From NCBI GenBank assembly GCA_003331625.1, contig QOPF01000003.1, forward strand, positions 12,355 to 76,354: 64,000 nt of DNA, given 5' to 3'. The DNA is from Gammaproteobacteria bacterium (lineage in GTDB: Bacteria > Pseudomonadota > Gammaproteobacteria > Magnimaribacterales > AG-339-G14). Positions 1-64,000 of the stretch are shown one piece after another (position 1 is the first letter of the stretch; each line of letters opens with the position of its first letter). Under the pieces are notes generated by a model. The model was not told where the DNA came from and made no database searches. It saw only the letters and a program-made list of their open reading frames with translations. A program made the translations under genes and the position numbers.

Positions 1-2
1 AT

Positions 3-200
3 TACAAGAAAGTAACCGAGCTTAGGAAATCAGAAAAAATTTCACTCCCTTCCACTATAGATTTAGAAAAAAAGATTAATCCATTTCTCAGAACTTCTAT
101 TGACCAAATAGTCATTAATGCTCAAAATTATACTCATAAAAATGATCTTAACTCTTTGGAAGTTTTAACAGCCATAAGAGAGTGGAAAGATAATTACTAA
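3..200 (+). CDS. gloB: Hydroxyacylglutathione hydrolase (glyoxalase II), 3' partial
   Basis: Manual translation gives ...LPSTIDLEKKINPFLR...AIREWKDNY*, the GloB C-terminal motif; gloB-mltD order is conserved; runs off the window start. Confidence 0.85.
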   Translation, partial: YKKVTELRKSEKISLPSTIDLEKKINPFLRTSIDQIVINAQNYTHKNDLNSLEVLTAIREWKDNY

Positions 201-208
201 TTACAATA

Positions 209-1606
209 ATGCGCTTTAATTTATTACTATTATTTTCCATAAGTTTTTACTCTTTATCTGATCCATCGGCTGATCTTTGGAGTGAAATTAGGGAAAAAAT
301 GGTTTTTGATTACCCTTTAGATCATCCTTCCGTTGAATATCAGCTAGAAAAGTATACTGATAATCAATATGTTATAAATAGACTTGCTAAAAATGGACAA
401 AGATATCTTTTTTATACAGTAAATGAATCAATAAAAAGAAATCTTCCTGTTGAACTAGCTCTTTTACCATTTATTGAAAGCCAATTCGATCCATATGCTC
501 AGTCTGCTACGGGAGCATCAGGAATTTGGCAATTTATTTTAAGTACTGCGCGCGAACAAAAACTAAAAAAAAATTGGTGGTACGACGGCAGGAGAGATAT
601 CGTCGCATCAACTGGTGCTGCATATGATTATCTCATTAAACTTCACTCCAAATATGATAACTGGCTTCTTGCGATAGCTGCCTACAATGCAGGTCCAAAT
701 AGGATTTCAAAAGAGATAAGAAAAAATAAAGAGAAAGGATTAAAAACTGATTTTTGGTCTTTAAATCTTCCTAGAGAAACCAAAGCATACGTGCCTAAAC
801 TTTTATCGTTGGTGGAAGTAATAAAAAATCCTGAAAAATTTAGTGTTTCAATTCCTTACTTACCAAATCGACCATATTTTCAATTAGTCACATTGCCTTC
901 TCAAGTAGATTTGATGCAAGTTGCTAATATTTCTGGGTTAAAGCTCGAAGTGATATATGAACTCAACCCAGGTTTTAATCAATGGGCAACTGATCCAAAT
1001 GGTCCATTTCATATACTCCTGCCCGTAGGAATAGCAGATAGATTTCAGATTATTCTTGATAATACAGACCCTACAGAGCTCGTACAGTGGGATAAATATT
1101 TAGTTCAAAAAGGAGATACATTAACTTCAATTGCTAAAAAATATTTAATAGATTTTGCTTTGTTAAAAGAAATAAATGGGTTTAAAGACAATACCATATA
1201 TGAAAATGAAGAACTCATTGTTCCAAGAGGTCCAAGCTGGATTAAAGACTATTTAAATAAGCCAGATATTTACTATGTCAAAGCTGGAGATAGTTTTTGG
1301 TCAATTGCAAAAAAGTTTAACGTCACTATAAGAGATCTTTCAATTTGGAATGATCTTAATCCTCAAAAATTTCTTTTAACTGATACAAAAATTTTAATCT
1401 ATCCAAAATATTTTAAAGAAATTAAGAAAAAACCTATTCCAAAAAATGATATTGCCTATCCAGTAAAAAGAGGTGACAGCATCAGTAAGATTTCGAACAA
1501 ATTTGGCATTCCGAAAGAATGGATTCTTAAATGGAATCAAATCCCTGATGAAAGATTAATTTATCCAGGTCAAATCATAGAATTGAAACTTTCTGAAATA
1601 AATTAA
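209..1606 (+). CDS. mltD: Membrane-bound lytic murein transglycosylase D with LysM repeats
   Basis: SLT motifs (ESQF, GIWQF, AAYNAG) plus three C-terminal LysM repeats (Y.V..GD.L/F/I..I). Confidence 0.93.
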   Translation: MRFNLLLLFSISFYSLSDPSADLWSEIREKMVFDYPLDHPSVEYQLEKYTDNQYVINRLAKNGQRYLFYTVNESIKRNLPVELALLPFIESQFDPYAQSATGASGIWQFILSTAREQKLKKNWWYDGRRDIVASTGAAYDYLIKLHSKYDNWLLAIAAYNAGPNRISKEIRKNKEKGLKTDFWSLNLPRETKAYVPKLLSLVEVIKNPEKFSVSIPYLPNRPYFQLVTLPSQVDLMQVANISGLKLEVIYELNPGFNQWATDPNGPFHILLPVGIADRFQIILDNTDPTELVQWDKYLVQKGDTLTSIAKKYLIDFALLKEINGFKDNTIYENEELIVPRGPSWIKDYLNKPDIYYVKAGDSFWSIAKKFNVTIRDLSIWNDLNPQKFLLTDTKILIYPKYFKEIKKKPIPKNDIAYPVKRGDSISKISNKFGIPKEWILKWNQIPDERLIYPGQIIELKLSEIN

Positions 1607-2463
1607 TTTTCTAATTTTTGAGTATCTCTAGGATCTAAGATATCTCTCAAACCATCTCCTAAAAAATTTAAAGCAAATAAAGTTAAAGAAAATAATAAGG
1701 CTGGAAATATTAAAAGCCACCAGTACTCTTCCATAGTATTTGCTCCTTCTCTAATAAGAATCCCCCATGAACTTTCAGGAGGCTGTACTCCTAAACCTAA
1801 AAAACTTAAAAAAGCTTCCAGTAACATAAATTGTGGAACTAATAATGTGGAATAAACAATTACCGTTCCAAGGACATTAGGAATAATGTGTTTAAGTAAA
1901 ACTCTTGCTGAACTAGCTCCCATAATTTGAGCAGAGATGACAAATTCTTTTTTTCTTAGACCAAGTACCTGAATACGTACTATCCGAGCCATTGATAACC
2001 ATCCAAAAGCTCCGATAGAGATAAATAAAAAATAAATATCTCTACCAAAAATAACTAAAATTAAAATTATAAATATTACAAAAGGTAATCCATCTAAAAT
2101 ATCTACAAGCCTCATCATCATAGAATCAATTTTTCCTCCAAAATAGCCAGAAATAGCGCCGTATGCCAAACCCAAAGTAATTGCTACAAATGTTGCTAAA
2201 AAACCAACCATCAAAGAAATTCTACTTCCGTATAAAATTCTTGAAAAAAGATCTCTTCCTAAAACGTCTGTTCCTAAAATATAGTTAGCCGAGGGTGCTG
2301 ATGCTCCTAAAATTAAATTTTGTTCAGATACTGCGTAAGGAGATATTAGCGGAGCTAAAATTGAAATAAATATTAATAAAAAAGTAAAAATAAATGAAAA
2401 AAACAAAATCTTTTTTTGATATATTTCTTTTAATAACTCCCCCCGCATATTCATATTATTCAA
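1603..2463 (-). CDS. oppC: Oligopeptide ABC transporter permease, OppC-like
   Basis: LGTD.LGRD, EAA-loop region, LSFLGLG..PP..SWG and LGDGLRD motifs. Confidence 0.9.
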   Translation of the reverse strand: MNNMNMRGELLKEIYQKKILFFSFIFTFLLIFISILAPLISPYAVSEQNLILGASAPSANYILGTDVLGRDLFSRILYGSRISLMVGFLATFVAITLGLAYGAISGYFGGKIDSMMMRLVDILDGLPFVIFIILILVIFGRDIYFLFISIGAFGWLSMARIVRIQVLGLRKKEFVISAQIMGASSARVLLKHIIPNVLGTVIVYSTLLVPQFMLLEAFLSFLGLGVQPPESSWGILIREGANTMEEYWWLLIFPALLFSLTLFALNFLGDGLRDILDPRDTQKLEN

Positions 2464-3388
2464 GCCCTCCAGAATCTCTTAAAGTGGGATTCAAAAAGGA
2501 AGCTAAAATATCTGATAAAAGAACAAAAGTTAATGTCATAAAAGTAAATAATATAGATGTACCTAAAATCATTGTGTAATCTCTATTGAAAGCAGCTTGA
2601 ATATAAAAGCGACCTACGCCATTTATTTGAAAAATTGTTTCCACTACGAAAGAGCCTGCTAGTAATCCAGCAATAGCAGGACCCAGAAAACTTATTACAG
2701 GTAGAATTCCAGCTCTTAAAGCATGAACTAAGACAATCCGTATTTCAGTTAAACCTTTTGCTCTAGCTGTTCTTATAAAATCTTGACCTAAAACTTCTAA
2801 CATTCCGCCTCTAGTTAAGCGTGCAAAAATTGCAGCATAAGCCGTACCTAGAGTAATTGTAGGAAGTATTTTATCTCCTGGATTATCTCCCCATCCATAA
2901 ACGGGCAATATTTCATACCAAATACCAAAAATCAAAACTAAAACTGGCCCTAGTATTATGGATGGAATGCATATACCCAATAGTGATATTGACATGGGTA
3001 TGACATCTAGTAACTTTCCTGGATATAAAGAGGCTAATAAACCGGAACTTACTCCAAGAAAAATTGCAAAAAGGATAGAATAAAATGCCAACTCTATTGT
3101 TGTTGGAAGACCTGACATAATTAATTCAGCTACGGATCTTCCTGGATACTTAAATGATGGACCAAAATCTCCCTGAGCTGCGCTTACTAAATATTTCGTA
3201 ATTTGAACATATAAGGGTTTATCGAGATCGTAAGCTTCATTTAATTTGTCTAAAATTTCTGGAGAAGCAACCCTTTCCGCATCAAAAGGGCCTCCAGGTG
3301 CTGCGTGAATCATTAAAAATGTAATGATTACAACTATTAACAAAACTGGAATATAAGTAAGTAACCTTTTAAAGATCAGTTGAATCAA
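2456..3388 (-). CDS. oppB: Oligopeptide ABC transporter permease, OppB-like
   Basis: APGGPF, GDFGPSFKY, RTARAKGL and NRDY motifs. Confidence 0.92.
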   Translation of the reverse strand: MIQLIFKRLLTYIPVLLIVVIITFLMIHAAPGGPFDAERVASPEILDKLNEAYDLDKPLYVQITKYLVSAAQGDFGPSFKYPGRSVAELIMSGLPTTIELAFYSILFAIFLGVSSGLLASLYPGKLLDVIPMSISLLGICIPSIILGPVLVLIFGIWYEILPVYGWGDNPGDKILPTITLGTAYAAIFARLTRGGMLEVLGQDFIRTARAKGLTEIRIVLVHALRAGILPVISFLGPAIAGLLAGSFVVETIFQINGVGRFYIQAAFNRDYTMILGTSILFTFMTLTFVLLSDILASFLNPTLRDSGGLE

Positions 3389-3392
3389 AATA

Positions 3393-4988
3393 CTATTCCA
3401 AGCTTAAGAATTGATAAGGATTGGTATCCAAAATATTTTTTTGCCAATTTTTTACTTTTTGGCTAAGGAGATAAGTTCTTGTGTAGGTATAAATAGGAAT
3501 AATTGGAAGTTCTTCAATGAGAATCTTTTCAGCTTGCTCATAGAGCTTATACCTACTGTCATTATTTATTTTAGCAGAGGCTAGTTTTAAAAATTTATCG
3601 TACTCTTTACTACTCCAGCCAGTTTTGTTATTACCTCTGTCAGTAACCATCATATCTAAAAAAGTAAAGGGATCTGGATAATCTCCTATCCACCCTGCTC
3701 TTGAAATGTCATATTCTCCTTGGGTTTCTCTAGATAAGTAAACTTTCCAATCTACGTTTGTCAAAACAATATTCAAACCAAGATATTTTTTCCACATTTC
3801 TTGGATAGCTTGAGCAATTTTTTGATGTCCTTCAGAAGTATTATAAAGAAGTTCTATTGGAGGACTTTCAGTGTCGTACCCTGAATTGTCTAAAAGTAAT
3901 TTAGCTTTTTTAGGATTAAATTCTAGTTGAGTTTTAGGATCATAGCCTTGCGGATTAGGAGGGGTAAATGAGTATGAAGCTATTTGATTCCCCTTTAAAA
4001 TGCTTTTTATTAAAAGTTCTCTATCGATTGACAAAGAAAGAGCTTTTCTAAAACTTATGTTATTTAAAGGGTATTTAGTAGTGTTAATTCTGTAATAATA
4101 AGTTCCAAAATAATTATGCTCAAATAGAACATCAGGTCTGTTCTCTCTATAGCCTTTTATCTTTTCTGTCGGAACTGTATTTGCTAAATGAATTCCTCCT
4201 GATCTAAAAAGACGATCTTGTGTTAACTCATTATCAATCGGAATAAACTCTATTCCATTAATCTTATTTTTGGAATTTCCCCAATAAAGTTCATTTCTTT
4301 TTACTTTTAATGATTTATTAATTTCCCACGACTCAAGAACAAAAGGTCCGTTGCCGACAAAGTTTTCTTTTTTCGTCCACTGATTACTTCTGCTAAGCAT
4401 TCCCCCATGTTTTTCAACAGTATCGGGATGAACTGGCCAAGTAGCATAATGAGTTAAAATATTAAGAAAATATGGCGTAGGATTCTCTAATACTACTTTT
4501 AGTTTATTTCCTGTTGAGCTAACACCGACTTCACTAAAATTATTTATTTTTCCTTTATGGTAGTTTTCTGCATTTTTTATAACATAAAGCATGTCTGCAT
4601 ATTGAGCTCCTAATTCAGAGGACAATATTCTCTTCCAAGAATATTCAAAATCACTTGGCAAAACATTATCGCCATTAGTCCATCTAGCGTTTTTATTAAA
4701 GGTAAATGTATATTCAAGACCATCTTCACTTATTTCCCAATTGGAAGCTACTCCAGGAAGAACGCCATTATCTTGTGGATTAAATATGACCAATCCTTCC
4801 AAGAGAGCCAGTAAAATTTTATGTTCTGGAACACCAGTAACAATATGAGGATCAATTCCAGATGGTTCAGTTCCATTTCCAAGTAATAATATTCCTTTTT
4901 TTGAATATTCATCTACTTTAGATATTTTATTATCATCTACTGAGCAGTTGTAGAGAAAAAAAACTATTAATATTATTATTCTCATCAA
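3393..4988 (-). CDS. oppA: Peptide ABC transporter substrate-binding lipoprotein, OppA-like (family 5)
   Basis: Lipoprotein-like N-terminus with Cys, NGTEPSGIDP, PGVASNW, VGNGPF and RAGWIGDYPDP motifs. Confidence 0.88.
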   Translation of the reverse strand: MMRIIILIVFFLYNCSVDDNKISKVDEYSKKGILLLGNGTEPSGIDPHIVTGVPEHKILLALLEGLVIFNPQDNGVLPGVASNWEISEDGLEYTFTFNKNARWTNGDNVLPSDFEYSWKRILSSELGAQYADMLYVIKNAENYHKGKINNFSEVGVSSTGNKLKVVLENPTPYFLNILTHYATWPVHPDTVEKHGGMLSRSNQWTKKENFVGNGPFVLESWEINKSLKVKRNELYWGNSKNKINGIEFIPIDNELTQDRLFRSGGIHLANTVPTEKIKGYRENRPDVLFEHNYFGTYYYRINTTKYPLNNISFRKALSLSIDRELLIKSILKGNQIASYSFTPPNPQGYDPKTQLEFNPKKAKLLLDNSGYDTESPPIELLYNTSEGHQKIAQAIQEMWKKYLGLNIVLTNVDWKVYLSRETQGEYDISRAGWIGDYPDPFTFLDMMVTDRGNNKTGWSSKEYDKFLKLASAKINNDSRYKLYEQAEKILIEELPIIPIYTYTRTYLLSQKVKNWQKNILDTNPYQFLSLE

Positions 4989-7771
4989 TTTATTCTCTTT
5001 GAAATATTAAGATAAATATATCTTCCTAGAGGGTCATAATATGAAGGATAAGTATTTGCATTTCCGGGAACATAATTAATAGATTTTCCATTAAGAGGAG
5101 GATTTTTATCTAAAATATTATTCATACCAAAAGAAAAATTTATATCTCTAACTAGATCAATTGAAAAATTCATATCTAAATAATTATAACTGCCAAAATT
5201 TACGGGATTTATTGAATTGGTATCTTTTACGCTATCTATATACCGCACAGATAAACTTGAAGATGCATCAAAAGAAGAAATTCTATATAAGAAATTTAAA
5301 GAGAAGATATTTTGTATTTCAGGAGATGGTAGACCACAGTTATTTTCATAATTTCCTTTACAATTTTCTACAGGTAAAGATGATCTTAGCTGCACATCAT
5401 TTTTAACCAAGAAAGAGAAAAAATTGTTAATTCTCAATTCGCCAAAATCAAGTAGAAAACTTTTTACGATATTAAAATCTATTCCTGAAATTTTTTGACT
5501 AGCTACATTTAAAAGGGGTGACGCTATTTTTCCAGTGCCTTCATAAAAAGTTCCCGTTGTAGGATTTCTTTCTATTAAATTACAAAAGTAAGATTCTCCG
5601 GTTTCTAGACACCTATTTAGGATAAAAGACGCATCTGCTGATCCAATCTTGTCTTTTAGGGAAATAGAATAAAAATCTATTTCTAAATCAATGTCATCAG
5701 AATAAAAAAAGCTCAGACTATTTGTAATTGCAGTCTCAGGACGTAAATTTAAATTTCCGCCTATTAATGAATTTATTTGATCTTCAGTGTTTGAAATATT
5801 TCCATATAAAGCATCGCTAACTCCGGTTCTGCTGCATTCAATTTTAGAGTTGATAGGGTTACTACCGGAGCAAGGATCTACATCTAGAAAAGTTTGATTA
5901 ACTTTTGAAGGGCTATATAGATCACTTATGTCAGGCATTCTTATAGCTTTTTGTTGAGAAAATTTTAATGTAAATTTATTTTTTAAAGTTTGAACTATGC
6001 CAAAATCATAGCTCAGAGCATTTTTTCCTAGAGAATAGTCAGAATATCTAAGACTAAAATTTAAACTTGTGTTGGTTTCAAAGGGTAAATATAGCTCAGT
6101 AAATAACTCCTTTACTTGCAAATCTCCATATAAACTTGTTTGGGGATATTGTTGTCCTGCACCGTCAGAAAAATCTTCAGCACTTTTCTTCAGCGCTAAC
6201 TGCCTATATTCAATTCCGAAAGCTGTATCTAGAGTTGGTAAAACTTTATTATTAATGTCGAAAGATTTTGATGAAACAAATCTTAGTTGATTTTCAGATA
6301 ATTCGGCATCTACATTTAAATTAATAGAGATATAATTTAAAGCTTCTTTTGTGACGCCTAATGATGAGAGGTTTTTTAACTTACCATCGCTGGTAGAGAA
6401 AATATTCCAAGGCTTACACTCACCTCCTGAAATACAAGAGGGATTCAAAGAAGTTCCAGATATCTTCAACGCATTAATTGCTCTTGATTTAGAAATATCA
6501 TTCAAATAAGTAAAATCCGCAGTTGTCCTAGAATTTTGCAAGCTTATGTTATAAAACCAATCATTAGATATTTCTCCTTCAGCATCAAATACAAATCTAT
6601 CAGTAGTATGTTTAAAGCTTTGCTGTCTTGGACTTCCTTCAATATTTCGTCTACTAATATAAAGTGGAACAATATCGGATGAAGACAAACCATTAGATGC
6701 ACATATTGTTTGAAATTGCTGATCAGACAAAAAAGGGTTACTGCAAGGAAGATCGACAGATAATCTAAAAACTCCAGAGTAATCTAATTGGCCAGTTGTC
6801 TTATTAGAGGATTTAAAATAATCAATGTTAAAAGTATGGTTTTCTAGGTTTTCAAAAGTAAAAAGTATCCCAATATCATTTTTCTTATCTGGACGAAGTA
6901 AATGGTTTTTTGAAGCAAAATTGTATCTTGTTGTGCCTTCAATAAATTCATTATTCTGTACATAAAAATTCTTACCGCCTATCTTATTTTCACTAAACTT
7001 CCCTTCCGGAGAAGTACTTGAACCCCGACAAGTATTATTACCACTTAAGGCGCAAACACTTATGTCTCTCTGAGACCAATTTACTTCATCGACAGATCTA
7101 TAATTAAAGTAAGAAGTTAGATAAATATCTGGAGAGATTTCAAACCCTAAAGTAAGTTGTAATGAATTTTTATGTCCGTCAGAAACTGAATTTGGAGATA
7201 AATTAAAATTATTTGACGTATGAATAGATCTTAAATTTGCATCATTATTTTTATGATTATAAAAAGAATGATAATAACTAAGATTGATGCCTGAAAATTT
7301 TCTATCTAATTGAAAATTTATAACTCCTCCGATTGCATCTGAGCCATAAATCGTAGATTTTCCTCCTGTAAGTACATCTACTTTTTTAATTAAAGATAGA
7401 GGAATTTGACTTAAATCTTGTTCAGAAGTTCCGCTCATAGGCGTTCCAGGAGAAAGTCTTTTCCCATTCATCAAGATTAAAGTTCTACTACCTCCCAAGC
7501 CTCTTAAACTTACTGATGCTGTTCCTGAAGCTTTATTTGAGTGAAATGAAGAATTGCTGGGATTAATTTGTGGTAAGTGACTTAAAAAGTTTTCTAGATG
7601 AAGCGTGCCTCTTTTTTTTAAATCATTCTGGTCAAAAGAATATATGGGGTTTGCTATTTTTACTGAAGAACTTTTTAACAAACTACCAGTGACATATACA
7701 TCTTCTAAAACAATATCATCAAGATATCCATACGAGGAAAATAGAAAAATGATTAATACTGAAAATCTCAT
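4985..7771 (-). CDS. TonB-dependent outer-membrane receptor
   Basis: Signal peptide, TonB-box-like EDVYVTGS, plug motifs SLRGLG..RTLIL.NG.R and YGSDAIGGVINF, C-terminal N..D..PP...YDPLGRY. Confidence 0.92.
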   Translation of the reverse strand: MRFSVLIIFLFSSYGYLDDIVLEDVYVTGSLLKSSSVKIANPIYSFDQNDLKKRGTLHLENFLSHLPQINPSNSSFHSNKASGTASVSLRGLGGSRTLILMNGKRLSPGTPMSGTSEQDLSQIPLSLIKKVDVLTGGKSTIYGSDAIGGVINFQLDRKFSGINLSYYHSFYNHKNNDANLRSIHTSNNFNLSPNSVSDGHKNSLQLTLGFEISPDIYLTSYFNYRSVDEVNWSQRDISVCALSGNNTCRGSSTSPEGKFSENKIGGKNFYVQNNEFIEGTTRYNFASKNHLLRPDKKNDIGILFTFENLENHTFNIDYFKSSNKTTGQLDYSGVFRLSVDLPCSNPFLSDQQFQTICASNGLSSSDIVPLYISRRNIEGSPRQQSFKHTTDRFVFDAEGEISNDWFYNISLQNSRTTADFTYLNDISKSRAINALKISGTSLNPSCISGGECKPWNIFSTSDGKLKNLSSLGVTKEALNYISINLNVDAELSENQLRFVSSKSFDINNKVLPTLDTAFGIEYRQLALKKSAEDFSDGAGQQYPQTSLYGDLQVKELFTELYLPFETNTSLNFSLRYSDYSLGKNALSYDFGIVQTLKNKFTLKFSQQKAIRMPDISDLYSPSKVNQTFLDVDPCSGSNPINSKIECSRTGVSDALYGNISNTEDQINSLIGGNLNLRPETAITNSLSFFYSDDIDLEIDFYSISLKDKIGSADASFILNRCLETGESYFCNLIERNPTTGTFYEGTGKIASPLLNVASQKISGIDFNIVKSFLLDFGELRINNFFSFLVKNDVQLRSSLPVENCKGNYENNCGLPSPEIQNIFSLNFLYRISSFDASSSLSVRYIDSVKDTNSINPVNFGSYNYLDMNFSIDLVRDINFSFGMNNILDKNPPLNGKSINYVPGNANTYPSYYDPLGRYIYLNISKRIN

Positions 7772-7845
7772 GGAAGAACATGATTATATTTGATTTAAAT
7801 AACGATAAAAAATATTTTTTTCATTTGAAATGATAAAATTAAATA

Positions 7846-8640
7846 ATGTCTTTTCTTAAAGGAAAAAAATTTCTCATAGTTGGAGTAGCAAATAAGTTTT
7901 CCATTGCTTCAGGTATTGCCAAAGCTATGTCAGATCAAGGGGCAGAACTTTATTTGTCTTACCAAAATGAACGGCTACTAAAAAAAGTAATGCAGGTGGG
8001 CGATCCATTGGGATGTAAAAATTATTTTGAATGCGATGTAAGTAACGATAATTCCATAGACCTTCTTATCAGTGATATTGAAAATAAATGGGGATGTTTA
8101 GATGGGATTGTTCATGCTGTGGGTTTTGCTCCAGCAAATGAATTAGATGGTAATTTTGTTGATGTAGCAACAAGAGAAGGCTTTAAAATAGCGCATGATA
8201 TAAGCGTTTATAGTTTTACAGCTTTAGCACAAAGAGCAAAAAAACTAATGCTAAATAGAAATGCTGCTCTTCTTACATTGTCTTATCTTGGATCACAGAG
8301 AACACTTCCTAACTATAACGTCATGGGAATAGCAAAAGCTGCTTTGGAGTCATCTACAAGGTACTTAGCGAATAGCATGGGTGTTGATCAAATTAGGGTA
8401 AATGCAATTTCTGCTGGCCCTGTAAAAACTCTAGCGGCCTCCGGAGTAAAGAGTTTTAAAAAAATGCTTTCATATAATGCATCTAGAGCACCGCTTAAAA
8501 GAAATATTACTACAGAAGAAGTTGGAAATGCTGCAGCTTTTTTATGTTCAGATCTTGCAAGTGGTATAACAGGAGAAATTTTATACGTTGATGCAGGATT
8601 TAATATAACTGCAATGGGTGACTTATCTGAGGTTAATTAA
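7846..8640 (+). CDS. fabI: Enoyl-ACP reductase (NADH)
   Basis: GVAN..SIA, PNYNVMG.AKAALE and RVNAISAGP motifs. Confidence 0.96.
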
Positions 8641-10429
8641 TATAAGCCTTTTCTTCTAATTCTTTAAAAATTGTATCTAGATAGACTCTGCTATTTAAAG
8701 TTTTCAAAGATTCTTTAGCTGAATTAATTTCATCTCTCTTTGCAAGATTAGTAGAGTTTTTTACCTTAGTTAGTTTAACTACATATATGTCACCATTATC
8801 CTGAGTGGAAACAAAAATTGGCTTAACTAAATCAATTGAAAATAAGTCTGTTAATAGATTATTAGGAAGTAAACTACTATCTCTTTTAATTAACGAATAA
8901 GAATTAAACTCTGAAAGATCATTGTTTTGAGCTTTAATTTCATATGTAGCGGATTTCTCAAGAATAGATTTTCTAGCCTTCTCTAGCTGTAAGATTTCTT
9001 TAATTTCTTGGGTAGCCTCTGCTTGAGATAATAAAGACTCTTCTTGTATCTCTTTTAATTCAAATAGCAAGAAAGAACCGTTTTCATTCTCATAAGGACC
9101 AAAAAACTGATCACCCGTATCAGTTTGACTAAATATTTCATTAGAGACATTAAAAGATTTAAGGTTATTCGGAAGATTATTTTCACTAATTAGTTCAGTT
9201 GATTTAATTGAAAAAGAAAAGTCTGAGAATAATTTATCCAAGCTTTCGCCAAAATAATTATCTTCAATTTCAATTAAAGATTGATTTAATCTTTCTGAAG
9301 ATTTAGTTAATATAATTTGATTTTTAATATCTTCTTTTGAAAAAATTTGTTCATTCTTTTCAGTTATTTTAAGTATATGAAGTGAATTACTCATCTCAAT
9401 AACTTCTGATACTTCATTAACTTGTAAATTAATAATTTCCGATTCAAATTCTTCAGGAAGAATTGAGCCATCTGTATAGCCTAGATCTCCACCATTCGTA
9501 CTACTTCCAAAATCATCAGAGAATTCTTCGGCTAGTTTTTCAAATGCAACATCTTTAGTTTTCTCTAGAATTGATGATGCAATTAAAAATTTCTCATTTT
9601 TTTCTTCCTCATTACTAAAACTTAATTGAATGTGACTAACTCTGGTTTGAGAATTTTCAGTCCCATTTTCTAAAAAGGTCATTTCCTCTAGAACCTCTTC
9701 TTCGCTTACTTGAATATCCTTTTTAAATAATTCATCCGTCAAAACTATATAGTTTAAGGAAACTTTCTTCGGGTCAATAAATCTAAATTGATTTTGCTGG
9801 TAGAAGTTTAAAATATCTGTTTCGGGAATAGCTTCTTCTTTAGAAATCTTTTCTAAATCTAGTTTTATAAAACTTAAAGACCTTTGCTGATTTGTTGCCC
9901 TTATAAATTTCAATGCGTCTGTTTCAAGAGAAAATTCTGATCGGGAAATAAAATCGCTTAAGTTATTAGCAAGATACTTTGATTTAACTAAATTTCTATA
10001 ATCATTTATTGTGAACCCCAATCTAGCCATATACCCTGAAAATAAAGCTGTATCAAATTCTCCATTTATAACAAATGATGAATCACTGGCTATTAACTTA
10101 TTTAAAAATTCTTCTGATAAGTCCATATTTAATTCTGTGGCTCTTTGAAAAAGTAATTCTTTAGAAATGATTGAATTTCTAGTGATTTCATTAATTATTT
10201 CCTCCGATACATCGCTATCAGAAAACATAGAAGAGAGCCTACTGAATTCTAGGTTAAATTCACCAAAAGAAATATCCTTTGAGTTTACCTTCATCGCTGA
10301 TGAAGAAGGAGCTGAAGGATCAGTTAAAAAGCCGCCAAAAGTAGCAACTAGTCCAAATATTAGAATAGCTACAATTATGGATGATCCTGTAGAAGAAAGT
10401 CCTGTTCTTATATTTTGAAGAGCTGACAT
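8633..10429 (-). CDS. ppiD: Periplasmic chaperone / peptidyl-prolyl isomerase D
   Basis: N-terminal TM anchor, SurA-like domain, parvulin motif SHIQ...[19 protein letters not shown]; conserved position after hupB. Confidence 0.88.
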
Positions 10430-10445
10430 ATTGTAATTATAAAAT

Positions 10446-10478
10446 AAAAACGCGCCCTATAAGTATAGAGCGCGTTTT
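10446..10478 (-). terminator. Intrinsic terminator after hupB
   Basis: Inverted repeat AAAACGCGC-c-CTATA / TATAG-a-GCGCGTTTT with a U-tract on the minus strand. Confidence 0.8.
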
Positions 10479-10488
10479 AAAAAAAAGT

Positions 10489-10758
10489 TTATAAGCTGTC
10501 TTTAAGACTTTTACCAGCTTTAAAGCCTACGCCTTTGGAAGCTGCTATCTGAATAGTTTCTCCAGTTGCAGGATTTCTTCCCATTCTTGCTGCTCTTTCT
10601 CTTACATTAAAAGTTCCAAATCCAACAAGTGCAACAGAATCTCCTGTGCTCAAAGCTCCTGAAATTGAATCAAGCACAGCATCTAATGTTCTGCTGGCTT
10701 CTGCTTTTGAAGTGTCAGTTGCATTAGCAACTGATTCTATTAGTTCGGCTTTATTCAC
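10489..10758 (-). CDS. hupB: DNA-binding protein HU
   Basis: MNKAELI...LVGFGTF...[12 protein letters not shown]; GTG start with GGAGAG RBS; lon-hupB-ppiD synteny. Confidence 0.96.
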
Positions 10759-10871
10759 TATTCTCTCTCCTAAATAAAGTAGTTAAAATCTTTAGACATA
10801 ATGTCAATAAGCTGATTTAGACATGTAGATATATATCTGTCAAGCAGGTTTTTGAGGCTGAAACACCTTTT

Positions 10872-13256
10872 TTAATGGGTTTCAAGCTTATCTTTTCTAG
10901 ATTTTTTTCTTGTAGAAGATTTGGATGAATTTTCAGACTTATCGTCCCATGATTTAGGTTTTTCAGTAAGAACTAGCTCAAAAACTTCGTCTATCCATTT
11001 AACTGGACGAATTTCTAATTTAGATTTTATCTTATCTGGAATCTCTCTTAAGTCTCCAACGTTACCTTCTGGTATTAAGACGGTTTTAATTCCTCCTCTT
11101 TTAGCAGCAAGTAACTTTTCTTTTAGGCCTCCAATCTTTAAAACTTCGCCTCTCAAAGTAATTTCTCCTGTCATCGCTACGTCAGCTCTAACTGGTATCT
11201 CTGATAAAACTGATGCAACTGCAGTGCACATTCCTATTCCAGCGCTAGGACCATCTTTAGGAGTTGCTCCTTCAGGCACGTGAATATGAAGATCTCTTAA
11301 TTCATGAAAATCAGGATTTATACCCAGAGATTCAGCTCTTGCTCTAATTACGGATATTGCTGCTTGAATAGACTCTTGCATAACCTCTCCCAATTTACCG
11401 GTTTTGATTATTTTTCCTTTCCCTTTAAACGCAGAAGCTTCAATAGTTAGAAGTTCGCCGCCTACTTGGGTCCAAGCTAATCCTGTTACTTGACCTATTC
11501 TGTCTTTATCTTTAGCTTCACCATAATCATATTTTTTTACACCAAGGATATCTTCAAGAATCTTTGGAGATACTTTTATTAATTTTTTTGTCTTTAAATC
11601 AGCAATTTTCTTTATAGTCTTTCTACAGATTTTTGCTATTTCACGTTCTAATGATCTAACCCCTGCTTCTCTCGTATAATATCTAATTACATCCAGAATA
11701 GAATTGTCAGAAATACTTATTTCTTTCTCATCTAAACCATTATTCTTAAGTTGTTTTTTTACCAAGTAATCCTTAGCAATGCTTAGTTTTTCATCCTCTG
11801 TGTATCCAGGTAGTCTAATTATTTCCATTCTGTCTAACAATGGAGCTGGGATATCCAATGAGTTTGCGGTACAAACGAACATTACATCTGATAAGTCATA
11901 ATCTACTTCTAAATAATGATCATTAAATGTGTGATTTTGTTCTGGATCTAAAACCTCGAGAAGTGCAGAAGATGGATCTCCTCTATAATCCATTCCCATT
12001 TTATCTATTTCATCTAAAAGAAATAAAGGGTTTTTTACTCCAACTTTTGACATTTTTTGAAGAATTTTTCCTGGCATTGATCCAATGTATGTTCTTCTGT
12101 GACCTCTAATTTCTGCCTCATCTCTTACACCTCCAAGAGATACTCTAGTGAATTTTCTTCCTGTAGCTCTGGCAATTGATTCGCCTAAAGAGGTTTTTCC
12201 AACACCTGGAGGTCCTACTAAGCATAAAACCGGTCCTTTTAGTTTTGAGACTCTTTTTTGAACTGCAAGATATTCTAAGATCCTTTCTTTGACTTCTTCT
12301 AAACCATGATGATCGGTCTCTAAGACTTTACTTGCATTTTCTATACTCTTTTGAATTTTTGATTTCTTTTTCCAAGGAATACTTGTCATCCAATCTATAT
12401 AGCCTCTAACTACTGAAGCTTCAGCTGACATTGGAGGCATCAATTTAAATTTGTTTAACTCTGTATTTACTTTTTCTTCAGCATCTTTGGGCATTCCTGA
12501 ATCAGCTATTTTTTTCTCGAGAATCTCTACTTCGTCATCAAGATCTTCTCCCTCGCCCATTTCTTTTTTTAGTGCCTTCATTTGCTCACTTAAGTAATAC
12601 TCTTTTTGGCTTTTTTCCATCTGTTTTTTAACTCTATTCCTGATTTTCTTTTCCATTTGTGTTAAATCTAATTGAGTTTCTAATAAGTTGACTAAATTTT
12701 TTGATCTTTCTTCAAGATCAAGTTCTTCCAAAAGGATTTGTCTATCAGCAATTGATATTGATAGATGTCCAACTAATGTATCTATTAATTTCTCTAGTCT
12801 TTCGACGGATCTAACTTGATTTGCAATTTCTGCTCTGATTTTTTGGGAGCTTTTAGAGAGTTCTCTAAACTGCGATTGCAAAGTATTTACATAACTTTTC
12901 TTTAAATCTTCGTCCATTTCAGAATCTTCAAGAATATCTACTTCTGCTTCTAAAATATCTTTTTTTGAAACCAACTCTTGAAGTCTTGCTCTTTTAATAC
13001 CCTCAACAAGAACTTTGTATGTACCATCCGGTAATTTTATAAGTTGTAAGATAGTTGAAACGGTGCCTATTTCGTATAAATCTTTTTTTTCTGGATTTTC
13101 AGTATTTGCTTCTCTCTGAGCTATCAACATAACTGATTTGTCATCTGACATAGCTTTTTGCAAAGAGTTGATAGAAGTATCTCTACCGACAAATAATGGA
13201 GTTACAACTCCTGGAAAAATAACTACATCTCTAAGTGGAACTAATGGAATATTCAT
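10872..13256 (-). CDS. lon: ATP-dependent protease La
   Basis: GPPGVGKTS Walker A, PKDGPSAG catalytic Ser, KIGGLKEK. Confidence 0.98.
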
Positions 13257-13300
13257 AATTACCTCTAAATTTATATGAGGACTTCATTAAAAAAAACAAG

Positions 13301-14563
13301 TTAATGAGATTTTTTTGAGTCTAACTCTGTTTTGTATACCAAAAGCGGATTAGAATCACCTTTAATAGAGGAGCCATCTAAAACCACTTTTTCTAGATTT
13401 TCCAGGGAAGGTATTTCGTACATCGTATCTAAAAGAGAATTTTCTAGAATTGATCTCAAACCCCTTGCTCCAGTTTTCATCTTAATAGCTAATTTTGCTA
13501 TTTCGAGTAAAGCGTCGTCTCTAATATCTAGTTCCACATCTTCCATCTCAAAAAGTTTCTTAAATTGTTTGGCTAAAGAGTTTTTTGGCTCAGTTAAAAT
13601 TGTAATCAATGATTCTTCATCAAGCTCCTCTAAAGTTGCCATTACGGGTAATCTCCCAACAAATTCAGGAATAAGGCCGTATTTAATTAAATCTTCAGGC
13701 TGAGAATTTTTTATTACTTCAGAATCAAACCCTCTTGTCTTCTTAGAAACTGAAGCTTCAAAGCCCATTCCTCTCTCCTCCGATCTTGCTTTGATTATTT
13801 CTTCTAGACCCGAAAATGCTCCTCCACAAATAAATAATATATTTGAGGTATCGACCTGTAAAAATTCTTGTTGTGGATGCTTTCTTCCACCTTGAGGTGG
13901 AACAGAGGCCGTTGTGCCTTCTACTAATTTAAGAAGAGCTTGTTGTACTCCTTCTCCAGATACATCTCTTGTTATAGATGGGTTATCAGATTTTCTAGAA
14001 ATCTTATCTATTTCATCAATATAAACTATTCCTACTTGAGCCTTTTCAACATCATAGTCACATTTCTGTAAAAGCTTCTGGATTATATTTTCTACATCTT
14101 CTCCAACGTATCCGGCCTCAGTAAGGGTAGTCGCATCAGCAATTGTAAATGGAACGTCTAGAAGTCTTGCTAAGGTCTGTGCTAGAAGAGTTTTACCGCT
14201 ACCAGTAGGTCCTAAAAGAAGAATATTACTTTTTCCTAATTCAACGTCATCAGATGATGTTTTAGAATTTTTAAGTTTTTTATAGTGGTTATATACAGCT
14301 ACAGATAATGTCTTTTTTGCAGATTCCTGTCCAATAACGTAATCATCTAAAATAGATTTTATTTCTTCCGGTATAGGGAGTTTGTCTTCTTCGACATCTT
14401 TAGGCGATTCTGCTAAATCTTCTTTAATAATATCATTACAAAGAGAAACACATTCATCACAAATATAAACAGATGGTCCTGCAATTAACTTTTTTACTTC
14501 AGATTGATTCTTTCCACAAAAAGAACAAAATAGTTTTTTATCAGCTTCCTGTTTCTCAGACAT
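13301..14563 (-). CDS. clpX: ClpX ATPase
   Basis: C4 zinc finger CSFCGK...[15 protein letters not shown] loop. Confidence 0.98.
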
Positions 14564-14565
14564 TT

Positions 14566-15168
14566 TTATTTTTCTCTTTTTTCTATTACCTTATCTATTA
14601 AACCATATTTAGCAGCTTCTTCGCCGCTCATAAAATTATCTCTTTCTGTGTCTTTTATAACTTGGTCGATTTTTTGTCCACTATGTAGAGACAGTATTTC
14701 ATTCAATTTAGTTTTTATTTTTAAAATTTCTTGGGCATGTATCTCAATATCTGTTGCTTGACCTTGGAATCCTCCAAGAGGCTGATGAATCATAACTCGT
14801 GAATTAGGAAGAGCAAACCTCTTGCCTTTCGTTCCTCCAGTTAAAAGAATTGCTCCCATACTTGAAGCTTGACCGATACACAAAGTGCTAATATCAGGTT
14901 TTATATAAGACATAGTATCGTAAATGGACATTCCTGATGTAACGGAGCCTCCAGGAGAATTAATGTATATGTTGATATCTTTTTCAGGATTTTCAGCTTC
15001 TAAAAAAAGAAGTTGAGCAACTATAAGATTTGCCATGTAGTCCTCTATTGGACCTGTGATAAAAATTACTCTTTCCTTCAAAAGTCTTGAATATATGTCA
15101 AAGGCTCTTTCTCCTCTCGGAGTTTGCTCCACAACCATTGGAACTAATTGATTTTTAATTTCACTCAT
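14566..15168 (-). CDS. clpP: ClpP protease subunit
   Basis: [23 protein letters not shown] and MIHQP motifs. Confidence 0.98.
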
Positions 15169-15177
15169 AAATATAAT

Positions 15178-16473
15178 TTAACCCATTGAAACAACTTCTT
15201 CAAAACTTAACTCTTCTTCATCAATCTTTGATTTAATTTCTAAATACTCTGCTACTTTATCTTCTAACACAAGAGACTCAACATTTTTTAGCTGTTCTTC
15301 ATTACCATATATCCAATTGACATATTGATCAGGATCTTTAAAGGACTTTGCTTTAGCTTCTACTTCTTTTTTTAAAGAATCACTGTCGACCTTGATATCA
15401 TTTTCTTCAATTAATTTATTGATTAAGACTCCTAGTCTTACTCTTTTGAGTGCATTTTCTTTAAAACCATCTATGGGTAATTGTCCTTCTTCAAGTTTTT
15501 CATGATCCATACCCATTTGCTGAGCTGAGCTTTTTCTCAAATTATTAGCCTCTGCTATTATCATGCTATTAGGAATATCAATTTTATTTGAACTTTCAAA
15601 AGCATCGAAAATTCTTTGCTTCGTTTTAGATTTTAAATTCGCTTCTAAGTCATTTTGAAGTTGCTCTTTAATTTTTGTCTCAAATTCATCTTTAGTTTTA
15701 ACTTCCATTCCAATGGATTTAAAAAATTCTTCATTTAATTCTGGCATTACCATTTTAGAAACTTCTGTAACCGTAATATTAAAAATTACTTTTTTTCCTT
15801 TCAAATTTTCAGCTTGATAGTCTTCTGGGAAAGTTACTTCTATCTCTTTAAAATCATCTGCCTTCATTCCTACTATTTGATCTTCAAAACCCGGGATCAT
15901 AGTATTTGAACCCAACTCAAGAGAATAATCCTTTGCTTCACCGCCATCAAATTTCTCACCATCTAAAAAGCCTTCAAAATCAATTTTAACAAAATCTCCA
16001 TCTTTGCTTATCTCATTTACCGGTTCAGCTTTTCCATATCTTTTTCTTACAAGATCAGTAGCTTTTTCGATATCTTTTTTGTCTAGTTTCGAAATTGGTT
16101 TTTTAAACGAAAGTGGTCCCATTTTTGTCAAAGAAAAATCTGGATATACCTCATAGGAAACCTCAAATTTTATATCTTTTTTAAAATCAAAAGATTCTGG
16201 AGAAAAACTTGGCTGTCCAACGACAGGGATTTTTTCATCTGTAATTTTTTTATAAAAAAGATCGCCCATTTTATCCATAATTAGTCTTTGCGTAATTTGA
16301 TCTCCATAATAATTTTCTATTACTTCTAGAGGAGCTTTTCCCTTTCTAAAACCTTTCAAATCTGATTTGGATTGTTGTTCTACAAGTCTTTTTTGAAAAT
16401 CGTTTTTTAACTCATTTTTATCGATTTTAAGTTTTACTTTCTTTTCTAGATTATTTTTTTTTGTTCCAAACAT
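15178..16473 (-). CDS. tig: Trigger factor
   Basis: GFRKGKAP ribosome-binding motif, FKBP domain (FDGG, MIPGFE, FPEDYQ); upstream of clpP. Confidence 0.95.
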   Translation of the reverse strand: MFGTKKNNLEKKVKLKIDKNELKNDFQKRLVEQQSKSDLKGFRKGKAPLEVIENYYGDQITQRLIMDKMGDLFYKKITDEKIPVVGQPSFSPESFDFKKDIKFEVSYEVYPDFSLTKMGPLSFKKPISKLDKKDIEKATDLVRKRYGKAEPVNEISKDGDFVKIDFEGFLDGEKFDGGEAKDYSLELGSNTMIPGFEDQIVGMKADDFKEIEVTFPEDYQAENLKGKKVIFNITVTEVSKMVMPELNEEFFKSIGMEVKTKDEFETKIKEQLQNDLEANLKSKTKQRIFDAFESSNKIDIPNSMIIAEANNLRKSSAQQMGMDHEKLEEGQLPIDGFKENALKRVRLGVLINKLIEENDIKVDSDSLKKEVEAKAKSFKDPDQYVNWIYGNEEQLKNVESLVLEDKVAEYLEIKSKIDEEELSFEEVVSMG

Positions 16474-16490
16474 ATCTTCCTTCTAATAAT

Positions 16491-16567
16491 TGGGGTGGGC
16501 GATGGGGCTCGAACCCACGACAACCGGTACCACAAACCAGTGCTCTACCAACTGAGCTACGCCCACC
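16491..16567 (-). tRNA. tRNA-His (GTG)
   Basis: Cloverleaf on minus strand, anticodon loop TTGTGGT, G-1, GTTCGA T-loop, encoded CCA. Confidence 0.96.
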
Positions 16568-16572
16568 ATTAA

Positions 16573-16649
16573 TGGCCTCCCGGGCAGGATTCGAACCTGC
16601 GACCCTCTGCTTAGAAGGCAGATGCTCTATCCAGCTGAGCTACCGGGAG
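16573..16649 (-). tRNA. tRNA-Arg (TCT)
   Basis: CTCCCGG/CCGGGAG acceptor stem, anticodon loop CTTCTAA, GTTCGAATC, CCA. Confidence 0.96.
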
Positions 16650-16691
16650 TTAATTTTTTTGCTATTGTATAAAAATACTAACGAATAGTCT

Positions 16692-17498
16692 TTATTTACC
16701 AAAATCTACTGCTTTACCAAATAAAAATCTTAATATTTTGTTTGGTATAAATTTTGAGATAAAAATCATTGTTCGATTAAAGCCGCCTCTCACAACAAAG
16801 ATTTCTTTTCCGTTTAAACATGCATCGACACCTTGTTTTGCAACGTCTTTTCCAGACATTAAAAATAGTGACGGCACATCAGAATACTGCATTTTGAATC
16901 CTGCTCTTTTATTAAAACCAGTTTCAGTGAATCCTGGACAAAGAGCGCAAGTATGAACATTGTGCTTCTTATAAGTACTATTTAGAGTAATTGTGAATTC
17001 ATTCACAAAGTTTTTAATATTTCCATAAATACCAATAGCCCCGCTTCCGCTTGGAATAATTCCCGCAATAGAAGACACCTGAAGTATTTTTCCTGATTTC
17101 CTTACCTTCATGTCTTGAATGAATAACCTAGTTAATTTCACTAAAGAATTCATTAAAACATTCAAAAAATCATCTAATTTTTCTAAATCATAAGTATCGA
17201 AATCTTCAGTAAAGCCATACCCTGCGTTGTTTACTAAAAAATCAATACTTAAATTTTTTTCTTTACAATAATTATAAATTTCTTGTGGACTTTTTGGGTC
17301 AGATAAATCTTTAATCAAAATTAAAACGGTAGACTTGGAATTGCTTTCTATTTCATCTTTTAATTTTTTTAGATTCTCTTCTCTTCTAGCAGAAACAATA
17401 ATTCTCATATCAAATTGTGAAATATACTTAACAATCTCATATCCAATACCAGAAGAAGCACCAGTTACTAGTGCGGTTTTATTATATAAATAAGTCAT
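16692..17498 (-). CDS. Short-chain dehydrogenase/reductase
   Basis: TGASSGIG, NNAG and YxxxK (YGNIK) motifs; start reassigned to ATG at 17498 because the longer ORF reads through tRNA-Pro. Confidence 0.88.
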   Translation of the reverse strand: MTYLYNKTALVTGASSGIGYEIVKYISQFDMRIIVSARREENLKKLKDEIESNSKSTVLILIKDLSDPKSPQEIYNYCKEKNLSIDFLVNNAGYGFTEDFDTYDLEKLDDFLNVLMNSLVKLTRLFIQDMKVRKSGKILQVSSIAGIIPSGSGAIGIYGNIKNFVNEFTITLNSTYKKHNVHTCALCPGFTETGFNKRAGFKMQYSDVPSLFLMSGKDVAKQGVDACLNGKEIFVVRGGFNRTMIFISKFIPNKILRFLFGKAVDFGK

Positions 17499-17505
17499 AA
17501 CTTTT

Positions 17506-17582
17506 TGGTCGGGGTGGAGGGATTTGAACCCCCGACATCCTGCTCCCAAAGCAGGCGCGCTACCAGGCTGCGCTACACCCCG
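17506..17582 (-). tRNA. tRNA-Pro (TGG)
   Basis: CGGGGTG/CACCCCG acceptor stem, anticodon loop TTTGGGA, GTTCAAATC, CCA. Confidence 0.96.
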
Positions 17583-17621
17583 TTAATTTTTTTTTAAGGG
17601 GTGGTATCATAACAAATAACA

Positions 17622-18467
17622 ATGACGATAGTACTTGATGGAAAAAAATTATCTTTAGAATCAGAAAAAGATTTTTCTTCTCGCGTAAAAAAAATTCATT
17701 TAAATACAAACTCCATACCGATACTTGCGACCATTCTTGTAGGTAATGATCCTGCCTCAAATACATATGTAAAAATGAAAGGAAATGCTTGCAAAAGAAT
17801 TGGAATGGACTCTCTTAAAATAGAACTAGAAGAAAAAACAACAACCGATGAGTTAAGGGAAAAAATAATTGAACTTAATAATAATGATGATGTACATGGA
17901 ATTTTGTTACAACATCCTGTTCCAGATCATATCGATGAGAGATCTTGTTTTGATGCGATAGATATTCGAAAAGACGTAGATGGCGTTACCAGTTTAGGAT
18001 TTGGTAGGATGAGCATGCAAGAAAGGGCTTTTGGATCTTGTACCCCGTTTGGAATAATGCGTCTTTTGAAGGAATATAAAATTGATATAGAAGGTAAATC
18101 TGCTGTTGTAGTTGGAAGAAGCCCTATTCTAGGAAAGCCAATGGCAATGATGTTACTTAATGAGAATGCTACTGTGACAATTTGTCATTCAAAGACACAA
18201 AAACTATCTGAAAAAGTTTCAGAGGCAGATATTATTGTTGGTGCCGTTGGCATACCAAAATTCATTAAAGGAGAATGGATTAAAGATGGTGCTGTAGTAA
18301 TTGATGCAGGTTATCATCCAGAGAAATGTGGAGATATTGATCTAGAAAATATAATTCCAAGATGTTCTGCTTATACCCCAGTTCCAGGTGGTGTGGGTCC
18401 AATGACCATTAATACTCTTATTATGCAAACTCTCCAAAGTTGTGAAAACTATTTAGAGCTTGATTGA
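17622..18467 (+). CDS. folD: Methylenetetrahydrofolate dehydrogenase/cyclohydrolase
   Basis: [25 protein letters not shown] and [11 protein letters not shown] motifs. Confidence 0.97.
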
Positions 18468-20005
18468 TCTTTCCAATATTCGTCTTTTAAAAGTCTCTTA
18501 TAAAGTTTTCCTGTTGGGTGTCTAGGTAATTCTTCTCTAAAATCTATCGATTTAGGACACTTAACATGAGAAATGTTATCTCTGCAGTAAGCCATCAATT
18601 CAGCCTCAAGATCATCTCCAATAGAGCTCATATCAGCTGGCTGAACTACTGCCTTTACTTCTTCACCCATTTCTTCATTTGGAACTCCAAAAACGGCTAC
18701 ATCTGATACCTTAGGATGCATGATAAGAGTATCTTCTGTTTCCTTTGGATAAATATTTACACCTCCAGAAATAATCATAAATGCTTTTCTGTCTGTTAAG
18801 TAAAGGTAACCTTCATCATCTAGATAGCCAATATCTCCTAGCGTCGTATAACCTTGTTTTGATGTAGCGCCTTTAGTCTTTTCTTTATCGTTATGATAAG
18901 AAAAGCCGTTAGCTGTAGGACCTTCAAAATAAATAGTGCCCTCTTCTCCCATAGGGACTTCATTTTGATCATCATCTAAAATATGAATTGGGCCAAGAAG
19001 AGATTTACCTACTGTTCCCTTATGACCAAGCCACTCTTCGGAATTGCAAGCTACAAAACCATTAAATTCAGTTCCAGCATAATATTCATGAATTATCGGC
19101 CCCCACCAATCAATCATCTTTTCTTTGACTTCTACTGGACATGGTGCTGCTGCATGGATAGCAATTTGATGAGAAGATAAATCATATTTGCTATAGATTT
19201 CAGAATCACTTTTAAGGAAACGAACAAACATTGTAGGTACCCACTGGCTATGAGTGACCTTATATTTTTCTATGGCTGACAAAGCAACATCCGGGTCGAA
19301 TTTTTCTAAAATTATACTGGTTGCTCCTAAAGCTAAAAAACCTGTATTAAAACCCATTGGGGCTGAATGATACAAAGGAGCTGGTGATAAATAAATTGAA
19401 TCTTCGTTAGCTGAATACAAACCCTGTACTACTCTTGTGAGTCCCAAGTCATCATCTTCTGCTTTGTAAGGTAATGGACTTAAATTTATTTCTCTGCTGA
19501 CACCTTTAGGTTTTCCAGTAGTTCCTGAAGAATAGAGCATTGCAGCTCCTTGACATTCATCTTCAATCGCACTGACTGGCATTTTACTAATTTCTGTTTC
19601 AAAAGATTTAAAGTCATCGGTCGACCCATCAAGCATGAACTTATGAACTCCTTGTAATGATTTAGACAAAGATTTAGCAGATTCTTCTAAAAATTTACTA
19701 GTTATGAAAACTTTAGCATTACAATCACTGACGATATATTCTACTTCGCTAGGCTGTAGCCTCCAGCTTATAGCGGTATATTTCAATCCACTTCTATAGG
19801 CAGCAAAAGCAATTGGGAAAAAAAGCTTATGGTTTTCCATCATAAAAGCGAGGCTATCTCCTGGTTTTAAGCCAAGAGATCTAAATAATTGTGCTCCCTG
19901 ATTTGAAAGTTCATTCAACTCTTGATGAGTTATAACTTCCCCACTTCCAGCCATGATAATTGCCGGTTTATCTTTAAATTTTGGTCCGTTTATTCCTGGA
20001 TGCAT
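18449..20005 (-). CDS. Acyl-CoA synthetase (AMP-binding)
   Basis: [28 protein letters not shown] and PTGKLYKR motifs. Confidence 0.92.
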
Positions 20006-20062
20006 GTCCTCTCCTATAAATAATGTAAAATTAAAGCATAGTTTTATTTAAATAAAAATTAG

Positions 20063-21712
20063 ATGCTAGATTTAAAAAGGTTTCCAGTTATTTGCAGTGT
20101 CGGAGGAATTAATTCAGCCGGACGCTCATCTTTTAATTTTTCTTACAAAAGATTGATTATAGAAAACCTTAATAAAGAAAAAAAAATAGAATTATTAAAA
20201 GATTTAAATAATCTCACAAATGGAAAAATAACATCAGAAATAGATATTTTAAATAAAACATTGGTTAGAAAAATTAATTCTGATCTTTATGATCCTGAAC
20301 TTTTAATGGCAGATGTTATGAAAGTTAACGCTGCAGGACAATTACCGGAAGGCATTGATATATCTAGGATGTACAACTCGAGACAGCATCCTAAAGGTAT
20401 TCAAATGACCATCTTTGGAGTAACCGACTGCCTAAAAAATATTGGAAAAGATTGGGATAATGAAATCAAGCCTTATATAAACCCAAAAAGAATAGGAGTA
20501 TTTTCTGGACCTGCTATTGGGCAATTAGACTATGAAGGTATGGGCGGCCTTCTTCAATCAAGAAAAATTGGTAAAAGGGCTACTTCTAAACACTTATCTA
20601 TGTCACTTATTGGGATGTCTGCTGATTTTATTAATGCATATATTTTAGGTTCCTTAGGAAAAACTGGAACTGTTGCTGGAGCTTGCGCTACCTTTCTTTA
20701 CAATTTGGATCTTGCTCTTAAAGGTATTAAAAATAATGAATTAGATTTTACTATTGTTGGTTCTTCTGAGGCTCCAATTAATCCAGAAATTACTGATGGG
20801 TTTCTTGCCACAACTGGAATTGCAGATGATAAAAAAATACTTGAAATGCAAAAAAGAAATGGTGAAGGTGATAATGAAATTAATTACAGGAATTCTTGTA
20901 GGCCCTTTGGAGATAATGCTGGAATGATTTTAGGAGAAGGAGCACAATTTGTTGCAGTAACTACTTTGGAATTTGCACTGGAAAAAGGGTTGCAAATTTT
21001 AGGAGGATTTACAGACGTTGCAATAAATGCTGATGGGTTTAAAAAATCGATAAGTTCACCCGGAATTGGAAATTATTTAACGATGGCACAATCGCTATCA
21101 AATACGATGAAAATTGGATGTTCATTAAAAAATTCTATGGTTGTAGCTCATGGAACTGGTACCTTCCAAAATAGAAGTACCGAATCTGATGTACTGAATA
21201 AAGTTGCAGAAGGCTTTGAATTAAAAGATTGGAAAGTTACTGCACTTAAAGGAATGTTGGGTCACACAATGGGTCCTGCAGCTGGGGATGAGCTAATGGT
21301 TGCACTAGGAATATGGAATCAAGGAATAATTCCTGGTATTAATACAACTAATAAACTTGCTCAGGATGTATCTTCAGAAAATTTAAAATTCTGCTTAGAA
21401 AATACTGAGGTTGAAAAAGAAACAATTGATACTATCTTTCTAAACGCTAAAGGTTTTGGAGGAAACAATGGTTCCTGTGGAGTGGTTAGTCCTTATTTTA
21501 TTGAATCTCTGCTTGATAAAAAAACTTTAGACAAGCATAAGACAATGGTTTCAGAAACAAATTATGCTAGGGAAGAATACTTTGAACAAAGTATAAATGG
21601 CTCATATGAGTTAATTTATAAATCCAATGAGGAAATTCTTGATCCTGATATCGATATGACAATATCAAAAGATAGAGTTACTTTAAAAAACTTTAAAGAT
21701 ATTGATCTTTAA
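20063..21712 (+). CDS. Beta-ketoacyl synthase, FabY-like
   Basis: GGINSAGRSS, AAGQLP, GACATFLYN catalytic Cys, AHGTGT and LGHT His residues, typical of the Pseudomonas FabY family. Confidence 0.82.
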   Translation: MLDLKRFPVICSVGGINSAGRSSFNFSYKRLIIENLNKEKKIELLKDLNNLTNGKITSEIDILNKTLVRKINSDLYDPELLMADVMKVNAAGQLPEGIDISRMYNSRQHPKGIQMTIFGVTDCLKNIGKDWDNEIKPYINPKRIGVFSGPAIGQLDYEGMGGLLQSRKIGKRATSKHLSMSLIGMSADFINAYILGSLGKTGTVAGACATFLYNLDLALKGIKNNELDFTIVGSSEAPINPEITDGFLATTGIADDKKILEMQKRNGEGDNEINYRNSCRPFGDNAGMILGEGAQFVAVTTLEFALEKGLQILGGFTDVAINADGFKKSISSPGIGNYLTMAQSLSNTMKIGCSLKNSMVVAHGTGTFQNRSTESDVLNKVAEGFELKDWKVTALKGMLGHTMGPAAGDELMVALGIWNQGIIPGINTTNKLAQDVSSENLKFCLENTEVEKETIDTIFLNAKGFGGNNGSCGVVSPYFIESLLDKKTLDKHKTMVSETNYAREEYFEQSINGSYELIYKSNEEILDPDIDMTISKDRVTLKNFKDIDL

Positions 21713-21713
21713 T

Positions 21714-22616
21714 TTATCTGTCTAAAGGCTTGTCTTTTGGAAATAGCCTTCTTATTAATGGTATTAAAGGTAGGAGATAGATATATTTTTTCGGAAAAAA
21801 CCTTTGTATCCTGTCATACCATTTGGCATCTGCTCCAACTAAAATTCTTTTATTCTTTTTTCTAATATTATTTAAAATAATTTTTGCAGCTGTATTTGCA
21901 TTTACAGGAGCCTGATTCTTGAATAATTGTCCTACTTCTTCTTTAGTTTGAGCTTTTGGACCAAATATATTTGGTCTCTCATCTTGTTGATCAAGATCAA
22001 TGTCTAACTTATCATTTTCTACTCCGTAGTTAGCTATATTTGTTCCTATATGACCTGGATGCACTGAGTAAACCTCAACTGGAGAATTTTCCATTTTCAT
22101 CTCTAAAGCCAATGATTCTGTAAAAGCTCGAACTCCATATTTTCCAACATGATAAATAGACTGTGTTGGAACTGCTAAGAGACCAAAAATAGAGGATGTA
22201 TTAACAATTGCAGCTTCAGGTCTTTCTTTTAAGTGTGGCAAAAAAGCTCTTGTTCCATTTATTACCCCATGAAGAAGAACACCCAAACCCCAATCCCAAT
22301 CTTCATCAGTTGAATTTTCTACCGTTTGAGATAAGGCAACTCCTGCATTATTAAAAACCATGTCTACAGCACCATGTTCATCAATCACCTTTTGGGGTAA
22401 TGCAAAGATTGCCTGTTTATCACTAACATCAATAACATGTTTAGAAACACCAACATTATATTTTTTTAGTAATTCAGCAGTTTCGTTTAATGTGTCTTCA
22501 TTCCACTCGGCTAGTGCAATATTTGCTCCTGACTGAGCAAGTTCAATTGCTAGCTCTCTACCCATTCCTGATCCAGCACCAGTAATAACAGCTACTTTCC
22601 CTGTAAAATCTTTCAT
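21714..22616 (-). CDS. Short-chain dehydrogenase/reductase
   Basis: TGAGSGMG, FNNAGV, YHVGK and VHPGHI.TNI motifs. Confidence 0.9.
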   Translation of the reverse strand: MKDFTGKVAVITGAGSGMGRELAIELAQSGANIALAEWNEDTLNETAELLKKYNVGVSKHVIDVSDKQAIFALPQKVIDEHGAVDMVFNNAGVALSQTVENSTDEDWDWGLGVLLHGVINGTRAFLPHLKERPEAAIVNTSSIFGLLAVPTQSIYHVGKYGVRAFTESLALEMKMENSPVEVYSVHPGHIGTNIANYGVENDKLDIDLDQQDERPNIFGPKAQTKEEVGQLFKNQAPVNANTAAKIILNNIRKKNKRILVGADAKWYDRIQRFFPKKYIYLLPLIPLIRRLFPKDKPLDR

Positions 22617-22639
22617 AAAATTCTCCCTATGAAGATAGA

Positions 22640-23263
22640 TTAGTTTTTTTCTGCAGAAAATTCAATTACGTTTTTTGAATTTAAGAAATTTAAAATTGGA
22701 TCGAGAGTTAGGCCTTTAATAGTGGAATCATCTCCTTCGATTTCTTCGAAAAGAGAACTTCCTTGAGATTCAAATTTATAAGCCCCACATGCCATAAGTG
22801 GTTCATCAAGATCAATATAGCTATTTATTTCATTATCAGATAAAACTTTCATAGATAAAGCTGCCTGATCGTAATTCTGCCAAATTTCTTTGCCATCCAA
22901 ACAAATACTAATCCCGCAATTTTGATGATGTGTATTTCCTGAAAGCTTAGATAAAGTTTTAAAACAATTTTCTTTTGTTTTAGGTTTGCTGAAAATTTCA
23001 TTTTCAAAACAACATATTTGGTCAGAACCAATCACATAAGAATCGGGATTTTTTATACTCACTGCAATGGCTTTTGCTTTTGCCAAAGAAAGACAAATAA
23101 GTTTTAAATCACTTGTCTGAAGAGATTTTTTAATTTCAGACTCGTCCACATCAGAAAGTACGATATCGAAAATCATACCAGAATCGTCTAATATCTTTTT
23201 TCGTATGGAGGACCCAGACGCAAGAATTATGGATTTTAAAGTTCGAAAATTTCTTTTGTTCAA
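22640..23263 (-). CDS. Maf-family nucleoside triphosphate pyrophosphatase
   Basis: IILASGS..R, VDE, KA, GSDQ, KP and CGAY..E motifs. Confidence 0.88.
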   Translation of the reverse strand: MNKRNFRTLKSIILASGSSIRKKILDDSGMIFDIVLSDVDESEIKKSLQTSDLKLICLSLAKAKAIAVSIKNPDSYVIGSDQICCFENEIFSKPKTKENCFKTLSKLSGNTHHQNCGISICLDGKEIWQNYDQAALSMKVLSDNEINSYIDLDEPLMACGAYKFESQGSSLFEEIEGDDSTIKGLTLDPILNFLNSKNVIEFSAEKN

Positions 23264-23874
23264 GCTTGGTTTGGCTTTATAAGATTCATAAATTCTGATC
23301 TCGTAGTAGGATTTTCTTTAAAAGCTCCTAACATTCTACTGGTAACAGTACTGGTTTCAGTTTTATGAATACCTCTTGTAGTCATGCATTGATGTGCTGC
23401 ATCAATAACAACGGCTACGCCTTTTGGCTTTAATACATCATTAATTGTGTCTGCGACTTGAGCAGTCATAGTTTCTTGAGTTTGAAGTCTTTTACCAAAA
23501 ATATCTATGATCCTTGCGAGTTTACTTATTCCAACAACTCTTTTGTTCGGAATATAGCCAACATGAGCAACTCCTAAAATCGGAACCATGTGATGTTCGC
23601 AATGAGATTCGACTCTAATTCCCTTTACTATTACCATCTCATCATATCCTTCTACCTGCTCAAAAGTTTTTGATAAAGCTTCAACAGGATCTTCGTCATA
23701 TCCCGCGAAAAATTCACCATAAGCTTTGATAACTCTTTTGGGAGTCTCAATAAGGCCTTCTCTTGAAGGGTCATCTCCAGCAAAAGCTAATAGCGTTTTA
23801 ACTGCCGCCATAGCTTCTTCTTCTGAGGGCCTGATTACTGGAATAGGTTTACTTGCGAAATTCTTTTTTGTCAT
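23260..23874 (-). CDS. folE: GTP cyclohydrolase I
   Basis: REGL.ETP.RV, SHCEHH, GISK.AR, RLQ.QE and HQCM..RG motifs. Confidence 0.96.
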   Translation of the reverse strand: MTKKNFASKPIPVIRPSEEEAMAAVKTLLAFAGDDPSREGLIETPKRVIKAYGEFFAGYDEDPVEALSKTFEQVEGYDEMVIVKGIRVESHCEHHMVPILGVAHVGYIPNKRVVGISKLARIIDIFGKRLQTQETMTAQVADTINDVLKPKGVAVVIDAAHQCMTTRGIHKTETSTVTSRMLGAFKENPTTRSEFMNLIKPNQA

Positions 23875-23926
23875 AATTATTTATAAGTTTTGAATTAAGG
23901 ATATTTATAATACAGATATTTAAATA

Positions 23927-24274
23927 TTATTCATCATCTTCGCTTGGCAAAGAGTTGAAAGGAAAAGGCCTTTCTGAACTGCTATAAGTAACGAAATCAA
24001 TTATTTGAACGATGTAATTTCTTAATTTTATTGAAAACTTAGATAAATGAGCACTAGGTTCTTTAGTAAATACCGAAAAGAGAAACTGAGCGGCAGCAAT
24101 AATCCATAAGATAAAATCTAAGAAACCTAATAAAAACAAATAAAGTATTACTAAACCGGCTGTAATCCAAGTAGATGGGTGCTTTACCTTATCAGGAATT
24201 ACATCCCTAAAAGTATTGGTTTCTTCCGTTGATGCTTCTGCTTCATCAGGTTGTTTTTTTTTATCCTCAGTCAT
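23927..24274 (-). CDS. DUF4389-like small membrane protein
   Basis: Hydrophobic helices, QFLF, C-terminal ERPFPF motif. Confidence 0.7.
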   Translation of the reverse strand: MTEDKKKQPDEAEASTEETNTFRDVIPDKVKHPSTWITAGLVILYLFLLGFLDFILWIIAAAQFLFSVFTKEPSAHLSKFSIKLRNYIVQIIDFVTYSSSERPFPFNSLPSEDDE

Positions 24275-25269
24275 TAGGTATCAATGTTACCACTTTCATT
24301 AAGAAAGTTTAAAAAACATTTTTTTGGGTTTTTATTTAAATAAATAATTTGATACAAAACATCAACTATAGGCATTTTTATTCTAAAATTATTTTTTTTT
24401 TGATAAATAACTTTTAAAGTGCCAAAACCTTCCACGGATTGGTCAATTTTATCTAATGCTTCCTTTGGGGAAATACCCTGGCCTAAAAAAAAACCAAAGG
24501 AATAATTTCTACTTTTAGTTGAGCTACTAGTAGCAATCAAATCTCCAACTCCTGATAATCCTAACAGGGTTTTTGGATTAGCTTTTATTTCTTGAAATAA
24601 ATTAGACATTTCTTTAAGAGCCCTGGTTAAAAGCATTGCCTTAGTATTAGACTCAAAGCCCAAACCATCTGAAAGCCCTGAACAAATAGCATAAAGATTT
24701 TTAAGAGCACCAGACATCTCTACTCCTTTTATATCTTGAGAAATAAAAGTCTTGAAATATTTAGTATTAAATAATTGTGATACTTTTTCTAATGTACTTA
24801 AATTCTTTCCTGCAATAACCGATGCAGATATATTTTTTCGCATTATTTCATCTGCAATATTTGGTCCTGATAAAACCATCACGCTCTTTTTTGGAAATTT
24901 AGTTTCTTGAATGAAAACTTCACTCATTGTCATAAAAGATTTTTTCTCTATCCCTTTTGTAAGAATTAATACTTTTTGATTTGTTAAGTATTTAGAAATT
25001 TTTCTAGAAAATTCCTTAAAGTATTTTGATGGAATTGCAATTATTAATAATTGCGATGAATTTATTGCTTTCTCAAGATTATTTTGAATTAACAAATTTT
25101 TTGATAATTCATAATCAGGAAGGTATTTTTTATTGTAAAGCTTATTTTTTCTTTTGATAAAAATATTTGAATTTCTATTCCAAAGAGAAACATCAAGTCC
25201 TTTTTCTGCCAATAAATTTGCTAAAGTTGTTCCCCAAGATCCTCCGCCTAAAATAGCTATTTTCTTCAT
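24274..25269 (-). CDS. gpsA: NAD(P)H-dependent glycerol-3-phosphate dehydrogenase
   Basis: GGGSWGT, TKGIE, LSGPN, GALKN and GDL.AT..S..SRN motifs. Confidence 0.95.
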   Translation of the reverse strand: MKKIAILGGGSWGTTLANLLAEKGLDVSLWNRNSNIFIKRKNKLYNKKYLPDYELSKNLLIQNNLEKAINSSQLLIIAIPSKYFKEFSRKISKYLTNQKVLILTKGIEKKSFMTMSEVFIQETKFPKKSVMVLSGPNIADEIMRKNISASVIAGKNLSTLEKVSQLFNTKYFKTFISQDIKGVEMSGALKNLYAICSGLSDGLGFESNTKAMLLTRALKEMSNLFQEIKANPKTLLGLSGVGDLIATSSSTKSRNYSFGFFLGQGISPKEALDKIDQSVEGFGTLKVIYQKKNNFRIKMPIVDVLYQIIYLNKNPKKCFLNFLNESGNIDT

Positions 25270-25274
25270 AATAG

Positions 25275-26144
25275 TTAAGAAGAAATGAATTCTTCAGCTT
25301 TTTTTCCATAAAGATCCCACCACCTATCTCCAAGGGCTTTGATAGAGTCTAAATTTCTTTTAGATGTATTATCAAATGAAGATTCAATTCCAGAAAGTTC
25401 TGAGTCTACTCTTAAATAATTTTCTTCAAATAAAGATTGTGCAATAACGTGTTCAATATTCGACTCCATAAGAATCTGTATTATCCCAGCGTTTAGCCAA
25501 GCTAAAGATCCCCATTTTCTAGCTCTCCTTCCATCAAGTCTTTTTGAGTTATATCCTGTTCCAATACTGAGAATTTTAATATCTTCATTTGGCCACAGTT
25601 TTTTTGCTTCTGAGTAGGCAATCAATACAGGGTTATTTGTAGAAACTGCTCCATCAAGATACCACTTGCCTTCTATGGACTCAGCAGGAAAATATGTAGG
25701 TGCTGCTGATGTCGCAGCGGCAACTCTTCTTGCAGGAAGATATCCTTCTTTCCAAGACTTAAACATTTTGACTCTTCTTTTTTCTAAATCAAAAGCTGTA
25801 ATAATTAAAGGAACTTTTGAGGAGCCTAAATCTTCAGCACCAAAATATTCATCAAAAGTTTTTCTTTTTATTTTACCTGCATATTTAGATCCTAATATTC
25901 TGTATCTAAAAGGAGAAAAGATTTTTTTTAGATTTTCTTTTGAATAAATTTTAACTAAATCTTCGCCTTCGAGATCTAAAATAGAAATGGCTAAAGAAAT
26001 AATACCTCCTGTAGAAGTACCAACTAGTAAGTCAAAACTCTCAGATAGCTTTTTTGGTATTTTTTTATCAAGTTTGCTCAGAAAATTTGCTGATGCTAAA
26101 CCTCTTACTCCGCCTCCGTCTATAGACAAAACATATTTAGTCAT
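25275..26144 (-). CDS. Patatin-like phospholipase
   Basis: LSIDGGGVRG oxyanion loop, GTSTG nucleophile, SAAPTYF and DGA motifs. Confidence 0.92.
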   Translation of the reverse strand: MTKYVLSIDGGGVRGLASANFLSKLDKKIPKKLSESFDLLVGTSTGGIISLAISILDLEGEDLVKIYSKENLKKIFSPFRYRILGSKYAGKIKRKTFDEYFGAEDLGSSKVPLIITAFDLEKRRVKMFKSWKEGYLPARRVAAATSAAPTYFPAESIEGKWYLDGAVSTNNPVLIAYSEAKKLWPNEDIKILSIGTGYNSKRLDGRRARKWGSLAWLNAGIIQILMESNIEHVIAQSLFEENYLRVDSELSGIESSFDNTSKRNLDSIKALGDRWWDLYGKKAEEFISS

Positions 26145-26200
26145 TGTTATTTATAGGTAAATTAAGCATATTATCATCGAAACTATACTTACTATTTAAA

Positions 26201-27640
26201 ATGAATTCATTGAGTGCTAAAAAAATAGGGTTTTGGGTAGGTTTGATTATTTTTATAGTCATTTATTTTTTACCTTCACCTTCTGATCTTTCTAACGAAG
26301 GCAAGCTAACCGCTGCGATATTCTTATTGATGGGGATATGGTGGGCTACTGAAGCAATGCCTTTATATGCTACGGCATTATTGCCCTTAATTTTTTTTCC
26401 TCTCTTGGGTATTGATCCTATTGGTATTGTAAGCAAAGAATATATGAATAAAGTCCAATTTTTATTCGCTGGTGGATTTATGATTGGAATTGCAATGCAA
26501 AAATGGGATTTACATAAAAGAATTGCACTTAACATTTTAAAATTCAGTGGGTTGCAAGCTAAAAATATAGTAGCAGCATTCATGTTAACGAGTGCAATTT
26601 TAAGTATGTGGGTTATGAATACTTCTACGGCAATAATGCTTTTACCAATAGGGATATCTGTAATTGCAGTGATAAATGAAACGGTTAAAGATATTGCACC
26701 CAAAGAAAGTAAAAACTTTCAATTTGCTCTTTTACTAGGAATTGCTTATGCAGCATCATTAGGAGGTATTTCAACTCCAATAGGAACTTCGCCGAATGGA
26801 TACTTGATTCAATATGCAAACGATAACTTTAATCAAGACATTGGCTTTATAAGCTGGCTTGCAATAGGTTTACCAGTTACTTTGGTGATGGTTCCTTTAG
26901 TTTGGTATATTTTGACCTCTTTAATTTTTCCTATCAATTTTAAAGCTTCGCCAGAAACAAACGATAAATTAAAGAGCATGCTTAAAGAACTAGGACAAAT
27001 TACTTCTGAGCAAAAAAGAGTTGCAATAATTTTTTCCATTACAGCCTTTTGCTGGGTTTTTAGAAAATTGTTAGATGACCTCCCTGGTTTATATTTTTTA
27101 GAAGACGCCGTAATAGCAATGATAGGTGGCATTTCATTATTTTTCGTAAGCTCTTCTTCTAAATCAGACTATTTACTCAATTGGGATGACTTGCAGCAAA
27201 AATTTCCCTGGGGGCTTATTTTTTTATTTGGTGGAGGTATGGCTTTAGCCTTTGAAGTAAATTCAACTGGATTAGCGTCTTGGCTTGCTAATTTGATTCC
27301 ATCTGATATCAACCCTATTTTAGTAACGGCAATGATTATTTTATTAGTTTTACTGCTAACTGAATTGACAAGCAATTTAACTACTACTATTACTTTTATG
27401 CCTGTCATTGCAAGTGTGGGATTCAACTTAGATATAAATCCTCTTCTATTAACCCTGCCTCTAACAATTGTTGCAAGTTGTGCCTTTATGTTGCCTGTAG
27501 CAACGCCGCCAAATTCAATTATTTATGCATCAAATTTAGTACCTGTTCAACAAATGGTTAGGGCTGGAATTTTTATAAACATAATTTCATTTGCATATAT
27601 TCTTCTTCTTTCAGTCTTTTATTACCCCCTAGTTATGTAG
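26201..27640 (+). CDS. SLC13/DASS family sodium:dicarboxylate or sulfate symporter
   Basis: WW.TEA, SMW..NTST, TPIGT.PN, TE..SN and AFMLPVATPPN motifs; ATG at 26201 preferred. Confidence 0.92.
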   Translation: MNSLSAKKIGFWVGLIIFIVIYFLPSPSDLSNEGKLTAAIFLLMGIWWATEAMPLYATALLPLIFFPLLGIDPIGIVSKEYMNKVQFLFAGGFMIGIAMQKWDLHKRIALNILKFSGLQAKNIVAAFMLTSAILSMWVMNTSTAIMLLPIGISVIAVINETVKDIAPKESKNFQFALLLGIAYAASLGGISTPIGTSPNGYLIQYANDNFNQDIGFISWLAIGLPVTLVMVPLVWYILTSLIFPINFKASPETNDKLKSMLKELGQITSEQKRVAIIFSITAFCWVFRKLLDDLPGLYFLEDAVIAMIGGISLFFVSSSSKSDYLLNWDDLQQKFPWGLIFLFGGGMALAFEVNSTGLASWLANLIPSDINPILVTAMIILLVLLLTELTSNLTTTITFMPVIASVGFNLDINPLLLTLPLTIVASCAFMLPVATPPNSIIYASNLVPVQQMVRAGIFINIISFAYILLLSVFYYPLVM

Positions 27641-27659
27641 TAAAATTTTGAAATAGTGT

Positions 27660-27881
27660 TGCACTAGGTTCAGCATCAGGGGTGCCTATAAAGTGCGTTT
27701 AATTATTACCCTGTGAAGGAGGTGGTCCAAATTAGTATTAACAAATTAGCAGGAATTTCAGGGGATGCCTCTTGACAACGGGTTAAACCGATTCCGACCT
27801 TTTGCCGGTTCGCCCGCATAAGGTAAGAACAAAGTTGAAATACTTTTTCTTAAGCCCCGTCAGTAATGGCGGGGTTTTTTT
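27660..27881 (+). ncRNA. Putative structured non-coding RNA (or sORF-bearing RNA) of unassigned family
   Basis: GC-richer 240-nt gap between convergent genes in an otherwise nearly gapless region; several nested helices can be drawn by hand; ends in a plus-strand terminator. Confidence 0.62.
27852..27881 (+). terminator. Intrinsic terminator
   Basis: GCCCCGTCA-GTAA-TGGCGGGGT hairpin followed by a T7 run. Confidence 0.88.
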
Positions 27882-28680
27882 ATTCGCTTAAATCGTGCCC
27901 CGAAGAAGATATGGTTCCACCATCGCAAGTGATAGTTTCACCAACTGTATAAGATCCTGCTTTAGAAGATAAATATATAGCCAAGCCACCAACATCCTCT
28001 GCTCTTCCCATTCTATGAACTGGATTTCTAGAAATTATTCCTTCATAGTTATGTTCGACCGCTGCTCCAAGCATATCACTAGGAAATGGACCAGGAGCAA
28101 TAGCATTCACTAGAATGTTTTCTTTTACAAGGCGGGCAGCAAGTACCCTGGTCATGTGATGAACTGAAGCTTTTGATGCGCTGTATGGATAAGTTTCAAA
28201 AACTGGAGTTCCAATACCGTCTATAGATCCAATATTAATAACTCTTGCAGGATCATCCTGTGAAGCCGACTTTCTTAGTAAAGGAAGAAATTTTTGAGTT
28301 GAAAAAAATACACTTTTTACGTTTAAATCCATAACTTTATCCCAGCCTCTTTCTGTAAATTTGTCAATTGGTTCGGCCCAAGCTGCTCCAGCATTGTTCA
28401 CTAAAATATCAATACTTTCTTCTAGAGACTCAACATCTCTAACGAAAGAATCAATTCCTTCTACAGACGACAAGTCAGATGGCAAGGAAATACATTGAGC
28501 ATCATATCTTTCGGATAATTCTATTGCTTTGGCATCACAAATATCTGCTTTTCTAGATGTTATATAAACTCTTGCTCCATTTGCTAAATATGCTGAGGCT
28601 ATCATTTCTCCTATACCTCTTGATCCGCCCGTAACTACAGCAACTTTATTTTTAACTGAAAAAATCTCATCAATTTTCAT
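27880..28680 (-). CDS. Short-chain dehydrogenase/reductase (RhlG/FabG-like)
   Basis: TGGSRGIG, NNAG, YSASK and NAIAPGPFPS motifs. Confidence 0.9.
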   Translation of the reverse strand: MKIDEIFSVKNKVAVVTGGSRGIGEMIASAYLANGARVYITSRKADICDAKAIELSERYDAQCISLPSDLSSVEGIDSFVRDVESLEESIDILVNNAGAAWAEPIDKFTERGWDKVMDLNVKSVFFSTQKFLPLLRKSASQDDPARVINIGSIDGIGTPVFETYPYSASKASVHHMTRVLAARLVKENILVNAIAPGPFPSDMLGAAVEHNYEGIISRNPVHRMGRAEDVGGLAIYLSSKAGSYTVGETITCDGGTISSSGHDLSE

Positions 28681-28688
28681 TGTTTCTC

Positions 28689-29018
28689 CTAATTATTGAT
28701 TTTTATAATTTTTGGCTGAACAAATTTATCATCTTTATCACAAATCATGTAACTACAAATTATAACTAGATCGCCAGCTTTTGCTTTATGAGCTGCGGCT
28801 CCATTAAGGGATATTTCTTTCTTACCTTTTTCTTCTGAAAAAGCATAGGTAATGAATCTATTGCCATTTGTAATGTTATAAATGTGTACTTGCTCAAATT
28901 CCTTTATGCCTAATTCTTCCATCCAGTTCAAATCAATTCCACAAGAACCATCGTAATCAGGATTTGTTGACGTTACTTTAACTCTGTGTAACTTAGATTT
29001 AAGAACGGTTATGAACAT
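28689..29018 (-). CDS. panD: Aspartate 1-decarboxylase
   Basis: LKSKLHR, Y.GS self-cleavage site, NG.RF.TY, LNGAAAH and GDLVII..Y motifs. Confidence 0.95.
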
Positions 29019-29026
29019 AATATTAA

Positions 29027-29105
29027 TGGCGGACCGGACGGGGCTCGAACCCGCGACCTCCGCCGTGACAGGGCGGCGTTCTAACCAGAACTGAACTACC
29101 GGTCC
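29027..29105 (-). tRNA. tRNA-Asp (GTC)
   Basis: GGACCGG/CCGGTCC acceptor stem, anticodon loop CTGTCAC, GTTCGAG, CCA. Confidence 0.96.
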
Positions 29106-29174
29106 AATTTAGGAAAACAATTATACATAGTATGAAAAGAAAGTAACTTACAAAAATGAAATCAGATAATTGTT

Positions 29175-30770
29175 TTAAATCAAAACCTTTTGATGATTTA
29201 TCCTAAATGAAATTGGTTCTAGATTTGTGTAGTTTTTTGATTTAACAGATGAGACGTACTTGAATTTTACATCAACGTAATCTGAATATATTTCGAGTTC
29301 TACATACCCTTTATTTTTTCCATCTGTCCAGACAAGATCTTTGTTAGATTCAATAGATGATTTATCGATAGCATCAGTAAATTGTCCAAAAGTATCTATA
29401 AAATTTGGCGAGGTTATTGAAGGAGCACCTATTTCAATACCTTTGAAATTTTTTTCTTTATCGAACAAATTTGAAATCCAAGAATTATGAGAATCTCCTG
29501 CAAGAACAAGATTAGATTGAGAGTTGTTTATGGCCTTATAAAACTTTTCTCTATCTTTGGGATATCCATCCCAAGAATCAGTGTTGTAGGGAATATTCTT
29601 ACCAGCCAATGATAAATATTTGTGTAAAAATTTTGGAAAATTTTCCTTATCTGCAGCTTTTAAAATATGAGGTAAGTATTTTGGTCCAATTAAAATTTGT
29701 TGGCCAAATATAGACCACTTAAAAGATTTATTAACTTTTGACCTTATCCAGTTAAATTGTTCCTTGCCGAGTAATTTTCTTGGCTTATTAAGATCTTTTA
29801 AAAAATTTACTTGGTCAAAAGAATTTTCTTTAAAATAATTTTCTATATCTAATTGTTTGTTTCTTTCATATGATCTCGTATCTAACATCATAAGATTGAT
29901 AAGATTTCCTACTTTGAAATTACGCCATATTTTGTCTTTACGACCCTTTTCACGAATTGGCATCCATTCATAATATGCCTGCAGCGCATTTTTTTTTCTC
30001 TTTGCGAAAGACCCTTCTTCATATGAATGGTTTTGAGCACCCTTCTTCCAACTATCATTTGTGAACTCATGATCATCCCAAACCGAAATCATAGGTTTTC
30101 TTTGATGTAATAGTTTTAGATCGGCATCAGATCTATATGTTGCGTACCTTTTTCTATAATCATCTAGTGATAGCATTTCATGCCTGGGGTTTACTATCCT
30201 GCCCATTTTTTCTGCATCCTTTGAACCATATCCTCCATGACCATACTCATAAAGGTAATCTCCAAGATGCAGAACTAGATTAATTTTTTCATTATTAGCT
30301 ATTTCTTTATAAGCATTAAAATATCCTGCTGGATAGTTTGAGCAACTGCAAAAAGCAATATTAAAGTTTGTTGGATTTTCTATAGGTAAAGTTGATGTCG
30401 TTCCAATTTCTGAATTTTTTCCATCAGCCAAGAATCGATAGTAAAGTTTTTTACCGTTATATTGCCTAGGAATTTTTGCATCAACTTTGACAGTATAATC
30501 GTTTTTTGAATTTGTTCTTGCATGACCAAAAGTAACCAAATTTGAAAAATTACTTAAAGTAGATACTTCCCATCTAACTCTAATTTCGGGATTGCCTATT
30601 GGTAGAATTTTTGTCCATAAAATAACGTTAGTGTTGGTCGGATCGCCACTTGCAACTCCATATTTAAAAGATATAACAGTATCTTTTTTAAAGGATGGAA
30701 AAATACGTAAGGGTAAAAATAATAAAAGTAACGCTAAGCTCTTTAAAAATTTTCTTCTGTATCTATTCAC
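29175..30770 (-). CDS. phoD: PhoD-family alkaline phosphatase/phosphodiesterase, Tat-exported
   Basis: RRKFLK twin-arginine signal, GVASGDP, HLGDY.YE, WDDHE..ND, LDTR and GDSH motifs; GTG start. Confidence 0.92.
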   Translation of the reverse strand: MNRYRRKFLKSLALLLLFLPLRIFPSFKKDTVISFKYGVASGDPTNTNVILWTKILPIGNPEIRVRWEVSTLSNFSNLVTFGHARTNSKNDYTVKVDAKIPRQYNGKKLYYRFLADGKNSEIGTTSTLPIENPTNFNIAFCSCSNYPAGYFNAYKEIANNEKINLVLHLGDYLYEYGHGGYGSKDAEKMGRIVNPRHEMLSLDDYRKRYATYRSDADLKLLHQRKPMISVWDDHEFTNDSWKKGAQNHSYEEGSFAKRKKNALQAYYEWMPIREKGRKDKIWRNFKVGNLINLMMLDTRSYERNKQLDIENYFKENSFDQVNFLKDLNKPRKLLGKEQFNWIRSKVNKSFKWSIFGQQILIGPKYLPHILKAADKENFPKFLHKYLSLAGKNIPYNTDSWDGYPKDREKFYKAINNSQSNLVLAGDSHNSWISNLFDKEKNFKGIEIGAPSITSPNFIDTFGQFTDAIDKSSIESNKDLVWTDGKNKGYVELEIYSDYVDVKFKYVSSVKSKNYTNLEPISFRINHQKVLI

Positions 30771-30816
30771 TAAACAAATTTAGCATTAATAAATGTTTTT
30801 GGATAAGAGATTTTTT

Positions 30817-30892
30817 TGGTGGGCGACACAGGACTTGAACCTGTAACTTCCACCTTGTAAGGGTGGCACTCTACCAATTGAGTTAGTCGCCC
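30817..30892 (-). tRNA. tRNA-Val (TAC)
   Basis: GGGCGAC/GTCGCCC acceptor stem, anticodon loop CTTACAA, GTTCAAGTC, CCA. Confidence 0.96.
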
Positions 30893-30974
30893 GAGGAAAA
30901 AGTATTATACCCAAATTGAATTTAATCAAAATGGACATTGAGAAGAAATTAGTGCATATTTTTTTTAACTAATT

Positions 30975-32606
30975 ATGAAACAACTAGAATCACAACCTTT
31001 TCAATCCAAGCTTGACTTGAATTCTGAAGAATTCAAAAAAAATAAAGATTCTATGTTAAGTATGATTTCTGAGCTTGATGAACTTCTAGATGAAGCAGAA
31101 GCTGGTGGTGGTCCAGATCATCATAAGAGACTTGCTGCCCGTGGAAAACTTCCTGTAAGAGAAAGAGTTTTTCATTTTTTAGATCCAGACAGTCCTTTTT
31201 TAGAAATAAGCGGTTTAGCTGCCTATAAATCTGAATATCCTGTTGGCGGAGGAGCATTTGCAGGTATTGGAGTATCCTCTGGAATTGAGTGTGTAATTTT
31301 TGCTAATGACCCCACTGTTCTAGCTGGCGCTATGCATTTTTATTCTGTAAAAAAATGGATGAGATGTATGCAGATTGCTAGAGACTGTCGAATTCCATTT
31401 ATTCAGTTTGTTGAGTCTGCAGGTGGAGATTTAAGACCAAGAGCAGGAGCCTCTGTTGGAGGCGTCGGACATTTTGCTGAATCAGGAAGACAATTTTATG
31501 AAATTACTGAACTCTCAAAATTAAATATTCCAACTGTTACTGTTGCTTTTGGAACAGCAACAGCAGGTGGAGCTTATCAACCTGGTATGTCTGACTATAA
31601 TATCTTTGTAAAGAATCAAGCAGATGTGGCACTTGCAGGGCCACCGTTAGTACAAATGGCAACAGGTGAAATTTCCTCGAGGGAGGATATTGGTGGAGCA
31701 AAAATGCATGCTGAAAAATCAGGTTTAGCGGAATATTTAGCTGAAGATGATTTAGACGGAATTAGAATTGCCCGAGAAGTGATGTCGCATTTGAATTGGA
31801 ATAAACATGGCGATGGCCCAAGATTTTTAATTGATCCTCCCTTGTACAATCAAGATGATCTTCTCGGAATAATTGAGCCGGGTCTTAAAACACCTTTTGA
31901 CATTAGAGAGATTATTGGTCGTATTTCTGACGGTTCAAAATTTGAAGAATTCAAACCCCTTTTTGGTCCAACAATAATTTGTGGATTTATTTCAATACAT
32001 GGTTATCCAGTCGGAGTATTAGGGAATAATGGAATGCTTTTTCCAGATGCTTCGCAGAAAGCTGCTCACTTTATTCAACTTTGTAATAAAAGAAATCTTC
32101 CTTTAATTTTTCTTCAAAATATTACTGGCTTCATGGTTGGAAAAGATTACGAACAAGATGGTTCCATAAAAAAAGGAGCTCAAATGTTAAATGCTGTATC
32201 GAATTCCAACGTACCGCATTTGACTGTAATTGTTGGAAATTCTTATGGAGCAGGGACATACGCAATGTCTGGAAGAGAATTTGGAAATTCATTTACCTTT
32301 ATTTGGCCAACAGCAAAAATTGCAGTAATGGGTGGTGAAGTGATTGCTGGAGTAATGTCAATTGTTAGAAGAGGACAGGCAGCTAGAAAAGGTATCAAAT
32401 TTAATGAAAAAGAAGATGCTGAAATTGTAAAAAATCAGCAAATTTCACACGATAAAGGATCAAAAGCACTTAGAGCAACGAGTGTAATAAGTGATGATGG
32501 CATCATTGATCCAAGAGATACAAGAAGTGTTCTGGGGATGTGTCTTTCTATAGTAAATAATAAAGAAATTAAAGGCTCAGACGGCTTTGGAGTTTTTAGG
32601 CTGTGA
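30975..32606 (+). CDS. Acyl-CoA carboxylase, carboxyltransferase subunit (AtuC/AccD2-like)
   Basis: RGKLP.RER, ANDPTV, TAGGAY.PGMSD, QNITGFMVG, DDGIIDPRDTR and FGVFR C-terminus. Confidence 0.88.
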   Translation: MKQLESQPFQSKLDLNSEEFKKNKDSMLSMISELDELLDEAEAGGGPDHHKRLAARGKLPVRERVFHFLDPDSPFLEISGLAAYKSEYPVGGGAFAGIGVSSGIECVIFANDPTVLAGAMHFYSVKKWMRCMQIARDCRIPFIQFVESAGGDLRPRAGASVGGVGHFAESGRQFYEITELSKLNIPTVTVAFGTATAGGAYQPGMSDYNIFVKNQADVALAGPPLVQMATGEISSREDIGGAKMHAEKSGLAEYLAEDDLDGIRIAREVMSHLNWNKHGDGPRFLIDPPLYNQDDLLGIIEPGLKTPFDIREIIGRISDGSKFEEFKPLFGPTIICGFISIHGYPVGVLGNNGMLFPDASQKAAHFIQLCNKRNLPLIFLQNITGFMVGKDYEQDGSIKKGAQMLNAVSNSNVPHLTVIVGNSYGAGTYAMSGREFGNSFTFIWPTAKIAVMGGEVIAGVMSIVRRGQAARKGIKFNEKEDAEIVKNQQISHDKGSKALRATSVISDDGIIDPRDTRSVLGMCLSIVNNKEIKGSDGFGVFRL

Positions 32607-34522
32607 TTATACGAAAACTACTTATTTCTAACAGAGGAGAAATAGCCAGTAGGATTATAAGAAGTGCACACGATATGGGTATTAGCTGTGTAGCTATATA
32701 TACAGAAGCAGACACAAATACTCCTTACGTAAGAGAAGCAGATCAAGCATTCAAACTAAGTGATACTTATTTAAACGCAAAAGAAATTTTAGAGATTGCA
32801 AAAAAAAATGACGTAGATGCAATACATCCTGGTTATGGCTTTTTATCTGAGAACGCAAATTTTGCTAATAGCGTTAAAAAGGCCGGAATTAAATGGGTTG
32901 GGCCTTCAGCAAATGCAATTAAAAAAATGGGAGACAAACTTACAGCTAAAACCTTAGCTGAAAAAGTCGGAGTTCCTACTTTGCCTATGGGAACTTCTTC
33001 AAAAGATGCAAAAAACATAGGTTATCCAATTTTAGTTAAAGCTGCGGCAGGCGGTGGTGGAAAAGGCATGCGTATTGTTGAAGACGCTAAAGATCTCAAA
33101 GAGTCAATTGCCTCTGCAGAACGTGAGGCTGAAGGAGGTTTTGGAGATAAAAGAGTTTTCCTTGAAAGATATATTGAAAGATCAAGGCATATTGAGGTAC
33201 AAATTCTTGGAGATTCACATGGAAATCTTGTGCATTTAGGTGAAAGAGAATGTTCAATTCAAAGAAGACATCAAAAAATTATTGAAGAGTCCCCTTCTCC
33301 AATGGTAAGTGATTCTATGCGTCGCGAAATGGGAGCAGCAGCTTTGAAATTAGCTTCAAAATTAAAATATGAATCCGCAGGAACAGTAGAATTTTTAGTC
33401 GACGAAAAAACCAAAGAATTTTGGTTTTTAGAAGTTAATACAAGATTGCAAGTTGAGCATCCAGTTACGGAAGAAGTTACGGGTATTGACCTTGTAAAAG
33501 AACAATTGAGAATAGCTGATGGTGAAGAGCTAGGATTTGATCAATCTGATGTAGATTGGTTTGGAAGCTCCATTGAAGTAAGACTTTATGCTGAAGATCC
33601 AGGAAATGATTTTTTACCAGTTACAGGAAAACTAATAAGATTTGAACCTGCTAATAATCCCGTGGTGAGATGGGATGTAGGTATTGAGACAGGTTCAATA
33701 ATTACTTCTGACTTTGATCCTATGCTTGCCAAAGTAATATCATATGGAGAGACAAGAATAGAAGCTGCTAACAAACTTGTCTTAGCTCTTAAAAATAGTC
33801 ATTTTGGAGGTATGAAAACTAATAGAGAGTTTTTAATATCAATACTTGAATCAAAAGAATTTTTAAAAGGGGCAACAACGACTGACTTTATAAAAAAAGT
33901 TAAATTAAATACTGAATTAGGTCTTTCTGAAGATGAAATAAATGATTATGCCAAGTTAGCAGCTCTTTGGATTCAAGGAAAAAATAGAAATGAAGCTTCA
34001 GTATTAACTAATATGGAATCTGGATGGAATAATGCCAGACTGCCCTTCCAGGAAGTAAAGCTAAAGATGAATGAATTAGAAACTTCAATAAAATATAAAA
34101 ATACTAGAAATAATATTTTTAAATTTTCTGATAAAAAAAATGGAGTAGTTTTTGAATGGAAAAACAATTTCATTGATGCTGAAATTTCTGGATCTCGTTA
34201 TAGATCTAAAGTATCCAAGGATAAAGATCTATTATTGCTGCACACTTATAAAGGCGATGTTCTATTTAAAATTTTGCCTAAGTTTAAAATTCAAGAGATA
34301 GGAATAGTGGAAGGAGGATTGAATGCTCCCATGCCTGGAAAAGTTGTAGAGGTCAAAATCAAAAAAGGATCTTCCGTAAAAAAAGGAGATACTTTGGTTA
34401 TTCTTGAAGCAATGAAAATGGAACATAAAGTTAGCGCTCCTGCAAATGGAAAAATTTCAAAAGTACTCATTTCTCAGGGAGACCAAGTAGAAAATGGTCA
34501 AACTTTAATTGTCTTAGATTAA
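32603..34522 (+). CDS. Acyl-CoA carboxylase, biotin carboxylase/biotin carrier subunit (AtuF/AccA2-like)
   Basis: NRGEIA, HPGYGFLSEN, GGGGKGMR, RECSIQRRHQK, EVNTRLQVEH and EAMKME biotinylation site. Confidence 0.9.
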   Translation: MIIRKLLISNRGEIASRIIRSAHDMGISCVAIYTEADTNTPYVREADQAFKLSDTYLNAKEILEIAKKNDVDAIHPGYGFLSENANFANSVKKAGIKWVGPSANAIKKMGDKLTAKTLAEKVGVPTLPMGTSSKDAKNIGYPILVKAAAGGGGKGMRIVEDAKDLKESIASAEREAEGGFGDKRVFLERYIERSRHIEVQILGDSHGNLVHLGERECSIQRRHQKIIEESPSPMVSDSMRREMGAAALKLASKLKYESAGTVEFLVDEKTKEFWFLEVNTRLQVEHPVTEEVTGIDLVKEQLRIADGEELGFDQSDVDWFGSSIEVRLYAEDPGNDFLPVTGKLIRFEPANNPVVRWDVGIETGSIITSDFDPMLAKVISYGETRIEAANKLVLALKNSHFGGMKTNREFLISILESKEFLKGATTTDFIKKVKLNTELGLSEDEINDYAKLAALWIQGKNRNEASVLTNMESGWNNARLPFQEVKLKMNELETSIKYKNTRNNIFKFSDKKNGVVFEWKNNFIDAEISGSRYRSKVSKDKDLLLLHTYKGDVLFKILPKFKIQEIGIVEGGLNAPMPGKVVEVKIKKGSSVKKGDTLVILEAMKMEHKVSAPANGKISKVLISQGDQVENGQTLIVLD

Positions 34523-35310
34523 TCCCATTTAGGTTTTCTTTTTTCTAAAAAAGCAGCAATTCCCTCTTGAGCATCTGGACCAGCAAATGTTTCAGCGCTT
34601 TTTTTTCCAAGGTATGGAAGGGCTTCATCAAAATTCATATCATCTTGAATGACATATGCTTCAAGACCAAATTGCATGGTACCAGGAGCTAGATTAGCTA
34701 AATCATTTGCTAACTTGTTAACTGCTTCATCCAACATGTCGATTGAAACTGATTCATTTATTAGTCCCCATTCCTGCGCTTTTTTAGCATCGATTGCTTG
34801 TCCGCGCATACAAAAATCTAAACCAGCCCTTTTTGGCATCACTCTAAATAGCCCAGCCATAACCATATGAGGCCAAACTCCTCTTAAAATTTCAGGAGCT
34901 GAAAACTTTGCATTCTCAACAGCAATGGCGTGGGTACAATTTGTAACCATAAGAAGTGCTCCGGCATGAACTGATCCTTGAATCTTACAGATGACTGGCT
35001 TATAGAGGTGCCTGATTGATAGACTTATATCGTCTGATCCTTCTATTTTAGGAACGTCTGATTCTATTTGCTTTCTATTTAAGTCAGCTCCAGCACAAAA
35101 GACATCTCCCTCTGCGCCAATTACTACAACTCTAATGCTTCTCTCTTGTTTTGCATAAGCAAGAGCATAATTAATTTCATTCATCATGACATTGTTGAGC
35201 GCGTTTTTCTTTTCTGGCCTATTTAAAGTAATGGTCAATATATGATCAGAGATATTGATTTTTGTAGCTTGGAAGTTTAGGTTCTCTAAAGAGAGTTTTT
35301 TAGTATTCAT
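34519..35310 (-). CDS. Enoyl-CoA hydratase/isomerase family protein
   Basis: LNRPEKKNAL, FCAGADL, PE and EGIAAFLEKRKP.W motifs. Confidence 0.9.
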   Translation of the reverse strand: MNTKKLSLENLNFQATKINISDHILTITLNRPEKKNALNNVMMNEINYALAYAKQERSIRVVVIGAEGDVFCAGADLNRKQIESDVPKIEGSDDISLSIRHLYKPVICKIQGSVHAGALLMVTNCTHAIAVENAKFSAPEILRGVWPHMVMAGLFRVMPKRAGLDFCMRGQAIDAKKAQEWGLINESVSIDMLDEAVNKLANDLANLAPGTMQFGLEAYVIQDDMNFDEALPYLGKKSAETFAGPDAQEGIAAFLEKRKPKWD

Positions 35311-35316
35311 TTTTAT

Positions 35317-37080
35317 TTATCCTAAAATAGTTTTTGGTATGGATATCTTTTTCGCTCTTAAGTACTCGCCCAAAGACTTTGCTTGGCCATCCATTCTCGT
35401 TGAAGAGGAGACTCCATCTTGTAAAATTCCATGAATATAAAAGTTTAAAGATAAAATATTTGGTAAATCAAATCTATCAATTTCAAAAGGTTCTAGGTCT
35501 GGGAGTAATTCTTTAAGTTTTTTTACAGTTAAAAAATCATATAAAAATCCATAAGTATCAATATTTTTGCTCCATACTCCAAGATTTGCGCAACCGCCTT
35601 TGTCTCCTGATCTTGTACCAAAAATTTCACCAAAAAATATCTCTTTATCTGGTTTCTCAGTTATTTTCTTTACTTCGGTTGGTTCTTTTTGATAATAAAC
35701 TTCTTCAAAATCTAATTGACTAGTCGGGAGGATCTCTAAAACTTTACCGTCAACGAATATCTTTTCTTTTATATGCTTACTATCAACTAAAGCTGGCCAG
35801 TACTCTATGTAAGGACCATTTGGAACAACTCCACTTCTTCCCGTCCATCCAGGAAAGTTAGCAAGAGCTAATTCTATAATTTTTGCGCTAAATAGCCGAC
35901 CTACCAAATCAGAATCCTTTGACATTACATCAATTCTCAAAAAAGCTTGAGCTTGTTCGTTTGTTTCAGGATTTTCTTTATCCGTTCTATGAAGTTGTAT
36001 ATCAACTTTATCAAATTGATCTTTTCCTCCTACTGATTCAAAAATAGTTTCTGAAATTAAATTAGCTTTTTCTTCAATATCTAAACCTGTAATAAGTAAT
36101 TCTGTACCATTTCTAAATCCACCAGCTAAATTAATACAAACTTTATGATTTTTTGGAGGACTACTTCCTCTACATCCAGAGACATAAACTCTATCTTCTG
36201 ACTCTTGCTCTATTTTTAGGGTATCGAAATGTGAAATGACATCTGGGTTTGCATATGCAGGCGAGCCAATTTCATATAGTAATTGGGCTGTAACAGTTCC
36301 CACAGAAACCAAACCTCCTGTGCCGGGGTGTTTTGTAACTACAAAACTTCCATCTTCATTAATTTCTGCAATTGGATATCCTATATCCTTGAATGATGGT
36401 ACCTCTTTAAAAAAAGCATAGTTTCCCCCAGTTGCTTGAGCTCCACATTCTATAATATGACCGGCTGCTAAAGCGCCTGCTAATTTATCAAAATCATTTC
36501 TTGCCCAATTAAATTTCCAAGCTGCTGGTCCTATTACTACTGCAGCATCTGTTACTCTTGGGCAAATTACGACATCTGCCCCTTCATCCAGAGCCTCTTT
36601 TATTCCCCAAGCTCCTAAGTAAGCATTAGCAGTCAAAGGTTTTTTTTCATATGAGAACAAATCATTTTTTTTATCTATATTTTTTAGTAATTCTCCTGCC
36701 GAAGAAAGTTCTTCAAGCCTTGGCATAAGGTCATCGCCTTCTATGTAAGCTACTTTTAAATTTAAATTTAGTTCTTTAATTATTTTTTCTACTTCTTTAG
36801 CCATTGAAGCGGGATTAAGTCCTCCGGCATTGGAAACTATTTTAATTTTTTTATCTTCACAAAGTTTTGCCACTTCCTTGAATTGTTTTAAAAAAGTTCC
36901 AACGTAACCAAAATCCTCGCCTCTTTTTAACTTTTGATTGTATAAAATTGTCATGGTTAATTCGGCTAAATAATCTCCTGTAAGGACATCAATAGGACCC
37001 CCTTCAACCATTTTTCTTGCTATGGAAAGATTATCTCCATAAAAACCACTACAGTTAGCTATTTTGATATTTTGTGTCAT
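35317..37080 (-). CDS. Acyclic terpene utilization AtuA family protein (DUF1446)
   Basis: IANCSGFYGD, GDYLAELTM, NAGGLNP, GHIIECG.QATGGN, TAQLLYEI, RSGDKGG.ANLG and D.QAKSLGE motifs. Confidence 0.9.
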   Translation of the reverse strand: MTQNIKIANCSGFYGDNLSIARKMVEGGPIDVLTGDYLAELTMTILYNQKLKRGEDFGYVGTFLKQFKEVAKLCEDKKIKIVSNAGGLNPASMAKEVEKIIKELNLNLKVAYIEGDDLMPRLEELSSAGELLKNIDKKNDLFSYEKKPLTANAYLGAWGIKEALDEGADVVICPRVTDAAVVIGPAAWKFNWARNDFDKLAGALAAGHIIECGAQATGGNYAFFKEVPSFKDIGYPIAEINEDGSFVVTKHPGTGGLVSVGTVTAQLLYEIGSPAYANPDVISHFDTLKIEQESEDRVYVSGCRGSSPPKNHKVCINLAGGFRNGTELLITGLDIEEKANLISETIFESVGGKDQFDKVDIQLHRTDKENPETNEQAQAFLRIDVMSKDSDLVGRLFSAKIIELALANFPGWTGRSGVVPNGPYIEYWPALVDSKHIKEKIFVDGKVLEILPTSQLDFEEVYYQKEPTEVKKITEKPDKEIFFGEIFGTRSGDKGGCANLGVWSKNIDTYGFLYDFLTVKKLKELLPDLEPFEIDRFDLPNILSLNFYIHGILQDGVSSSTRMDGQAKSLGEYLRAKKISIPKTILG

Positions 37081-37957
37081 CTTTATTTCTAATTTTTTTA
37101 TCGGATATACCTGCAAGATAGATACCAACTAGAAGAATGATAGCACCGAAAATCTGTTGATTTAAGAACATTTCTCCAAAAAAAATTATTGCTAGTAGTG
37201 CCGCAGTAAGAGGTTGTAATAAAAGAATTAAGGAAGAAAATTGAACTCTCAATAATGATAAGCCAAAAATAATACTGCCTTGTCCGGCGATTTGAATAAA
37301 TAAACCCTGAAAAATTAAATTTATCCATCCATTATAAGAATATGGAACAAGCGCTCCTGATTCAACAAAGCTTCCTGCTAATAATGGAATACATCCAAAT
37401 AAAGCAGAAAAAAACATCAAAAGAAAAATATCATATGTTTTTGAAAATCTTTTTATAGAAATTAAATATCCTGAATAAAAAAGTGCCGCTAGCAAAGAAA
37501 GAAAATCTCCTTTAAGGCTTTGAAATTCATTTTGCTCAAAAAGAATTAAAAAAACTCCCAACAAACAAAAAGATCCAGCAAAATAAAAAAATAAATCTAG
37601 TTTCTCTTTGAATATAAAAAATGAAATTATGGCTACATATATTGGAGCCGTATTAACAAAAAGAGATGCGTTTGCGATGGAAGTTTCATTGATTGACCAG
37701 TGCCAAAGAGTTATATCTGTTCCAAAAAAAAGACCAGGAATTGATAGATAAAAAATATCTTTTATTTTTATGTTTTTGAATTTTTTTTTAATTATGCCAA
37801 AAAGAAATAAAACAAATGTGGCTATAAGAAATCTATAAAAGCCAGTAAGAGACGGTGTTACTTCACTAGTCCGTACCAATATAGGAGCTATGCCAATAAG
37901 AAAAGCACCTATACTTGTTGATAAAATACCTATAGTTCTTAAGCTTAGAGTAGTCAT
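37055..37957 (-). CDS. DMT/EamA family transporter
   Basis: About 10 TM helices in two repeats, FYR, NTAP and LLQP...FFGE motifs. Confidence 0.85.
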   Translation of the reverse strand: MTTLSLRTIGILSTSIGAFLIGIAPILVRTSEVTPSLTGFYRFLIATFVLFLFGIIKKKFKNIKIKDIFYLSIPGLFFGTDITLWHWSINETSIANASLFVNTAPIYVAIISFFIFKEKLDLFFYFAGSFCLLGVFLILFEQNEFQSLKGDFLSLLAALFYSGYLISIKRFSKTYDIFLLMFFSALFGCIPLLAGSFVESGALVPYSYNGWINLIFQGLFIQIAGQGSIIFGLSLLRVQFSSLILLLQPLTAALLAIIFFGEMFLNQQIFGAIILLVGIYLAGISDKKIRNKDDTKYQNS

Positions 37958-37987
37958 AATAATTTGAAGTAAAGATATACTGTATCA

Positions 37988-39346
37988 ATGTTGAATAAAG
38001 AGCAAAAAAATTCTCCAGCCATTCTTTCTGTTTCTCAATTAAATAAAAATGCGAAATTATCACTGGAAAAGAAATTTAATAATGTCTGGGTAAAAGGGGA
38101 AATTTCTGAGTTTACAAACTATAAACAGTCTGGACATTGGTATTTCACTTTAAAGGACGAAAATGCATCCATAAACTGCGTCATGTTTAAGTTTAAGAAT
38201 TCATATCTTAAAAACATTCCTGAAATAGGAGATGAAATTATTTTGAAAGGAAATATTTCTTTATTTGAAGCCCAAGGTAGATTTCAATTTATAGCAGAAG
38301 CATTAGAATATTCAGGAGAAGGAGATTTACTAAAAGCTTATGAAAATTTAAAAAAAAAGCTTCTACTAGAAGGTCTTTTTGAAGAGAGTTTTAAAAAAGT
38401 AATCCCAAGTAAACCAATGCATATTGGTGTTGTATCTTCACCTTCTGGAGCAGTTATTCAAGATATAAGAAATATACTAGAGAGGCGAGCACCGTTATCT
38501 AAAGTGACTTTATCTCCAAGTCTTGTTCAAGGTGAAAAAGCAGATGATCAGATAATTAAAGCGCTAGAAATGTTAACCACATTTAACGAATCTTATAAAA
38601 TTGATTTAATTATAATTGCTAGGGGTGGAGGATCTCTTGAAGATCTTTGGTGCTTTAATAGTGAAAAGTTAGCGAGAAAAATTTATTCGCTAGAAATACC
38701 AATTATTAGCGCCATTGGTCATGAAACAGATTTTACTATTTGCGACTTAGTATCAGATTTAAGAGCCCCTACTCCATCTTCTGCAGCTGAGATAATAAGT
38801 CAAGAACACTCAAATTTTTTTGATCGACTAATTGATCTTAAAAGGAATGGATTATTTTCTCTTCAGAAAAATTTTTCGAATAAAAAAAACTTTCTTAAAC
38901 AAAATCTAAACATTTTTAACAAGGTTGATCTTAATTTAGACCAAAAAAGTTTAAGACTCGACGAGAATCAAAATAGATTTACTTATTTACAAAAAGAAAA
39001 CTTGAATTCAAAAAATCTTTTACTATCAAAATTTATTTTAAATTTAAAAGATAAAAATCCATTTTCTAAACTTTCGAGTCAAAAAGCGGATTTATCAAAC
39101 ATGGTCTTAATTTATAAAAATAGTTTTTTTACTAATTTTTCTGAAAAGAGAAATATTATTAAAACTTTGATATCTAAATTAAATGCTTTTAGTCCTTTAG
39201 CAGTCTTATCAAGAGGCTACACAGTTACAACAAAAAATGATGAACTATTAGAAAGTTCAATATTAACAAAAGGAGATGAGATTAAAACTCGTACCGAAAA
39301 AACAATAATCTCCTCTGAGATAATTGATATCAATGAAATTGATTAA
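37988..39346 (+). CDS. xseA: Exodeoxyribonuclease VII large subunit
   Basis: SGHWYFTLKD, RGGGSLEDLWCFN, SAIGHETD, RAPTPSSAAE and P...L.RGY motifs. Confidence 0.96.
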   Translation: MLNKEQKNSPAILSVSQLNKNAKLSLEKKFNNVWVKGEISEFTNYKQSGHWYFTLKDENASINCVMFKFKNSYLKNIPEIGDEIILKGNISLFEAQGRFQFIAEALEYSGEGDLLKAYENLKKKLLLEGLFEESFKKVIPSKPMHIGVVSSPSGAVIQDIRNILERRAPLSKVTLSPSLVQGEKADDQIIKALEMLTTFNESYKIDLIIIARGGGSLEDLWCFNSEKLARKIYSLEIPIISAIGHETDFTICDLVSDLRAPTPSSAAEIISQEHSNFFDRLIDLKRNGLFSLQKNFSNKKNFLKQNLNIFNKVDLNLDQKSLRLDENQNRFTYLQKENLNSKNLLLSKFILNLKDKNPFSKLSSQKADLSNMVLIYKNSFFTNFSEKRNIIKTLISKLNAFSPLAVLSRGYTVTTKNDELLESSILTKGDEIKTRTEKTIISSEIIDINEID

Positions 39347-40127
39347 AAATACTTTTTTTATTTTTTTATCATTTTTAATAAGTTGCAGTACTTTAGAAAA
39401 TCAAATGTCTCCTAAATGCTTGTATCCTAAAGAGATGTTAGAAAAAGGCGGTATTATTAACAGAGAATATACTGGCAATATAGATAAAGAACTTAATAAA
39501 TATATTTGTAAAGATAATAAAAATTCCTATCTCGTATATCCCATACCGTATGACTCACCAAGTGAGTTTTTGCTTTTAGGAAATAAGATTAGGATAAATA
39601 AAAAAAATTTTAGAGAATCTAGAATTGTAATAAAGGACAAAAAGTTTAATGAAATATCCAAGATAAACCTTAAAAGAATTAGTGAAGAAAAAAAAATATT
39701 TGATAAATACATAAAGCTAATTACAGAAAAAAAATATTTGAGTATAAATTTTAAGATGCCTTCAGAAGGAATTATTTCTAGTGAATATGGAGTGAAAAGA
39801 TTTATTAATAATATTCCAAGAAATCCTCATTTAGGTTTGGATATTGCTGCAGACAAAGGAACGCTTATTGTTGCTCCAGAAAATGGAAAAATTGTATTCT
39901 CAGGGAATTTTTTTTACAGGGGAAATCTTCTTATCATCGATCATGGCAATGGAATTATCACTACCTATTCTCATTTAGATGAAATTTTAAAAATAAAAGG
40001 TGATTTTGTAAAAAGAGGACAAAAAATTGCATCCATTGGATCATCAGGTCGAGTAACCGGACCTCATTTACATTTTGAAACTATCGTATATGGAATAAAA
40101 ATTAATCCTTTAATATTTTTAAAGTGA
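39333..40127 (+). CDS. M23 family metallopeptidase (probable lipoprotein)
   Basis: H.GLD, IDHG.G, YSHL and TGPHLHF zinc motifs; LISC lipobox. Confidence 0.88.
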   Translation: MKLIKNTFFIFLSFLISCSTLENQMSPKCLYPKEMLEKGGIINREYTGNIDKELNKYICKDNKNSYLVYPIPYDSPSEFLLLGNKIRINKKNFRESRIVIKDKKFNEISKINLKRISEEKKIFDKYIKLITEKKYLSINFKMPSEGIISSEYGVKRFINNIPRNPHLGLDIAADKGTLIVAPENGKIVFSGNFFYRGNLLIIDHGNGIITTYSHLDEILKIKGDFVKRGQKIASIGSSGRVTGPHLHFETIVYGIKINPLIFLK

Positions 40128-40559
40128 CAATAAATCTATTATTTCTTTCTCAGTTTGTGGGCCTATTAAGGTATGTTCTAATTCTCCTTCTTTATTAACA
40201 ATGAATGTCACCGGAAGATTTTCTGGAACAATCCATTTAAAAATTTCTGAAGGATCAGATAATAAAGAATCTACTGATACATTAAATCTCTCTAGTTGTT
40301 GTTTCAATTCTTCTCCTTCAAGTAAATCAAAATTTATTAAAAAAACTTTTAAATCTTTAGAGAAATTCTTATCAAGATTATTTAATTCTGGAATTTCTTT
40401 GATGCATGGCGGACACCAATCTGCCCAATAATTAAAAATTATCCATTTACCCTTTAAATCTTCTAAATGAAAGTTCTTACCTTCGAAAACTTTAAGATCA
40501 TAGTTTGAACAAGAACATAAAAAAAGGATAAAAAATATTTTTATGATATTTGTCTTCAT
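40119..40559 (-). CDS. TlpA-family thiol:disulfide oxidoreductase
   Basis: NYWADWCPPCIKEIP and LP.T motifs; lipoprotein-like signal. Confidence 0.9.
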   Translation of the reverse strand: MKTNIIKIFFILFLCSCSNYDLKVFEGKNFHLEDLKGKWIIFNYWADWCPPCIKEIPELNNLDKNFSKDLKVFLINFDLLEGEELKQQLERFNVSVDSLLSDPSEIFKWIVPENLPVTFIVNKEGELEHTLIGPQTEKEIIDLLSL

Positions 40560-40583
40560 AATCTTTATATAATACTGTTTAAA

Positions 40584-42332
40584 ATGAACTTTCTAAAAAA
40601 ATTATTTAATTTTGTAGACTTCACAAGAAGGTTTGCGATAAATATTTTATTTTTATTATTAGTTTTATTTGTCCTTATAAGTTTCTTTTCTTTTGATACA
40701 AAAATTGATTCATATAGTTCCGTAGTAACATTATCACCAAAAAAAGTAAGCGAGACTACGAATACAAGCTATCCTTTTTTCGAAGATGATATTTATCCTT
40801 TAAATTTATTTGAAATAATTTCAGCAATAAATACTGCTAGCAAAGCAGACAATGTAAAGGTTCTGTTCATGGATTTATCTTATTTAAATGTTTCGTATAC
40901 GGGGATAATTGAGATAGGTGAAGCGCTTAATAAATTTAAATTGGCTGGTAAAAAAGTAGTATCTTATGCAGATTTTTACGATCAAAAAAATTACCTTCTA
41001 GCTTCATATGCAAATGAGATTATTCTTAATAAAAATGGAATGGTTTTATTAGAAGGATTCTCATCTGAAAAGTTTTTTATAAAACAACTATTAGAAAAAC
41101 TAAAAATTAATGTAAATACTTACATTTCAGGTAGTTACAAATCAGCTCTAGACGCTTTTACTAGAGATGGTTTTTCAGAAGCAGATGCTAATCAAACTTC
41201 ATTTTTTATTTCACAAATATGGTCTGAATGGAAAACAATAATTTCAAAAAATAGAAAAGATAATTTATCTATTGAGATTGATGATTACATAAATAATTTA
41301 GGAAGATTCACTAAAGAGTTTCTTGGGGATACTGCTAATCTAGCTGTATCAAAGGGTTTGGTGGATAAAATTTTATACAGGCCTGATTTAAATAATTTTT
41401 TATCTTCGATGGTGGATGAAGATAAAATTTCTTTAAAAGATAATCTTTATTCGTATTCAAAACCTTCAGTATCAGAAAATAAATTTGGGGTGCTGGTAGC
41501 TTCTGGAGACATAATAGATGGTGAGTATGTAGAAGGTTCGATATCAAGTGAAAATTTCTCAAGAGTTCTTGAAAAAATAGAGAAAAATAATTCTATAAAA
41601 GGTCTTTTTCTAAGAATAGTATCTCCAGGAGGAAGTGGCTTTGCATCTGAAAGAATCAGACAGAGATTAAAAATATTATCAGAAAAAATTCCGGTAGTGA
41701 TATCTATGGGTGATATAGCCGCCTCAGGAGGTTATTGGATTTCAATGAATGACAATGAAATTTTAGCCAGCCCTTTTACTTTGACAGGATCAATTGGTGT
41801 TTGGGCTGCAATTCCAAATTTTAAAAAATCTTTTGAAGGTATAGGTGTTTTAGTAGATAAAATTTCAACTAATGATCTAAGTCTGTCTTTGACAACTCCT
41901 CCTAATAAAAATTTTTCTGATTTTATGCAGAGTTATGTAGAAGGTTCATACAATAGATTTATTTCACTTGTTTCTACAACTAGAAATCTTGGAATTGATG
42001 AAGTGAATAATGTAGCCCAGGGAAGAATATGGCCTGGTCAGGCAGCAGTTGATAACAAACTTGTAGATTCTCTGGGAATTTTTCAAGATGGTATGAAACT
42101 TCTGGAAGACAAAACTGGAATAAGTTCCTATGAGATTGAATATATAAATCCGTCTCCTGGATTATTTAACAATATATCTTCAAGATTATCTTCATTTGTT
42201 CAAATAAATTTTGATTTTTTACAATTTCTCCCTTTTTCTAAAATAGAATCTATAGGCAGCAAAAGAACAATTGATACTAATTTGATTTGCCTGCTTTGTT
42301 TAAACTCGCCGTATAAAGAATTTATTAAATAA
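40584..42332 (+). CDS. sppA: Signal peptide peptidase SppA (long form)
   Basis: N-terminal TM, YLLAS.A, YKSA, SPGGS, SMG..AASGGYW, TGSIGV and QGR.W.G motifs. Confidence 0.92.
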   Translation: MNFLKKLFNFVDFTRRFAINILFLLLVLFVLISFFSFDTKIDSYSSVVTLSPKKVSETTNTSYPFFEDDIYPLNLFEIISAINTASKADNVKVLFMDLSYLNVSYTGIIEIGEALNKFKLAGKKVVSYADFYDQKNYLLASYANEIILNKNGMVLLEGFSSEKFFIKQLLEKLKINVNTYISGSYKSALDAFTRDGFSEADANQTSFFISQIWSEWKTIISKNRKDNLSIEIDDYINNLGRFTKEFLGDTANLAVSKGLVDKILYRPDLNNFLSSMVDEDKISLKDNLYSYSKPSVSENKFGVLVASGDIIDGEYVEGSISSENFSRVLEKIEKNNSIKGLFLRIVSPGGSGFASERIRQRLKILSEKIPVVISMGDIAASGGYWISMNDNEILASPFTLTGSIGVWAAIPNFKKSFEGIGVLVDKISTNDLSLSLTTPPNKNFSDFMQSYVEGSYNRFISLVSTTRNLGIDEVNNVAQGRIWPGQAAVDNKLVDSLGIFQDGMKLLEDKTGISSYEIEYINPSPGLFNNISSRLSSFVQINFDFLQFLPFSKIESIGSKRTIDTNLICLLCLNSPYKEFIK

Positions 42333-42984
42333 TTTCCTTAATTAGATTTGTAGTTATAGATTTCTTTTGTTCTAAAGAGACTTTATCTAATTGATTAGCA
42401 AGCTTTAGCAGGCTATCTAGATCTCTAGAGTGGTAATTAAAAATATAGTTAAGTTCTCTTTTGCCTATTTTCAATCCTCTTTGATTGAGTTCAAAGGTTA
42501 TTAGTGCAATTTTTTCTTCTTCTGAAGGGTCTTTAATTTCAGTTGGAGCGATTGTATTAAGCCTTGATTCTAAATCTGGAAGAGTAATATTTAAATTTTT
42601 AACAAAATCACTACAAGAAAAAATGATTTTAATTTTATTATTTAAACAAAAGTTAAAGACATTAAATAAGAAAACCTCAGTTTTAGCGTTAAGATTCTCC
42701 TTTGTAATATTATCTATAAAAATAAAAGAAGAATTAAATTCCATATTGAAATTTTTAAAATCATTTAAATGAATTAATAGTGAAGATGATGAGAATGAAT
42801 TATATGAGGCCTGAATTAAATAATTTCTAATTAAATCTTCACTGACTTTAAATAAAAAAAATTTATCTTTATGAGAAAGAAATGTCTCTATTTCAGAAAT
42901 AAAATTTGTAAACAGACCAAATTTTTTCAATTCCTCAAAAGATCTTTCCTGGGGAAGATTAATATTTAATATTTTTTGATTCAT
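42325..42984 (-). CDS. hda: DnaA regulatory inactivator Hda (divergent)
   Basis: LF..FN, PDL.SRL and RG...RD..SL motifs; conserved DUF2066/purM neighbourhood. Confidence 0.7.
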   Translation of the reverse strand: MNQKILNINLPQERSFEELKKFGLFTNFISEIETFLSHKDKFFLFKVSEDLIRNYLIQASYNSFSSSSLLIHLNDFKNFNMEFNSSFIFIDNITKENLNAKTEVFLFNVFNFCLNNKIKIIFSCSDFVKNLNITLPDLESRLNTIAPTEIKDPSEEEKIALITFELNQRGLKIGKRELNYIFNYHSRDLDSLLKLANQLDKVSLEQKKSITTNLIKEII

Positions 42985-43535
42985 TAAAAAAAGATTTGAG
43001 AAATAACTTTTCTACCTGGATTATTCAAATATTGAAGTGAGCTATAGACTGATGTAATGAGCAGAAAAATCAATAAAAAATTAAGAAAAATCTCAGGCAC
43101 AAGTTTAAAAGATACGTTTAATATTATAAATCCTAAATAAGCTATGAGTACAAAGGTATTAATTTTTCCTGAGACATATGGTTTTATCTCGTATTCATCT
43201 AAAAGCAATGAAGACAATATTACCCCAACCACAATAAATAAATCTCTGCTAAGCAAAAACATTGTTACGTAAATATTTATTTCTCCCACTAAAGATAATG
43301 AAAACAAAGTTGCTATAACTAAAGCTTTATCTGAAATAGGGTCAAAGATTTTTCCAAAACGACTCTCCCAGGAATATTTTCTTGCTAAAAAGCCATCCAA
43401 AAAATCAGAAATTCCAGCTAAAAAAAAGAAGAAAAGAGAAGCATGATAATTTTGCTCTAAAATACTTATTACTATTGGATAAACTAAAAAAAAACGAAAT
43501 ACAGTAAGAAAATTTGGAATGGCTGACATTATCAT
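42984..43535 (-). CDS. CDP-alcohol phosphatidyltransferase (PgsA-like)
   Basis: IPN.LT..R and SD.LDG.LAR....S..G..FDP..DK signature. Confidence 0.92.
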   Translation of the reverse strand: MIMSAIPNFLTVFRFFLVYPIVISILEQNYHASLFFFFLAGISDFLDGFLARKYSWESRFGKIFDPISDKALVIATLFSLSLVGEINIYVTMFLLSRDLFIVVGVILSSLLLDEYEIKPYVSGKINTFVLIAYLGFIILNVSFKLVPEIFLNFLLIFLLITSVYSSLQYLNNPGRKVISQIFF

Positions 43536-44539
43536 TTAGAAGCTTTTAAATAAATTGTATCTCTTTCCATGCTTACTAAGTCTATATTTTCTGTATTTTC
43601 TATAAAATTAAATAGATTCTTTTCACTTGAAAGAAGAAAAAAGCTATAGCTAGCGGTATTGTCCTCCAAAGAAATTAAATTAAAGTCTTTTATAAATAAA
43701 ACATTTTCAAAAATTTCTTTAAAAGCTAAATGGTTTGAATAATCTAATAAACCAGTGACTTTTACTTCATAAGGAATATTAATTTTTTCCTCTAGATTTA
43801 GTCTTTCATTGCTTAAGAGATTGTCTATTAAAACATTTAAGCCAATTGCTGGTTTATATTTTGAATTTATATCAAGAGTTGATAAATTTTTATTAAAATC
43901 TAAAGGGAGGTAACACCAATCAGATGTTCTAGAAATCTCACAAAAAAACCAACTATCTGTTGGATAACGATCATTAAAAAAAGTCAGCTCGTTTAAATTT
44001 ATATCGCTTTCTAAACTAAACAAGCTAATATCTTTTGCATCTAGAATAGGATAAATGATAGATACTCCCCTTTCATTAGTAATTTCTTTAAATTCTTTCT
44101 TAACAGATTTACACTTTTGTTCCAAAGCTTTAGCAGCTTCTATTGATGAAAAATCAGACTTGCATAAAACCCATGCTGAAATTTTTGGATCTCTCTTAAA
44201 TGAAATCCCTAGATTCAGGTCAAGAAGTTTTTTTTGTAAGCTTCTCAAATTAATTATTACTTCAATAGCTTCTTCACCTTCAAAATCTATAAATTGATAT
44301 TCTTTTATATATTTTTCAGTTTCGAGCTCTCTAATTTTTTTTTCATTCAAATTAAACTCTCTTTTGCTACCAAGAACTTTTAAGATAGTTTGGTTGAGTG
44401 CTTTTTTAAGCAAGGAAGGTACATCCTCTCCTGAACTTTTTACAATGGATTGATATTCTGCTGAATAAGAATTACTTAATGAGCTCATGCTAAATATAAG
44501 CGCATAAATAAAAATCAATAGTTTAATAATTTTTGTCAT
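43532..44539 (-). CDS. DUF2066-like exported protein
   Basis: Signal peptide, AL...I.KV.G, RG....P.LD motifs; divergent from purM as in other gammaproteobacteria. Confidence 0.6.
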   Translation of the reverse strand: MTKIIKLLIFIYALIFSMSSLSNSYSAEYQSIVKSSGEDVPSLLKKALNQTILKVLGSKREFNLNEKKIRELETEKYIKEYQFIDFEGEEAIEVIINLRSLQKKLLDLNLGISFKRDPKISAWVLCKSDFSSIEAAKALEQKCKSVKKEFKEITNERGVSIIYPILDAKDISLFSLESDINLNELTFFNDRYPTDSWFFCEISRTSDWCYLPLDFNKNLSTLDINSKYKPAIGLNVLIDNLLSNERLNLEEKINIPYEVKVTGLLDYSNHLAFKEIFENVLFIKDFNLISLEDNTASYSFFLLSSEKNLFNFIENTENIDLVSMERDTIYLKASK

Positions 44540-44589
44540 GAAAAATGATTATAATATGATTGTTTAAAAGAATTTAAATTCAAAATCTA

Positions 44590-45636
44590 TTGTCAAAATT
44601 AAATAAAACTTCTTATGCCTCTTCTGGTGTTAGCATAAAGAGAGGAGATGATTTGGTTAGTCTAATTAAGCCTCTAGCCAAAACTACTTATAGAAAAGAA
44701 ATTCTGGGTTCAATTGGAGGATTTGCTGCTGCATCTTTGGTACCGAAAAAATATAAAAATCCGGTTTTAATAAGTTGTACAGATGGGGTTGGTACTAAAA
44801 TAGAAATTGCTCGAAAACTTAAAAAGTATGACACCATTGGTATTGACCTTGTTGCTATGTGCGTCAATGACTTAGTTACACTTCAGGCTGAGCCTTTATT
44901 TTTTTTAGATTATCTCGTAACCGATAAGATAAATTTAAAAAAATCTAAAGAAATCTTTAAGGGAATTGCTAAGGGATGTAAAAAATCAAGTTGTGCCCTA
45001 ATAGGAGGAGAGACAGCTGAACATCCAAACGCTTTTCCAAAAGATAACTTTGATTTAGCTGGATTTTGTGTAGGTGTGTTAGAAAAAGATTCTAAAATGC
45101 TTAAAAATATGTCAAAAAAAAATGATGTATTAATTGGGCTAAAATCAAATGGTCTTCATTCAAATGGCTTTTCTTTGATTAGAAAACTAATAGATAAAAA
45201 GAAAATTAGTCTAGATGAAAAAATAAAAAAAAGTTCATTAGGTAGGGTTATTCTCAAACCAACAAAAATATATGTAAAAGAAATTCTGTCTTTAAAAGAA
45301 GTGGTAAGCATAAATGCTCTTAGCCATATAACTGGTGGAGGTTTTATTGGAAATTTAGAAAGAATTATCCCTGATAATCTTTCAGCTAGTGTTTCATTAA
45401 TGTCTAAATATCATTTTCATAAAGAGCTATTTACCTTAATAGAAGAAAGGTCAAATTTAACTCATGAAGAAATGTTATCTACTTTTAATTGTGGGATAGG
45501 AATGATTCTTTCTGTTCCTAAAGATGAATTAGACAAAACTTCAAAAAAACTTAAAACATTAAATATGCCTCATTTAATTCTTGGAAAAGTTCAATCTAAG
45601 GGTTCCAACAAAAAAATTAATTTTTTAAATGGCTAA
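44590..45636 (+). CDS. purM: Phosphoribosylformylglycinamidine cyclo-ligase
   Basis: DGVGTK, GIDLVAMCVND, GGETAE, HSNGFSL and HITGGG motifs. Confidence 0.97.
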   Translation: MSKLNKTSYASSGVSIKRGDDLVSLIKPLAKTTYRKEILGSIGGFAAASLVPKKYKNPVLISCTDGVGTKIEIARKLKKYDTIGIDLVAMCVNDLVTLQAEPLFFLDYLVTDKINLKKSKEIFKGIAKGCKKSSCALIGGETAEHPNAFPKDNFDLAGFCVGVLEKDSKMLKNMSKKNDVLIGLKSNGLHSNGFSLIRKLIDKKKISLDEKIKKSSLGRVILKPTKIYVKEILSLKEVVSINALSHITGGGFIGNLERIIPDNLSASVSLMSKYHFHKELFTLIEERSNLTHEEMLSTFNCGIGMILSVPKDELDKTSKKLKTLNMPHLILGKVQSKGSNKKINFLNG

Positions 45637-46273
45637 TAAAATTTCTTTAGCTGTTTTAATATCTGGAAACGGATCTAACCTACAAGCAATCATTGATAAT
45701 ATAAAAAATCAAAAGCTTAAGGCAGATATAAAAATAGTTATATCTAATAATATAGACGCTCCAGGATTAGAAAAAGCAAAAGCTAGTAATATAAAAACTA
45801 CTTGTATTAATCATAAGAATTTTAAAAGTAGAGAGTTGTTCGATGATGAGATAATTAAGGAGATAGAAGATCAGGATGTTGATTTAATAGTCTTAGCAGG
45901 ATTTATGAGGGTCTTAAGCTCAAAATTTGTGAATAAATACAAAAGAAAGATAATTAATATTCACCCTTCATTACTTCCAAAATATCCTGGCTTAAATACA
46001 CATGAAAAAGTCATTGAAAATAATGATATAGAACATGGAGTAACAGTTCATTTAGTTGAAGAAGGTTTGGATAGTGGACCCATTATTGGCTTTGCTAAAC
46101 TAAAAATACATGAAAATGAAGACGAAGAAAGTTTAAAAAAACGCATTCATAAGTTAGAACATTTTATTTATCCTAAAATTATTTCTGAAATCCAAGAAAA
46201 AAAAATAAAAATTGAAAATAAAATTTATCACGAAGGTAATATATATAAGCATGGTAAAGAGTTTTTTATTTAA
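45629..46273 (+). CDS. purN: Phosphoribosylglycinamide formyltransferase
   Basis: SGNGSNLQA, LAGFMR, NIHPSLLP and HGVTVH...LDSGP motifs. Confidence 0.97.
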   Translation: MANKISLAVLISGNGSNLQAIIDNIKNQKLKADIKIVISNNIDAPGLEKAKASNIKTTCINHKNFKSRELFDDEIIKEIEDQDVDLIVLAGFMRVLSSKFVNKYKRKIINIHPSLLPKYPGLNTHEKVIENNDIEHGVTVHLVEEGLDSGPIIGFAKLKIHENEDEESLKKRIHKLEHFIYPKIISEIQEKKIKIENKIYHEGNIYKHGKEFFI

Positions 46274-46913
46274 ATCGTTTCTCTTAATTTTTTCTCATCA
46301 AATATTGTTATTTGAATTGGAACCCTATGAGAATACTTATACAGAAAATTTAGGAACTGGAAAAGTAGTAGAAAAATTAGAAGAAATTTCCGATGGTATT
46401 TGGAAAATTTCATCTAAAGCAAAGCATCCTTTATTCGCCATGAATCAAGAATCTTTTTTTAAAATTGATAATAAAAAAGTAATTTTAATTTCGGGTTTTA
46501 GAAATTTAGATATTTTAGGTGGGCTTCGAAAAGATTATCAAGCATATAAAATATACAGCATAGATAATAAAAAGATGATGGATTATTCCTATGGTAAAAA
46601 AAAGGGATCGTCAGAAATACCATTTAATGTATTTGATAATTTAACTCTTCAGATACAAATAAAGTTAAATATTCCAAATGAAGAAAAATTTAAAATTAAT
46701 TACATTGACAAAGGTTCTGTAAAAGAAAAAATCTTTTCAAGAGAGACTAAAAATATTTTATTCAAGTCTATTGAAAGAGAAATTTTTGAGATAACTGAAT
46801 TAAGAAAAGATAAAATATATTTTAAATTCTGGGTACAGAAGAATTTAAACCAAAAAACTATAAAAGTTTTTCAAGGAGGCAGAGGCTTTAATATCGAGTG
46901 GCTTTTAAATTAA
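46251..46913 (+). CDS. Hypothetical exported protein (possibly DUF3108-like)
   Basis: Signal-like N-terminus, D.LTLQ motif; follows purN as DUF3108 genes often do. Confidence 0.5.
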
Positions 46914-47482
46914 GCTTTGGGAAGAGTTACCCCTTTTTGACCTTGATACTTGCCATTTCTATCTTTATAGCTTGTTTCACAAGCCTGATCAGATTGAAAA
47001 AATAACATTTGGGCTACCCCTTCATTAGCATATATCTTTGCAGGTAAGCTAGTTGTGTTTGAGAACTCAAGTGTTACGTGACCTTCCCACTCGGGTTCTA
47101 GAGGAGTAACATTTACTATGATTCCACATCTTGCGTAAGTAGATTTCCCCAAACAAATTGTAAGAACATCTCGTGGAATTTTAAAATATTCTATTGTTCT
47201 CGCTAAAGCAAAAGAATTAGGAGGAATGATACATTCATCTTTCTTTATATCTATAAAACTAGAGTTATCGAAGAATTTAGGGTCAACCGTAGCCGAATGA
47301 ATATTAGTAAAAACTTTAAATTCATCGGCACATCTAACGTCATATCCATAACTAGAGAGGCCATAAGATATTAGTTTATGATCTGAACCTTTTTTTTCTT
47401 TGATTTGATTTGATTCAAAAGGAGTAATCATGCCTTTTTTTTGAGACATTTCTTTTATCCAACTATCTGATTTAATTGTCAT
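46910..47482 (-). CDS. dcd: dCTP deaminase
   Basis: [27 protein letters not shown] and KYQGQ motifs. Confidence 0.97.
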
Positions 47483-47491
47483 TGTTTACTT

Positions 47492-48091
47492 TTATTTTAA
47501 TTCTGTTCTAAAAGATAAAGCTTTTCTTAAAGTATTATTATCTACGTAATTAAGATCTCCTCCAGAAGGAACTCCTTGGGCAATTCTTGAAATTACAATA
47601 TTTTCTTTTTTTAACTTTTCTAAAAGAAAATAGGATGTTGCTTCGCCTTCTAAAGTAGAGTTTAGAGCAATAATAATTTCTTTTGAATCATATTCGCCTA
47701 TTAATTCTAATAAACTCCCTATATTTAATTCTTCTGCTCCAATATTATCTATTGGGGACAATAAGCCATTTAACACGAAATACTTTCCTTTAAACTCAGA
47801 AGTTTCTTCAATTGAATAAAGATCTGAAGTAGACTCTACAACACAAATAGAATCATTCCTCCTTTCAGGTGATCGACATATTTCACATATTTCTTGATCA
47901 TTTAAAACAAAACATTTTGAGCAGAATTTAATATTTAAAACTGCCTCTTCAATTGATTTAGACAAAGATAGTGCCGTATCTTTATTTGAACTTAAAAGTG
48001 ACAAAGCCATTCTTTTTGCTGATTTTGGGCCAATTCCTGGGAGAACTTTTAAAGCATCTATCAAAGCAGATATTTTCGAACTAAGTTTCAT
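47492..48091 (-). CDS. recR: Recombination mediator RecR
   Basis: LPGIGPKSA.R HhH, C4 zinc finger, Toprim CVVE, EGEAT. Confidence 0.96.
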   Translation of the reverse strand: MKLSSKISALIDALKVLPGIGPKSAKRMALSLLSSNKDTALSLSKSIEEAVLNIKFCSKCFVLNDQEICEICRSPERRNDSICVVESTSDLYSIEETSEFKGKYFVLNGLLSPIDNIGAEELNIGSLLELIGEYDSKEIIIALNSTLEGEATSYFLLEKLKKENIVISRIAQGVPSGGDLNYVDNNTLRKALSFRTELK

Positions 48092-49568
48092 TTTTTTTAT
48101 TAAACTTTACTTTTTCAATTTTTAAACCGCCGACTATCTCTTTATAACTGCTATCTTTTTCAATACTATTTTTTATATTTTTTTTTAACCCTTTATCTTT
48201 AATTTGATCTTCATTTTCTGGAGTTAAAGAAGAATCAACTTTAGTGTCGTAAGAGAATTTAAGTTCTTCCTTAAAGTAGTCATTAAAACAAATTTCTATA
48301 TCTTTTTTTTGATTGTCATTTAAGATCGAAAACATCTTTTCTGGTAGAGATATTAAAAGTTTTTTATTAGATTTTTGAACGCTGGCTTGCCTTAATATTT
48401 TTTTAGGCATCCCATTGATATTTAGTTCATTGAAAATTTTTGGCCAGGATAGATCTTCAGTTTGAGTAGACTCATTATCTGAGGGTTTAGAATTTTTTTT
48501 TTGGTGTTCTTTGCTGAATGCAACCATTTTTAATAAAGTCATTTTAATGATTGAGTATGAATCATACCCGGTAGAAAAATGATTTAAATTAGATAGGCCT
48601 ATTTGATAGAGAAACTGTAGTTTTGATGGATCAATACTTATAAAATTATCATTTATTTCATTATCTTTTTTGTTTTCAAATTGATTGACTGCGATGACTT
48701 GTATTAAATCCATTAAACCCTGAAGCAAGGATTCATGGTCTTCATATTCTCCGTAAGATTCCAATTGCTTCAAAAGCTCTTCTGGATCTTCATCTATAAT
48801 AGACGTCAATAGATTAGATAATATTTTTGGCTCAGGTATACCTAAAATATTTCGAACATCCTTTTCATTTAAATTTTTATTACAATAAGAAATTACTTTT
48901 TCTGATATCGATAAAGCATCTCTAATACTTCCTTTTGCAGCTTCAGCAATTAGCAATAGAGAACCTTCATCATGAGAAATTTTTTCCATTTTAAAGATCT
49001 TTTTTAAATGCTCTAAAATTGTATTGGTGCCTACAGAACTTAAATTTACTTGTAAGCATCTAGAAATAATAGTTGGGAGAATCTTTTTATATTCTGTGGT
49101 AGCAAACATGAAAATAACGTGCGCCGGCGGCTCTTCTAAGTTCTTTAAAAGAGCATTAAAACTTTCGGGAGTTAGCATGTGAACTTCATCTATTAGGTAA
49201 ATTTTATATTTTGAAGAAGCTGGTAAGTATGAAATGGTCTCTAAAAGATTTTTTGTATCTTCAATACCCCTTCTTGATGCTGCGTCAATTTCAATAAAAT
49301 CGATTGATGCGCCATTATTTATAGAATTACAAGAATCACATTCATTACAAGGCTCGCCATTCTCATTAATGTCCGAACAATTCAATGCTTTTGCTAGAAT
49401 TCTTGCAATGCTTGTTTTTCCAACTCCTCTTGTTCCTGTAAAAAGATATGCGTGATGAGAAGATTTCGAAGAGATTGAATTTCTGAGAGCTTCTACTGCA
49501 TGATCTTGACCAACTACTTCTGAAAAATTTTTAGGTCTCCATTTTCTCGCTAAAACTAAGTAACTCAT
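48081..49568 (-). CDS. dnaX: DNA polymerase III subunit gamma/tau
   Basis: LARKWRP, GTRGVGKT, IDAAS, DEVHML and SRC motifs. Confidence 0.96.
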   Translation of the reverse strand: MSYLVLARKWRPKNFSEVVGQDHAVEALRNSISSKSSHHAYLFTGTRGVGKTSIARILAKALNCSDINENGEPCNECDSCNSINNGASIDFIEIDAASRRGIEDTKNLLETISYLPASSKYKIYLIDEVHMLTPESFNALLKNLEEPPAHVIFMFATTEYKKILPTIISRCLQVNLSSVGTNTILEHLKKIFKMEKISHDEGSLLLIAEAAKGSIRDALSISEKVISYCNKNLNEKDVRNILGIPEPKILSNLLTSIIDEDPEELLKQLESYGEYEDHESLLQGLMDLIQVIAVNQFENKKDNEINDNFISIDPSKLQFLYQIGLSNLNHFSTGYDSYSIIKMTLLKMVAFSKEHQKKNSKPSDNESTQTEDLSWPKIFNELNINGMPKKILRQASVQKSNKKLLISLPEKMFSILNDNQKKDIEICFNDYFKEELKFSYDTKVDSSLTPENEDQIKDKGLKKNIKNSIEKDSSYKEIVGGLKIEKVKFNKKNET

Positions 49569-49570
49569 TT

Positions 49571-50023
49571 TTAAAGTAGTTTATTTATTTGATCAAAAGT
49601 AAAGCCCCTTTGCGAGAAAAATTTTTTTATCTTTAAAATATCTTTGCTAGATAAATCTTCGATAATGGAATATTTCTTAATCAACTCTTTTCTTAAAATC
49701 ATAATCCAATCTATTTCTTCAGAATATACTATTTTTTTAATTAAAGAATCTTCAATTCCTTTAGAGTTTAATTCATAAGATATTTTTTCTGGACCAAAGC
49801 CTTTTAAGGTCCTAGATCTTGTATAGGATTCTGAAAATCTTTCATCAGATTGTAAGTTTTCTTTTTTTAGCAAGTTTATTTCTTCAAGCAATCTTTCTTT
49901 TGAGTCTACCCTATCTTTCAATTTATGATAAAGCTCTTTAAAAGAGTGCTCTCTTCTTGATAATAAATCTAAAGCTTTAATACGAATATTTTTTTCTTCA
50001 ATAAAGGATTTTTTAAAGGTCAA
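49571..50023 (-). CDS. recX: Regulatory protein RecX
   Basis: ALDLLSRREHS..EL, QSDERF, G.GP.KI..EL..KG and RGF motifs. Confidence 0.9.
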   Translation of the reverse strand: MTFKKSFIEEKNIRIKALDLLSRREHSFKELYHKLKDRVDSKERLLEEINLLKKENLQSDERFSESYTRSRTLKGFGPEKISYELNSKGIEDSLIKKIVYSEEIDWIMILRKELIKKYSIIEDLSSKDILKIKKFFSQRGFTFDQINKLL

Positions 50024-51293
50024 GAGCTTTATAAACTAATTTTTCTATTTTGTTACCTATTTCTGGACTTCCAAGGACTTGTGACATATTCACAAAAACA
50101 AGATTATTGATTGGGTCAACCCAAAATGAAGTTCTTGCAGCTCCACCCCAAAAAAATGAATCATTGCCTCTTTTCATTCTCATTTTTTTTGAGTCCAAAG
50201 CTATCCCAACTGTTACTCCCATACCAAAGGAATCGAATTTAAAAGGCTTAGCTTTCTTTTCAACTTGATTAGAAGTCATGATGGAAACAGTTTCTGGTTT
50301 AAGAACTTCTTTTCCGTTTAATGATCCTTTGTTTAGAAGCATAGTTGCAAACTTTAGATAATCACTAGCTGTTGAGACCAAGCCTGAACCACCATCCTCA
50401 ATTGAAGCTTTTTGAAAGAAAAAGCTTTTTTCCTTAGGGTCAATTAAAAATAGTTTATTTTTTTTTGATTTGCTTTCTGGAGTATTTAATCCATATTCTT
50501 TAAAACCTTTTTTATGGGCATAGAGATCTATCATCCTATCCTGCTTCGACTCAGGCACCTCAAAGAAAGTATCATTCATGCCTAAGGGATCAAAAATATT
50601 TGCTTTTAAAAAAGAGCCAAAGCTTTGGTTTGAAGCTCGTTCAATAACGCAACCTAAAATATCCATTCCTATAGAATACGTCCATTTATCTCCTGGTTGA
50701 TGTACTAAAGGCAGAGATGCGACTTTTTCAGAAAAAGAACAAACGCTTGGATAACTTTTTATAGCAGGTCTTTCTAAGGAAACATTATCTAAAAAATAAT
50801 AGGGATATATTTCCTCTTGATCATATATTTCTTTAATTTTTCCTTTATCAACGAAAGAATATGTAAGTCCTGATGAGTGTGTTGCTAAGTCTAAAAGAGT
50901 TATTGGTCTTTCAAGATCTTCAAATGATTTATTCTTCTTATTGAAAACTTTTGTATTTTTAAACTCAGGAATGTATTTTTCTACTGGATCAAATAGTGAA
51001 ACTTTTCCTTCTTCAACTAAGATCATTAATGCTGCGCCGGTAATTGGTTTTGACATTGAGTAGATTCTAAATAAAGAATCCTCTTTTAATGGTGTTTGGT
51101 TCTCAATGTCTGAAAATCCTCTAGTATCGGAGAAAATTATCTCACCATCTTTATAAATTAAAGTAACAAAACCAGGATAGTTACCTTTTGATATTTCTTT
51201 AGAAAGATAACTTGTATATTTAGAAAAATCTAAATCTTCAGAGTAAATAAAACCTGAAAGAATAATGGCACATAGACAGATAATTTTTTTCAA
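50013..51293 (-). CDS. Serine hydrolase, beta-lactamase-like (esterase-type)
   Basis: Signal peptide, FRIYSMSK (SxxK), H.SGL.Y, PG..W.YS, PLGM.DT and WGG motifs. Confidence 0.88.
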   Translation of the reverse strand: MKKIICLCAIILSGFIYSEDLDFSKYTSYLSKEISKGNYPGFVTLIYKDGEIIFSDTRGFSDIENQTPLKEDSLFRIYSMSKPITGAALMILVEEGKVSLFDPVEKYIPEFKNTKVFNKKNKSFEDLERPITLLDLATHSSGLTYSFVDKGKIKEIYDQEEIYPYYFLDNVSLERPAIKSYPSVCSFSEKVASLPLVHQPGDKWTYSIGMDILGCVIERASNQSFGSFLKANIFDPLGMNDTFFEVPESKQDRMIDLYAHKKGFKEYGLNTPESKSKKNKLFLIDPKEKSFFFQKASIEDGGSGLVSTASDYLKFATMLLNKGSLNGKEVLKPETVSIMTSNQVEKKAKPFKFDSFGMGVTVGIALDSKKMRMKRGNDSFFWGGAARTSFWVDPINNLVFVNMSQVLGSPEIGNKIEKLVYKALDL

Positions 51294-51310
51294 TTTATCT
51301 CCTTATAAGT

Positions 51311-52030
51311 TTAATCAATTAAATAAGTGTTAAATAATAAACTATTTGATGCAAAGTTTTTATACTCTTCGCAATGATTAATGAACTTATTTTCCTTAAT
51401 TATATTAAGATCTTTAGAAAAAAAGTCAGTCTCTACCAAAATAACAAAATCAAAATCCATATTCTTAAACAAGGGAATTAGTAAATTTCTGTTATAGAAC
51501 TTTTCAGAAAATAAAGATGAATTCTTTATCCTTTCTTGTAAATAATTTAAGTCAAAACCGTCTTTTATTTTGCAAAAACCTATATAGGTCTGATCGCCAT
51601 CAGAGAAAGAATAATCACTATTAACATTTATCTCATAAAATCTTTGTTTGTTTTCATCACAATCAATAATTTCTTTTTTACTTATAAGCCAATTATTGAA
51701 GACCTCTGAATTAATTGAAAATTCTGAAAATGCATTTTTTTGGAGTTCATTTTCGTAAATATCCAGCCAAATAAAATCATAACCATCAAATTTTTCATAC
51801 GGATTTAAATATTTTGTTTCTTTTTTAAGACCGTTTCTACTCTCTAAATTATTTAGAAACCCAATATATGAAATTAATTCGTTATTTAAATCTTGAGGTT
51901 TGTAATTTTCATTATAAGAACACCAGGAAAACTCATAAATTTTTTTATTTTGATAAGAGCCAATATCCTCTTCTCCACTACACCCTATTAAAAGGCTAAA
52001 AAGTATAGAGATACAAATAACTTTTTTCAT
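51311..52030 (-). CDS. Hypothetical lipoprotein
   Basis: LLIGC lipobox; co-oriented within the nadAC-recX run. Confidence 0.65.
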   Translation of the reverse strand: MKKVICISILFSLLIGCSGEEDIGSYQNKKIYEFSWCSYNENYKPQDLNNELISYIGFLNNLESRNGLKKETKYLNPYEKFDGYDFIWLDIYENELQKNAFSEFSINSEVFNNWLISKKEIIDCDENKQRFYEINVNSDYSFSDGDQTYIGFCKIKDGFDLNYLQERIKNSSLFSEKFYNRNLLIPLFKNMDFDFVILVETDFFSKDLNIIKENKFINHCEEYKNFASNSLLFNTYLID

Positions 52031-52860
52031 AAAATATTCAGTGAAAAATCTATAGACTCAATATTTTTAGTAAGATCTCCGAGAGAAATATAATGAATTT
52101 TTAAATCTCTATACTTTTTTAAATCATCAGGATTTTTGATTCCAGATATTTCTATCAGACAGTTATTATCAATAATATTAATAGCTTTTTTAATTTCAAT
52201 AATAGATAAATTATCTAAAAGCAAAATATCGGGCTTTGCTTTTAAAGCTAATTTAATTTGAGATAATTTTTCAATTTCAATTTCTAAAAAATCACCTTTA
52301 TTTTTGTATTTGAGATTTTTTAATTTTGAAACTCCACCAAAAACTTTCAGATGATTATCCTTAAGCATTATTGCGTCAAATAATCCAAATCTATGATTCT
52401 TTGCTCCACCTAAGCTTGTTGAATACTTTTGCTCGTATCTCAGATTAGGCAATGTTTTTCTTGTATCAAGAAGTTCGATAGAGGAGTTTTTTAAAACCTT
52501 TGAATATTTGCTGGCTTTGGAAGCAATACCTGACATTAATTGTAAGAAATTTAATGCTGTTCTTTCTCCTGAAAGTATTGCTTCTGATTTTGCTTTTATA
52601 CGAACAATTTTTGAATCCTTTTTAAAAGAAGATCCTTCGTTCACATACCATTCGATTTTTGCATTTTTATCTATTATTTTAAAAGATTCTTCAAACCATG
52701 AACTGCCACTCAATGTTCCCTTCTGTCTTGTTGTAACCGAAGCTGAAATAATTTTATTTTTATTAAAGTTTTTAAGTTTTAAAGAAAGATCATTTTTATA
52801 GCCGTCCTCTAATAAAGCTTTTTTAACACTCTCTCTAACTTTGGACTTTATTAATTTCAA
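52027..52860 (-). CDS. nadC: Quinolinate phosphoribosyltransferase
   Basis: ERTALN, DTRKT.P, NHR.GL.D, LKDNH and LLDN motifs. Confidence 0.95.
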   Translation of the reverse strand: MKLIKSKVRESVKKALLEDGYKNDLSLKLKNFNKNKIISASVTTRQKGTLSGSSWFEESFKIIDKNAKIEWYVNEGSSFKKDSKIVRIKAKSEAILSGERTALNFLQLMSGIASKASKYSKVLKNSSIELLDTRKTLPNLRYEQKYSTSLGGAKNHRFGLFDAIMLKDNHLKVFGGVSKLKNLKYKNKGDFLEIEIEKLSQIKLALKAKPDILLLDNLSIIEIKKAINIIDNNCLIEISGIKNPDDLKKYRDLKIHYISLGDLTKNIESIDFSLNIL

Positions 52861-52861
52861 T

Positions 52862-53899
52862 TTACTTAAAATTAACCATTCGATTTAAAGAAATTTGTGC
52901 TTTTCGAATGGTTTCTTTAGCAACATGAATCTCATTTCTCTTATTGGAAATAGCATCATAAAGATTTTCTAACGAATTCATGCCCATCCAAGGACATCTA
53001 GAGCAGCTGTTACAAGTCGCACCATTACCAGCCGTAGGAGCTTCAAAAAATTCCTTATCTGGATTATTCTTTATTAATTGGTAGAAAATCCCTTTATCGG
53101 TTGCAACTATAAATTTTTTAGCTACTGAATTATTTGCATAATCAATGATTTGTGAAGTTGAGCCGACACAATCTGCCAGATCTACAACACTAGATGGTGA
53201 TTCTGGATGGACCAAAACATCGGCATCGTTATGAATTTTTTTTAAATTTAATAAGCCTTCATGTTTGAATTCTTCGTGAACTACACAAGCACCATCCCAT
53301 AAGATCATATCTGCCTTAGTTTCTTTTTGAATGTATCCTCCTAAATGCTTATCTGGTCCCCATACAATTTTTTTTCCTTCAGCATCGAGAAAGTCTATGA
53401 CTTCAAGAGCAATACTGGAAGTTACTACCCAATCTGCAATAGCTTTAACGTCTGCTGAAGTATTTGCATAAACAACAATTTCTCTGTCAGGATACTTATC
53501 ACAAAATTGTTTAAATTCTTCTGCAGGGCAACCTAAATCTAAGGAACATGTTGCCTCTAAAGTTGGCATATAGACACGTTTATTAGGGCTTAGTATTTTT
53601 GCTGTTTCCCCCATGAACTTAACTCCTGAAACAACTAAAGAATTAGAATTACATTCCTTTCCATATTTAGCCATTTGAAGAGAGTCGGAAACACATCCAC
53701 CCAAATCCTCGGTGATCTTTTGGATTTTATCATCAGTGTAATAATGAGAAATTAAAGCTATGTCTTCTTGTTTTACTATTTCTTTAATCCTATTGATTAA
53801 TTCATTTTCACGATCATTGGTCTTATCTTGTAAAGAAAGTCTATGTTTGTGCTGTTCTAATAAGCTTTTAGGGACGAGATTTTTAGCAGATGTTTCCAT
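52862..53899 (-). CDS. nadA: Quinolinate synthase
   Basis: HYY, DSL, V.FM.ETAKIL, CSL, YANT, C.VH, HPE and CPWM motifs. Confidence 0.96.
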   Translation of the reverse strand: METSAKNLVPKSLLEQHKHRLSLQDKTNDRENELINRIKEIVKQEDIALISHYYTDDKIQKITEDLGGCVSDSLQMAKYGKECNSNSLVVSGVKFMGETAKILSPNKRVYMPTLEATCSLDLGCPAEEFKQFCDKYPDREIVVYANTSADVKAIADWVVTSSIALEVIDFLDAEGKKIVWGPDKHLGGYIQKETKADMILWDGACVVHEEFKHEGLLNLKKIHNDADVLVHPESPSSVVDLADCVGSTSQIIDYANNSVAKKFIVATDKGIFYQLIKNNPDKEFFEAPTAGNGATCNSCSRCPWMGMNSLENLYDAISNKRNEIHVAKETIRKAQISLNRMVNFK

Positions 53900-53955
53900 T
53901 AATTTAAAATTATATTGTGAATTCTAATGAAAATAAGCAATATATTGAAATAATT

Positions 53956-54513
53956 ATGATTACTGAACTTAAAAATAATTTCTTATATTTTAGTCATTCA
54001 GAAGATGATGAAAATTACTTTAATAATTCTTTAATTTATTTATGTAAAAATAATGCTGAAGGCTCTTTTGGATTAATTATCAATAAGAGAATTCAGATTA
54101 AATTGAAGGATTTTTCTTTGCAGCCAGATAAAGAGCTTGAAGAAAAACTAAACGATAATAGAGTTTTTCTAGGAGGTCCTGTTACGCCTTTTTCTCCTTT
54201 TGTAATACACAGTCTTGATAAAAAATATGAAGAAACTCTCGAAATAGATTCCGATATAGGAGTTTCTTCAAAATCAGATGTCATTGAATCAATTTTAAAA
54301 AAAGACTTTCCTAACCAATTCATTGTTTCTTTTGGCTATACGGGATGGGGTCCAGGTCAACTTGAAAAAGAAATCAAAGAAGGATCTTGGATAATAATTC
54401 CTTCGAATGAGCAAATAATTTTTTCAACTAAAGGAGATCAAAAGGTAAGTGAGGCTAGTAAACTTGCTGGTTTCAACCTTAATTTAGTTAGTAGTCAATA
54501 TGGTAAAGCTTAA
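53956..54513 (+). CDS. YqgE/AlgH family protein
   Basis: G.FGLIINK, GGPV and GY.GW.PGQLE.EI..GSW motifs; ATG at 53956 preferred. Confidence 0.88.
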   Translation: MITELKNNFLYFSHSEDDENYFNNSLIYLCKNNAEGSFGLIINKRIQIKLKDFSLQPDKELEEKLNDNRVFLGGPVTPFSPFVIHSLDKKYEETLEIDSDIGVSSKSDVIESILKKDFPNQFIVSFGYTGWGPGQLEKEIKEGSWIIIPSNEQIIFSTKGDQKVSEASKLAGFNLNLVSSQYGKA

Positions 54514-56515
54514 AACATTTTACATCCTCCTAATAGGAATGCTTTTACTAGCAAGTTGTAATGTCCTAGCTGATGAGAAGGCGATTGCATCAAACTCTTC
54601 GTTAGAGCTATTTACTCAGAACAAGACAATATCTGATGAAAAAGAAATATATTTGTTGGCTAAATTTTCTTTACAAAAGGATTGGCATACTTATTGGATC
54701 AATCCTGGGGATTCAGGAGAAGCAGCAACTTTTGAATGGGATCTTCCTGATGGCTTTCAAGTAACTGGCCCTTTTTGGCCAGAGCCAGAAGTTATTCCTT
54801 ATCCGCCACTAACTACTTATGGTTACACCGATAATCTAAATCTCCTTTTTAAGATTTCTATTCCTAATGATGCAAGAGAAATAAATACCATTACAGTTAA
54901 TTCTAAATGGCTTGTATGTGCTGATGTCTGTATCCCCCAAGAAGGAAAAGCAAAAGTTTCTATTCAAAAATCTATCTCCTCTGAATTTTCTAATGAATCA
55001 GGACTTATTAACAAAGCTATTCTTAATTTACCTGAAAAAATTGAGACTCCAATATTAGCTATCGTTGAAAATAATAATCTTGTTCTAAAATCTAATTTAA
55101 TTAAATCAGTTAATTCAAATATATATTTTTTTCCTTTCAGAGAAGGAGTTATAGATTATTCAAAAAAACAAAAAATTCTAGAAAAAGACAATTCGTATTC
55201 TTTAAGAATTCCTTTAATGGCTAATAAGACTAATATTTCTCTATTGAAAGGAGGAATTTTAAAAACTAATTCTAAAGCATATGAAATTAAAGTTTCATCA
55301 GCAGGACAGTACTCTTCGATCTCAGGTGAGCCTCAGTTCATCTCTATAGGACTGGCTATTGTTTTTTCTTTAATTGGCGGCTTGTTACTCAACCTAATGC
55401 CATGTGTTTTTCCTGTCATATCATTAAAAATTCTTAATTTTGTAGAGCATTCTGAAAACAAAACTCAAGTTACATTTCATGGCTTGTCATTTTCTTTTGG
55501 TGCCATTTTGATGTTTGTTCTGATAGGTTTGTCCGTAGTTGCTCTTAAAATGTCTGGTATTGATGTAGGCTGGGGTTACCAGCTTCAATCTCCTTTAATC
55601 GTTAGTTTGCTTATTTTTTTATTTATTTTCTTATCAGGTTTTTTTCTATTAAATGTAAATTTTTTAAATTCACTTTCAAATGTAGGAAATTTTGGCCTAC
55701 AAAATTCTAGCTACTTAAATTCATTAGGAACGGGTTTTCTAGCAGTCATAGTAGCAACTCCATGCACGGCACCTTTTATGGGCTCAGCATTAGGATTTGC
55801 AATACTTCAGCCAGGAATATATTCCTTCTTAATTTTTCTTTTTTTAGGAATAGGTTTTACTTTGCCCTACCTTCTTCTATCTGCATTCCCAAAGATGTTA
55901 TCTGCTTTGCCTAAGCCTGGATTATGGATGGAAACTTTCAAGCAATTTATGGCTTTTCCTATGATCTTGACTGCTCTTTGGCTGATATGGGTTTTAAGTA
56001 GTCAAATAAGCTCTTTTCAACTCGTTCTTGTTTTGGGAGGAGTTGTATTAATAATATTCTTTTATTGGATAAATCAGCTCGATATAAAAACTCTTTCGGT
56101 TAAAAGATTTAGATATTTTTTGTATGTATTAATTGCTGGGTTAATATTTTTTACCCTTCCATTAGAGGATTATTCTAAAAAAAATATTATTGGTAATTTT
56201 TCAGAAGAAATAATTTCTGAAAAGTTGTCTCAAGGACCGGTTTTTTTAAATTTTACGGCTGATTGGTGTATAACTTGCAAAGTAAACGAAAGGATTGCCT
56301 TGAAAAGAGAATCTATTTCTGCCCTTTTTGATGAAAAGAATATTTCTTATATTGAAATAGATTGGACTAATAAAAATGATGAAATAGCTAAAAAATTGGC
56401 AAGTTTTGGAAGATCTAGCATTCCTTTATACGTCTACTATTCTTCAGAAAATGCAGAGCCAATTATCCTGCCTGAGATATTAACCGAAAATATAATTAAA
56501 GATTACTTAAGATAG
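54500..56515 (+). CDS. dsbD: DsbD-family thiol:disulfide interchange protein
   Basis: WHTYW.NPGDSG and CADVC N-domain, MPCVFP and ATPCTAP TM cysteines, FTADWCITC thioredoxin domain. Confidence 0.88.
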   Translation: MVKLKTFYILLIGMLLLASCNVLADEKAIASNSSLELFTQNKTISDEKEIYLLAKFSLQKDWHTYWINPGDSGEAATFEWDLPDGFQVTGPFWPEPEVIPYPPLTTYGYTDNLNLLFKISIPNDAREINTITVNSKWLVCADVCIPQEGKAKVSIQKSISSEFSNESGLINKAILNLPEKIETPILAIVENNNLVLKSNLIKSVNSNIYFFPFREGVIDYSKKQKILEKDNSYSLRIPLMANKTNISLLKGGILKTNSKAYEIKVSSAGQYSSISGEPQFISIGLAIVFSLIGGLLLNLMPCVFPVISLKILNFVEHSENKTQVTFHGLSFSFGAILMFVLIGLSVVALKMSGIDVGWGYQLQSPLIVSLLIFLFIFLSGFFLLNVNFLNSLSNVGNFGLQNSSYLNSLGTGFLAVIVATPCTAPFMGSALGFAILQPGIYSFLIFLFLGIGFTLPYLLLSAFPKMLSALPKPGLWMETFKQFMAFPMILTALWLIWVLSSQISSFQLVLVLGGVVLIIFFYWINQLDIKTLSVKRFRYFLYVLIAGLIFFTLPLEDYSKKNIIGNFSEEIISEKLSQGPVFLNFTADWCITCKVNERIALKRESISALFDEKNISYIEIDWTNKNDEIAKKLASFGRSSIPLYVYYSSENAEPIILPEILTENIIKDYLR

Positions 56516-56516
56516 T

Positions 56517-57032
56517 TTAAGCAACAATATATTCTTGCCAGTCAGTTTCGAATTTTTTAGCTTCCACAACTTTTTGGCCTTTAAGAAGATCTCTTAAAGA
56601 AGGTTTTTTTACTTCTGGACTTGGATTTATAATCTTGTCTGCTTTCTGTAAATTACAAGACTTGCAACACGTTGTTACATTCATCCAATTAGTCTCTCCG
56701 CCCTTACTTTTTGGAATAATATGATCGATCGTTAAATCTTTCTTTTCAAAAACTTCTTTGCAGTATAAGCAAGTAAACATATCTCTAAGAAAAACGTTTG
56801 ATCGTGAAAATTTAACTTTTTTTGAAAACTTATAATATTTTCTAAGCATGACAATGCTCGGAACTTTAAATGTTTGAGAAGGAGATCTTACCTCCCAATC
56901 TTTGTGCTCTTTGATGATTATGACATTTCTTGTAAAAACCAACTTTACCGCAGTTTTCCAATCTACTGCTGATAACGGAAAGTAGCTCAAAGGTTTTCCA
57001 TTGCCATTTAATATTAAACAATCATTAGACAT
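56517..57032 (-). CDS. HNH endonuclease
   Basis: FSR.NV.LRD...C.YC, LTIDHIIP.SKGG...W.N....C..CN..K motifs; start uncertain (57032, 57044 or 57071). Confidence 0.9.
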   Translation of the reverse strand: MSNDCLILNGNGKPLSYFPLSAVDWKTAVKLVFTRNVIIIKEHKDWEVRSPSQTFKVPSIVMLRKYYKFSKKVKFSRSNVFLRDMFTCLYCKEVFEKKDLTIDHIIPKSKGGETNWMNVTTCCKSCNLQKADKIINPSPEVKKPSLRDLLKGQKVVEAKKFETDWQEYIVA

Positions 57033-57109
57033 TAATAAAATCATACAAGATTTTTTAGTTTTTTTAATCATATAAATAAAAAAAATTTTTTAGTGCTAGA
57101 ATGCGCAGC

Positions 57110-58117
57110 ATGGAGTTCCTAGGAAGCCACATACTCTCCATAGATCAGTTTGAAAGACCTGATATCGAAAAAATATTTTCTACTTCAGACCATCTTCTTC
57201 CTTACGCAAAGAGAGAAAGAATTACAAGAATTTTACAAGGAGCTATTCTCAGCAATATGTTTTTTGAGCCAAGCACCAGAACAAGGATTAGCTTTGGAAG
57301 TGCTTTCAATATTCTTGGAGGAGAAGTTAGGGAAACGACTGGTATAGAAGCGACTTCACTGTCGAAAGGCGAATCGCTTTATGATACTTCACGAGTTTTA
57401 AGCGGATATAGCGATATTATTGTTATGAGACACCATGAGGCTGGATCGGTTAGTGAATTTGCCGACGCATCAAGAGTGCCGGTTATAAATGGTGGAGATG
57501 GAGATAACGAACATCCAAGTCAAGCTTTGTTAGATCTTTATACAATAGAGAAAGAACTTAAATCAAAAAACAAAACTATTGATGGACTTAGAATTGCTCT
57601 TATTGGTGATCTTAAATATGGCAGAGCTGTACATTCCTTGTGTAAAGTATTGTCGCTTTTCAACAACGTAACTATAAATTTAGTATCGCCAGAAAAATTA
57701 GAACTTCCCTTTTCCATTAAAGAAAGCTTTAGCAACTCTTCAGTTTCTTTTTTTGAAACTGATGATATTAAAGAAGGCATCTCTGATGTAGACATTATCT
57801 ACATGACTAGAATTCAAGAAGAACGATTTTCAAGCAGAAATGAATCCGATAAGTATAAAGGCTTGATGTCTCTCAATCAGGAGATTTATACAAAAAATTG
57901 TGAGCCGAACACTATTATCATGCATCCTCTTCCTCGTGATTCAAGGCCAGATGCAAATGAACTTGACTCTGATTTAAATCAAAACCCTAATTTAGCTATT
58001 TACAGGCAAACTGATAATGGCCTTCTTATTAGAATGGCTCTATTTTCTCTTGTTTTAGGAGTTGATAAGAAAATTGAAGACTCAACCTCTGAGATTGCTT
58101 GGTACTCGGATAAGTAA
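57110..58117 (+). CDS. pyrB: Aspartate carbamoyltransferase catalytic subunit
   Basis: FFEPSTRT, KGESL.D, HPSQ, GDLKYGR, TRIQ.ER and HPLPR motifs; start is 57101 or 57110. Confidence 0.96.
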   Translation: MEFLGSHILSIDQFERPDIEKIFSTSDHLLPYAKRERITRILQGAILSNMFFEPSTRTRISFGSAFNILGGEVRETTGIEATSLSKGESLYDTSRVLSGYSDIIVMRHHEAGSVSEFADASRVPVINGGDGDNEHPSQALLDLYTIEKELKSKNKTIDGLRIALIGDLKYGRAVHSLCKVLSLFNNVTINLVSPEKLELPFSIKESFSNSSVSFFETDDIKEGISDVDIIYMTRIQEERFSSRNESDKYKGLMSLNQEIYTKNCEPNTIIMHPLPRDSRPDANELDSDLNQNPNLAIYRQTDNGLLIRMALFSLVLGVDKKIEDSTSEIAWYSDK

Positions 58118-58121
58118 TCTT

Positions 58122-59384
58122 CTAATTTACGACTAAAACATCTTTCAAGCTTGTTGTATATCGTGGAGACTGTAATTGTCTTTTCATTGACCATTCTTTC
58201 TTTATTCCTTGAGCAAGAAAACTAATTTGACCCAAGCTACTTTTATTTACCTGATCTAACAAAGCCATCATTTTAAAATCTTTAGAGTTTCTATCTTTTT
58301 TCTTAAAAAGGTCTAACTGATATGTAGTTTCATCAAAAAAATTATTCAGCATGATGCCTGCTTTATTATAGTTAAAACCTTCCTTGTAAAGGTCTTTAAG
58401 CAAGAGTTTTGCGTGCTTGATTAAATCTCTCGTATCATTTGTAGGGTACAACATAGAAAAAGATCTAATTTCCCTATGCTGGATATCTTGCTTTCTAAAA
58501 GGATTTGTTCTGATGAATACAGATAGCATCTTACAAGTCTTACCTTCTTTTCTTAGTTTTTCTGCTGCTCGAGCAGCATAGTCGCTGACTGCTTCCTCTA
58601 GATAATCTAACTCAGTTACGCGAGTACTAAAAGTTCGGCTGACGACTATTTGTTTTTTGGGGGACGGCGCACTATCTAAAGGAATACAAGATTCTCCTTT
58701 CAGCTCTCTAATGGTATTGACTAACATAATACTAAATTGCTTTCGAACCTGTTCGATATTCATGTTTATAAGGTCAAATGTTGTTAATACTTTTTGAGAA
58801 ATAAGTCGTTTATTAAGTCTACGGCCAACTCCCCAAATTTCATTGACTGGCATTAAAGTCATAAGTTTTTCTCTTCTGTATAAATCCGTAATATCTAAAA
58901 CTCCCTGAGTAGTTGGGTAACGCTTCGCTCCATAACTTGCAGCTTTGGCTAAGGTTTTTGTTGGGCCTATACCTACTCTTACAGGCATACCTGTATATTG
59001 CATAATTTGCTTTTGACAAGTCCTGCCGAATTCTTCCAAATTCATACAGTGTGAGATTCCTGTTAAATCTAAAAATGCTTCATCGATGCTATAGACTTCT
59101 ACCTTAGGAGCTAACTCTTCTAAGATACTCATAATTCTCGATGAAATGTCCCCATATAATTCATAATTAGATGAAAACGCGATACCGCCTTTTTGTTTGA
59201 ACTCTCTTTCAATCTTAAACCAGGGATCGCACATCTTAACGCCAAGATTTTTTGCTTCCTTAGTTAAAGCGACCACACAGCCATCATTATTAGATAAAAC
59301 TACAACTGGTTTCGTTCTGAGATCTGGTCTGAAGACTCTTTCACAAGAGGCATAAAAACTATTGCAGTCAACTAAAGCAAACAT
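58122..59384 (-). CDS. umuC: Y-family DNA polymerase V subunit UmuC
   Basis: ALVDCNSFYASCE, LSNNDGC, SSNYELY, YSIDEAF and W.M.R...SPRYTT motifs. Confidence 0.96.
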   Translation of the reverse strand: MFALVDCNSFYASCERVFRPDLRTKPVVVLSNNDGCVVALTKEAKNLGVKMCDPWFKIEREFKQKGGIAFSSNYELYGDISSRIMSILEELAPKVEVYSIDEAFLDLTGISHCMNLEEFGRTCQKQIMQYTGMPVRVGIGPTKTLAKAASYGAKRYPTTQGVLDITDLYRREKLMTLMPVNEIWGVGRRLNKRLISQKVLTTFDLINMNIEQVRKQFSIMLVNTIRELKGESCIPLDSAPSPKKQIVVSRTFSTRVTELDYLEEAVSDYAARAAEKLRKEGKTCKMLSVFIRTNPFRKQDIQHREIRSFSMLYPTNDTRDLIKHAKLLLKDLYKEGFNYNKAGIMLNNFFDETTYQLDLFKKKDRNSKDFKMMALLDQVNKSSLGQISFLAQGIKKEWSMKRQLQSPRYTTSLKDVLVVN

Positions 59385-59385
59385 C

Positions 59386-59811
59386 TTAAAATTGATTTAT
59401 TGCCGCGGTAACAACTCCCATAATGTCTAGTTCTTGACCATTTTTTAGAAAGATTGGTGGATATTTAATATTTTCTGACAACAATCCTACCTTAGGTACT
59501 AATTGAAGACGCTTACAAGCATAAGCTCCATCAACGGAAGCAATAACAATATCGCCATGTTTGGGTTCCAAGCTTCTATCTACTACAAGTATTGCGCCAT
59601 TATTAATACCTGCATTCAACATGGAATCTCCGCTTGCCCTAACTAAATAAGTAGCTGCTGGAGCTTTAATTAATAGCTGATGCAAATCAATAGATTTTTC
59701 TATGTAGTCATCTGCAGGGCTCGGCCAACCTACTTGAACATATTCAGAAAACAAAGGTGTTTCTAGATTTTTGTCAGAGTCTGTGATCTGCCCTAAATGT
59801 TTTAAATTCAT
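59386..59811 (-). CDS. umuD: DNA polymerase V accessory subunit UmuD (S24 peptidase)
   Basis: G.PSPADDY, GDSM catalytic Ser, KRL catalytic Lys; directly upstream of umuC. Confidence 0.94.
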   Translation of the reverse strand: MNLKHLGQITDSDKNLETPLFSEYVQVGWPSPADDYIEKSIDLHQLLIKAPAATYLVRASGDSMLNAGINNGAILVVDRSLEPKHGDIVIASVDGAYACKRLQLVPKVGLLSENIKYPPIFLKNGQELDIMGVVTAAINQF

Positions 59812-59834
59812 AAATATTAAGGTTGAATAATTAA

Positions 59835-59854
59835 TACTGTATATATATACAGTA
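59835..59854. promoter_or_regulatory. LexA (SOS) box
   Basis: Perfect palindrome TACTGTATATATATACAGTA 23 bp upstream of the umuD ATG. Confidence 0.93.
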
Positions 59855-59889
59855 TATTTGCATTCAGAAAAAATGCAACTGGAATTTTA

Positions 59890-60405
59890 TTAGATAATTT
59901 TGGCTATCTTGACTGCAAAAGCAGAGCCGCTGCTGACGATTTTTGTCCAGAAATTAATAAAAATACCTGGCGTTAAATTCTTCTTTTCAGCTGACTCAAG
60001 TTTGTGATCTATTTCGTCGTCTTGACATGACTGGAGAAGATCAATTAACTCTTGATTAGGATTTGGCTGAGCTCGAAGATACTTAAGCTGTTCTTCGTAG
60101 TGCTCTTCCACGAAGGCTTCGACAGCTTCAATGGTAGCAAACACAATTTTTGGTCCAAATAGTGCAGGAATAAATCCAAGTAAAAAGCCTGCAATTTTCC
60201 ATAACCCAACAAGTTTAGATCTATCTTTTTTAGGAAGCACTGCTTCTATTTTTCGTAGGTGAGACTCTTCAGTTACTAAATGTCTCTTAGAGAAACTAAC
60301 TAGCTCTGAATCTGTAGCGATTTTAAGGATACCTTTGTAAATGTACACGGCACCAACTTCGCCTGCATGATCTGATCTCAAAAAAGCTTTTAAAAGACTA
60401 TTCAT
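59890..60405 (-). CDS. Coq7-family demethoxyubiquinone hydroxylase (di-iron)
   Basis: LRSDHAGE.GA..IY.G, E..H, VE..VE.HY..Q and DE..H ferritin-like ligands. Confidence 0.85.
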   Translation of the reverse strand: MNSLLKAFLRSDHAGEVGAVYIYKGILKIATDSELVSFSKRHLVTEESHLRKIEAVLPKKDRSKLVGLWKIAGFLLGFIPALFGPKIVFATIEAVEAFVEEHYEEQLKYLRAQPNPNQELIDLLQSCQDDEIDHKLESAEKKNLTPGIFINFWTKIVSSGSAFAVKIAKII

Positions 60406-60447
60406 AGCCAAAAATTACCTAAAATATAAGTTATAAAAAAATATCTT

Positions 60448-60711
60448 TTAAGATGCATTAGTTTTTTTATACTCTTTGTAATTATTCGCTATTCCTACAT
60501 AGTTAATGTAAGCCCATATTGGCATGAAAGCTAGAAGCCACCAAAGTTCTGTTGCCACTAATAAATAAACTCCTGGAATAAAACCAACGGTCCCAATGAT
60601 AAAGCCATAAAGACGGATTTTTGCATTAATACTTGTTAAAAAATAAACACAAGCAAATGCAAAAAGCTGATCAAAGATTTGTGCGGTGTTAAAAATATTA
60701 AATTCAAGCAT
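60448..60711 (-). CDS. Small hypothetical membrane protein
   Basis: 87 aa, about 3 hydrophobic helices, GAGGT RBS 5 nt before ATG. Confidence 0.7.
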   Translation of the reverse strand: MLEFNIFNTAQIFDQLFAFACVYFLTSINAKIRLYGFIIGTVGFIPGVYLLVATELWWLLAFMPIWAYINYVGIANNYKEYKKTNAS

Positions 60712-60728
60712 GTTTTACCTCGGATAAT

Positions 60729-60805
60729 TGGTAGACACGCCCGGATTCGAACCGGGGACCCCTACCATGTCAAGGTAGTACTCTAACCAACTGAGCTACG
60801 TGTCT
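60729..60805 (-). tRNA. tRNA-Val (GAC)
   Basis: AGACACG/CGTGTCT acceptor stem, anticodon loop TTGACAT, GTTCGAATC, CCA. Confidence 0.95.
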
Positions 60806-62055
60806 ATATTCGGCACGAATTCTAACACAGTCGCATTAATACAATACCTAGGCTTGCCATTTGGACCATCGTTAAAAACATGACCCAAATGTATGCCAGA
60901 TGATTTTGATTTAACTTCTACCCTCACCATGCCATAACTGTAATCCATATGTTCTGTGACTGAATCTTTTACAGCTTCGGTAAAAGAAAGCCACCCTGTT
61001 TTAGAATTAAACCTATATTTCGTACTAAACAGAGGAGCACCGCTGAGCTTATCTATAAATGTTCCATTTGGAGTATTTTTAAACAGTTCGTATGCTTTGC
61101 AATAGGTTGGATCAGTTCCTTGATTAAAAGCAACTTCATAAGCTTCAGTTTTACCCAGTTTAAATTTACCAAGAGATTCGTAAAACTTATCTTTTGGCAG
61201 ATATCCTTGATGAGCCGATACTTCTTTCCCTTCTTCTAAGAAATAAATTGTTGGCGTTGCCCAAGTAGGTGTTTTTAAATTAAGGCTTGTTAACTCATCA
61301 GATTTTCTAAAAGTAATCTTTATAGACCCTTTATAATCATTTAAAACATCCTCTCTTAATTTATAACAATAAGGACAGCCTTCAGCTTCGAGAATAAGAA
61401 TATTTTTTCCAACTAATAATTCATTATTATTTACATTTTTTTTATTTTGCTCTGAAAATACTATCCCGGTTGAATTATCAGGACAGTAGCCATTGGGATT
61501 TTTTTGAAGATAATCTTGATGATAATTTTCAGCTAAAAAGAATTTAGATAGTTTTTTTATATCGGTTTTTACAGGTCCATACCCACTTTTTTCTAAAAGC
61601 ACCTGATACTGTTCTTTGATTTGGTTTGATAAGGAAATTTCTTTTTCAGAAGAGGCTAAAATCAAAGAACGATATTGAACTCCAATGTCATTGCCTTGTC
61701 TGTTCCCTTGAGTCGGGTCATGCATTTCAAAAAAAATCTTAACAAGCTCGCTAAATGTTATGTGATTACTGTTATAGGTTACTTTGACCACTTCAGCATA
61801 ATTATCTGGATTGAATCTATTTTCTTTTTTTATTATTTCTCTATAAATAGGTTTTATCTTCTTTCCATCAGCATAACCTGATTCAACGTTTATTACTCCC
61901 AAAGTTTCTTGAAATTTCTTTTCAACACTCCAAAAACAACCTGCTCCAAAAACTACTGACTTTATATGATTGGTTGAGTTATTTTGTGGTTCAGCAAAAC
62001 TCCATGAAGTAAAAAGAAAGAATACTACTAGCAAAAGTTTTAAATAATTATGCAT
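60796..62055 (-). CDS. msrAB: Exported methionine sulfoxide reductase fusion MsrA-thioredoxin-MsrB
   Basis: Signal peptide; GAGCFW, HDPTQ..RQGND.G.QYRS and AE.YHQ.Y (MsrA); CPYC...TP (Trx); GW.SF, R.EV, HLGHVF.DGP and RYCIN (MsrB). Confidence 0.9.
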   Translation of the reverse strand: MHNYLKLLLVVFFLFTSWSFAEPQNNSTNHIKSVVFGAGCFWSVEKKFQETLGVINVESGYADGKKIKPIYREIIKKENRFNPDNYAEVVKVTYNSNHITFSELVKIFFEMHDPTQGNRQGNDIGVQYRSLILASSEKEISLSNQIKEQYQVLLEKSGYGPVKTDIKKLSKFFLAENYHQDYLQKNPNGYCPDNSTGIVFSEQNKKNVNNNELLVGKNILILEAEGCPYCYKLREDVLNDYKGSIKITFRKSDELTSLNLKTPTWATPTIYFLEEGKEVSAHQGYLPKDKFYESLGKFKLGKTEAYEVAFNQGTDPTYCKAYELFKNTPNGTFIDKLSGAPLFSTKYRFNSKTGWLSFTEAVKDSVTEHMDYSYGMVRVEVKSKSSGIHLGHVFNDGPNGKPRYCINATVLEFVPNIDT

Positions 62056-63109
62056 CTCGAATTTCCTTTATATGGCCGATTATTTTTTCTGCCTCATCTT
62101 TAACAGAAAATTTTTGATGAATATATTTTGCAGCATTTTCACCCATATTTTTGGTCATGTTTCTATTTTCAATTAAGAATTTTAATTTATCTGCTGTTTG
62201 TTCTACATTGTCGTTATCGACAACAAATCCGTCAACACCATCTCTTACTAGCTCCTTCCAAACTCCGGCAGAACTTGTAAGAACCGCAGCTCCCGAAGAC
62301 ATTCCTTCAAGGGGTGTCAAACCATATCCTTCATTTCTACTTAAAGCTGCTACTACAGATACGCCTTGAAATAATTTTGGCAATTCTTCAAAGGGTCTTT
62401 TGCCAAGAAAAAGAACTCTATCTTGCAAATTAGCTTCTTTTATTTTTTTCAACATTTTATTTTTATAATGCTGATCTTCTGTTTGCGTTTCTCCACAAAT
62501 AATTATGGTTGCTGATTTATTTTCAGGTAAGACCTTTATTGCCGCATCAATAAGTATGTCTACTCCTTTTGAATATCGAACCCTTCCAAAAATTCCTATT
62601 CCAAATGTACCTGGAAATCCTAAATTATTCCAAACTCCTTCTTTATTATCTACTGGTACATATCTTTTAGTATCAATGCCGTGCGGTATAACAATATTGG
62701 GTTTTTTTACTAAATAACTGCCTGCAATATTTGAAGTCGTGACAATACTATCCATTTTTGAAATAAGCCATTTTGTAAATTTTGTATGAATTCTTTGAGC
62801 TGAAGAAGAAAAAATAATCTTAATTTTTGAATTAAAAAAATACTTGGCAATTAAGCCCTGTATCATTTCATCGTTTCTTCTTGTGTAAAAAACTCTTGGT
62901 TTGCCATTAGAGAGTTTTTTTCTAGTCAATAATAGAAATTCTAGGTAAGTTAAAGTTTTATAATTTTTTGGCATGTAAGAAGAGCCAAGAATAGCTAACT
63001 TCATAAGATTATTTTGATATTGAAGTAATTGAATGGTGATAGAAGTTCCTCCTGAAAAATTTCTTCCAGAATTTCCTATGATTAGCTCTATTTCTTTTTC
63101 TTGAGTCAT
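62048..63109 (-). CDS. GT4 glycosyltransferase, LpcC-like LPS core mannosyltransferase
   Basis: NFSG.TS, RRN.EM, S.AQR.H, HGID, GRVR..KG and EGYGLTPLE.M.SG motifs. Confidence 0.85.
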   Translation of the reverse strand: MTQEKEIELIIGNSGRNFSGGTSITIQLLQYQNNLMKLAILGSSYMPKNYKTLTYLEFLLLTRKKLSNGKPRVFYTRRNDEMIQGLIAKYFFNSKIKIIFSSSAQRIHTKFTKWLISKMDSIVTTSNIAGSYLVKKPNIVIPHGIDTKRYVPVDNKEGVWNNLGFPGTFGIGIFGRVRYSKGVDILIDAAIKVLPENKSATIIICGETQTEDQHYKNKMLKKIKEANLQDRVLFLGKRPFEELPKLFQGVSVVAALSRNEGYGLTPLEGMSSGAAVLTSSAGVWKELVRDGVDGFVVDNDNVEQTADKLKFLIENRNMTKNMGENAAKYIHQKFSVKDEAEKIIGHIKEIRDA

Positions 63110-63183
63110 CTATTTAAAAAAAAATTAAATAATTTTTGATTGATTTTAACTTACTAAATACTTTCTATTGGTAGAATTATTAA

Positions 63184-63768
63184 ATGAAATATCTTTTTTT
63201 TCTGTCAATCATTTTCTTATTTTATGGAGCATATCTTTTTATTATTAATAGTAATTTTAATGATAGTACTAAAATTGAAACACAAATTAATGACAGGGCT
63301 TTGCAAAATAGGGATATTGAACAAAAAGTTATTGATCTTACGTCTCTTAGTAAGAGAATCTCAAAAAAAAATATTTACCTAAAATTAGGAAGTATTAAAA
63401 ATAACAATTTTTTAAATCAAATCGATAATCCTTTGGCATATCAAGAAATGCTTAACTTTGAAGAAGCTTTTGGGGATATTATTAAAGGTGATTTATTAAA
63501 TATTAACTTATTTGAAGAAAACTTTAGTAGAGAAATAAAATCTATAACAAAAGTAAGTAAAAATAAGATTATTACTACAAAGGCTGGCGAAGATGAAAAT
63601 GAATCTTTTATTGTTATAGGAAAAGAAATGTCTTTTGGAAAAATTCATATCAATAATAAGGTTTTTCTTTTAAAGAAAAATCTTAGACAAAATTATATTG
63701 TTGATACCGCCAATGTTGAAATGGTAATTCCACAATTTGGAGATGATTATTTAATTAATGAAAATTAA
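63184..63768 (+). CDS. Hypothetical membrane-anchored protein
   Basis: 194-aa ORF with a single N-terminal TM helix and an upstream extended -10 element. Confidence 0.65.
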   Translation: MKYLFFLSIIFLFYGAYLFIINSNFNDSTKIETQINDRALQNRDIEQKVIDLTSLSKRISKKNIYLKLGSIKNNNFLNQIDNPLAYQEMLNFEEAFGDIIKGDLLNINLFEENFSREIKSITKVSKNKIITTKAGEDENESFIVIGKEMSFGKIHINNKVFLLKKNLRQNYIVDTANVEMVIPQFGDDYLINEN

Positions 63769-63771
63769 GTA

Positions 63772-64000
63772 TTAGTCTGGAATACCATCAAAATTTAAAT
63801 CAAGATATGACGTTGGATCAAGCTTAAATGCATCCAAATTATCTAAAACACCATCATTATCATCGTCATTGTCATTAAGATTATTCAATCCATCTCCATC
63901 AGAATCAGTATTTTCTAATTTCCAAATTCTGCCTAAATGATCTTGATACTGCACAATTCCCATTTCAGGATTTAGCCAAAAAATTGTGTGCATCAAATAT
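63772..64000 (-). CDS. C-terminal part of a protein with thrombospondin type-3-like Ca-binding repeats (partial)
   Basis: DSDGDG..N..D.DDDNDGV.D..DAF.LD motif; frame remains open to the window edge. Confidence 0.7.
   Translation of the reverse strand, partial: YLMHTIFWLNPEMGIVQYQDHLGRIWKLENTDSDGDGLNNLNDNDDDNDGVLDNLDAFKLDPTSYLDLNFDGIPD

Follow-up and report, generated by a model that had tools for sequence, protein, structure and literature searches.

A structured small RNA specific to the SAR86 order carries an invariant complement to the 16S rRNA 3' end

In the surface ocean SAR86 ranks with the most abundant bacterial lineages; its genomes are streamlined and encode few regulators. An abundant non-coding RNA of this group was reportedly first sighted in the metatranscriptomes of Shi et al. 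in 2009. SgrS/SgrT, RNAIII/hld and SR1/SR1P are dual-function small RNAs or small RNAs with short ORFs, and the trpL-type attenuators, the infC AUU start and the prfB UGA-C site represent translated leader ORFs or autoregulatory initiation sites. The main text of Dupont et al. 2012 (PMC3358033) assigns to SAR86A/B an 'abundant non-coding RNA' whose locus also carries genes for glycolysis and glucose uptake. According to passages of two papers on the Bacteroidia (PMC13000453, PMC7797042), rpsU, encoding bS21, has a strong Shine-Dalgarno element even though the ribosomes of these bacteria otherwise ignore such elements, and takes part in an autoregulatory loop.

In the window (the whole stretch of 64,000 nucleotides that was analysed) we detected a small-RNA gene with transcription signals of its own, about 190-235 nt long in different genomes, which is restricted to the SAR86 order and almost always has a single copy per genome. 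Like the RNA of Dupont et al. as presented in that main text, it is a SAR86 small RNA represented in marine metatranscriptomes, and in the SAR86 genus g10 it sits among genes for pyruvate kinase, two MFS sugar transporters, a GH3 glycosidase and TonB receptors. The main text of Dupont et al. reports for its RNA no structure, Shine-Dalgarno element, frame or mechanism. The two may be the same RNA, as far as that text allows the comparison, and the IMES-5 RNA of the same genome could be an alternative candidate. In the main texts of the literature covered, we found no account of the structure of the present RNA and no report of any SAR86 RNA binding to the 16S tail.

Like SgrS/SgrT, RNAIII/hld and SR1/SR1P, the gene combines a promoter and terminator of its own with a structured RNA body and a short ORF that is preceded by a Shine-Dalgarno element. 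It differs from them in that the frame comprises 14 sense codons with an AUU start and no conserved peptide, and in that its Shine-Dalgarno element is far longer than any natural genomic ribosome-binding site. The resemblance to the Bacteroidia rpsU, as outlined in the passages cited, lies in a Shine-Dalgarno-poor genome with one exceptional transcript carrying a very strong element, which would allow the 16S tail to be sensed; unlike rpsU, the SAR86 frame encodes no conserved protein, and SAR86 is a gammaproteobacterium.

The RNA occupies the longest stretch of the window free of ORFs of at least 70 aa (27641-27879, 239 nt), with a GC content of 0.42 compared with 0.317 for the whole window, in agreement with the first-pass annotation, which had described it as the largest intergenic gap and as GC-rich. 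Upstream, a plus-strand transporter ORF ends at 27640; downstream, a minus-strand SDR ORF has its stop codon at 27880, and the genes flanking the RNA are convergent. Within the genus, conservation of the RNA starts at 27655, transcription is predicted to start at ~27653-27657, and the strand is fixed by G-U pairs in several helices. In 35 of 39 homologues a -10 hexamer (at least 4 of 6 matches to TATAAT, with A2 and T6 required) precedes the conserved 5' end at a fixed distance of 4-14 nt, which argues against the earlier suggestion of a 3'-UTR-derived RNA. A -35 box of the TTGTCA/TTGAAA type is found at 16-17 nt in other genera; it is weak in the window's genus, and a consensus promoter scan did not list the 27641-27646 site. 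At the 3' end, the stem at 27852-27877 is the only terminator-like site in 27400-28100, its T-run directly adjoins the SDR stop codon, and helices 7 and 8, which form terminator stems, covary between families, so that the plus-strand terminator annotated at first stands. The -10 box, the terminator and neighbours that differ between families are the features of an independent small-RNA gene; the initial reading as an independent plus-strand non-coding RNA with its own terminator holds, for a non-coding or near-non-coding RNA. An 18-codon ATG frame at 27766 was dropped, its ATG being GTG or GAG in close relatives. The features are collected in Table 1.

Table 1. Features of the SAR86 small-RNA locus, in positions of the window
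Feature	Position	Strand	Remarks
-10 box TAAAAT of the RNA's promoter	27641..27646	+	directly 3' of the transporter stop codon
Small-RNA transcript (predicted), ~227 nt	27655..27881	+	full-length covariance-model match, 234 bits
P1, 5' hairpin	27661..27696	+	8/8 modelled pairs change on both sides
Pseudoknot, P1-loop CAGGG (27677-81) with CCCUG (27709-13)	27677..27713	+	89.8% paired on alignment A3
Extended Shine-Dalgarno element AGGAGGUGGUCCA	27717..27729	+	core GGAGGUGRUC at 27718-27727
Mini-frame, AUU + 13 sense codons + UGA (then C)	27731..27775	+	reads ISINKLAGISGDAS
Three-way junction (P2, P2a, P2b)	27752..27795	+	covariation and pairing counts in the text
P3 hairpin	27798..27823	+	UUCG loop, conserved C-C mismatch
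P4 hairpin	27825..27851	+	conserved loop GUUGARAURC; families f1 and f2 only
Rho-independent terminator	27852..27881	+	11-pair stem (27852-27877), then a run of 7 T

The covariance-model search of the SAR86 order detected the RNA in 111 of 151 genomes, in 49 of the 55 high-quality genomes and in all 21 genera, the copy number per genome being almost always 1; blastn detected it in 39 of 61 relatives. The same kind of search at the class level gave no match in 150 further genomes (149 from other gammaproteobacterial families and one SAR86-order genome), and in the pattern search of genome contigs all 46 matches belonged to SAR86 or gammaproteobacterial MAGs. At gathering thresholds the Rfam 15 covariance models, a library that included IMES-1 to IMES-5, 6S, tmRNA, SRP, GcvB and CsrB/Rsm, matched nothing in 27641-27881; relaxing the limit to E up to 10 gave only terminator-driven matches of 12.6-23 bits, against cut-offs of 41-99 bits. 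The comparison with IMES, 6S, tmRNA and other families proposed in the first-pass annotation was thus run and matched no Rfam 15 family. The IMES-type membership that it had considered possible was not borne out, as no IMES model matched and the genome carries a true IMES-5 RNA at another locus; its tmRNA, RNase P RNA and a 6S candidate are likewise located elsewhere. ARAGORN detected no tRNA or tmRNA in 27000-28500 and, with the tmRNA located elsewhere, tRNA or tmRNA identity was rejected.

The collection of homologues and the covariation check, also put forward at first pass, revealed strong conservation and covarying helices in SAR86 relatives. Among 40 distinct sequences from four families, 85.6% of cells are paired (63.8% in shuffled alignments), and both-sided, compensatory changes that keep the helices occur in 36 of 43 pairs. 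The covariation score is 0.509, compared with 0.181 for shuffled and at most 0.12 for slid controls; the structure alignment was fitted to the covariance model, which favours the structure, and the slid controls carry the same bias. The evidence for structure is comparative, because the single-sequence fold of the window copy is unexceptional (z = -1.79). A single-column scan for tertiary covariation was too noisy, with few clades represented.

The conserved fold predicted from this comparison opens with a 5' hairpin whose loop takes part in a pseudoknot, continues with a three-way junction and then one or two further hairpins, and ends in an intrinsic terminator. In P1, the outer stem GCAC/GUGC (27661-64 with 27693-96; 75% of cells paired on alignment A3) had already been drawn in the first-pass annotation, and the inner stem is UAGG/CCUA (27665-68 with 27685-88; 93% of cells on A3) instead of the GCATC/GGTGC drawn there. 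The P1 loop bears the conserved CAGGG of the pseudoknot, in which two pairs change on both sides (CG/AU/GC in one, and GC to AU in family f4, where CAGAG pairs with CUCUG), and whose CCCUG strand lies 4 nt from the Shine-Dalgarno element, on its 5' side. A rival pairing, in which CCCUG would bind a downstream CAGGG (27759-63), was rejected, one of its pairs being broken in 18 of 45 sequences with no compensation. In the three-way junction, P2 (GGAAUU 27752-57 with GAUUCC 27790-95) is paired in 92.4% of cells, with both-sided changes in 4 of 6 pairs; P2a (27759-62 with 27771-74) is paired in 91.9%, with one-sided changes only, and P2b, a small hairpin at 27779-27790 (5' strand 27780-82), in 81%. 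P3 shows both-sided changes in 9 of 10 pairs (88.3% of cells paired) and P4 in 8 of 9, P4 being absent from all 14 aligned f3/f4 sequences. Two other hand-drawn helices were rejected: the closing stem 27706-15/27817-26 is paired in only 54% of cells across homologues and clashes with P3, and the arm 27779-90/27806-16 (CGGG/CGGTT) clashes with the supported P2b and P3. The AAATT/AATTT extension is unsupported, its AAUUU falling in the covarying P2.

The sequence at 27716-29 is AAGGAGGTGGTCCA, and the core of the Shine-Dalgarno element within it is invariant across all 65 distinct homologous sequences. The 16S tail of SAR86 relatives is CUGGAUCACCUCCUAA in 29 of 30 loci and CACCUUCU in the remaining one. 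With the SAR86 tail the element forms 13 contiguous pairs, including one G-U (-25.1 kcal/mol), the sequence complementarity of a 30S-binding-type element, and here the first-pass annotation, which had pointed to an unusually long complement to the 16S 3' end with a G-U-capable mismatch, was right. This duplex ranks 1 of 17,315 purine-rich sites in the 1.09 Mb genome (next best site -22.0 kcal/mol, median -8.1 kcal/mol), and GGAGGTGRTC occurs once in the genome. The single variable core position is A or G, either of which pairs with U of the invariant 16S GAUCACC. A 4-mer Shine-Dalgarno core was detected at ~20% of crudely called ORF starts, compared with a 10% background; in a genome otherwise sparing with Shine-Dalgarno elements, the invariant 10-13-nt complement to 16S is the standout feature.

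Pairing of the element with a CU-rich strand (27717-28 with 27762-73) is seen in 86% of cells on alignment A2 and 81% on A3; the changes are nearly all one-sided, and the CU-rich strand varies and often mismatches. Since this sequestering helix crosses the covarying P2, the covarying fold leaves the Shine-Dalgarno element unpaired, and the sequestered motif of the first-pass annotation was not established. The pairing with the P4 loop found by RNAalifold (97% paired, zero covariation) was rejected, and it would not be a general mechanism because P4 is missing from f3 and f4. In pseudoknot-free folding the 10-mer is mostly paired (mean probability 0.77), with a partner that is inconsistent between homologues; as modelled, the element may be masked part of the time. 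The binding of 30S subunits would be the most economical explanation of an invariant GGAGGUGRUC with variable internal partners.

The 25 nt with the highest conservation lie unpaired in the predicted fold, as is usual for seeds, and could thus serve a base-pairing small RNA with a purine-rich seed for CU-rich mRNAs. We consider this quite improbable: a complementary k-mer search yielded 88 exact 11-mers plus a single 14-mer located in coding sequence, which is close to chance and shows no enrichment, and Hfq was not found in the genome. The variant of the same explanation, a divergent housekeeping RNA such as SRP RNA, draws on the SRP RNA being undetected in all 31 SAR86 genomes, which leaves one housekeeping RNA unaccounted for, whereas tmRNA, RNase P, 6S and IMES-5 are accounted for at other loci. 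The SRP model RF00169 did not match the RNA at E up to 10 and, with neither Ffh nor FtsY found, an SRP RNA would be partnerless. The Ffh M domain was detected in 0 of 41 SAR86 genomes, tblastn with three Ffh proteins gave no match in the RNA's own genome, and regex and hairpin scans of this genome for a 4.5S-like RNA returned coding-region matches only. SRP RNA identity was rejected on the missing RF00169 match and the Ffh partner that was not found. As a separate observation, the whole SRP pathway (Ffh, FtsY and 4.5S RNA) was not found in SAR86, the sole free-living group among those searched to show this.

The RNA also resembles the Csr/Rsm sponges and the IMES RNAs, as a small RNA of the abundant type with GGA-rich motifs and, for the latter, a marine uncultivated host. 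Four CAGGR/AAGGA motifs (in the P1 loop, in the Shine-Dalgarno element, at 27750-56 and at 27759-65), a CsrA encoded in the genome (79 bits) and the Hfq result would suit a Csr/Rsm-type sponge that titrates CsrA through repeated CAGG(A/G) motifs. The distribution decides against it: CsrA was detected in 35 of 40 f1 and 35 of 40 f2 genomes, but in 0 of 40 f3 and 0 of 30 f4 genomes, and the RNA with the same motifs is kept in 36 of 40 f3 and 12 of 30 f4 genomes. Two of the GGA motifs lie inside helices P2 and P2a rather than in loops, and the CsrB, CsrC, RsmX, RsmY and RsmZ models gave no match at E up to 10. A CsrA sponge is therefore highly improbable and was rejected on distribution; the IMES RNAs differ in turn by the missing covariance-model match and the separate IMES-5 locus.

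The initial reading of a non-coding RNA had overlooked a conserved 15-codon frame behind the Shine-Dalgarno element, starting 7-9 nt past the GGAGG core. All 36 distinct versions are open, exactly 15 codons long and end in UGA; the start codon is AUU in 35 and AUC in 1, never AUG, and the UGA-C stop, located inside the three-way junction, is invariant. Premature stops occur in 0 of 36 versions in this frame, compared with 26 and 36 in the other two; within the block of codons 4-7 (25 distinct versions) the stops are 0 in frame 0, compared with 11 and 10 elsewhere. An independent-column model gives P(open) = 0.605 per sequence. The variable columns are spread evenly over the codon positions (11/12/11, summed entropy 11.1/11.5/10.9), so the third-position excess that would mark amino-acid purifying selection was not found.

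A true tiny protein-coding gene, with the 14-residue peptide as the functional product, would account for the strong Shine-Dalgarno element at ideal spacing, for the constant length of the open frame in 36 of 36 versions, and for a peptide in which Gly at codon 8 is almost invariant and Ile-Ser-Ile is common N-terminally. We regard it as improbable, given the even variation across codon positions and a start that is never AUG; the peptide changes at most positions from family to family, the codons that stay invariant map to helices P2 and P2a, and a 45-nt gene would need no 180 nt of covarying structure. Selenocysteine, read-through or a +1 frameshift past the UGA were dropped, as insertions and deletions in P2b break every downstream frame.

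The mini-frame can also be compared with the translated leaders. It resembles the trpL-type leaders as a short frame whose translation, rather than product, would matter, infC in the AUU start, and prfB in a weak-context UGA-C stop with a Shine-Dalgarno-like tract (27760-65) a few nucleotides upstream. Unlike these systems, the window's family has no regulated gene downstream and no terminator/anti-terminator switch can be drawn; the SAR86 RNA also has no conserved slippery site or downstream frame.

We propose with moderate confidence, from the sequence comparisons, that the RNA is a ribosome-engaging regulatory RNA, which would dock 30S subunits through the exposed Shine-Dalgarno element. 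A 30S subunit would bind the super-strong element and set the weak AUU in the P site. The bound subunit, or a ribosome translating the mini-frame slowly, would open helices P2 and P2a and thereby refold the RNA. The selected trait would be ribosome loading or translation itself and not the peptide, because the frame is open and fixed in length while its codons vary equally at the three positions. The combination of a strong 16S complement, a weak AUU and an open but sequence-free frame suggests a device for sensing or setting the state of the ribosome pool and not for making a product. Several points count against this. AUU makes a poor start, and all 5 SAR86 genomes checked encode IF3, a factor that discriminates against AUU. 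Structural constraints on the RNA could have left the frame open as a side effect, considering the P(open) value, the relatedness of the sequences and the lack of third-position bias. The f3/f4 layout resembles a 5' leader and fits a cis-acting role.

In such a leader, riboswitch-like or a translated-leader attenuator, the terminator would gate the downstream gene and the copy in the window's family would be an orphan. The f3 and f4 families provide most of the evidence for it: a co-oriented ORF of 283-300 aa lies downstream in 13 of 14 loci, all 9 downstream ORFs tested are EamA transporters, and the EamA-type ATG follows the U-run by 0-15 nt in 12 of 13, with neither a Shine-Dalgarno element nor room for a promoter. 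The downstream gene in these families is probably transcribed through the RNA, since there is no promoter room between terminator and ATG. The statement that no large gene follows the RNA therefore applies to the window's family and fails for f3/f4. At two f2 loci a PhoA or PhoX gene is co-oriented 60-80 nt downstream. A pseudoknot adjoining a Shine-Dalgarno element, together with a terminator, is typical of riboswitches, and the present RNA has this layout. The next gene is, on the other side, convergent in all f1 loci seen and in the f2 genera g10, g166, g167 and g170, where the RNA is equally conserved. The downstream gene varies by family (SDR, PhoA/PhoX, PanB or EamA), P3 and P4 are stable covarying hairpins and not alternative pairings, and with terminator sequences that vary next to conserved blocks that stay constant, the alignment offers no conserved anti-terminator; there is also one copy per genome. 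We consider the cis-acting leader unlikely as a general explanation, and a purely cis-acting leader unlikely in the window's family in particular.

For the ribosome-engaging RNA two candidate outputs may be considered: the tuning of free 30S subunits or of 16S-tail-dependent translation in a genome with few Shine-Dalgarno-led genes and, in the two families with the abutting EamA gene, control of terminator read-through into it. In the window's family the next gene is convergent, and any effect would thus act in trans or within the RNA itself. A trans-acting decoy, an abundant RNA whose exposed 13-nt complement would capture the 16S tails of 30S subunits at a near-inert AUU and so set the free or hibernating ribosome pool, or bias Shine-Dalgarno-led against other mRNAs, appears distinctly unlikely to us as a specific form. 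Such a decoy would have arisen only in SAR86 and might belong to a remodelled translation and targeting apparatus in this order, where the SRP pathway was not found.

A core, lineage-specific structured RNA in an abundant, streamlined group with few regulators is likely to be a central regulator in SAR86 cells and, if the ribosome-engaging reading is true, would be a natural example of RNA-level control via the 16S tail. The covariance model and alignment would allow annotation of the family in hundreds of marine genomes and its quantification in existing metatranscriptomes. The model may also supply a name and a structure for the 'abundant non-coding RNA' noted in 2009-2012, as far as the main-text description of that RNA goes. 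The locus is covered by assembled contigs from 4 metatranscriptome studies, with uncovered stretches and depth given no weight, and one of these contigs, 155 nt long with zero differences, falls entirely within the RNA.

We detected that the structured small-RNA gene at 27655-27881 occupies the window's longest gap between ORFs of at least 70 aa (27641-27879, 239 nt), with a GC content of 0.42 vs 0.317 window-wide. The window corresponds to C5:12355-76354 of its own genome, G000 (assembly of 1.09 Mb, 11 contigs, 92.5% complete). G-U pairs in several helices, which would become C-A on the opposite strand, fix the gene on the + strand. Among 39 homologues, 35 carry a -10-like hexamer whose last base lies 4-14 nt before the conserved 5' end (G/A)GUGUC, and -35 boxes of the TTGTCA or TTGAAA type are found in other genera. 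The window's -10 box was missed by a simple consensus scan because of its weak -35 box; the intrinsic terminator was the only one returned by the same scan.

Scanned against Rfam with cmscan at gathering thresholds, the complete window yielded six tRNAs only, with no match in the RNA region, and searching this region additionally at E up to 10 gave weak terminator-driven matches only (12.6-23 bits). ARAGORN found nothing in the region; tmRNA, RNase P RNA and IMES-5 RNA are all at other places in G000. According to blastn, the region is single-copy in its own genome and matched in 39 of 61 relatives, with 90-93% identity from 27655 on within the genus and a core kept in other families. With Infernal's stricter filters at both the order and the class level, the covariance model R1 matched 111 of 151 sampled genomes of the SAR86 order (49/55 at completeness of at least 90%), representing 21/21 genera and all four families (f1, the window's own, 31/40; f2 31/40; f3 36/40; f4 12/30), and 0/150 genomes drawn from the class, the window's own genome excepted. 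All sequence-pattern matches (46/46) were in SAR86 or gammaproteobacterial MAGs/SAGs. We conclude that the RNA represents a genuine structured family of small RNAs, restricted to the order and absent from Rfam.

MAFFT placed some hairpins in inconsistent registers, and the structure was therefore drawn by hand in the window register and the sequences were realigned by Infernal. Among 40 distinct sequences from the four families, 85.6% of cells were paired vs 63.8% after shuffling, and both-sided changes occurred in 36 of 43 pairs. The covariation score was 0.509 vs 0.181 shuffled (0/500 shuffles reached 0.509), and since the alignment was fitted to the model it is biased in favour of structure, a bias shared by the slid controls, which scored 0.066-0.120. 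The terminator stem is a supported helix in the same test. Pseudoknot pairs are exchanged as CG/AU/GC and GC/AU, including CAGAG with CUCUG in f4. The first-pass annotation, which proposed a structured RNA with its own terminator, a sequestered Shine-Dalgarno motif and a ribosome-binding role, was largely right in its observation; its closing stem has only 54% of cells paired, clashes with P3 and was discarded.

Features of the RNA locus in window coordinates, with comparative data on the helices
Feature	Position	Strand	Remarks
Transporter ORF, 498 aa	ends 27640	+	flanks the RNA gap upstream
-10 box TAAAAT	27641-46	+	adjoins the transporter stop codon
P1	27661-96	+	supported helix
Pseudoknot	P1-loop CAGGG 27677-81 with CCCUG 27709-13	+	89.8% paired
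P2	27752-57 with 27790-95	+	both-sided changes in 4/6 pairs
P2a	27759-62 with 27771-74	+	local hairpin nested in P2; 92-100% paired
P2b		+	small hairpin inside the junction; supported helix
P3	27798-27823	+	both-sided changes in 9/10 pairs
P4	27825-51	+	supported helix; f1 and f2 only
Intrinsic terminator, then T-run	27852-27877	+	
Short-chain dehydrogenase, 266 aa	stop codon at 27880	-	convergent with the RNA

GGAGGUGRUC is present in 65/65 distinct homologous sequences, and a single position in it varies, between A and G, both of which pair with a U of the 16S rRNA tail. The tail was taken from SAR86 relatives, the assembly itself being without rRNA, and its 3' end reads CUGGAUCACCUCCUAA in 29/30 loci. 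The window element and this tail form 13 contiguous pairs at -25.1 kcal/mol, which ranks first among the 17,315 purine-rich sites of the two genome strands (runner-up -22.0, median -8.1), and GGAGGTGRTC occurs once genome-wide. The strand that might mask the element (27762-73) varies and often carries mismatches, being 81-86% paired with almost only one-sided changes. This masking helix crosses the covarying P2 and P2a nests in P2, so about 27714-27751 is single-stranded in the comparative fold. When pseudoknots are disallowed, thermodynamic folding pairs the 10-mer with a mean probability of 0.77, the partner differing among homologues, and by this model the 10-mer may be masked part of the time. 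Shine-Dalgarno use in G000 is low: a 4-mer core precedes about 20% of 897 ATG starts (crude, uncurated calls) vs 10% of random windows, and AGGAGG precedes just 9/897. An exact 14-nt complement to 27720-27733 lies inside a coding region at G000:C9:50202-50215 (+); with a chance expectation of about 0.5, it is probably without meaning.

A mini-frame follows the element, starting with AUU (35 versions) or AUC (1) 7-9 nt past the GGAGG core and running for exactly 15 codons to UGA in 36/36 distinct versions. It extends into P2 and P2a, and the UGA-C in the junction is invariant. Premature stops are found in 0/36 versions vs 26/36 and 36/36 in the other two frames; in codons 4-7, the most variable block (25 distinct versions), there are 0 in frame 0 and 11 and 10 elsewhere. 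An independent-column model gives an open frame with P = 0.605 per sequence, and since the sequences are related the signal is suggestive and not decisive. Variation is even over codon positions, and thus no selection on the peptide is visible. Judged from sequence comparison, the most telling property of the RNA is the exposed, invariant, genome-best predicted complement to the 16S tail, and 3' of it there is a putative weak start codon, then a frame apparently kept open with unconstrained sequence. We read this as an RNA that would engage ribosomes: the complementarity would lead to binding, and the open mini-frame to translation.

A cis-acting role is plausible in f3/f4, where a co-oriented ORF of 283-300 aa lies past the RNA in 13/14 loci and 9/9 tested are EamA transporters. 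In 12/13 of these loci (L139-L152) the EamA ATG is 0-15 nt past the terminator U-run and has no Shine-Dalgarno element; a promoter has no room between the two. Such a role fails to explain conservation where the next gene is convergent, as is the dehydrogenase in f1 and the next gene in genus g10, where pyruvate kinase is part of the sugar-utilisation locus that houses the RNA. In genus g5, panB is 3' of the RNA.

Sequestration of CsrA was rejected as the main role, since all four families have the RNA, and genomes encoding CsrA were detected among f1 (35/40) and f2 (35/40) and none among f3 (0/40) or f4 (0/30). P4 follows the same split, present in f1 and f2 and in neither f3 nor f4. Hfq was not found in the window's own genome.

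A passage of Dupont et al. 2012 (PMC3358033) lists IF3 and PheS as missing from SAR86 and tentatively mentions a missing SRP pathway. We detected IF3 and PheS in the usual infC-pheS neighbourhood in 5/5 genomes (G000, C4:124545-126356; G017, G041, G043, G045), so these gaps are assembly artefacts, unlike those of the SRP genes. SRP RNA (RF00169) matched 0/31 SAR86 genomes and the Ffh M domain (PF02978) 0/41, vs 23/25 other gammaproteobacterial families for the latter; the SRP54 GTPase domain (PF00448) gave 3 weak partial matches in 41 genomes, and tblastn of three Ffh proteins against G000 gave no match. These searches took in several single-contig genomes.

Among the runs listed, fifteen RNA libraries hold part of a 1.7 kb stretch around the RNA, which is covered by contigs of four studies; as assembled contigs, these carry no ends, strand or level. 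One contig lies entirely within the RNA (27667-27821, zero differences). The same paper by Dupont et al. refers to an 'abundant non-coding RNA' of SAR86, of metatranscriptome origin (Shi et al., 2009), and the g10 sugar-locus context of the present RNA fits it. Literature searches, with supplements outside their scope, found no structural or mechanistic description of the RNA.

Near the RNA, genes with a link to phosphate scavenging turn up repeatedly (window 24274-30770; L060, L044), and no Pho box was recognised by eye in the promoter alignment. A patatin-like and a GpsA-like ORF lie upstream in the window, and a candidate PhoD (29175-30770, -) was named by eye from its translation, not by Pfam. 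Genera g8 and g13 of f2 have a TonB receptor first, the RNA next and then PhoA or PhoX, which is directly 3' of the RNA in two loci.

A 6S RNA candidate at G000:C6:12494-12665 (-) scored 42.5 bits, slightly below the gathering score of 46.4. The IMES-5 RNA (RF02995) at G000:C7:44699-44847 (L178:100-248, -), adjoined by a tRNA, scored 141.3 bits vs a cut-off of 96.1, which puts a marine 'IMES' RNA inside a SAR86 genome.
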